Positions 1 through 43,170 of a stretch of 43,170 nt of DNA are shown one piece after another. The stretch is taken from positions 11,660,273 through 11,703,442 of the forward strand of contig NC_057752.1 in the NCBI RefSeq assembly GCF_004010195.1, given 5' to 3'. Source of the DNA: Chiloscyllium plagiosum. Its lineage: Eukaryota. The notes under the pieces were generated by a model, which was not told the DNA's origin, made no database searches, and was given only the letters and a program-made list of their open reading frames with translations. A program made the position numbers and the translations under genes. Position 1 is the first letter of the stretch, and every line of letters starts with the position of its first letter.

Positions 1-451
1 CTTTCTTGTGCCCCCTCCTGGCTCTCCTCAGACCATTTTTAAGCTCCTTCCTTGCCTGCCTGTAATCCTGCAGAGCTGAGCTTGATCCTAGCTTCCTCCA
101 CCTTATGTAAGCTACCTTTTCCCTTTTGAGGAGAAGCTCCACTGCTCTCGTCATCCAAGGTTCCTTTATCTTACCCCTTCTTGCCTGTCTCAGAGGGACA
201 TATTTATTCATCACTTGCAACACCTGTTCCTTAAACAGTCTCCACATGTCTATAGTGCCTTTACCATGGAACAATTGCTCCCAATCCATGCTTCCTAACT
301 CATGTCTAATCGCATCATAGTTTCCTCTTCCCCAATTAAATATCCTCCCATTTTGCCTAATCCTCTCCCTCTCCATAACTATGTAGAATGTGAGGCAGTT
401 GTGGTCACTATCACCAAAATGCTCTCCCACCACAAGATCTGATACCTGCCC
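1..451 (-). mobile_element. CR1 LINE fragment (ORF2 endonuclease C-terminus/linker), 5'-truncated at ~451
   Basis: The reverse strand from 451 reads GQVSDLVVGEHFGDSDHN, the APE endonuclease SDH motif typical of CR1 ORF2. Confidence 0.8.
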
Positions 452-949
452 AAATTGCGAGGTGTTACATTTTGGTCAGATAAACCAGTGCAGGGCTTAT
501 GCAGTTAATGGTAGGTCCCTTGGGTGGTGTTATTGTACAAAGAGATCAAAGGGTGCAGGTACATAGTTCTTTGAATATTTAAGTAGAAGATTTAAAGACA
601 TGAACGTCACATAAATTATGAAACAGGATTCTTTTTCCTTCCTGGCATCAGATAGTAAAAGAAAATCAGAAAGTAAGTATTCAATAAAAACAATCTTCAG
701 ATTGGGCAAGTGCCATAGCTTACAGTTTGCTCGAGGAACACAGGGAAATGGGAACAGGAATTGGCCATCCAGTCCATCAAGCCCGCCCTGCCAATTAGTA
801 CGATCTTGCTGATCGAATAATTCAATCCCTTTTACGCTGACTATCCATGTAAACCCTTACAACATTCATAATCAACAAAAAGGTCTACCTGAAATATACT
901 GAATACTGAGCGTCCTCAAACTGCCAGATTAGACAATTCCCAAAGATTC

Positions 950-1852
950 GTAGACATTGGTGGGATCGTGGACAGTGAACAGGCTTGCCCAAGAGTACAA
1001 CAGGATCTTGATCAACTGCGCCAGGGGGCTGAGGAATGGCAGATGCAATTGAATTTAGATAATTGCGAGGTGTTACATTTTGGTCAGACAAACCAGTGCA
1101 GGGCTTATGCAGTTAATGGTAGGGTGGTGTTATTGTACAAAGAGATCAAAGGGTGCAGGTACATAGTTCTTTGAAAGTGGCATCACAGGTGGACAGGGAG
1201 GTGAAGAGAAGATGGTTGGCATGCTTGCCTTCATCGGTCAGAGCATTGAGTACAAGAGTCGGGATGTACTGTTGCAGTTGAACAAGTCCACATTTGGTGT
1301 ATTGTGTGTAACTCTGGTCGCCTTGCTATGGGAAGGACGGTATTAAACTGGAAAGGATGCAATAAAGAATTACATGGATGTTAGCGTGACTTAAGGGTTT
1401 GAGGTATAAGAAGCGTCTGAATAGACTGGGACTTTTTCGTTTCCCTGGAGAGTCAGAAGCTGAGGGGTGAACATATAAATGCTTACAAAATCATGAAGGG
1501 CACAGATAAGGTAAATAGCCAAGATCATTTTTTCCAGGGTTACCGAGTCCAATACTAGAGGGTATCAGTTTAAGAAGAGAGGGGAAAGATTTAAAATGGA
1601 CCTGAGGAGCAACTTTTTCATGCACAGGGTGGTGCATGTATGAACAAGTTGCCAGAGGAAGTGGCAGAGGTTTTTACAATTACAACATTTAAAAGGCATC
1701 AGGATGGGTACATGGATGGGGAAGGTTGAGAGGGAAATGGGCCATATTTGGCAAATGGGACTAGTTCAGTTTTGGAAACCTGGCCAGCATGGATGAGGTG
1801 GGCCTAACGGTCTGTTTCTGTGCTGTATAACTCCATGACTCTATGACTCTAT
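950..1852 (+). mobile_element. CR1 LINE 3' fragment (RT C-terminus to tail)
   Basis: Encodes WQMQLNLDNCEVLHFG and a decayed HLEYCV-FWSP-like region; ends in a short tandem tail (atgactct)n. Confidence 0.85.
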
Positions 1853-2300
1853 TTAGAGTAAAAATATTTCTGTTCGTATCAGTACATACTAAATTGCAGC
1901 TCCCTGATTTTAAAATCTCATTCCTTCTGCTTCATCTGGGCTTTTCCCTATCTCCTGTCTGATCATTGGATAGGGGAGCTAATCCTGGGTGGCTTGAATT
2001 ATCTGGAAGGATATTCAAGCAAATCTAAATATCTAAACCTGGGTACAGGGGATAAATGGTTCACCCATCTCCAGCAGTGAATGAATATTCTATCACTGTG
2101 CTGAACCCTGTCAATCCAGGAATGGGTGATTTCATTGGAAAAAGATTGGATGAAGATTGCAATTCAATTATTATGGTCTCACCACAAGCCAACAAACCAG
2201 TTTCAGATTGTAGCATTTCTATCCATCCAGTTTGAACTAAGCACTACGAATGGCTGACCAATAATTTCCAGTTCCTTAACCCTTTATGTCTTTGTTACAG

Positions 2301-2662
2301 TTAACTTATTAGGAATTATAATCCTGTCCTGTGCGGGGTCAGAGTAAGGGAGAGAGTCACAGTGACACAAAGGAAGCCCATGATTTTATTTTTCACGATA
2401 TCACGTAGCTTCATCCTCCTCTGGTCTCTGCATGTCATAGAATTCTTATATTATACCATTTTAGGAATTGATCCCCAAAGGGATTATAACGATTCCGAAT
2501 ACGTCTTCAAACAAGTTGAATGGATAACGCGAGATTTAAGTTGCAACACAATCACATCTTTTTATGGCGTGACTCAGTCGAAGTTCAGAGAGCAGGTCAA
2601 GAGTGTGGTGAAATATCCAATCGAGTCATTTTTTTTCATTTATCAATAAAGAAAACAAGTGA
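2301..2662 (+). pseudogene. GPR139-like GPCR exon 2 pseudogene with ~540 bp internal deletion
   Basis: Acceptor ttacag|ttaac as at 28050, then a jump from atcctgtc directly to tgcggggtcagag (equivalent to ~28620). A second small deletion and a disrupted C-terminus follow. The residual protein VIEFLYYTILGIDPQRDY is identical to the intact copy. Confidence 0.9.
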
Positions 2663-2712
2663 GAATGGAACATGTTTCAATAAAGTTGCCTCTCAGCTTT
2701 CTAAACTCCAAT

Positions 2713-3014
2713 GGCATGGTGGCTCAGTGGTTAGCACTGCTGCCTTACAGCACAAATGGTCCCGGGTTCAATTCCAGCCTCGGGCGACTGTCTGTGTGGA
2801 GTTTGCACATTCTCCCCGTGTCTGCGTGGGTTTCCTCCGGGTGCACCGGTTTTCTCTCACAGTCCAAAGATGTGCAGGTCAGGTGAATTGCCCATAGTGC
2901 TAGGTGCATTAGTCAGAGGGAAATGGGTCTGGGTGGGTTACTCTTTGGAGGGTTGGTGTGGACTGGTTGGGCTGAAGGGTCTGTTTCCACTATGTAGGGA
3001 ACCAAATCTAATTT
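2713..3014 (+). mobile_element. tRNA-derived HE1/V-SINE-type SINE
   Basis: Box A tggctcagtgg, box B ggttcaattcc, core gtgtggagtttgcacattctccccgtgtctgcgtgggtttcctccgggtg. Absent from the paralogous site at ~29013. Confidence 0.88.
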
Positions 3015-3671
3015 AGTACAGGCCCAAAGTCTCCTCATCCGACCTCTCCTCAACATGCAGTCCTTCCATACCTAGGATCAGCCAAGTAAACCTTCTTTGG
3101 ACTGTCTCCAAAGCCAGTCTATCTTCCATAAGAACATTACAACTAGGAGCAGGAGTAGGTCATTCAGCCCTTCAAGGGTGCTCCGCCATTTAATACAATC
3201 ATGGCTGAATGTATCTTGCCTCAACTCCACTTTCCGGCCCACTCCCCATGCTGAGTCTGTTGAAATCCTTCAAGATCTTCTACATTTGAATTAAGCCATA
3301 GCTGACTCCTCAAAACACCAGCACAGAGTATCCAAGACTGTCCAGTATTTTCTCATAAACATCTATATATGGTGGATAGCACCAATACCCTGGTACATTA
3401 AGCTGCCAATCCTGAATTGGACATTCCCTGAGCCACATTTCTGTAATAGCCTTGATATCCCAATCCCATGTTCTCAACTATGTCCTGAGCTCATCTGACT
3501 TACCTTACATGCCTCTTGCATTGAAATAAAGACAGTTTAAATCATACATCCTCAAATAGTGATCGCAGAACTGCACACACTTCATTTCCCTTATCATTGA
3601 GGCATAAACTCCTGTTTTTGAATGCCTTTTAGGATAAATGACAACATTTTATTCACTTGCCTTGTATTTTT

Positions 3672-4145
3672 CAATGTCAAGTGGTACTGCAGCAGTAACG
3701 ATGCATATTATACAGATCCCATATGGAGAGGATTCAAAAGGCTGGAAAAGATCTTAACACCAATGCTCCCATTTGCTGTTAATCCTGTTGATCAACACTC
3801 TGACAGTGCGGCACATTTTAGTGGCCAGTGGGGCCCGTAAGAGACTGAGGGATCAGAGCAAGGGGCAGAATCATTGTGACCCAGAGATGGAGAGTAGAAG
3901 AAAGTCTATTATCTTACTCTTTTTGATATCCAGTAGTTCATCCTTCTTATTTTCACCCTTTAGATCCATTATTTGATTAATATTCTGAACATATATACAT
4001 ATTGCATATATGCTCCGGGATATAAACTGCTGCAAGAAAACGCACTTATTTATGCAACAACATTGTCCAGGTTCAGAGAAAAGTTCACAAACGCGTTGAT
4101 ATTTCCTTTTAAGCAAACTATTAAATGTAAGCATCAATAAAACAA
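3672..4145 (+). pseudogene. Second, more diverged GPR139-like GPCR remnant (ECL2 to C-terminus only, frameshifted)
   Basis: Overlapping ORFs NVKWYCSSNDAYYTDPIWRGF..ILTPMLPFA and NTLTVRHILVASGARKRLRDQSKGQNHCDPEMESRRKSIILLF align with the intact receptor. A decayed LRDINCC (TM7) follows. The 5' half is replaced by CR1 debris. Confidence 0.85.
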
Positions 4146-4369
4146 ATGGTAATGCCACAACATGTGAAGGGGAATTGACAACAGTGATTGCTGGATGAAT
4201 GGAGGAAAAGATTGTTTCTGTCGGAGCAAATCTATCTAATATTAGCGATGATGAAAAGGGTACTCAGAGCATTAATACAAGGGTATCATTAAACAGCACA
4301 TTTAAGTCACACCAGATATGACTGCATCAAGAACAATGGATGAACATGAATAAATGGGGAATGATCAGT

Positions 4370-5210
4370 GTCACACAGTGTCCTCTGGAGCAAGAAAGGA
4401 GACAGAATTCTGACCCCTGTCCGTCTGGGACTTGACATCCCGTACCCTGACAGGGTGTTCCACAATCTGAGCTGTCTGACGGAAATCCTCCCGGTGACCT
4501 TTCGAACAGCACAGAGGTGTTACCTGTGGATTGATGCTGCACATTCTCCACTGCTACACCTCTGCCCACTGCCCGGTCATGCTTTGGCGAGACGTTTTTC
4601 CCTCCTTGGGCTGAGATTCCCATCGGAGGGTAATCTACAAAGGGGTCCTCCCGTCTTACCCCGGGGATCTGTTGTGGAGAGTGCTGCCTACAGTAGGCTG
4701 AGGGAGTTCACCGGGTGTCAGGCCACACACACGTTCTATGGCCTGGAGGAGACTGTTTTCCATGTGTATGTCCGGTATGTCCTCTTGTTCAGTTTTTGAA
4801 GGGACTGCTGTTAAAATGTTGTTTACATTTCAGTCCCACCTTCCTGATCTACTGACACTGGGTGTGGGGATGGGCGGCCAAGTCTCCAGACCTTCTCATG
4901 TCTCTGCTCCTTTGGCCTGGCCAAGATGGCCATTAACAGGTCCAGGCAGCAGGTCGAGGAGGGGCTTGTCGTTCCTGACTGTCCGCACCTCTTTCACGGG
5001 TACATCTGCCCTCGGGTGTCCCTGGAGAGGGGGCACGTGGTCATCACCAGCATGGTCGAGGCCTTTCGAGACTGGTGGGCACTGCGGGAGCTGGAGTGCA
5101 TCAACCAGCCTGGAAAATTATATTGCCGTTTCGTTGGTTTCTGTTCCAATGAATTTTTTTTTCCCATTTTCATTTTGGACTTTCTGAAAGAAACAAGGGA
5201 TTCATTTTAA
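4370..5210 (+). mobile_element. Tx1-like (L1 clade) non-LTR retrotransposon 3' end, degraded
   Basis: Zinc-knuckle remnant TFYGLEETVFHVYV and C-terminal AINRSRQ..RVSLERGHVV..EAFRDWW..LECI resemble the Tx1-type ORF2 C-terminus. Confidence 0.65.
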
Positions 5211-5569
5211 CATTTGTTGTCCCAGTCCAAAGTGAATTTGATGTGGATGGGCCAAGGGGATTTGACTTTTAGTTTACTCTGAGTTCTAATGAGTTGAGTG
5301 ACTCTATTTTAACCCCTTGTTGCACCTACTCAAGATGTTTGGAGGGGACGTAGTGGAGGGAAAGTCGTATTTTATTTTCAGAGTCTTAGGAACTTTATTT
5401 TGAGTTCAAAAGAGACGAGGGACCTTTGAGCTCCAAAGAGTCAAGGATACTTCACTTTTCTGTTTACCAAGAGGAGAGAGAGTTTGCTCTGTATTTAACC
5501 CAGTGCTGTCCCGATCCCAGGAGTGTTTGATGGGGGCAATGTTGAGGGGAATTAACTTTTGACTTTTGA

Positions 5570-7442
5570 ATTGCCCCTGCAATTTCCTGCCTTGAAATCT
5601 ACCCCCACCCCCGACCCATCCCCCACAGCAGCCTGGGATTCAATTCATCTGGGTCAGGGAATTTGTCTGTTTGGAAACTCGACAGAGATTCCAATCCCTC
5701 CCTATTTCCTATGTCAAACTGTGCAAGTTCCTCACAGTCTCTTTTCTTGAATTCCATTACTGTGTTCACCTTTTCCAGAATGAAGACTGAACGGAAGTAT
5801 TCATTCAACACCCTTCCAATATCCTGTGGCTTCACACACAAGCTGTCCCTTTGGTCCCCAATGGGGCCTAATCATTCCCTGGTTAGCCTAATCCTTTTAA
5901 TGTATTTATAAAATATCTTAGGATGCTCCCAAATCTTGTTCGCAGCTCATTTCTTATGCCCCCTTTTTGTGTTCTAATCGCTTTTTTAAATTCCCTCTTG
6001 CCTTCACTGTGTTCTCCGAAAGCCACATCTGAATTGCTCCCTTTGGACTTCCTGAAAGCCTTTCTTTTCTTCCTCATCCAGTCCTGAATTGTCCAAGACA
6101 TCCAGGGTTTCCTGAACTTTCTGCTACTCTATCTCCCGTAATCTCCCATCTCCTTTCTGAATGCCCGCACTACTACACTATAGACATATCTACAAGGAGC
6201 TCTTCCCAGTCAACATTGGCCATATTCTGCTTTATTTCAATAAAGTCTGCCTTCCCCCAATCCAAAGCCATCTTTCTCCATGTCCATAATAAATTTGAAC
6301 AGTACCGTGTTGTGGCCGCTATCGCTGAAATGATCCCCCACTGCCACATCGAACACTTGCATGGCTTTTTTCCCCAGAACCAGACCCAGCATTGCACAGT
6401 CCCTTGTTGGGCCTTCTACATATTGATACGAAACATCTCCCCTGAATGCGTTTCAAGAAATCTGTCCCATGTAAACCCTTAACTCGATGAGTATTCCAAT
6501 TTCTGTTGGGAATGTTGAAATCCCAATTACTTGATTATTATTATTGTTATTATTATTATTATTACACAAATCTGTGAACCATCTACATGTGTAATTCTCT
6601 ATTTCCCACTGACACTTGTGACTCAATGACTCCCTGAGTCTAAAACCCTCCCTCTTGCATGAATTCTTGAGCCATCTGTCCAATTTTCCTATTTCAATGG
6701 TGTCTAGTATGTGGCACCGGTAATAATCCAGAGATTACAACCATTGAGGTCCTGCTTTTTAATCTCCTGCCTAGCTCTCTGAATTCTTGATGCAAGATGT
6801 CATTCCTCCCTTTGCACATATCATCGGGACCAATATGCTGCCCGCCCTCTAAACCATCATCCACTCTATTCAGGATGCCCTGCAGCTATTCAGTGATGGT
6901 CCCTGACCCTGGCACTAGGGAGGCAACACACCATCCTTGAGTCACATGTTTGGGTGCAGATATCTGCTCTCCTGACTAAATAATCCCCTATCACTAATCC
7001 TCTTCCTTTATTCCTACCCTTGTACAGTCAAGTCGCTTGTGGTGCCAGAAGCTTGGCTCTGACTGCATTCCTCTGAGGTACCAGCACCCACATCAGCTTC
7101 CAAAGTGGAATACCGGTTAGTGAGTGGGAACCCAGGGGACTCCTGCACTACCTGCCTGTGATTTCTGGACTGTATGGTGGTCACTCATTCCCTTCTTCCC
7201 TCTAGACCCTTGAGCTGCAGTGTGACCACCTCTCTAAATGTGCTGTCCATGTCACTCTCAGCCTTGTGGATGTGCCACAGTGTCTCCAACTGCTGCTCCA
7301 GCTCCGAGACCCAGAGCTCCAGCTTCTGCAGCTGGGAACACCTCCTGCACATGTGGTCATCTCGGACACTGACAGGGTCCAGCACTCCCCACATGTGGCA
7401 AGCTGCACATTCCACTGACCTCTCTGAACATGTCTTAAACAT
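5570..7442 (-). mobile_element. Old CR1 LINE 5' portion: ORF1 (zinc finger/leucine zipper, esterase remnant) and ORF2 endonuclease/linker
   Basis: ORF 7185-7442(-) has CAAC..MW..C..C followed by heptads LELWVSELEQQLETL, as in the CR1 ORF1 N-terminus. Downstream reverse-strand pieces LNEYFRSVF and DKFPDPDELNPRLL are ORF2. Confidence 0.75.
6535..6564. repeat. (ATT)n microsatellite
   Basis: attattattattgttattattattattatt. Confidence 0.9.
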
Positions 7443-7709
7443 TCACAAATTAACACCTTTCTGCTCTGGCTCTCTGTAAATTAAGTTCCCACAATTTTGA
7501 AGCTTCATGGGTTTGAACCTTATACAGTCTTTGTTTCATTCGGTACACTTAGCTTTATTAACTGCATTAATTCTTACCAGACAGCAGATTTCCTACTCCT
7601 CTATCACTAAGGTTATGAAATTATTAAGTTGGAAGTCTTCATGGTTCAACCTTTAAGTCGGATTATCATTGTATGTTTTCCTCTTATTATTACAGATTAC
7701 AAACACTGG

Positions 7710-7995
7710 AGAACAGGTAGGAGTGACTGTCCTTGACATCAAGGAAACAGTTGGCAATTTGTAGGAAAAGAGCCACCACAAACCTGGAGTCAATGTGAAT
7801 CAGGGGGCAATCCCTCCTCAGGAGCCTGATGGAATACATTGGAATATGGCTGTAGTCGTTTAGGGATGGGTAACTCAGCTCCAGGACATCTCTGCAGGAT
7901 TTCCTCACTGTTGTGACCCAGACCCAACTAGTTTGCACTGCATCCACCACAATATCAAAGGAAGGGAAGTTCACTGATTGCTTCACAATGTTCAG
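7710..7995 (+). mobile_element. Degraded RT fragment of a second CR1/L2-group LINE family
   Basis: gtccttgacatcaagg (LDIK), ctggagtcaatg and cagctccaggacatctctgcagga (QLQDISAG, preceding the VPQG position). Confidence 0.5.
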
Positions 7996-8711
7996 AAAAA
8001 CCGATGAAGAAAAACTGATGTGGGTTAGTTCTGTGAAGAGACAGAGACGTTTAGAATAGGAAAGGGAGAAAGGGTAGAGAAGAGAAGTAAGTACTTTGTG
8101 CCTGTCTTAGCAGTGAAGGACACAGGAAGTCCCTCTGAAAGAAGTAGGGTTGAAAGATCCAGTGAAAGTTTGGAACTGAATGAAATTCGATATTGCAGGG
8201 AGTTGCATTGGAGAAATTAATAAGGCTGAAAGTTAATGCATTGAGGGGACCCGTTGGTATTAGTCTGAGAATGTTGAAAGAAATTTTGATAAAAATAGTG
8301 GATGCATTGATTATCACAATTCAAAATGACATTAATATCTCAGTGCGGGCCGCTGTTTGGGATTTTAACAAAGCAACACCATTGTTTAATAAAGTAGGCT
8401 GTACAACAATATAAAATGCAAATCTGTAAACCCGACCTATGTAGCTGGGAAGGTGATGCAATTATTAGAAGGCAAGTGATGATTTGACAAGTAGAAAACG
8501 ATTCTCAGATTCAACAGATGCAGCACAGAATTGTGAAGGCAAGAGAACTGAGAGGATTTCCTGAAGATGTAACTGGCAGAGTTGATGTGATGAAGCAGTG
8601 GATGTGGTGTATTTGGATTATCAGAAGAGTTTTGATAACGTGCCTCACAGGAAACAATATGAATGTGCCCGGGATTGCTGGGATTAAGGGTAGTGTCATA
8701 GACATGATGGC

Positions 8712-11010
8712 TTGTGATGGAGCCCACAAGGGAGCAGGCTATTCTGAACTTAGTTCTATGTAATGAGCTAGACTCTATAAAAGATCTTAACGTGAGGGAA
8801 CACTTAGGAGACAGCGATCATAATATGGTTGAATTCAGTCTGCAGTTTGAAAGAGAGAAAGCAAAATCAGATGTAATGGTGTTACAGTTAAATAAAGGTA
8901 ATTACAGGGGCATGAGAGAGGGTCTGGAAGCAGAGCCTAGTGGGGAAGACAGTAGAGCAACAATGGCAGGGGTTTCTGGGTGCAATTGAGGACACAGTAC
9001 AGAGGTTCATCCCAAAGAAAAGAAAGATTATCCAGGGAGCAGTTAGACAGCCATGGCTGACAAAATAAGTCAGGAAATGTATCAAAGAAAAAGACAGAGC
9101 CTATAAAGTGGCCAAGAGCACTGGGAAATCAGAAGATTGGGAAGACTACAAAAACAAACAGAGGATAACGGAGAGAGAGATAAGGAAGGAGAGGATCAAA
9201 TATGAAGGTAAGCTAGCCAGTAATATTAGAAATGATCGTAAAAGTTTCTTTCAATACATAAGAAACAAACGAGAGGCATAAGTAGAAATTGGGCCGCTCC
9301 AAATTGATGCTGGACGATTAGTGATAGGAGATAAGGAAATAGCTGAAGAACTTAATAAGGGCTTTGTGTCAGTCTTCACAGTGGAAGACAGGAGTAATAT
9401 CCCAACAATTAAGGAGAGTCGGGGGCAGAGTTGAGTATGGTAGCCATTACAAAAGAGAAAGTACTAGAAAAGTTAAAAGGTCTAAAACTTGAGTGGCTGA
9501 GGAAATAGCGGAGGTGTTGGTTGTGATCTTTGAAAAATCACTGGAGTTAGGGAAAGTCCCAGATGATTGGAAAATCGCTGTTGTAACCCCCTTGTTCAAG
9601 AAAGGATCAAGACAAAAGATGGAAAATTATAGGCCAATTAGCCTAACCTGGGTTGTAGGTAAAATTCTAGAATCCATCATTAAGGTTGAGGTTTCCAAAT
9701 TCTTGGAAGTGCGGGTTGGATTAGAATAAGTCAACATGGATTTAATAAGGGGAGATTGTGCCTGAAAAACCTGTTAGAATTCTTTGAAGAGGTAACAAGT
9801 AGGTTAGACCACGGAAACCCAGTGGATGTGATTTATCTAGACTTCGAAAGGCCTCTGATAAGGTGCCTCACGGGAGGCTGCTGAGTAAGGTGAGGGCCCA
9901 TGGTGTTCGAGGTGAGCTACTGGTATGGATTGAGGATTGGCTGTCTGACAGAAGGCAGAGAGTTGGGATAAAAGGTTCTTTTTCAGAATGGCAGCCGGTG
10001 AAGTGGGGTCCCGCAGGGTTCAGTGTTGGGGCTGCAGCTGTTCACTTCATATGTTAATGATCTGGATGAAGGGACTGGGAGCATTCTGGTCGATGATACG
10101 AAGTTAGGCTGACAGTACTGAGGAGGTGGGGAGGCTACAGCAAGTTTTAGAGAGTTTAGGAGCGTGGTCCAAAAAATGGCGATGAAATTTAATGTGAGCA
10201 AGACCGAGGTCTTGCACTTTGGCAAAAAAGAATACAGGCATGGACTATTTCTTAAATGGTGAGAAAATTCATAAAGCCGAAGTACAAAGGGATCTGGGAG
10301 TGCTCGTCCAGGATTCTCGAAAGGTTGATTTGCAGGTTGAGTTTGATTAAGAATGCAAATGTAATTATGTCATTTATCTCAAGAGGGTTGGATTATAAAG
10401 GCAGCGATGTGCTTCTGAGACTTTATAAACCTCTAGTTAAGCCCCAGTTGGAATACGGTGTCCAATTTTGGGCCCCACACCTCAGGAAGGACATGCTGGC
10501 ACTGGAGCAGGTCCAGCAGAGATTCACACGGATGATCCCTGGAATGGTAGGCCGAACGTATGATGAACAGGTGAGGATCCTGGGATTGTATTCATTAGCA
10601 TTTAGAAGGTTGAGGGGAGATCTAATAGAAACTTACAAGATAATGCATGGCTTAGAAAGGGTGGATGCTGGGAAGCTGTTTCGGTTAGGCAGGGAGACTA
10701 GGACCCGTGGGCACAGACTTAAAATTAGAGGGGGTCAATTTAGAACGGAAATGAGGGGACATTTCTTCAGCCAGAGAGTGGTAGGCCTGTGGAATTCATT
10801 GCCACGGGGCTCAATGGAGGCCGGGACGTTAAATGTCTTTAAGGCAGAGATTAATAAATTCTTGATCTCGTAAGGAATTAAGGGTTATGGGGAGAATGTG
10901 GGTAAGTGGAATTGAAACACCCATCAGCCATGAATAAATGGCAGAGTGGACTCGATGGTCTGAAAGGGCTTGCTTCCACACCTATGTCTTATGGTCTCAT
11001 GGTCTTATGA
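8712..11010 (+). mobile_element. CR1 LINE ORF2 (endonuclease end, RT, C-terminus) with 3' tail; internally deleted and frameshifted
   Basis: EPTREQAILNLV..EHLGDSDHN, NYRPISLT, VPHGRLL, LEYGVQFWAPHL, RRLRGDLIETYKI, RTRGH, WNSLP; tail (cttatggt)n. Confidence 0.92.
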
Positions 11011-11208
11011 TGCAAACATTGCACTGGGAATCAAGATAAACTCATCCACAAGTCATCACAAACATAAAATAATAACAGACTCTCAAAGTCTCACTGGTCT
11101 CCAGCTAAGACAAAGAAACCAGATCCCAGAATAACAGTGAAAATAAAGCAGCAAGAAAACACAAACTACATTTTGTATAGGATAATTAAAATGTTGATGT
11201 CCTCACCA

Positions 11209-11575
11209 TCTCTGGAACATCATCCACTCACTGCACCCTCCCTATCTCTGCAACGTCACTCACTCGCTGCAGTCCTCCCTGTCTCTGCAACGTCACTCAC
11301 TCGCTGCAGTCCTCCCTGTCTCTGTAACATCATTCACACACTGCAGGCCTCCCTATCTCTGTAGCATCATTCACTCACTGCAATCCTCCCTATCTCTGTA
11401 ACATCATCCAATCACTTGCAGCCCTCCCTATCTCTGTAACATCATTCATTCACTACAGCCCTCCAGATCTCTGTAACATCATTCACTCACTGCAGACCTC
11501 CCTGTCTCTGTAACATCATCCAATCACTGCAGTCCTCCCTATTTCTGTAACATCATTCACTCCCTGCAGCTCTCC
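11209..11575 (+). repeat. ~37 bp minisatellite, ~10 copies
   Basis: Unit approximately tctctgtaacatcattcactcactgcagtcctcccta, repeated with variants. Confidence 0.9.
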
Positions 11576-12276
11576 TTTTTTAACCATAATGTGGAGGTTC
11601 CACCACTGAAGTATTGTTTGATCTCTATAACCCTCCCCAGATTCTGGGCTCTTTTATGTCTCTGTCACGTTCTTCTACTTTTGTGACATTCCCTTGCTCT
11701 TGAAAAGCACTGCAACTCTCCAGATCTCGGAAAACCTCTCCACACCTTCCAGCCCCAGAGGAATTGGCCATTACAATCCACATGAGTTCCCACATTCTGT
11801 TCCTATGGTTGAAATGAAAGTGGCAGAAACGGATACCTGGAGTTATCAAGTGATGATTTTGAACAGAGCCTCGAAGTTGCTTGCTCTTTCAACGTTTAAT
11901 ATAAGTAACTGACATGGATATTATCCCAAATTACCAGCTCAGGGTATGGGATTTGAAGAATAATGGGTGAATGTGGGCATTGATTTCACTTTCCTCATCT
12001 AAGTCATTCATTGATATTGTAAATAATTGTTATGGATGGACAATAAATGCTGGGCCCAGCCAGCGAGCCCCCCTCATGCCTGCCCTTGGTCCATATCCCT
12101 CCATTCCTTGCATATTCATGAGCTTATCTAAAAGTCCCTTAAACAACCCTGTCTTATCTGCCTCCACCAGCACACTTCACAGCGTGCTCCAGACTCCTCC
12201 CACTCCCTGTGTAAAACACCTATCCCTCACAACTCTTTTGAACTTTCCCCCCTCACCTTAAATGCATTCCCCCTCA

Positions 12277-13300
12277 ATAGACAATAGACAATAGGTGCAG
12301 GAGTGGGCCATTCAGCCCTTCAAGCCTGCACCGCCATTCAATATGATCATGGCTGATCATTCCTAATCAGTATCCTGTTCCTGCCTTATCTCCATAACCC
12401 TTGATTCCACAATCCTTGAGAGCTCTATCCAATTCTTTCTTAAATGAATCCAGAGAGTGGGCCTCCACTGCCCTCTGGGGCAGAGCATTCCACACAGCCA
12501 CCACTCTCTGGGTGAAGAAGTTCCTCCTGAGCTCTGTCCTAAATGGTCTACCCCATATTTTTAAGCTGTGTCCTCTGGTTCAGCACTCGCCCATCAGCGG
12601 AAACATGTTTCCTGCCTCCAGAGTGTCCAATCCTTTAATAATCTAATATGTCTCAATCAGATCCTCTCTCAATCTTCGAAACTCAAGGGTATACAAGCCC
12701 AGTCCCTTCAGTCTTTCAGTGTAAGGTAATCCCGCCATTCCAGGAATTGACCTCGTGAACCCACGCTGCACTCCCTCAAAAGCCAAAATGTCTTTCCTCA
12801 AATTTGAAGACCAGAACTGCACACAATATTCCAGGTGTGGTCTCACCAGGGCCCTGTACAGCTGCAGAAGGACCTCTTTGCTTCTATACTCAATCCCTCT
12901 TGTTATGAAGGCCAGCATGCTATTAGCCTTCTTCACTACCTGCTGTACCTGCATGCTTACCTTCATTGAGTGGTGTACAAGAACCCCCAGATCTCTCTGT
13001 ACTGCCCCTTTACCTAAATTGATTCAATTTAGGTAGTAATCTGCCTTCCTGTTCTTGCCACCAAAGTGGATAAGGATCCATTTATCCACGTGAAAGTGCA
13101 TCTGCCATGCATCTGAGCACTCACCTAACTTGTCCAGGTCACCCTGTAATCTCCTAACATCCTCATCACATTTCACCCTGCCACCCAGCTGATGAAATTT
13201 GCGAATGTTATTGCGAATACCATCTTGTATATCCTGAAGATAGATTGTAAAAAGCTGCGGTCCCAGTACTGATCCGTGCGGTACCCCACTGGTCAGTGCC
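12277..13300 (-). mobile_element. CR1 LINE 3' kilobase (RT to tail), catalytic FADD motif deleted
   Basis: Tail (agacaat)n at 12277. Reverse ORFs LVRPHLEYCVQFWS and GVPHGSVLGPQLFTIY..KF/HQLGG. Confidence 0.92.
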
Positions 13301-13602
13301 CGGCATTCCGAAATGGAGGGGTGGAGGAGTGTGGAAGGATGAGAGAATGCAGGCTGCAGCCCTATGAAGCAGGGGGAGGGCTTGCAGTTGGCCTGTGTGG
13401 GGATGTGGGAGACTACAGGAGCCTGGTGGGCAAGGGCTGGCCTGAAAGGCAGCTGGAGGGACGGAGGGAGGGAAGCACGCACGGAGGAGGAAGAGCAAAG
13501 AGAAAAGAGAAAAAAAAGCCAAAGGGGATAAAGAGAAAGAGCAAGAAAGAAAATGTGGCTGGCCAGCACGCCTTGAAGTAGGGAGAAAAGGCAGGGGCCA
13601 GC

Positions 13603-13722
13603 GCCTACGGCCATACTAGTCTGAAAACGCCAGATCTCGTCTGATCTCGGAAGCTAAGCAGACTCAGGCCTGGTTAGTACTTGGATGGGAGACCGCCTGG
13701 GAATACCAGGTGCAGTAGGCTT
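13603..13722 (+). rRNA. RNA5S: 5S rRNA gene (solitary copy)
   Basis: GCCTACGGCCATAC...GATCTCGTCTGATCTCGGAAGCTAAGCAG...GGTTAGTACTTGGATGGGAGACCGCCTGGGAATACCAGGTGCAGTAGGCTT, 120 nt. Helix I pairs the two ends, and AGUCUG/CAGACU forms helix II. Confidence 0.97.
13652..13699 (+). promoter_or_regulatory. 5S internal control region (box A, intermediate element, box C)
   Basis: AGCTAAGCAG at +50 and TGGATGGGAGACCGCCTG at +80, the canonical positions. Confidence 0.9.
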
Positions 13723-13725
13723 TTT
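13721..13725 (+). terminator. Pol III terminator (T5)
   Basis: TTTTT directly at the 5S 3' end. Confidence 0.9.
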
Positions 13726-13946
13726 CCGCCAGCAGTGGCTGCTCAAGTCACCCCTCTGCACTTGTCTTGTGCCAGGCAATGGAGCAGCAGGTTATTTTTG
13801 CTGCTGCTGCTGTGCCTGGCATCAGTCTCCTGCAGGCACGAGACACGGAGGGGAGGAGAGCGGAGCGCTGCCAAAATCAGCAAGAAAGGCGGAAAGAAAG
13901 GGATTGGGGCTGCACGCTGTCTGCGGGTGGCAGTCAGGAAAGGCGG

Positions 13947-14810
13947 ACAATAGACAATAGGTGCAGGAGTTGGCCATTCTGCCCTTCCAGCCTGCACCAC
14001 CATTCAATATGATCATGGCTGATCATCCTTAATCAGTATCCTGTTCCTGCCTTATCTCCATAACCCTTGATTCCACTATCCTTGAGAGCTCTATCCAACT
14101 CTTTCTTAAATGAATCCAGAGACTGGGCCTCCACTGCCCTCTGGGGCAGAGCATTCCACACAGCCACCACTCTCTGGGTGAAGAAGTTTCTCCTCATCTC
14201 TGTCCTAAAGTTCAGGTCCTTCAGCCACTGTTACCTCAGGGAGATTGCTTGTGTCTTCCCAAGTGAACACAGATCTGAAGTACCCATTTAATTCCTCTGC
14301 CATTTCTTTGTTCCTAGTAATATATTCCCCTGTTTCTGTCTTCAAGGGCCCAATCTTTGTCCTAACCATTTTTTTGCCTTGCACATACCTATAAAAGCTT
14401 TTACTATCCTCCTTAATTTTCTTGGCCAGTTTACCTTCGTACCTTATTTTTCCTCTGCGTATTTCCTTCTTAGAAATCCTCTGTTGCTCTTTAAAAGCTT
14501 CCCAGTCCTCAGTTTTCGCATTTATCTTAGCTATGTTATACCTTTTCTCTTTTAACTTTATATGTTTGTTTACTTCCCTCGTCAGCCACGGCCACCCATG
14601 TCTCCTCCTGGGATCTTTCTTCCTTTTAAGAATGAACTGATCCTGCAACTTCTGCATTATACACAGAAATATCCGCCATTGTTCCTCCACGGTCATCCCT
14701 GCTAAGGTATTGCACCATTGAACTTTGGCCAGCTCCTCCCTCATAGCTCCATAGTTCCCTTTATTCAACAGAAGTACTGTCACTTCCGACTGTACCCTCT
14801 CCCTCTCAAA
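13947..14810 (-). mobile_element. CR1 LINE (same subfamily as 12277) with the whole RT region deleted internally at ~14209
   Basis: The tail acaatagacaataggtgcaggagt and ~260 bp are near-identical to 12280-12543. The sequence then jumps to the ORF2 linker (ORF 14205-14822: PWLTREV..SKSFYRYV..MAEELNGYFRSVFT). Confidence 0.88.
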
Positions 14811-16010
14811 TTTCATTCCCACTCATATCAGACATTTCAACTCTGGGAAAAAGATTCTGACTGTCAACCCTATCTATGCACCTCATATTTTTATAGACTT
14901 CGATCAAGTCTCCCTTCAGCCACTGCTGCTCCAGCGAAAACAACACGAATATTTCTAGCCTCTGCTGATGGCTCATACCAGCATCCTGGTAAACCTTGTC
15001 TGCACCCTCTCCAAAGCCTCCACATTGATTCAGTAATGTGGCCAGCAGAATTGAATGCAATACTCTAACAGTGGCCAGACCAAAGTCTTATAAACATGCA
15101 ACATGATATTCTGACCCTTGTACTCATTACAAAGGCAAGCGTGCCATAGCCTTGTTTGCCACCCTACCTACTTGTGTGGCCATTGTCAGGGAGCTATGGA
15201 CCTGGACCATAAGATCCCTCTGTACATCAATGCTGTTCAGGCTCCTCCCATTAACTGTATACGTTTCCTTAACATTTGATCTCCGAAAGAGCAGCATCTC
15301 ACAGTGACCTGGATTCAACTCCATCTGCCATTTCTCCACCCATATCTGCAACTGCTCTCTCTGCCGCTGTATCCTTTGACAACCTTCAACACTATGCATA
15401 ACTTCATCAATCTTCACAATCACCTGATGAAGGAGCGTCGCTCCAAAAGCTAGTGTGCTTCCAATTAAACCTGTTGGACTATAACCTGGTGTTGTGTGAT
15501 TTTTAACTTTGTACACCCCAGTCCAACACCGGCATCTCCAATTCATCAATCTTTGTAATGTCTGCAAACTTACAAACGCCCTCATCTACATTTTCATCCA
15601 AGTCATTTATATATATCACAAACAGCAGAGGTCTCAGTCTGGATCCCTGTGGAACATCACTAGCCACGGATCTCCACCCTGAAAAACATCCTTCCACCAT
15701 TACCCTCTGTCTTCTATGGGCAAGCCAATTCTGAATCCACTCAGCCAGGTTACCATGGATCCCATGCATCTTAAACTTCTGGATGAGCCGACCTTGAGGG
15801 ACCTTATCAAAAACCTTACTAATGATGTAAACAGGATCCACAGCTCCACGCTCATTGATCACCTTTGTCACCTCCTCAAAAAATTCACTCCATATAGTAA
15901 GACATTACCTGCCCTACACAAAGTTATGCTGACTGTCCCTAATTATGCCATGCTATTCCAAATGCATGTAAATTCTATCCCTAAGAATTCTATCCAATTG
16001 CTTCCCAAAT
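14811..16010 (-). mobile_element. CR1 LINE RT/C-terminal fragment interrupted by a Penelope-derived insertion
   Basis: Reverse ORFs FDKVPQGRLI..WIQNWL..VPQGS..YINDLDE..KFAD, WQMELNP, LKGDLIEVYK. Confidence 0.85.
15415..15541 (+). mobile_element. Short Penelope-like (pLTR) insertion with 12 bp target-site duplication and a decayed hammerhead motif
   Basis: Flanked by ttcatcaatctt at 15403-15414 and 15542-15553. Same sequence as 32881-33005 and 39825-40035. Confidence 0.8.
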
Positions 16011-16319
16011 TCTCTCCAATAACTTCCCTTATCTATACTCCTATGACTTTATGAACCTCTCTATATTCTCATAAATATGTAAAGTATAAATTCCCCGGTG
16101 AGTTTGTCAGGCAATATTTCTGCAGTCAAGATTTCTGCTGTAAAAGGAGATGACACCAACCTGATGGGCCAAAGGGTCTCTTCTGTGCTGAATGAGTCGA
16201 CAATTCTTGAGACTCAATTCGATCCTCAACAACAGCTGAGTCTTTTACTTAACATCCAGCTGCAAACTGCCTGAAATATACGGCACAACCATTCCCTGTG
16301 ACACAGGGCATGGCAGGGC

Positions 16320-16575
16320 CAAATGATGACCTGGTGGTATTGTCATTAAGCCTGAAATCCAGTAAATGCTCTGGGACATGGGTTCAAATCCTGCTATGGC
16401 AAATGGTGGAGCATGAGCTCAATAGAAAATCTGGAATTATGAATCAAATCTTGATCATGAAGCATTTCCTTACTGTTTGGGGAAAACCCATCTGGTTTGT
16501 TAAAGTAATTTGGGGAAGGAGACAGCTATCCTTACCTGATATAGCCGACATGTGACTCCAGACCCACAGCCAGAA
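16320..16575 (+). mobile_element. tRNA-like SINE or LINE 5' head (second family), degraded
   Basis: Box B-like ggttcaaatcc; aaaacccatctggtt..ggaagga..ccttacctg..atgtgactccagacccacagc. Similar to the reverse of 34905-35265. Confidence 0.55.
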
Positions 16576-16749
16576 AGTGTTTATCTCAAAATTGACAACA
16601 AACAGTGACTTGCTGCATGAAAATGAAGCCATTTATGATCACTAGAAAAGAATATCAAATAGAGAAACCCTAATCTTTGCAGACAGTTGTGGTCCAAATC
16701 CAGACAGAATCAAGTGACGGTTAAAGACATAAATCTTTACTTTTTTCAG

Positions 16750-17440
16750 ATATTCACCTGTGGGACGTGGGGGTTGCTGGCTGGGCCCAGCACTTACTGT
16801 CCATCTATAGTTGCCCCTGAGAAGGTGATGGTGAGCAGCCTTCCTGAACTGCTGTAGTCCATGTGCTGTATGTTGACACACAATTCCTCCAGGAATTTAA
16901 CTCAATGACAGTGAAGGAACGGCGATATATTTCCAAGTCAGGATGGTGAGTGGCTTGGAGGGGAACTTGCAGAGGGTAGTGTTCTCATGAATCTGCTGTC
17001 CTTATCCTTCTAGATGGAAGTGGTGATGGGTTTGGAAGGTGCTGTCTGAGGAGTCTTGGTGAATTTCTGCAGTGCATCTTGTAAATGGTATACACTGCTG
17101 CTACTGAGCGTCAATTGTGGAGAGTGTGGATGCTTGTGGATGTGGTGCCAATCAAGCGGGCTGCATTGTCCTGGATGGTGTCAAGCTTCTTGGAGCTTTT
17201 GTTGGAGCTGCCCCCATCCAGGCAAGTGAATTGCAAGCTATTAGAGAGCACCTTGATGAATTTCTGCAGTACATGTTGCAGATGGTACATACTAAATGTC
17301 GGTGGTGGAGAGAGTGCATGCTCATGGATGTAGTACCAATCAAGAGGGCTGTTTTGTCCTGGATGGTGTCAAGCATCTTGAGTGTTTTTTGGGGGGAAGC
17401 TGCACCTATCCAAGCAAATCAATTGCAAGCTCTTGGAGAG
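16750..17440 (-). mobile_element. 3' end of a CR1/L2-group LINE containing a diverged ~195 bp tandem duplication
   Basis: The terminal motif (reverse of ctggctgggcccagcacttactgtccatc) also occurs at 12035-12065. Copies at 17051-17248 and 17249-17440. Confidence 0.6.
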
Positions 17441-17498
17441 AAATTCAAATTTAGGAACATCAATCTCTCAATCTTGCTGTTAATATTCAGCTACAGGG

Positions 17499-18105
17499 TG
17501 TTAATACTATGGCTTTAAGAGGTCTAATTTGCCCTTTATTTTACGAAAAGAGGTTAAGGCAGAGATGCAGAGTGGAATGCTCCAAGCCAATAAAGGAAAC
17601 GGTTTGTGAGGCTCTCATGTTTTTTAAAGTAGGAACAATAGAAGCAGCCTGAAGGGGTGGGGTCAAGCTCCCACAGAACACGGATTTTCATTTCACTTTC
17701 AGGAACTGTTGGGGTTTGCAAGCTGCTACACATCTCTCACTGCTACAGCAAAATGCTTGAGTTCTCTTTCGCTCTCTCTCTCCCTCAGAGTTTTCTCTTG
17801 ATGTTCTTTTCTCCTGGGTTGGAGAATTGCATGTGAGACAATCTATTTCACTGAATGTGCCTTTGCCAAGGGTGTGTTTATGGGATGTTACAACATAGGA
17901 ACAGTTGTGGTTGAGGAGTCAAATCATGTATTATTCTGTTCAGTTTTGCAACAGAGTAAAGTTATCCCAATTCCTTTTTTTTATTGCATTTAACTGTAGT
18001 GTAGGAAGAAAGTTTGCTTCAAACCTGGTAGTCTGACCAATCGAATTGCACTTGGAACACAACGCCTTACGTTTACCTTTGAAAATAAGAAAAGGTTGGT
18101 TAACA
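17499..18105 (+). mobile_element. Candidate solo LTR
   Basis: TGTTAA...TTAACA termini ~600 bp apart. Shares gct(t)..aaacctggtagtc with the Gypsy LTR at ~32420. No clear TSD. Confidence 0.4.
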
Positions 18106-19753
18106 GAGAATGAGATTAATTTCTGCATCATTTTCACAGAAACATATGGAGCTGACTGCAACTATTTCAGAACTCAAAGTGGCACCTGTCCTAGAACAAC
18201 TTCGTGGAGTCGGCCGGAGTTATTGATGGCTCAGAGTGAAAGGAAGTCCATGAGGATAACAGACGGCAGTGGGTGGGGGGCTACTGTTTATTGCATAACA
18301 CCCACGTGTATGTCCGGAAGCTGGGGCCTCCAAGGGACCTCAGTCAGCATGAACATGATACTGCAGCTTGAATGGCTAGAGATGGTACAGAGAAAGGTGC
18401 GGAAAAGAAGGTCTGAGGAGGTAATTTCGCATACAGTGTCACCGATATCTTTCTGAACAGGAGAGGCATGAGGGTGAGAAGGTGGGACCTTCATTTCAAA
18501 AATAACGAATGAATGGAAATGCTAACACAGCCAGTGCAGGAATGGAGCCCACATTGCTGGTATCAATCTGTGTTACAAACCAGCCATCCAGCCAGTCGAG
18601 CTAACCAAGCTCCTGCCCCAGCAGCAGCATTTCAGTCCCTCCATTCCCTGGAATCAGTGAGTGAAACACCTCTGGACTGCCTTCAATGCCAGTTTCTCTT
18701 TCCTGAGAAAAGAACCAGAGGTTGGTCAGCACCAGTTCTGTTGAGTTGCGAAAGGCACAGTGCAAGCTCATCTTCTTCTTGTTTGCAGATAACAGAGCCT
18801 TGTGTCTGGCACTGAGTAACACGTTGTACACAACAACCTGGCACACAACATGTGAGCCTGATTGATTCATTCCTTATGGAAATTAGGACCAACCTGCCAG
18901 GTTTACAGTTTAAATAAGGCCTGGCTGTGAACTGACAAATAGCATTAATTGGCTCATTCTCAATGGCACCGTTGAATGAAGGAGTTGCTTTCGCTATTTT
19001 CCAAACAAAATGAACCCTTCATGAATTTAGTGAATTTTGGAAAATTAAAACAAATACATCAACTGTCTGACAAGCTATTTCTTTTCAGACCCGAGGATGA
19101 AATCTATCGGATGTGGGTAATTGTCAACTCACAATTCCAACAATTTACTCAGCAATATTTACCCGGTAATTATAATTTTCTTGAGTTTCTTCCTCCCTAA
19201 CAACTGCTGATTTTTAGTTATTTCCAGGATGAGACTTGCAATCTCCCTTGCAAAAAAAAATGCATAATATCTGCTTGATTCATCAGCCATCTCTTTATCA
19301 TCTTTTTACGAACTCCCCAGACTCATTTTCTGTCGACCAACAGTTACTCTGTTAACTCCTTTCTTTTTGAAATGTCTGGAGAATCTTTACCTCCCTTTTT
19401 TCATGTCTTTGGCTAACTTTTCCTTGTACTCTTATGTTTTCCGGCATATTAATCTTTGGGTAATTCTCTCCTTTTTTATTTCAGCTATCCAATTTTCTGA
19501 CATGCCATCTATCTCAGCACAACGATATGTCTTTCCTTTGAGTTTAAAAATATCTTTAACTTCTTTAGTTGACCACAGGTGGCAAGTGCTCGGCTTCAGT
19601 CAGATGTTCTGTATCCATTGGGTGGAGTCGTGACTGCAAGAGTGTGATCTAATTGCATGTCTGTTCTCAGTTGCAGGGTCTGTATGAGTTGGAGAAGGTG
19701 TTTCAGTTATGTATTGTACTGTGTATTATCTCAGATTATACTGAAGTCAGCCA

Positions 19754-20095
19754 GTAGCATGCTCAGTGGTTAGCACTGCTGCCTCACAGCACTAGGGACC
19801 GGGTTTCATTTGCACCCTCAGTCAACTATTGGTATGGAGTTTTCATGTTCCCCCCGTGTCTGCATGGGCTTCCACTGGGTGTTCCAGTTTCCTCACACAG
19901 TCCAAACATGTACAGGTTAGGGTGGCTGGGACACGCTAAACTACCCCGAGTGTTCAGGTGTGTGTCAGTTAGATGCAGTAGCAATGGGAAATGTAGGGTA
20001 ACAGGGAAAAGGATGGGTTTATATGGAGTATCTTCGATAGGGCAGTGAACTTGTTGGGCCAAATGGCCTGTTTCCCCCATTGTATGGATTCTATT
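19754..20095 (+). mobile_element. HE1/V-SINE-type SINE, older copy
   Basis: gctcagtggttagcactgctgcctcacagc; core ggagttttcatgttcccccgtgtctgcatggg. Confidence 0.8.
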
Positions 20096-20862
20096 GAATA
20101 TGAGCTCCCTGATTGGAACTGTAAATCTGTTCCAATCAGGGAGACCTGGCTGACATAAAAGGATGAAAGTCAGGAATGTTTTCCCCTTCACCCCGCTTCC
20201 CCCCCCCCCCCCCCCCCAAGTGACTGGTAGTGCAATTGTCAACGTCTGTGCACTTGTTAACAAAGGATGATTGGTGATGGGATGCCGGTCTCTGAAGAGT
20301 TATTTCCGTTTGGAGGGTATACATCAATTTGAGGGTCTATATCTGTGCAAGGTTCATTATTAGTGGGCAGGTCTGCATCACTTCGAGACTCTGTGTTCTT
20401 GAAACAGCTCAATCAGTTGCACCAGTGTGTATGGGTTGGATACTCAATATCATTTGCAGTGTCTGTGTCAGTTGTGGAGTCTCTGCCAGTTGTGGGTTGT
20501 GTATCAGACGTGGGGTCAACATTTCTTGTGTATGAGGTCGAGAGAGCGGGGTGGGGGGGGGGCAGGTAATGTAATGTGTGGAGAGCAACATTTCTGGCAA
20601 AATACTGCCTCTACTTTCTTCTTGCATAATTCCTGCAATCTGACTTGTGCAATTTGGTCTCAATGTTGAATGCATTCTATTTGCAAAGGGAATTAACTCA
20701 TTGGTGTAATCTGTTCAAATGAGAAAAAAAAGACTAACTGATGTTGCAATCTCAGTATTCCCCAGGTGACCCACAGGATAGACATTAAAGGCTTAGAGAG
20801 TGTGTTACCTCAGTGTGGACTCAGAGTATTAACTCAGTGAGTGTCTGCAGTACACAGTGGAA

Positions 20863-20929
20863 ATGTATCGGCCGATTGAGCATGTCCAGAAACTTTATTA
20901 CACGGTTCTTGCTGTTATAGGTGTTCCTG
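20863..20929 (+). CDS. Orphan GPR139/GPR142-like GPCR, coding exon 1 (MYRPIEHVQKLYYTVLAVIGVP)
   Basis: ATG at 20863 and TM1 start YY.VLAVIGVP. The phase-1 donor CCTG|GTGAGT joins the acceptor at 28050 in frame to give GVPVNL. Confidence 0.85.
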
Positions 20930-21384
20930 GTGAGTAACTCAAAGCATTGAGGCTGTAGAAATCTGTGTGTGAGGTGCTTTCTGCTTTCACTTTGAGACTG
21001 AGACTATAAGATATGGGTCTGATGCTCACCAAACTCCTGACAGAAAATGACTGACACAATTGCATTGACGGAAAAGTGCTGAAATGACTATGCAGTTTGA
21101 TCCTAATGCTTTAACTGTGAACAATCCTCTGTCTGGACCTGAGGAAGGTGTGTATGGGAGCCAGAGTTTTAATCCACATTATGATAAATTAATGGAAGAA
21201 TGTGTCAGTGCAGAAGTGTACTGGATGCAGGTCAGTCACTCTAATGAATTAAACTGGCTCAACTTTGACATCAAGTTTTATTTTCATGCTAAAATCCATT
21301 CACTTGGTCTACCATTGTATTTTATCAGCACTATATACAGTATTAAGCATAGCTTTGCTGCCGAGATTACAGATGAATTTACAA

Positions 21385-22180
21385 ACTAGATTCAAGAGAA
21401 GGCTTGTACCCTTCAAATCAGCTCCCCCCATTGACTACCATCATGCCTGATCTGATTGTCACCTTAAATCCACCAATCCCTGACAATCCTTGACTTCTGT
21501 TCCGGCCAAATATTCATGCCCCTCTACTCTAAACAATACTCGAAGACTCTGCCTCCACAGGCTTTTCAGGATGAGAGTACCAACCACTGACAGCCATCTT
21601 TGATTTAAAAAAAATCCGCCTAATCTGTCCTTAAAATGAGCCACCCATTATTTTTGAAACATTTCCCTCTACTTCAAGGTTGTCCCACCAATGAGAATGT
21701 TCTCTTGATAGCCAACCTGTCATGACGCGACAAGTTCTTGTGTGTTTGAAGCGAGTCGCTTCTTAGATTTCTAAACTCCAGCAGATGCAAACCTAACCTT
21801 CTCAAACACGTATATCACAGGACAACCTGCCCATTCTAGCTTTTAGTACATATGAAACTGCTTCTAACACAGTTATATCCATCTATAGATGTGGTGACCA
21901 ATATCATACATCGTCATCCCACCGTATTTACCGAAGCAGAACGTTCTTATTTTTGTAAAAAAAAATTTCCTGTGCAATTAGCAACGTAGGTCCCTCTCTT
22001 CATCCATATCATTTACATGAGCTGCAAAATGTTGTGGCCCCATTACTTATCAGAGTGACTTATTACTCAGTACATCTTGCTAACCAGAAAGTGTCTCATC
22101 ATCCTTAATTTCTGCTCTGGGTAAGCCATACAAACCTGTCAAATAGCAGTGCATTTCCTCCGACACCATGAACTTGTACT
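21385..22180 (-). mobile_element. Old degraded CR1 3' fragment (intronic)
   Basis: The reverse strand resembles the CR1 C-terminus and tail (e.g. ORF 21459-21644 FFLNQRWLSVVG). Confidence 0.55.
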
Positions 22181-22324
22181 TTGAGATATCAATTGCTATA
22201 TATCTTATATTTTGCAGTCCTGTTCCTGTCCTTTCACTGTTCTATTGACTGTTCTTTCTGTTTGGATTTGAGTGCCAATGTTGAAAATGTCTTTCTGCAT
22301 AAACATTTAACATTGCTTCTGCAA

Positions 22325-23550
22325 ATTCCACTTTTGGAATACTGCGTACGATTCTGGTCACTCTTCTACAGGAAGGATGTTAACAGAACATAGGACAGTA
22401 CAGTATAGGGGTAGGCCTTTTGGCCCATATTGTTGTGCTGAACATGACACTAAATTAAACTAATCTCTTCTGCCTGCCCTTGGTCCATTTGCCTCCAGGC
22501 CATCCATGTTGATGTGGTTATCCAGAAGCCCCTTAAACACCCCGATTGCGTCTGCCTCCACCACCAACCCTGGCAGCACAGCCCAAACACTTACCACTCT
22601 ATATAAATAACTTGCCCCTCACGTCTCCTTTGAACTTTTTGCCCTCTCATCTTAAATGCTTACCATCTGGTAATAGACATTTCAACTCTGGGAAAAAAGA
22701 TTATGACTGTTAACCCTAGCTACGCATTTCGTGATTTTATAAACTTCTATCAAGTCTCCCTTAAGTCTCCGCTGCTCCAAAGAAAACAACTGGAGTTTTT
22801 CTAGCCTCTCCTAACAGCTCATACCCTCTAATCCAGGCAGTGTCCTGGTAAACCTCTTCTGCATCTTCTCTAAAGCCTCCACATCTTTTCTCCATCCTGA
22901 CTCTTGTACTCAATGCACCAAACAATAAAAGCAAATGTGCCATACAGCTTTTTTTCAACCACTCTACATACTTGTGTGGCCAATTTCAGGGAGCTATGGA
23001 CTTGAACCCCAAGTTCCTCTGTACATCAGTGCTGTTCAGGGTCCTGTCATTCAACCTGTTGTTTTACTTGAAAGAGAGCAGAAAACATTTACAAGGATGT
23101 TGCCTGGTGTGGAGTGTTTGAGTTATAGCTGCACAGGCTGGGATTTTCTTTGCCTGGAATGTTCGGAGGCTGAAGGGATGACCTTATAGAGGTTTATAAA
23201 ATCATGAGGGGTATGGATACAGTGAATAGCAAAGGTCTTTTTCCCATGGTGGGAAAGTCAAAAACTAGAGGACAAAGGATTAAGGTGACAGGGCAAAGAC
23301 TTAAAAATGACCTGTGGGTTAATTTGTTCATGCAGACGGTGGTGCGTGTATGGAATAAGATGCCAGGGAAGTAGCAGAGGCTGGTATAATTGCAACGTTT
23401 AAAAACCATCTGGATGTATATATGAACCGGAAGCGTTCAGAGGGCTGAGCCAAATGTTGGCAAATGGGACTAAGTCAGATTGTGTTGTCTGGTCAGCACA
23501 GATGATTTGGACCGAAGGGTCAGTTTCCATTTTGTATGAATCTATGTCTG
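22325..23550 (+). mobile_element. CR1 3' fragment with a reverse-strand CR1 nested at ~22383-23057
   Basis: LLEYCVRFWSLFYRKDV breaks at 22382 and resumes as VLLEREQKTFTRMLPG at ~23058. The insert starts with a reverse tail, acagaacataggacagtacag. Confidence 0.8.
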
Positions 23551-23949
23551 TAAGTGGTGAAATACAAATCTGTATCATCAACAATTTCTGATAATTCATG
23601 AGTACTTCAGTAAGGTCAATCTAATTTTATTTTGCTTGTTAAAATATGGCGCTGACCATTTGTTATTCCATTCTGTGTTTCTAGATTCTGTTTTCCTCAT
23701 GTCAGTTGTGATTCCATAGAATCAGAGAGAAGGTACAATGCAGTCAGTAGCTATCCAACCTGCATCCCACATAATGTGACATTCTAGCTGCTGCCTCCTT
23801 AACTTTGCGGATTACCACTCTTCAGGTGAAGTCCCAGTGCCCTCGGAAACTGCTTGGGTTGCTCCACCTCAATCACCAAACGTGGCATCGGGTTCCAGAT
23901 CCCCAGCACCTTCTGGGTGAACCAAACAAGGAGCTGTGGATGTTGAAAA

Positions 23950-24375
23950 ACTGAAACAAAAGCAGACAACGTCGGTGAAACTCAGCAGCTCTCTGGCTAT
24001 ATCTGTGGAGAGAGAAACAAAGTTGACGTCTTGAGTCTAGTGACCCTACTTCAGAACTGATAGTAGCTAGAAATAGGTAGTACATATGTTAATGAAAGGG
24101 GAATGGGGTGGGGAAGGAGTGAGTGGTTAGGCAGAGAGCCAGGCCAGAGAGTGAGAACAGCAGTTAGTCAGACAAAGGGATGGTTGATAGTGAGCCTGGA
24201 AGGATAAAGGCAGGCGGTAAGGAGAATGAGTCAGTGAGAATGGTGTGGCTATGCTGAGAACAGCCCATGTAATCACAGGGCTTGGGGTGCAGGGTCTGGG
24301 GTAAAGGCCATGGAAGGAGGTTGTCAGGATCAAAGATGGTGAAACTTGATGTTGAGTCCTGCAGGCTAAGTTGAA
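23950..24375 (-). mobile_element. Penelope-like element 3' end remnant
   Basis: Reverse similarity to 38440-38790, including a decayed ctgaag..gggtcact.gactc motif. Confidence 0.65.
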
Positions 24376-24695
24376 AATGAGATGCTGAGAAGAAAGATTT
24401 TAATGGAATGCCATCGGATAGACAAGCAGAACCACCTTCAGGATGGAAGTGCTTTTCCTAACGTGCCCTTGATCTATAGTACCAATCACTTGAAATCTGT
24501 GCCCTCTGATAACACATATCTCTGCTCAGGGAAGGTGGTCTTCCAGGTCCAATCAAACAAATGCCATCTTCATTCGCTTATTATCCTGTTTAGTTGGCTC
24601 ATCAATGGTCCTTCAGATTTCTTCTATCTTCCGCTTTAAACATAGGCCAAACATTGCCTGCTATTTAGTCCTCTAATGATGTTCTGCACAGGTAG

Positions 24696-26070
24696 CTATA
24701 GGCCAGTTAGCTTAACATCTGTAGTCGGGAAAATGCTGGAGGCTATCATGAAAGAAGAAATAGTGAGACATTTGGATGGAAAGGGTTCCATTAGGCAGAC
24801 ATAGCATGGATTCAGGAAGAGAAGGTCGTGTTTGACAAACTTATTAGAGCTCTTTGAGGATATAACAAGTGCGGTGGATGGAGGGGAACAACTGGATGTT
24901 GCATACGTGGATTTCCAGAAGGCATTCGACAAGATGCCACATAAAAGATTCATCCATAAGATAAGAATGCATGGAGTTGTGGAAAATGTACTATCATGGA
25001 TAGAGGACTGGTTAACCAATAGAAAGCAGAGACTTAGGATAAATGTGTGTTTCTCTGGTTGGAGATCATTGGTGAGCAGGATCGGTGTTGGATACGCAAC
25101 TGTTCATGATTTATATAAATGATCTGGAAGAGGACACCGAATGTAACATCTCCAAATTTGCTGATGACACTAAATTGAGTGGAAAGGCAAACTTTGAAGA
25201 GCTTGTGAAGGGTGTGCAGAGAGGTTTAGATTGGTTAAGTGAGTGGGCAAGGGGCTGGCAGATGGAGGATAATGTTGGTAATTGTGCAGTTACCCACTTT
25301 GGAAGGAAAAATATTAGGTCAGTGCCCTATTTAAATGATGAAAGATTGCAGCATGCTGTTGTGCAGAGAGACTTAGGAGTGCACGTACATGAATCACTAG
25401 AAGTTGATTTTCAGGCGCAACAGGTAATCAAGAAGACAAACGGAATATTAACTTTCACTGCCAGAGGAATTGAATTTTAGAGCAAGGAGGTTCTGCTGCA
25501 ATTGTACAACGTATTGGTGAGGCCACACATGGGGTGTTGCGCTCAGTTCTGGTCTTGAGGAAGGATCTACTGGCTTTGGAGGCGGTGCAGAGTAGATTCA
25601 CCAGGTTAATTCCAGAGATGAGGAGGTTACCCTATTAGGAGAGGTTGAGCCACCTGGGACTTACTCGCTACAATTTAGAAAAAATGAGAGGGGATCTTAT
25701 AGAAACATACAAAATTATGAAAGGGCTAGATAAGATAGAGGGAGGCAAGTTGTTTCTGCTGTTGTGTGAGACTAAGACTAGGGAACATGGCCTCAAGATT
25801 AGGGGGAGTAGATTCAGGACAGAGATGAGGAGGAACTGTTTTTCCCACACAGTAGTGAATCGATGGAATTCTCTGCCCAAGGAAGCAGTAGAGGCAGGTT
25901 CATTAATATATTCAACACACAATTGGATGGGTTTTTGCATGGTAGGGAAATTAAGGGTTATGGGGATAATATTGAGATGATGGATAGATCAGCCATGATC
26001 TTAATGAATGGCAGAGCGGGCTTGATGGGCCAAATGGGCCCACTCTTTCTTCTATTACTATGAAACTACG
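24696..26070 (+). mobile_element. CR1 LINE RT to 3' end (intronic)
   Basis: YRPVSLT, YVDFQKAFDKMPH, YINDLEE..SKFADDTKL, MRGDLIETYKI, WNSLP. Confidence 0.92.
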
Positions 26071-26125
26071 ATTGCTGAACATATAAGCGACGCTGCTCTC
26101 TCTCCACACTGTTTAAAAACAATTA

Positions 26126-26346
26126 CAGGTAGCCCCCCACTATCTGAAAATAAATCATTCCCAGGAAACATTTTGTAAGCCAAAAATGGCGCAAAGCGAA
26201 GGTGCATGATTTATATGGGAAAAAGTTTTTGCCGTTTTTCGTAGAAGAGAAAATCCTTTTCAGATTTGTGAAAACAGGTGAGAATGTAGGTCTTTCATAA
26301 AAGTAAAACTATGTAAAGTGAACGTTTGAAAAGCAGGGGATACATG
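26126..26346. mobile_element. Probable Tc1/mariner (pogo/Tigger-like) MITE
   Basis: Imperfect terminal inverted repeats: TA|CAGGTAGCCCCCCACTATCTGAA vs reverse CATGTATCCCCTGCTTTTCAAA; ~220 bp, non-coding. Confidence 0.45.
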
Positions 26347-26709
26347 TGTACAAACCGGATATTTTCTCTGCTTTTTGAATAGTTCACCAAATAGTGACAT
26401 TGAATATTCCAGTAGAAGGTTTAAAGGCATGACCATTACAAAAACTATGAAACAGGATTCTAGTGCCAGAGCTAACAATTTGCTTGAGGAAGACAGGGAC
26501 ATGGGAACAGGAATTGGCCATTCAGTCCATCAAGCCTGCCCTGCCAGTTAGTTCAATCCTTGCTGATCGAATAATTCAATCTCTTTTATGCTGACTATCC
26601 ATGCAAACCTTTACACCATTCACAATCAACAAAAATGTCTGCCTGAATTATACTGAAGACTGCGCTTCCTCAAGCTGACAGATTAGACAATTCCCAAAGA
26701 TTCAGAGGC

Positions 26710-27610
26710 ATTGGTGGGATTGTGACCAGTGAAGAGGCTTGTCCAAGTGTACAACGGGATCAAATGGACCAGTGGGCCAAGGAATGGCAGATGCAGTTTA
26801 ATTTAGATAATTACAAGGTTTTGCATTTTACTAAGACAAACCAATGCAGGGTTTACGCAGTTAATGGTAGGACCCTTGGGCAGTGTTGTTGAACAGAGAG
26901 ATCAAAGGTTGCAGGTACATAGTTCCTTGAAAGTAGCATCACGGGTAGATAGGGAGGTGAACAGAAGGAGGTTGGCATGCTTGCTTTCGTCGGTCAGAGC
27001 ATTGAGTACAGGAGTTGGGATGCCATGCTGCACTTGAACAAGACATTGGCAAGTCCACATTTGGAGTATTGTGTATAATTCTGGTCGCCCGTTATGGGAA
27101 GGATGGTATTAAACTGGAAAAGGGGCAATAAAGATTGACATGGATGTTAGTGAGACTTAAGGTTTTGAGTTATAAAAGGCGGTTGGATAGTCTGGGACTT
27201 TTTCTTTTCCCTGCAGATTCGAAGGCTGAGGGGTGAACATCTAGACGTTTACAAAATCATGAAGGGCACAGATGTGGTAAATAGCCAAGATCATTTTTTC
27301 CAGGTGACGGAGTCCAAACCTAGAGGGCATAGGTTTAAGAAGAGAGGGGAAAGATTTAAAAGGGGCCTGAGGGGCAACTTTTCCATGCACAGGGTGGTGC
27401 ATGTAGGAAAGAGCTGCCAGAGGAAGTGGCAGAGGTCGGTACAATTACAACATTTAAAAGGCATCAGGATGGGGACATGGATGGGAAAGGTTTAGAGGGA
27501 AATGGGCCACATGCAGGCAAATGGGACTAGTTCAGTTTCAGAAACCTGGCCAGCATGGATGAGGTGGGCCTAATGGTCTGTTTCCGTGCTGTATAACTCC
27601 AAGACTCTAT
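26710..27610 (+). mobile_element. CR1 3' fragment (counterpart of 950-1852 within the duplication)
   Basis: Colinear with 950-1852; KPRGHRFK and HLEYCV motifs. Confidence 0.85.
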
Positions 27611-28049
27611 TTGAATAAAAACATTTCTGCTTGGCTCAGTTAGTCCTAAATTGTAGCCCCCTGATTTTAAAATTGCATTCCTGCTGCTTCATCTGGGCTT
27701 TTCTCCATCTCCTGTCTGATCATTGGGTAGGGGAGCTGATCCTCGGTGACTTGAATTATCTGGAAGGATATTCAGTCTAAACCTGGGGTATGGAGAATAA
27801 ATGGTTCACCTGTGTCTGGGAGTGAATGAATACTCAATCTCTGTGCTTAACCCTGTCAATCCAGGAATGGGTGATTTCATTGGAAAAGGGTTGGGTGAAG
27901 ATTGCAATTTGTTTTCAATTATTATGGTCTCACCACAAGCCAACAAACAAGTTTCAGATTGCAACATTCTATCCATCCAGTTTGAACTAAGCACTAAAAA
28001 TGACTGACCAGTAACTTCCAGCTCCTTAACCCTTTTCTCTTTGTTGCAG

Positions 28050-28963
28050 TTAACTTACTAGGAATTCTAATCCTGTCTCGTGGAAAGTGTGGTCTCTCTT
28101 CATGTACTACTCAATACCTTGTGGCCATGGCAACTGCAGATCTCCTGGTCATCATCACCTCCGTAATCTTGTGGCGAATCAGTTATTATTATTTCCCAGG
28201 ATCATTCTTGGACATCACCCCTTTGTGTAGTATTAACTCTGCCCTGGTGTCTGCAGCAACAGATTGTTCTGTTTGGTTCACTGTCACATTTTCCTCTGAT
28301 CGATTTGTGGCAATTTGTTGCCAGAAGCTGAAAGTAAAATACTGCACTGGGAAAAATGCAGCCATGGTCCTAGCAGCAACATCCATCCTGTTCTGCTTTA
28401 AAAATGTCCCCTGGTACTTTACATATGAAAGTCTGGTGATAATCGACAATGTGCCATGGTTCTGTGCTGCAAAGGCCAGCTATTATAGTGATCCTGGATG
28501 GGTTGGTTTTGATTGGTTGGTTACAGTTTTAACCCCTTTCCTCCCATTTGCTTTAATTGTGTTGCTCAACGCTCTGACGGTCAGACACATTCTGGTGGCC
28601 AGTCGAGTCCGTAAGAGACTGCGGGGTCAGAGCAAGGGAGAGAGTCACAGTGACCCAGAGATGGAGAGCCGAAGGAAATCCATGATTTTACTTTTCACGA
28701 TATCAGGCAGCTTCATCCTCCTCTGGTCTGTGCATGTCATAGAATTCTTATATTATACCATTTTAGGAATTGATCCCCAGAGGGATTACAAATATTCCGA
28801 ATATGTCTTTAAACAAGTTGGATGGATGATGCGAGATTTAAGTTGCTGCACAAACACATTTATTTATGGGGTGACTCAGTCGAAGTTCAGAGAGCAGGTC
28901 AAGAGTGTTGTGAAATATCCAGTTGTGTTAATTTTTCATTTTATCAATAAAAAAAACAGGTGA
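28050..28963 (+). CDS. Orphan GPR139/GPR142-like class A GPCR, coding exon 2 (whole protein 326 aa)
   Basis: Acceptor ttgttgcag|TT; open frame to TGA at 28963. TM2 YLVAMATADLL, TM3 C..SVWFTVTFSSDRFVAIC, TM5 PFLPF..N, ICL3 DPEMESRRKS, TM7 NTFIY, helix 8 SKFREQV. Confidence 0.92.
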
Positions 28964-29191
28964 GAATGGACCATGTTTCAATAGGGTTGCCTCTCATTTT
29001 TCTAAGCTCCAATAAATACTGGCACAAAGTCTCCTCATCTGACCTCTCCTCATCACGCAGTCCTTCCATACCTGGGATCAGCCGAGTGAACCTTCTCTGG
29101 ACTGTCTCCAAAGCCAGTCTATCTTCCATTAGAACATTAGAACTAGGAGCAGGAGTAGGCCATTCAGCCCATCGAGTGTGCTCCACCATTT

Positions 29192-31929
29192 ATGAGAAGC
29201 ATAAACAGGCTAAACATCAAAGGCATTTTTACTGGCCTGGACTACACAAAGATGTTGTTGAATTTTGCCAGACGTGTCATACATGTCAGCTAATCAGAAA
29301 ACCATAGTCAGTAATAAAACCTGCACCTTTAATGCCTATTCCAACATTTGAGGAACCTTTCATAAGTCTTGATTGATTGCGTAGGTCCCCTACCTCAAAC
29401 AAAAAGTGGGAATAAGTATTTATTAACAATAATGGATTTGTCAAATCGATTTCCAGAGGCAATCGCATTGCGCAACATCACAGCAAAATTATGTACATTT
29501 GTTACTAGACACAGACTACCAATAGAAATCCAGTCAGATCAATGATCAAACTTCGCATTCAAACTATTCAAGGAGGTTATGGATAACTTGGAAATAAAGC
29601 AATTCAAATCTACTGCGTACCATCTGGAATTGCAGAGACCACTAGAGAAATGGCATCAAACACTAAAGACCATGTTGAGGCCATGTTTTGGGTGGCATGG
29701 TGGCACAGTGGTTAGCACTGCTGCCTCACAGTGCCAGAAACCCAGGTTCAATTCCCGCCTCAGGCAACTGTCTGTGTGGAGTTTGCATATTCTCCCCGTG
29801 TCTGCGTGGGTTTCCTCCGGGTGCTCTGGTTTCCTCCCACAGTCCAAAAAAAAAATGTGCAGGTTAGGTGAATTGGCTATGCTAAATTACCCGTAGTGTT
29901 AGGTGTAGGGGAATGGGCGGGTTGGTGTGGACTTGTTGTGCCGAAGGGCCTGTTTCCACACTGTAAGTAATCTAATCTTATGGTCAGGATTATCCAAATG
30001 ATTGGGCTAAGGGAGTTCTATTTGTACCTTTTATGATCAGAGATGCACCAAATGAATCGACAAAATTCAGTCCATTCGAATTGATGTTTGGGCATAAAGT
30101 AAGAGGACCATTAAAATTGATTAAGCAAAAATTAGTAAGTTAGAATTCAGAGACCACCCATTTGGACAATGTGTCAAATTTTAGAGAACGATTAAATAAA
30201 ACAGGAAGTGGATAAGAAATCACAAATTCTCAATTTTGGGGATAAGGTATTGGTGTTATTTCCAGTGACAGGTGAGCCTTTAAGAGCACGGTTTAGGGGA
30301 TCTTATCAAATCGAGAGGAAATTGAAGGAAGTGAATTATTTGATAAGGACTCCAGACAGGAAGAAATCTCACACAGTGTGTCATATGAATATGCTCAAAA
30401 TGTATTTTGACAGGGAAGGAAAGCAAGAGGAGAAGCTGTTACTGGTTACAACACAGCGGGAAGAACCATGTTCAGAGGATTCTGAATTGGACATTCCTCA
30501 AATTAAATTGAACAATAAGGAAGTTGTCAAAAAGTGGGATAAACTATTGACTTACCTTCCACAAGAAAATCGAAATGACCTGAAAGAGTTATTACTATCA
30601 CATGGGGAGATATGTGGAAATAAACTTGGAAGTACTAACCTAATTGTGCAAGATCTAGAGATAAGAAATGCTGTTCCGATTAAGCAACATCCTGATAGGC
30701 ACAACCCTCTAAGTTGGCACAGGTTCAGAAGGAGGTAGAGCGCATGCTCCAAGATGGCATAATCGAAGTGAGTTACAATGACTGGAGCTCACCCATAGTC
30801 ACGGTGCCAAAGCCAGATGGTACCCAACGGTTACGTGTGGACCATCACAAAGTCAACACTGTTACAAAGACTGATGTATATCCAATTCCACAGTTGGAGG
30901 ACTGTGTCGAAAAAGTGGGACAAGCAACTTACATTTCTAAGTTGGAGTTGCTCAGAGGCTACTGGCAAGTACCTCTGTCAGAGAGCGCAAAGGAAATTTC
31001 AGCTTTCGTAACACCAAATGGGCTATATCAGTTCAAAGTCATGCCATTTGGTATGAAAAATGCTCCAGCCACATTTCAGAGACTGGCTAATAAGATCATT
31101 GCTGGGTTACCCAACTGTGTAGTGTATATTGATGACCTGGTGATTTTTAGTCACTCATGGAAAGAACATTGATAGCATTTATCGGACTTGTCTGATTGAC
31201 TTCAGAAGACAGGCTTGGTGGTAAACCGAGTTAAAAGTGAATTTGCCAAAGCCCCAAGTCACCTTCCTGGGCCATGTTATTGGGATGGACAAATGGCCCC
31301 ACGAGATGCAAAAATGAAAGTAATTAGAGAATTTTCCACACTTTCAATGAAAAAAGCCGTCCTACATGCCTGGGGTTGAATTGATTTTACCGAAGGTTTA
31401 TGCCAAACTTTAGCATGTCGCTGCGCCACTCACTGAATTGTCAAAAAAGGGCAAGAAGTTTCAGTGGACAGCAGACTGACAAAAGGCATTTGACAGCCTA
31501 AACACTGCGTTAACCACTGCCCCAGTATTAGCCACACCAGATTACACGAAGCCTTTCAAGGTGGCTATTGATGCCAGTGACGTGGGTGTCAGTGCGGTGC
31601 TCCTGCAGGAGGATGACGAGGGGATAGAAAGACCCATCAGGTATTTTTCCAGTAAGTTGAATGCTCATCACCAGAAATACTCAACGGTGGAGAAAGAGAC
31701 TTTAAGCTTGGTGTTGGCATTACAACATTTCAGTGTTTATATTACCAGCAATGCATCTGAGACAATCGTATACACTGATCATATCCCATTGACATTTGTA
31801 GAAAAACTTAAGGACAAAAATGCCAGACTGTTTAGATGGAACTTGTTGCTGCAGTCATTCAATTTGACAATTGTGCATGTGGCAGGTCGTGAAAACGTGA
31901 CTGCTGATGCATTATCAAGATTCGAATGA
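29192..31929 (+). mobile_element. Gypsy LTR retrotransposon pol remnant with Gmr1-type order (integrase, then RT, then RNase H), 5'-truncated
   Basis: Integrase zinc finger HFYWPGLHKDV..CQTCHTCQ, core STAYH.. and SH3-like GDKVLVL..NYLI (30208). Then RT WSSPIV.VPKPDG..GYWQVP..MPFGMKNAPATFQR..YIDD and RNase H DASDVG..YSTVEKE..YTDH..ADALSR. Many stops and frameshifts. Confidence 0.92.
29690..29978 (+). mobile_element. HE1/V-SINE-type SINE nested in the Gypsy integrase
   Basis: Box A tggcacagtgg, box B ggttcaattcc, (aatct)n tail. Confidence 0.88.
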
Positions 31930-32029
31930 GATACGGAGGTGTTCAGTGATGGGTGTACCAAAGCTGGCTTCTTTTTTCTGAAAGCTGTTCCATTTCTCAA
32001 GCTCCTTGGTTTTTTTTTCTCAGAGGGGT

Positions 32030-32695
32030 AATAAACCGCACTCAGTTCCAGTTAGTCTGATTTGGTACAGAGATGAAAAGGATTTTGCGAGGTCATTTGC
32101 TTATTTGTATACAGATGAGACTTCAGGCCAAAGTGGACATGTTTTAGAAGTGACCTGTAGAATGAAAGGGGAGTGGTCAGCTCTCTAGCTGAGCAGTTTA
32201 GTTCAGTCCAAATCTGGTTGGGAGTTCAACAGTGAGCTGTGTGGAAACTCTGTCTTCTGTCCTTCTAACTTTAACCTGTACTGTGTTTTAAAAGGGGTTT
32301 GCTTATTAGGACTGTTGTGTATATTCAGAACAGCAGTTTGGATAGACTGAGTTCTGTAAGGGTTCTTTATACTGTTTTTCGTGTTTCATTGTATAATTTT
32401 GAGAGTAAGGTTTTTGTCTGCTTTAAAACCTGGTAGTCAACGTCGCTACATTACTCTGGGTAATTTTCACTGTACACTTACTGAAACAAATTGCAAAGTT
32501 ATTGTCTGGGCTGCCTGCTTAAGAATGTTTTGAGTGGCCTGGCCTAGTCCATGGAGGCGCGGTAGTAGTTTGGCGAAACCAGCAGACAAGGGAGGCGCGG
32601 TAGTAGTTTGGCGCACTTACTGAAACAAATTGCAAAGTTATTGTCTGGGCTGCCTGCTTAAGAATGTTTTGAGTGGCCTGGCCTAGTCCATAACA
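32030..32695 (+). mobile_element. Probable 3' LTR of the Gypsy element (5' edge uncertain)
   Basis: Non-coding segment after the RNase H stop, ending in ccataACA; resembles 17499-18105 locally. Confidence 0.55.
32475..32691 (+). repeat. Perfect 78 bp direct repeats flanking a 61 bp CpG-rich insert that contains two perfect 23 bp repeats
   Basis: 32475-32552 = 32614-32691. ggaggcgcggtagtagtttggcg at 32553-32575 and 32591-32613, separated by 15 nt. Confidence 0.95.
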
Positions 32696-33005
32696 GTTCA
32701 CTTGAGTATATAACTTGAAAAAAAAAGTTCTGGGGTTTACATATGAAAGAACTGAAACCAACATGGTCATTCTAAAACATGAGTGACTTAACAAAATCTA
32801 GGTCTTCTTCAATATATAATTTCAGTTGCATCACACTGTAAACTTTTGTTATAAATTCTGTGTCTTACAATCTTATTCTCCACAACCACCTGATGAAGGA
32901 GCAGTGCTCCGAAAGCTAGTGTTTCCAAATAAACCTGTTGGACTATCACCAGGCGTTGTGTGATTTTTAACTTTGTCCACCCCAGTCCAACACTAGCACC
33001 TCCAA
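32696..33005 (+). mobile_element. Penelope-like element terminal repeat (pLTR) fragment
   Basis: The 3' part matches the TSD-flanked insertion at 15415-15541; contains the hammerhead core and AATAAA at 32928. Confidence 0.7.
32887..32921 (+). ncRNA. Minimal type I hammerhead ribozyme motif (intact core)
   Basis: CAC-CUGAUGA-A-GGAGC(AGU)GCUCC-GAAA-GCUA/GUG: both core boxes, 5 bp helix II, palindromic AGCU helix III, CAC/GUG helix I. Predicted cleavage after A32918. Confidence 0.65.
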
Positions 33006-33039
33006 ATGCTGTTTCCTCCTGCAGTCTCACTCCTGACCA

Positions 33040-33540
33040 GACGGTGGCGATGTTTGCTGCTTCTTTGCCCATATCTTGTCTCAGTGAATTGCTATTGAAG
33101 ATGGCGGTGCGGAAGAAGGACGGAGGCCCGAATGTGAAATATTTCGAGGCCTCAGATACGGTGTCGCAGTTTGATAATGTGCGCCTGTGGCTGGGGAAGA
33201 ACTATAAAAAGGTAAGAGATGCGAATGGATTGCGTCAGAGAGGGTGAGGTTATCGATGTTTATGGGGCCCTGGACCGGACCCTGATGGCGGGAGGCGGCT
33301 AGAAGTTCGGCTTTCCCTGTCCTTGACATCGGCCTCGGAGCTTCCTGTTGGGTTGCCCAGCCGACGGTATGAAGTCCCCTGCTGCGGAACGGAGAAACTT
33401 CGGAAGCAGAGGGCAGGCGTTTCCGTTCCTCACTTCATGCTCGGAAGCTGTGGATCAATTCTGCTTCCCAGGTCCCCACTTAAAATCGTCATTTCAAACA
33501 AAATCTGCCCCGTTTGAAACCTTTCCCTCTCGAAAAATTC
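33040..33540. promoter_or_regulatory. CpG-enriched region over SMARCC2 exon 1 and intron 1, with YY1-like AAGATGGCGG and ETS-like CGGAAG motifs
   Basis: Visibly higher CpG density than the flanks; cggaag at ~33401 and ~33442. Confidence 0.5.
33101..33211 (+). CDS. SMARCC2: SWI/SNF subunit SMARCC2 (BAF170), first coding exon
   Basis: [37 protein letters not shown] matches the vertebrate SMARCC2 N-terminus. Strong Kozak AAGATGG; phase-0 donor AAG|GTAAGA after 111 nt. Confidence 0.93.
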
Positions 33541-33894
33541 AAACCCCTTTCCAAACCAACTTCGCCTTCAATCCAGAAGGTTTATTTAAAACAACCAATC
33601 ACCTTTTTTAAAAAAAAAATCCACTGAAAAACCCCTTCCCTGAAAACGCCCCTCCTCTTAAAAAACCTTTTATCCCCATAAGCCCAACATCCCCCCTCCC
33701 TGTACACCCTCTCTTCTCTTTCCCGACCCCTGTAAACTCTCTTTACACCCACTATCCCCTGTAATTCCCCTCCCTCCATAAACCCACAATTCCCCTTTTC
33801 TGCCATAAGCCCACCTCATTTTCCCCTTCCCATACCCCACCACCTCCATCACCTTCTGTCCTACCTGTGACAGACAACTTAGTGAGGGTGAGGT

Positions 33895-35265
33895 CAAGTA
33901 TGTTTTTCCCTCTTGTTGGTTCCCTCACCACCTGCAGCAGACCCCCAGTCTAGCAGCTACATCCTTTAGGACATGACCAGCTCAATCTGTAGTACTGCTG
34001 CCAAATCACTTAGTAATGGATGTTAAAATGCCCCCACCCCGATTAGATTCTGCACCCTTGCCACCTTCAGTACTTTCGCCATATGACGTTTAACTGTAAT
34101 GATTCATCAGCCAATAGAGGATGCTATCCAGTAATCAGTCAGGGTTATAATTGCCCATGCTTGATTTGATGCTATGACATTTCATGGTGTTTGAAGTCAA
34201 TGTTCAGGGCAACTCTCTCTTGACTGTATACCACTCTACTGCCATGTTTGTGTCTGACTTGTTTGTGGGACAGCATATATCCAGGGAAGGTGATAGTTGT
34301 GTCTGGGACGTTGCCTTTAAGCTATGATTACATGAGGCTGTTATTTGACTGGTCTTATGAGACAGCTCTGCCAATCTTGGTACTAGTCCCCACATGTTAG
34401 TCAGGAAGACTTTGTCTAGTTGACAGGGCTGTTTTTTTCCATTGCTGTTTCTGGTGCCTTGGTTGATGCCAGGTGTTCCATCTGTTTTCATTCCTTCTTT
34501 TGCTTTCTGGTGTTTGGTACAACTAAGAATGCTTATCCCTTTCAGAGGGCAATTAACTGTCAACAATATGGGCTGGCACGGTGGCACAGTGGTTAGCACT
34601 GCTGCCTCACAGCACCAAAGTCCCAGGTTTACTTCCTGCCTCAGGCAACTGTCAGTGTGGAGTTTGCACATTCTCCCCGTGTCTGTGTGGGTTTCCTCCG
34701 GGTGCTCCAGTTTCCTCCCACAGTCCAAAAATGTGCAGGTCAGGGTGAATTGGCTGTGCTAAATTGCCCGTAGTGTTAGGTGAAGGGGTAGGTGTGGGGG
34801 AGTGGTCTGGGTGGGTTGCTCTTCGGAGGGTCAGTATGGACTTGTTGGGCCGAAGGGCCTGTTTCCATACTGTAAGTACTCTAATCTAATCTAATCTAAT
34901 CTATGTTTCTTTCCCAAAAGGATATTAGTGAACCAGATGAGTTTTTCTAACAGTCGACAGTAGTTTCATTCGACTCTTAATTCCAGACTTTTATTGAATT
35001 CACATTTCACGATCTGGCATGGCCAGGTTCAAACCTGGATACCCAGAATATTAGAAACAAAATTAGAGGTTGCTGAAAAATCTCAGCAGGTCCAGCAGCA
35101 TCTGTAGAGAGAAAACAGAGTTAACATTTACGGTCCTCCTTCAGTTCTGAATTTTTCCAGCCAACTATTTTTGTTTCTGATTTCTCGCATCTGCAATTCT
35201 TTGTTTCTTTTAACCCAAGAACATCACTTGGGTCTCTGGATTAATAGTCTCGCAATATTACGGGG
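33895..35265 (-). mobile_element. 5' portion of a CR1/L2-group LINE (tRNA-like head and endonuclease), interrupted by a SINE and a Penelope fragment
   Basis: Reverse ORF piece VFLTNMWGLVPRLAELSH (endonuclease start). The head region is similar to 16320-16575. Confidence 0.55.
34570..34903 (+). mobile_element. HE1/V-SINE-type SINE
   Basis: Box A tggcacagtgg, conserved core, (ctaat)n tail. Confidence 0.9.
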
Positions 35266-35489
35266 CCATTGACTGCCCTGATATGCTTTAAAAATGCTTT
35301 TAGATTTTTCTTAATGTTACCCATCGGTGTTTTTTTCATATCCTCCCTTCGTACTCCTAATTTCTTTCAGAAGCAATTCCCAACACTTTCTAAATTCCTC
35401 GAGGTTATCCACAGTTTTGAGCCTTTGGTATCTATTAGCTTCCTGTTTTTTCCCCTTATCCAATCCTGCATTTCCCTTCACATCTCAGG

Positions 35490-35978
35490 ATCATAGAATC
35501 CCTACGGTGTGGAAACAGGCCATTTGGCCCAATAAGTCCAAACCAACCCTCCGAAGAGTAACCCAGCCAGACCCAATCCCCTACCCTATTATTCTACATT
35601 TACACTTGAACAATGCACCTAACTGACACATCCATGGACACTGGACAACTTAGCATGGCCAATCCACCCTAACCTGCACATCCCTGGACACTATGGGACA
35701 ATTTAACATGGCCAATCCACCCTAACCTGCACATCCCTGGGCACTATGGGACAATTTAGCTGTCCAATCCACCCTAACCTGCACATCCCTGGGCACTTTG
35801 GGCAATTTAGCACGGCCAGTCCACCCTAACCTGCACATCTTTGGATTGTGGGAGAGAACCGGAGGAAACCCCGCAGACACGGGGAGAATGTGCTAACTTC
35901 ACACAGACAGTCACCCAAGGCTGGAATCGAACCCAGCTCCCTGGTGCTGAGGCAGCAGTGCTAACCACTGAGCCGCCC
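35490..35978 (-). mobile_element. HE1/V-SINE-type SINE with an internal ~52 bp tandem expansion (~4 copies, 35625-35840)
   Basis: Reverse box A/B at 35920-35975; repeated ccaatccaccctaacctgcacatccctggacactatgggacaatttag. Confidence 0.88.
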
Positions 35979-36329
35979 ACTACTAGTTCCACTTTTATCT
36001 TTATGGGATGGCCCCGAACGCTCATCATCCGTTTGAGTGTCTCCCATTGCTGTAGTGTGGGTTTTCCTGCAAGTCACTGTTCCCAGTCCACTTTGGCCAG
36101 ATCCTGTCTTTTTTTTAAAAAAAAGCCAAAGTTGATGCTGGAAATCAGAAACAGAAATTACTGGAGAAACTTAAGTCTGGCAGCATTTGTGGAGAGAAAC
36201 AGAGTTAACATTTTGTGTTCAAGACCTTTCTTCAGAAGTGTTTCTAGCTTGGAAAACAAGGTGTTAGGAGGCTCTTTCAGCTTCATCTCCACCTATCATT
36301 ATACCCCCCCTCCGCATCTTCAACATAGA

Positions 36330-38215
36330 GGATTGTTGAAGAGGCTTACTAGAAAGGAGCTCAAAGGGACTTAGGAGAGCCAGGAGGGGGCACGAAAAAG
36401 GCTCGGCAGGAAGGATTAGGGAGAAGCCAAAGGCATTTTACTCATACGTGAGGAATAAGAGAATGACCAGGGAGAAGGTAGGGCCGATCAGGGATAGCGG
36501 AGGGAACTTGTGCTTTGAGTCTGAGCAGATAGGGGAAGCCCTAAATTAGTTTTTTTGCTTCGGTTTTCATTAAGGAAAGGGACAGTGTTGCGAATGAGAA
36601 CTTTGAGGAGCTGGGAAACAGGCTTGAACAGATCACAATTGATGAAGTTGTGCTGGAAATTTTGGAAAACTTTAAGATTGATAAATCCCCAGGGCCAGAC
36701 TAGATTTATCCTAGGTTGCTCCGGGAAGCAAGAAAGGAGGTTGCCAAGCTGCTGGTGAAGATATTTGCTTCCTCACTCTCCACGGGAGTCGTACAGGAGG
36801 ATTGGAGGGAGGCGAATGTTGTTCCTCTTTTCAAGATGAGGAATAGGGAAATCCCTGGCAATTACAGACCAGTCAGTCTTATGTCTGTGGTCAGCAAGGT
36901 TTTTGAAAGAATTCTGTGGATTAGGATTTATGACTGTTTGGAAAAGCATAGTGTGATTAAAGGCAGTCAGCATGGCTTTGAGAGGGGCAGGTCATGTCTC
37001 ACAAATCTTATTGAGTTCTTTGAAGTGATGAGACAGGTTGACAAAGGTCAAGCAGTGGATGTGGTGTATATGGACTTCAGCAAGGCATTTGGTAAGGTTC
37101 CCCACAGTAGGCTCATTCACAAAGTCAGGAGGTATGGAATACAGGGAGATTTGACTCTGGATTCAGAATTGGTTGGCTGACAGAAGGCAGAGAGTGGGTG
37201 TAGATGGAAAGTATTCTGCCTGGAGGTCATTGGTGAGTGGTGTCCTGCAGGGCTCTGTTCTTGGACCTCTGCTCTTTGTAGTTTTTATAAATGACTTGGA
37301 TGAGGAGGTTGAGAGGTGGGTTAGTAAATTTGCCGATGATACAAAGGTTGGAGGTGTGATTGATAGTATCAAGGGTTATTGCGGGCTGCAGTACGACATA
37401 GACAGGATGCAGAGCTGGGCTGAGAAATGGCAGATGGAGTTCAACCTGGATAAATGCGAAGTGATGCATTTTGGAAGGTTGAACTTGAATGCTGAATATA
37501 GGATTAAAGACAGGATTCTTGGCAGTGTGGAGGAACAGAGGGATCTTCGTATTCAAGTGCATAGATCTCTCAAGTGCCACCCAAGTGGATAGGGTTGTTA
37601 AGAAAGCGTATGGTATTTTGGCTTTCGTTAACAGGGGGATCAAGTTTAAGAGCCACGAGGATTTGCTGCAGTTCTACAAGACCCTGGTGCGACCACACTT
37701 GGAATATTGTGTCCAGTTCTGGTCGCCCTATTATAAGATACAGAGGCTTTGGAGAGGGTGCAAAGAGACGCTGCCTGGACTGGAGGGCTTGTCTTACACA
37801 GAGAGGTTGACTAAGCTCAGACTCCTCTCTCTGGAGAGGAGGAGGACGAGAGGTGACCTGATCGAGGTACACATGGTATTGAGGGGCATGGATAGAGTCA
37901 ATAGCCAGAGACTTTTCCCCAGGGCAGGATTGACTGGCACGAGGGGTTGTAGTTTTAAGATATTAGGAGGAAGGTATAGAGGAGACGTCAGAGGTAGGTT
38001 CTTTATGCAGAGAGTTGAGTGCATGGAATACATTGCCAGCGGTGGTGGTGGAAGCAGAGTCATTGGGGACATTTAAGTGACTGCTGGACATGCACATGGA
38101 TAGCAGTGAGTTGAGGGGTGTGTAGGTTAGGTTATTTTATTTTAGGTTAGGAATAATCCTCGGCACAACATCATGGGCCAAAGGGCATGTTCTGTGCTGT
38201 ACATTTCTATGTTCT
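36330..38215 (+). mobile_element. CR1 LINE ORF2 (linker, RT, C-terminus) and tail, frameshifted
   Basis: PGNYRPVSLMSVV, GRSCLTNLIEFF, YMDFSKAF, GVLQGSVLGPLLF, SKFADDTKVGG, RPHLEYCVQFWSP. Confidence 0.93.
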
Positions 38216-38219
38216 GTGT

Positions 38220-38790
38220 GCGATATATACCGACTGCGATGAAATGTTGACTGGGCGACTGCATTGCGGAATACTTGCGTTCTGTCCACAAAAATGTCCC
38301 TGAGCTTCCACTTCAACACCCCACTGTGTTCCCTGGCCAACATCTCCGTCTCAGACTTGCTGCGGTGCTCAAGTGATGCTCAGTGCAAACTGCAAGAAAG
38401 CACCTCATTTTCCATATGGGAACCCTGCAGCCTTTGGGACTTGATATCAAGTTCAATAATTTTACGGCCTGAACACATCCTCTCCCATGTCCTTACTCCA
38501 ACCCCTGCACACCAGGCCTTGTCATCACCTGGGCTGCTACCACAACAACCCATTGTCACCTACTAATGGTCCCCATAAGCAGCTATTGATTTTCTCAGAG
38601 CTACCTTTATCCATTCCTTTGTCCAACTGTCGTTTTCTCTCTAGGCTTCATCTCTACCAATTATTTACTCCTTACCCTCACCCGTCCCATCCTGAAGAAA
38701 GGTCACTGGACTCAAATCGTTAATTCTGCTTTCTTTCCACAGATGTTGCTAGACCTGCTGGTTTTTTTCCCAGTGGTTTCTGGCTTATTA
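38220..38790 (+). mobile_element. Penelope-like element GIY-YIG endonuclease remnant and 3' end
   Basis: HFNTPLCSLANISVSDLLRCSSDAQCKL..HLIF..GTLQP.GL.IKFNNF-like translation; terminal ctgaagaaaggtcactggactc motif. Confidence 0.75.
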
Positions 38791-40620
38791 AAATAAGCCA
38801 CAATTTAAACTTTTATTTCTGGTCCATCTTTGTTCCTATGCATAATTACCTTGAACTTATCGAATTATGGTCAGTATCACCGAGTGTTTCCTACTGCCAT
38901 ATCGACCACTTGCTTCTTGTCTCCAAAAATGATCTCCCCCCCCCCCCCCCCCACGCCCGTGGGACTTTGTATATGTTGACTTATAAACCTCATATTCCAT
39001 ATATTATGTTTCCTCTTTTTTAAAGTTTTTTTTGTGGTCTTCCTTTGCATGATGCCAAAATCCTCCTAGTTCTCAGGTATATCGTTTAACAACGTTGTGG
39101 GCCTTTTCCTTTGGTCTAATACAATTCTTGACTCCTTTTACTAGCAGCAGTCGGAACACTTTTGGTTGCTGAGTTTTTGTGCATAAGGGATTGTTTTTTG
39201 TTGTAATCTCTGTTTTAGTTCATTAAACCTTTGCTGTTGCTTGTCTACTGTCATATCTTTTAATGTAATTTCCCAATTCACCAAGTCCAATTTGCTCCTT
39301 ATAGCTTTATAATTTTTGTTTAGATTAGATACCCTACAGTGTTCTTTGTTGATTTAAGGCCCTAATTTGTAATGGAACTATGTCACTTTCACACTTCACA
39401 GAAAATACTGTTTATATTATGGTTACTCTTTCTTCAAGACACCTTTACAACAATATTATGAATTTAGCCTTTTTCATTGCACAATGCTAGCTCTAAAATG
39501 GGCTGTTTCCTAGTTGGTTCCTCAGTATACTGCTCCAGAAAACCATCTCCCTTACACTCGAATAATTCATACTCCACTCATTAGTGTGAATTAGACTTAC
39601 CCAATTTATATGCATATTGAAATCTCCCATGATTTGGTGTTCTCCTTGTTACACATATAATTTTCTAATTTATACTGTGGATTACGTGATCACTGGTGTT
39701 TGCTGACCTATAAACAACACCCACCACAGATGTCTGCCCCCTGTTGTTTCTTAGTTCCTTTCAAACTGATCCTATTTCGTAAACTTTAAAAGTAAGGTCA
39801 TCTCTGACTTTGGTACTAATGATGAGCAGATGCCGGTGTTGGACTGAGGAGTACAAAGTTAAAAATCACACAACTCCAGGTTATAGTCCAACAGGTTTAA
39901 TTGGAAGCACTAGCTTTTGGAGCACTGCTCCTTCATCAGGTGACTAGCTACCAGACGAAGGAACAGCACTCCAAAAGCTAGTACTTCCAAATAAACCTGT
40001 TGGACTATAACTTGGTGTTGTGAAATTTTTAACTATTAATGTTATGTTTAACTAACAGCACCACTGCCACCACCTTTCTCCCAGCCTCCCGTCCTTCCTG
40101 AGTATGATGTACGTTTTCCCCAACAGTTTGTCAGCCACACATTCATCTCTGTAAGATTATTTATCCACTACCCATTTGCATGTGGCTCTGGTAATAACCT
40201 GGAAGTTCTGCTTTTAATTTAGTACCTATGCTGCATACCACCACCCCAGCCCCCCAAAAAAGCGGATATTCCGTAATTGGCACTAGCCAGACAACACCAC
40301 AGCTCTCTGGATTCTACTTCTCTCCCAGCTTATCTGGAAAGAAAGCAGAGTTAATGTTTCCGATACAGTGACCCTTCATCAGGACTTCTCAATCCCTTTC
40401 CCTGCTTGACTTGTAGTCATACCCTTCTGTCCTTAGCACTGACCAAATCAGATGACAGCCTTCTGGGACAGAGTGTTTTGGTAACTTTGTTGTTATCTGA
40501 TGCCGACAGCTCAGTCTCCAGCTCTAAAGCTTTGAGCTCAAGCTCCTCAAGCTACAGACACTTCCTGCAGTTGCGATTGCAGTAGTATTCATGAGTTCCT
40601 GTATGCTGCAGCCATGACAC
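38790..40620 (-). mobile_element. Old degraded CR1 5' portion (ORF1 remnant and endonuclease)
   Basis: The reverse strand resembles the CR1 endonuclease (ttgaaatctcccatgat = MGDFN on the minus strand); zinc finger/zipper remnant near 40510-40610. Confidence 0.55.
39825..40035. mobile_element. Inverted (head-to-head) pair of Penelope pLTR fragments
   Basis: 39825-39942 is the reverse complement of the 15415-type repeat; 39950-40035 is a forward copy. Confidence 0.8.
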
Positions 40621-40859
40621 ACTGTCCTGTAATCTTTGTGTTAATTTAAAAAATGCTTTCAATTAATTTAGTTATATAATATAGTCCTTGCCTAAGAAAC
40701 TTAACTGTCCAGACCAATCAAGTCCCACTGAACTTATTTATTCCTATCTTAACTCTACTCCACCTCCCCACCCCCCACCTCCGCTGTTTAGTTACTTTCC
40801 ACTAACATATGTGATTATTTTCACACTTTGCGTCGGTTGCACAATTTCAAGTTTTCTGG

Positions 40860-42520
40860 TCCAAACTGAATCCTCTTCACCATGGATGTGAAATTCCTCT
40901 ACACACCCATTGCCCACCACTTCCTTGAAAAGAGGCCTGAACAGTCTCCATCCATTACTACTCTCCTTTGTCTGGCCATGCTCATTCTCACTTTGAACAA
41001 CTTCCCTTTTAACTCATCCTGTTTTCTCCAAGTCCAGGGTGTAGCCAAGGGTACATGGTTCCCAGCTATGCCCGTCTCTTTGTGGAGTATACAGAACATG
41101 CCTCATTCCAATCCTACTTGGTCCTGCAGCCACAACTCTTTCTCCAATACATGGACAATGATGCTGTGCCCTGCTCTCATGTGGAATAGGAAAAATTAAT
41201 CTGTTTTGCTTCCAATTTCTATCCTCCTCTCCTTCACCTTCTCCATCTCTGACTCTTCCTTCCTTGACTTCGCTGTTTTCATTTTTTTGAGGATAAGCTA
41301 ACCACTGAAAACCTATCACCTCTTACAGTTACCTTGACAATCTATCCTCACACCCTGCTTCCTGCAAGAATTCCATTTCATTCTCCCAATTTTTCAGTTG
41401 CATCTGTTCTGATGATGTTATCTTTCGATGGCCTGCCTCCAACAGGACCTCCTTTTCCTCAACTGAGGACCCCACTCCCACTGTGGTTGACAGGGTCTTA
41501 AGCTGTATCCAACCCATCTCCTGCACTTCTGCCCTCACCCTTTTCCCCTCCTTCCCAGAACAAGGATATGCCTCCCCTTGTCCTTAGTTTCCACCCTTCT
41601 AGTCTCTACGCTAAAAGGGTCATCCGCTGTCCTTCCACCTCCAGCAGGATGCTAGTACCAAACACATCTCCCTTCCCCTCAACAGTCAGCATTCTGCAGA
41701 GGCAGTTCCCTCCCTCACACTCGGGTCTACTCCTAATACATTCACCTAGCACCTTTCCATGCAATTGCAAAAGATGTAACTTGCCCTTTTTCCTCCTCCC
41801 TCCTCACTGTCCAAAGCCCCAAACACATCTTCCAGGTGAAGCACAGTTTTACTTTTACTTCTTTTAATCTAGTCTGGATTTGCAGGTTCTCAATGTAATC
41901 ACCTTTACATTGGCAAGACCAAATGCAGATTGGGTTACTGTATTGCAGGACATCTCTGCTGTCTCTGTAAGACTCTGACCTTCCAGTTGCTTGGCGTTTC
42001 AATAAATCGCCTTGCTCTCAGGCTAACATTTCTGTCCTGGGCTTGCTGCAATGTTCCAATGAAGCACAATGCAAACTCAAGGAACAACACCTTACATTTT
42101 TTAACTTAAACACTTCACAGCTTCAATCTCAATATTGAATTCCATAACTTAAGAAACTGAGTGTATTATGTCTGTTCTCCATTTTTCTAGCATTCTCATC
42201 CCCTCCACCCAATACGCACACGCACACACACAGCTGTGCCTTGTTACTTTGCTCTTGGTAGAAAGCTCCCATTCTCTCTCTCTGACACGTTAACTCTAAT
42301 CCATTTTAGTTCCACTTTTCTCTTTCACCACTGTTAACAGAGTCTTTGTCTTTTGAGTTGGGACTCTACACAAGGCCTCTGTCAAAAGTATTTTCCAAAA
42401 TCTGTTTTCCAACACATTTCCGTTCTGAAGAAAAGTCATACTGGATTGGAAGCATTAGTTCCTGTCTTCACAGATGCTGCCAGACATGCTGAGTTTCTCT
42501 AGCATTCTGTGTTTGTTTCA
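40860..42520 (+). mobile_element. Penelope-like element RT and GIY-YIG remnant with 3' end
   Basis: LFTMDVKFLYTPIAH, LTLNNFPFNSSCFLQVQGVAKGT, PLVLSFHP, LYIGKTKCRLG (~41905); terminal ctgaagaaaagtca motif. Confidence 0.82.
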
Positions 42521-42934
42521 CACAACTCTTGGCTTCATAAGCAGTGCAGACAAATCCCTGAGTAAAAGCAAAATACTGTGGATGCAAGAAATCTGAAACA
42601 AAACACTGGAGGCAATGGCTAACTTCCAAATTGCCAACAGGGAATTTTCCAATAATGAATTTAGGAGTGTGTGTCTGTGAGAGAGAGAAATTACGAACAT
42701 TGTGGTAATAGTCAGGGTAGCAGAAAGTCCCCCTTAGATATTGAGTGTGTGAAAGAAATCATGTGGTAATAGCTTCATAAAATCCAAGAGAAACATCCAA
42801 GTTGTAAATTCTCATCTGCTGTGGCAAGGGCAGTCCAGGTGAAGAACTCACTGAAAGTAGTGTTTTTGGGGAAATGGGGGGTCTACACTCCTATATCAAT
42901 ATGTTTTTGGGAAAAATCGAAACATTCCTTCACT

Positions 42935-43170
42935 TAGAGTCATAGAGATGTACAGCATGGAAACAGACTCTTCGGTCCAACTTGTCCATGCCGACCAGAT
43001 ATCCCAACCCAATCTAGTCCCACCTGCCAGCACCTGCCCCATATCCCTCCAAACCCTTCCTATTCATATACCCATCAAATGCCTCTTAAATGTTGCAATT
43101 GTACCAGCCTCCACCACATCCTCTGGCAGCTCATTCCATACACTTACCACCCTCTGCGTGAAAAAGTTGC
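42935..43170 (-). mobile_element. CR1 LINE 3' end running off the window
   Basis: Reverse tail tagagtcatagagatgtacagc, followed by sequence complementary to the CR1 3' ends at 23330-23550. Confidence 0.85.

What the first reader, a model, noticed from the sequence alone, without database searches (positions are those of the whole stretch)
32887..32933. Core-intact hammerhead ribozyme motif ~180 nt upstream of the SMARCC2 start codon, on the sense strand
Seen: CAC-CUGAUGA-A-GGAGC(AGU)GCUCC-GAAA-GCUA/GUG followed by AAUAAA. All three sibling copies (15421, 39908 minus, 39950) carry CCGAAA>CCAAAA, a CpG-decay change that destroys the GAAA box, so only the SMARCC2-proximal copy keeps it. Established: Penelope-like elements carry minimal type I hammerheads whose palindromic helix III favours cleavage as dimers. 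Inference: the motif could cut 5'-extended SMARCC2 transcripts or stop read-through from the upstream LTR/GPCR. Its CpG may instead have survived only because the promoter region is unmethylated or the copy is young.
Basis: partly seen in the sequence, partly recalled or inferred. Interest (0 to 1): 0.75.

Follow-up and report, generated by a model that had tools for sequence, protein, structure and literature searches.

The report
Penelope hammerhead stub upstream of SMARCC2
The self-cutting-RNA (hammerhead) motif in front of the SMARCC2 gene is real, but it is one of about 15,000 equally intact copies left in this genome by a Penelope-type jumping gene, and it likely lies just upstream of where the gene's message starts, so it is probably an idle passenger and not a control switch.

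Summary
The motif is at 32887-32921 as described, and the three sibling copies in the window carry the CpA change. It lies in a 311-bp 3' fragment (32697-33007) of an abundant Penelope-like retroelement whose longer copies carry RT and GIY-YIG-type frames. An intact core is the majority state: 14,834 of 21,619 pattern matches keep the CpG and 1,220 copies match this 32-mer exactly. A non-catalytic CpG in the same element survives about as often (64% against 69%). This copy has lost the other two family CpGs examined, so it was not shielded. About 10 intact sense copies would lie within 250 nt of a start codon by chance. Contigs from three probable RNA runs stop in a 41-bp tandem unit downstream of the element, a weak hint that SMARCC2 transcripts start after the motif. 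Published metazoan minimal hammerheads did not cut without a partner copy or the element's protein. Cross-species conservation and cleavage were not tested. The scan has reported this family and this reading many times on other DNA. Verdict: ordinary, new member of a known kind.

The parts
32697..33007 (+). 5'-truncated 3' end (3' UTR part, pseudo-LTR and tail) of a Penelope-like retroelement
   Evidence: Matches family loci over about 290-312 nt at 74-90%; 80% over 312 nt to the pLTR behind the RT/endonuclease frame of L071
32850..32855 (+). TATAAA of the pseudo-LTR, about 30 nt before a predicted element start near 32882 (promoter role inferred)
   Evidence: 23 of 87 hammerhead-covering alignments begin at 32870-32899; lead from earlier notes e1-8639351 and e1-8022686
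32887..32889 (+). Helix I 5' strand (pairs with 32919-32921)
32890..32897 (+). CUGAUGA box plus the extra nucleotide between A9 and G10.1 typical of PLE minimal hammerheads
   Evidence: feature described in PMC4209133
32898..32910 (+). Helix II (5 bp, 3-nt loop); the loop CpG of the family is decayed in this copy
32911..32918 (+). GAAA box, 4-nt palindrome (32914-32917) in place of helix III, predicted cleavage after A32918
   Evidence: cut site inferred from hammerhead numbering
32919..32921 (+). Helix I 3' strand
32928..32933 (+). Poly(A) hexamer, a family feature (AATAAA or ATTAAA in 67 of 75 matches scored)
   Evidence: A-tailed reads of paralogous copies end at the equivalent of 32935-32946
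32971..33007 (+). Optional tail of about 37 nt: family 3' ends fall at 32970-79 (34 of 87) or 33000-07 (39 of 87)
   Evidence: PLE 30-40 bp tail described in PMC8557442 and PMC11167929
33010..33050 (+). 41-bp unit, single in this assembly, tandem in read data; likely holds the SMARCC2 transcription start
   Evidence: 'Goes back 41' joint in runs X1 and X2; 71-nt contigs in X4, X5, X6
33101..33211 (+). SMARCC2 first coding exon
   Evidence: contigs of X2 and X5 leave the window at 33211
15411..15541 (+). Sibling copy, GAAA box changed to AAAA
39828..39942 (-). Sibling copy, GAAA box changed to AAAA; one arm of an inverted pair
39950..40034 (+). Sibling copy, both boxes damaged; other arm of the inverted pair
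32100..32552 (+). LTR-type repeat behind a broken Gypsy-like pol region (29546-31929), upstream of the PLE fragment
   Evidence: 39 other copies at 80-85%, most ending at the equivalent of 32552; RVT_1, RT_RNaseH and integrase C-terminal hits

Best explanation
The motif is the minimal type I hammerhead of a Penelope-like retroelement's terminal repeat, carried in a 311-bp truncated copy next to SMARCC2, where it is likely an idle passenger that kept its GAAA box by chance and likely lies upstream of the main transcription start. Shown: the family, its size, the element's RT and endonuclease-type frames, the majority state of the intact core, and the decay of this copy's other family CpGs. Inferred: in the parent element the motif would cut the element's own RNA only with a second copy (pairing through the 4-nt palindrome) or with help from the element's protein. 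This copy has no second intact copy of the family in the window, so even a read-through RNA would likely pass it uncut.
For: Exact-pattern counts in the own genome: CpG 14,834, CpA 3,018, TpG 3,767; 1,220 copies identical over 32 nt, backwards control 0. In loci not chosen on the hammerhead (L027-L068), 30 of 48 copies keep the CpG; in L027-L071, 29 of 53 keep the core boxes and 19 of 53 the whole fold. Control CpG in the tail: 8,460 of 13,252 intact. This copy has lost 2 of the 3 family CpGs examined. 13 of 47 long unselected copies have as few rare letters in the 35-mer as this one. About 10 intact sense copies expected within 250 nt of a start codon, assuming 20,000 genes and random placement. 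Element context: hammerheads lie about 510-915 nt behind the endonuclease C-terminal motif; homologs carry PF00078, PF26215, PF28514 and often PF01541. In X4, X5 and X6 (three studies) depth at 33016-33021 is wholly the 71-nt repeat contig, with no contig reaching into the element. PMC4209133: a single min-HHR showed no detectable cleavage. PMC11167929: the anole PLE hammerhead did not cut without the protein, and no RNA-seq reads began or ended at its site.
Against: All three siblings carry CpA, a state seen in 14-19% of copies (two probably share one event). Against an unselected sample the copy has 1 rare letter in 35 inside the motif and 39 in 276 outside (Fisher p 0.063); this is confounded by subfamily differences, and against 14 same-hexamer copies only 4 private changes in 130 columns remain, all outside the motif. 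The transcription-start evidence is contigs only, from runs whose RNA status is a guess; two of the three are from another organism in which the insertion may be absent. The junction contig in run X15 has 30 letters on the element side, one short of the tool's bridging rule. Minor 5'-extended transcripts would be dropped by contigs. No cleavage assay or cross-species test was done.
Confidence: 0.87

Rival explanations
1. The insertion affects SMARCC2 as a side effect, through its poly(A) signal or its TATA-type promoter and not through the ribozyme: the hexamer would end read-through from the upstream LTR, or the pseudo-LTR would start a minor longer SMARCC2 transcript with two upstream ORFs.
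For: The hexamer is AATAAA or ATTAAA in 67 of 75 matches. 543 of 1,043 laid reads of run X19, in the three rows shown, run into A-tails behind 32935-32946, so paralogous copies are polyadenylated there. TATAAA at 32850 and the 5'-end cluster at 32870-32899 are present, sense to SMARCC2; upstream ATGs at 32893 (8 codons) and 33006 (30 codons) stop before the main ATG.
Against: The tailed reads come from other copies (425 of 701 read C at 32922) and may be few molecules from few host genes. No contig joins this copy to the SMARCC2 5' region in three probable RNA runs. The upstream LTR is 15-20% diverged from its relatives, and nothing shows that it is transcribed.
Confidence: 0.08
2. One reading: the hammerhead has been co-opted to cut 5'-extended SMARCC2 transcripts or read-through RNA, pairing in trans with the many other family RNAs or helped by the element's protein, and selection keeps its core.
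For: Sense orientation and closeness; whole fold intact; no private change inside the 35-mer against 4 in the other 95 columns. Family RNA is plentiful as a possible partner. Domesticated hammerheads exist in Clec2 3' UTRs and in amniote introns (PMC6155905, section 7).
Against: An intact core is the majority state. The chance of no private change in 35 nt at the rate seen outside is about 0.2 (my arithmetic). Helix I is only 3 bp and is lost in the longer fold. A monomer min-HHR was inactive in vitro. One search shows no pile-up of read ends at the cut site, although a poly(A) single-cell library has little power for this.
Confidence: 0.03
3. The core CpG survived because the copy lies in the unmethylated SMARCC2 CpG island.
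For: A CpG-rich stretch begins right after the element (o/e 0.8-0.9 in 33001-33750), and the copy has gained one CpG at 32954-55.
Against: CpG o/e is 0.23 in 32751-33000. The loop CpG is TpG and the tail CpG, 15 nt from the island's edge, is changed at both letters. No extra cause is needed at 62-69% survival.
Confidence: 0.1

Closest known systems
Minimal hammerheads (min-HHR) in pLTRs of metazoan Penelope-like elements (Cervera and De la Pena 2014, PMC4209133; parts 1-2 of 4 read, two supplementary files searched, file 1 not searchable)
   Same: Type I, both catalytic boxes, extra nucleotide between 9 and 10.1, G10.1-C11.1 pair, palindrome at 15.2-16.2 instead of helix III, thousands of dispersed single copies from truncated elements, opposite-strand pairs close together.
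   Different: Helix I is 3 bp and helix II 5 bp here (4-5 and 7-8 bp in the Schistosoma families). The copy number, at least 21,619 for one family, exceeds the 4,000-9,000 reported for coelacanth and Xenopus. No shark term was found in the two supplementary files searched.
PAc hammerhead of the anole Poseidon element (PMC11167929; passages read)
   Same: Hammerhead in the pLTR of an endonuclease-bearing PLE; two 3' ends that define a 30-40 nt tail.
   Different: PAc is Poseidon clade and its ORF starts inside stem II. Here the ATG inside the core opens only 8 codons, and the RT-EN linker has a cysteine motif that points to Neptune (no tree made).
Domesticated hammerheads: Clec2 3' UTR, RECK/CTCL/DTNB introns (PMC6155905, section 7 read)
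   Same: A retroelement-type hammerhead on the sense strand of a host gene region.
   Different: Those are described as conserved across mammals or amniotes. This one is a minimal core inside a recognisable high-copy repeat, with no evidence of conservation or of being in the transcript.
Non-LTR retrozymes (bioRxiv 10.64898/2026.07.22.740005; part 1 of 5 and passages read)
   Same: Type I hammerhead in short non-coding PLE-related DNA; reported in the one chondrichthyan sampled.
   Different: Retrozymes are defined there as tandem repeats with at least two hammerhead units; this copy is single.

Membership tests
PLE minimal hammerhead (min-HHR) | CUGANGA and GAAA boxes, UH cleavage site, type I order | tested here: met
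PLE minimal hammerhead (min-HHR) | Extra nucleotide between A9 and G10.1; G10.1-C11.1 pair; palindromic 15.2-16.2 | tested here: met
   A32897; G32898-C32910; palindrome 32914-32917 against PMC4209133
PLE minimal hammerhead (min-HHR) | Located in the terminal repeat of a PLE | tested here: met
   80% match over 312 nt to the repeat behind the ORF of L071; hammerheads 510-915 nt behind the ORF end in many loci
PLE minimal hammerhead (min-HHR) | Self-cleavage as dimer or with protein help | not testable with these tools
   No assay possible; one search shows no pile-up of ends but has little power
Endonuclease-bearing Penelope-like element (parent family) | Single ORF with RT followed by GIY-YIG endonuclease | tested here: met
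   L070 RVT_1 E 2.8e-6, 27.6 bits, just under the cut-off of 29.6. Own fragments gave no GIY-YIG Pfam hit, but the 120 listed of 182 homologs mostly carry PF00078/PF26215/PF28514 and many PF01541 (that PF01541 is GIY-YIG is recalled). 42% identity to P0009 through the endonuclease start. No fully intact ORF among the 3 loci fetched
Endonuclease-bearing Penelope-like element (parent family) | 5' truncation, inverted partial copies, optional 30-40 bp tail | tested here: met
   against PMC8557442 passages
Neptune clade | [quoted passage not shown] | tested here: inconclusive
   A cysteine motif lies in the linker of L070 and L071; Nematis shares the trait; no tree was built
Domesticated (host-exapted) hammerhead | Core conserved beyond what sibling copies show | tested here: not met
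Domesticated (host-exapted) hammerhead | Lies within the host transcript | tested here: inconclusive
   Contigs of X4, X5, X6 do not join the element to the 5' region; a weak hint against
Domesticated (host-exapted) hammerhead | Orthologous site conserved across species | not testable with these tools
   No related genomes are held (header); no DNA run of organism C was listed
Non-LTR retrozyme | Tandem array of at least two hammerhead-bearing units | tested here: not met
   Single copy; no tandem repeat in 32400-33400

The most novel reading that the evidence does not exclude
The Penelope fragment is a ready-made module at the 5' edge of an essential chromatin-remodeller gene: a sense TATA start, a hammerhead in the first 40 nt of any RNA it starts, and a working poly(A) signal. 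It insulates SMARCC2 from LTR read-through or yields a minor upstream isoform that is decapped by trans-dimer or PLE-protein-assisted cleavage, which would tie SMARCC2 output to retroelement activity and would be a domesticated minimal hammerhead in a 5' region.
Probability: 0.04. Interest if true: 0.7.

Novelty: new member of a known kind. Interest (0 to 1): 0.1.

Why it matters
As it stands it matters little: it shows how a local contrast (1 intact copy of 4) vanishes against the genome-wide background. Two side results have some use. The family's hexamer appears to be a working poly(A) signal at other copies. The GAAA-destroying CpA change is under-represented at the core CpG (CpA/TpG 0.80 against 1.18 at a control CpG), which may reflect selection on the ribozyme in source elements. 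If the novel case were true, a minimal retroelement ribozyme would be controlling a SWI/SNF core subunit. Full-text searches found no paper holding both SMARCC2 and hammerhead ribozyme, and none of the 4 listed for shark, Penelope and hammerhead appears by title or abstract start to describe this family.

Tried and rejected
Rfam scan of the window: no hammerhead family among 7 matches up to E 10. Pfam on 4 plus 3 element fragments: only a sub-threshold RVT_1 hit and a weak COG5_N hit; no GIY-YIG. The longest 'open frame' (1,372 aa, L069) was an N-gap artefact. Tandem Repeats Finder found nothing in 32400-33400. No RNA holder was listed on record. Run X19 (poly(A) single-cell, about 2 in 100 read) had almost no cover of SMARCC2 exon 1, so it says nothing on the start site. 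I considered a spliced intron from 32919 to about 32986 in the element's leader; no such joint was among the 15 shown of 19, so I dropped it. I considered that the 71-nt contigs come from a related array 3 Mb away; its units are 83-89% identical, while the X4 contig has 0 differences over 46 nt, so this was rejected for X4 and is unlikely for X5 and X6 (2 differences). The X15 contig with 4 differences probably is that array. The raw inside/outside conservation test (p 0.063) was set aside as confounded by subfamily. The look-up of earlier findings by sequence and by nearby place gave nothing.

Full report
Observation. The 35-mer folds into this shape (z -1.68; 14 of 200 shuffles as good), but helix I is lost in 111- and 126-nt context. 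Rfam gave no hammerhead. The exon at 33101-33211 is SMARCC2 exon 1. The three siblings carry CCAAAA; two of them form one inverted pair 8 nt apart.

What the motif belongs to. The motif lies in a repeat fragment at 32697-33007 that matches family loci at 74-90%. Following the family upstream leads through a 500-900 nt 3' region to the end of an endonuclease-type frame and an RT. In L071 the frame and the hammerhead-bearing repeat lie on one strand, and the window fragment matches that repeat at 80% over 312 nt. Of 182 homologs, the best are 72-75% identical shark proteins, and most of the 120 listed carry RT and PLE-type Pfam accessions, many also PF01541. My own fragments gave only a sub-threshold RVT_1 hit and no endonuclease hit, and none of the 3 long loci fetched had an intact ORF. 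Variable 5' truncation, inverted partial copies and two 3' ends 37 nt apart (34 and 39 of 87 alignments) match the PLE insertion pattern in PMC8557442 and PMC11167929 (passages). A cysteine motif in the linker points to Neptune, not tested by a tree. The host is inferred to be a shark from these homologs.

Is the intact core special? No. Exact patterns with a free loop give 14,834 copies with the CpG, 3,767 with TpG (GAAA kept) and 3,018 with CpA, so 68.6% are intact. 1,220 copies are identical to this one over 32 nt. Exact patterns favour young copies, so I also scored copies from loci found by 3' UTR or protein queries: 30 of 48 keep the CpG (that script's label says L027-L056, but it covered L027-L068), and 29 of 53 keep the boxes and 19 of 53 the whole fold. 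A control CpG in the tail, outside the ribozyme, is intact in 8,460 of 13,252 matches, 63.8%. This copy has lost the loop CpG and both letters of the tail CpG, and gained one CpG; CpG o/e over 32751-33000 is 0.23. So neither selection nor island protection is needed. One result leans the other way: 1 rare letter in 35 inside the motif against 39 in 276 outside (p 0.063). Most outside differences are subfamily traits. Against 14 same-hexamer copies, about half of them chosen on the hammerhead, only 4 private changes in 130 columns remain, and 13 of 47 unselected long copies are as clean inside the motif. With 14,834 intact copies in 3.56 Gb, about 10 would fall on the sense strand within 250 nt of a start codon if there are 20,000 genes and placement is random.

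Is it transcribed with SMARCC2? Only weak evidence was within reach. No holder is on record as RNA. Runs X1 and X2 show a joint that goes back 41 nt from 33050 to 33010. X4, X5 and X6 each hold a 71-nt contig over 33007/33010-33055 and an exon-1 contig that starts at 33026. A length of 41 plus 30 is what an unbroken cycle of a 41-bp tandem unit gives at word length 31, and an entry from upstream would split that cycle (my inference). In these three runs, from three studies, depth at 33016-33021 equals the depth of that contig alone (39.7, 215.2, 67.8). In X15, which behaves like DNA, a 62-nt contig runs from 32978 to 33039, with 30 letters on the element side, one short of the tool's bridging rule. 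The likely reading is that SMARCC2 transcripts start inside a 41-bp array that the assembly shows once, downstream of the element. Contigs drop rare forms, RNA status is a guess, and X5 and X6 are from another organism where the insertion may be missing.

Would it cut? PMC4209133 (parts 1-2 read) reports no detectable cleavage for a single Schistosoma min-HHR and low cleavage for dimers and trimers. PMC11167929 reports that the anole PLE hammerhead cut only with the element's protein, was not needed for insertion in vitro, and left no read ends in RNA-seq. This copy has no intact family partner in the window. In X19, family reads from other copies cover both sides of the site (568 at 32899, 706 at 32918 on one mate direction), with no pile-up of ends. 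543 of 1,043 laid reads, in the three rows shown, run into A-tails behind 32935-32946. So the hexamer appears to work as a poly(A) signal at paralogs, in RNAs that still carry the hammerhead region. If the insertion stops read-through at all, the poly(A) signal is the likelier means.

Surroundings. Upstream lie a 7tm receptor frame (28004-28963), a broken Gypsy-like pol region and an LTR-type repeat 15-20% diverged from its relatives. The PLE fragment keeps TATAAA at 32850, and 23 of 87 family alignments begin at 32870-32899, in line with earlier unchecked notes that the element's RNA starts just before the hammerhead. A sense promoter is therefore present in form, with two upstream ORFs before the SMARCC2 ATG; no read evidence shows that it is used.

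Family-level aside. CpA/TpG is 0.80 at the core CpG and 1.18 at the control CpG. This may reflect selection for GAAA in source elements, or sequence context and subfamily structure; copies are not independent, so the small p value is not to be trusted.

Verdict. This is a new member of a known kind, interest 0.1. The scan has noted this family many times (770 findings hold the search words), including similar gene-proximal copies with the same conclusion; these notes are unchecked and are not counted as support. Paper searches; papers not named as read were seen as listings only. Supplementary file 1 of PMC4209133 and the preprint's supplements were not seen and may list shark motifs. Left open: cross-species presence, the true start site and cleavage.

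Noticed in passing
window 33010-33050; G000:C43:14660000-14660331 (-), L073-L079: A 41-bp unit in the SMARCC2 5' region is single in the assembly but tandem in runs X1, X2, X4, X5, X6. A CpG-decayed array of about 8 related units (83-89%) lies 3 Mb away on the same contig. It may be a variable minisatellite in the 5' UTR, and it holds a strong-looking splice acceptor at 33022-24.
   Followed up: partly
window 32553-32613: A 61-nt insert that reads as the DKG motif region of a Penelope-type RT, with a 23-nt partial tandem, flanked by a 100% identical 78-bp duplication of the LTR end (32475-32552 and 32614-32691). Probably a very recent mini-insertion with a long target duplication, or an assembly artefact.
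   Followed up: partly
family-wide, window equivalent 32928-32946: The hexamer is AATAAA or ATTAAA in 67 of 75 matches, and A-tailed reads of other copies end about 12 nt later: the family likely supplies poly(A) sites to host transcripts.
   Followed up: partly
family-wide, window equivalent 32910-32911: The GAAA-destroying CpA change is rarer than the GAAA-keeping TpG change (3,018 against 3,767), the reverse of a control CpG (2,597 against 2,195).
   Followed up: partly
window 40357-40382 (-) and 38690-38753 (+): Copies of a second hammerhead-bearing repeat; the minus-strand copy keeps both boxes but helix II is degraded.
   Followed up: no
window 33050-33100: An in-frame upstream ATG at 33050 would add 17 residues to SMARCC2.
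   Followed up: no
window 28004-28963 and about 2300-2650: An intronless 7tm_1 receptor frame with a 90% identical partial duplicate about 26 kb upstream, inside a larger segmental duplication.
   Followed up: no
window 13603-13721: A single full-length 5S rRNA copy, 105.9 bits.
   Followed up: no
window 11199-11612 and 35643-35852: A 37-bp and a 52/53-bp tandem array.
   Followed up: no
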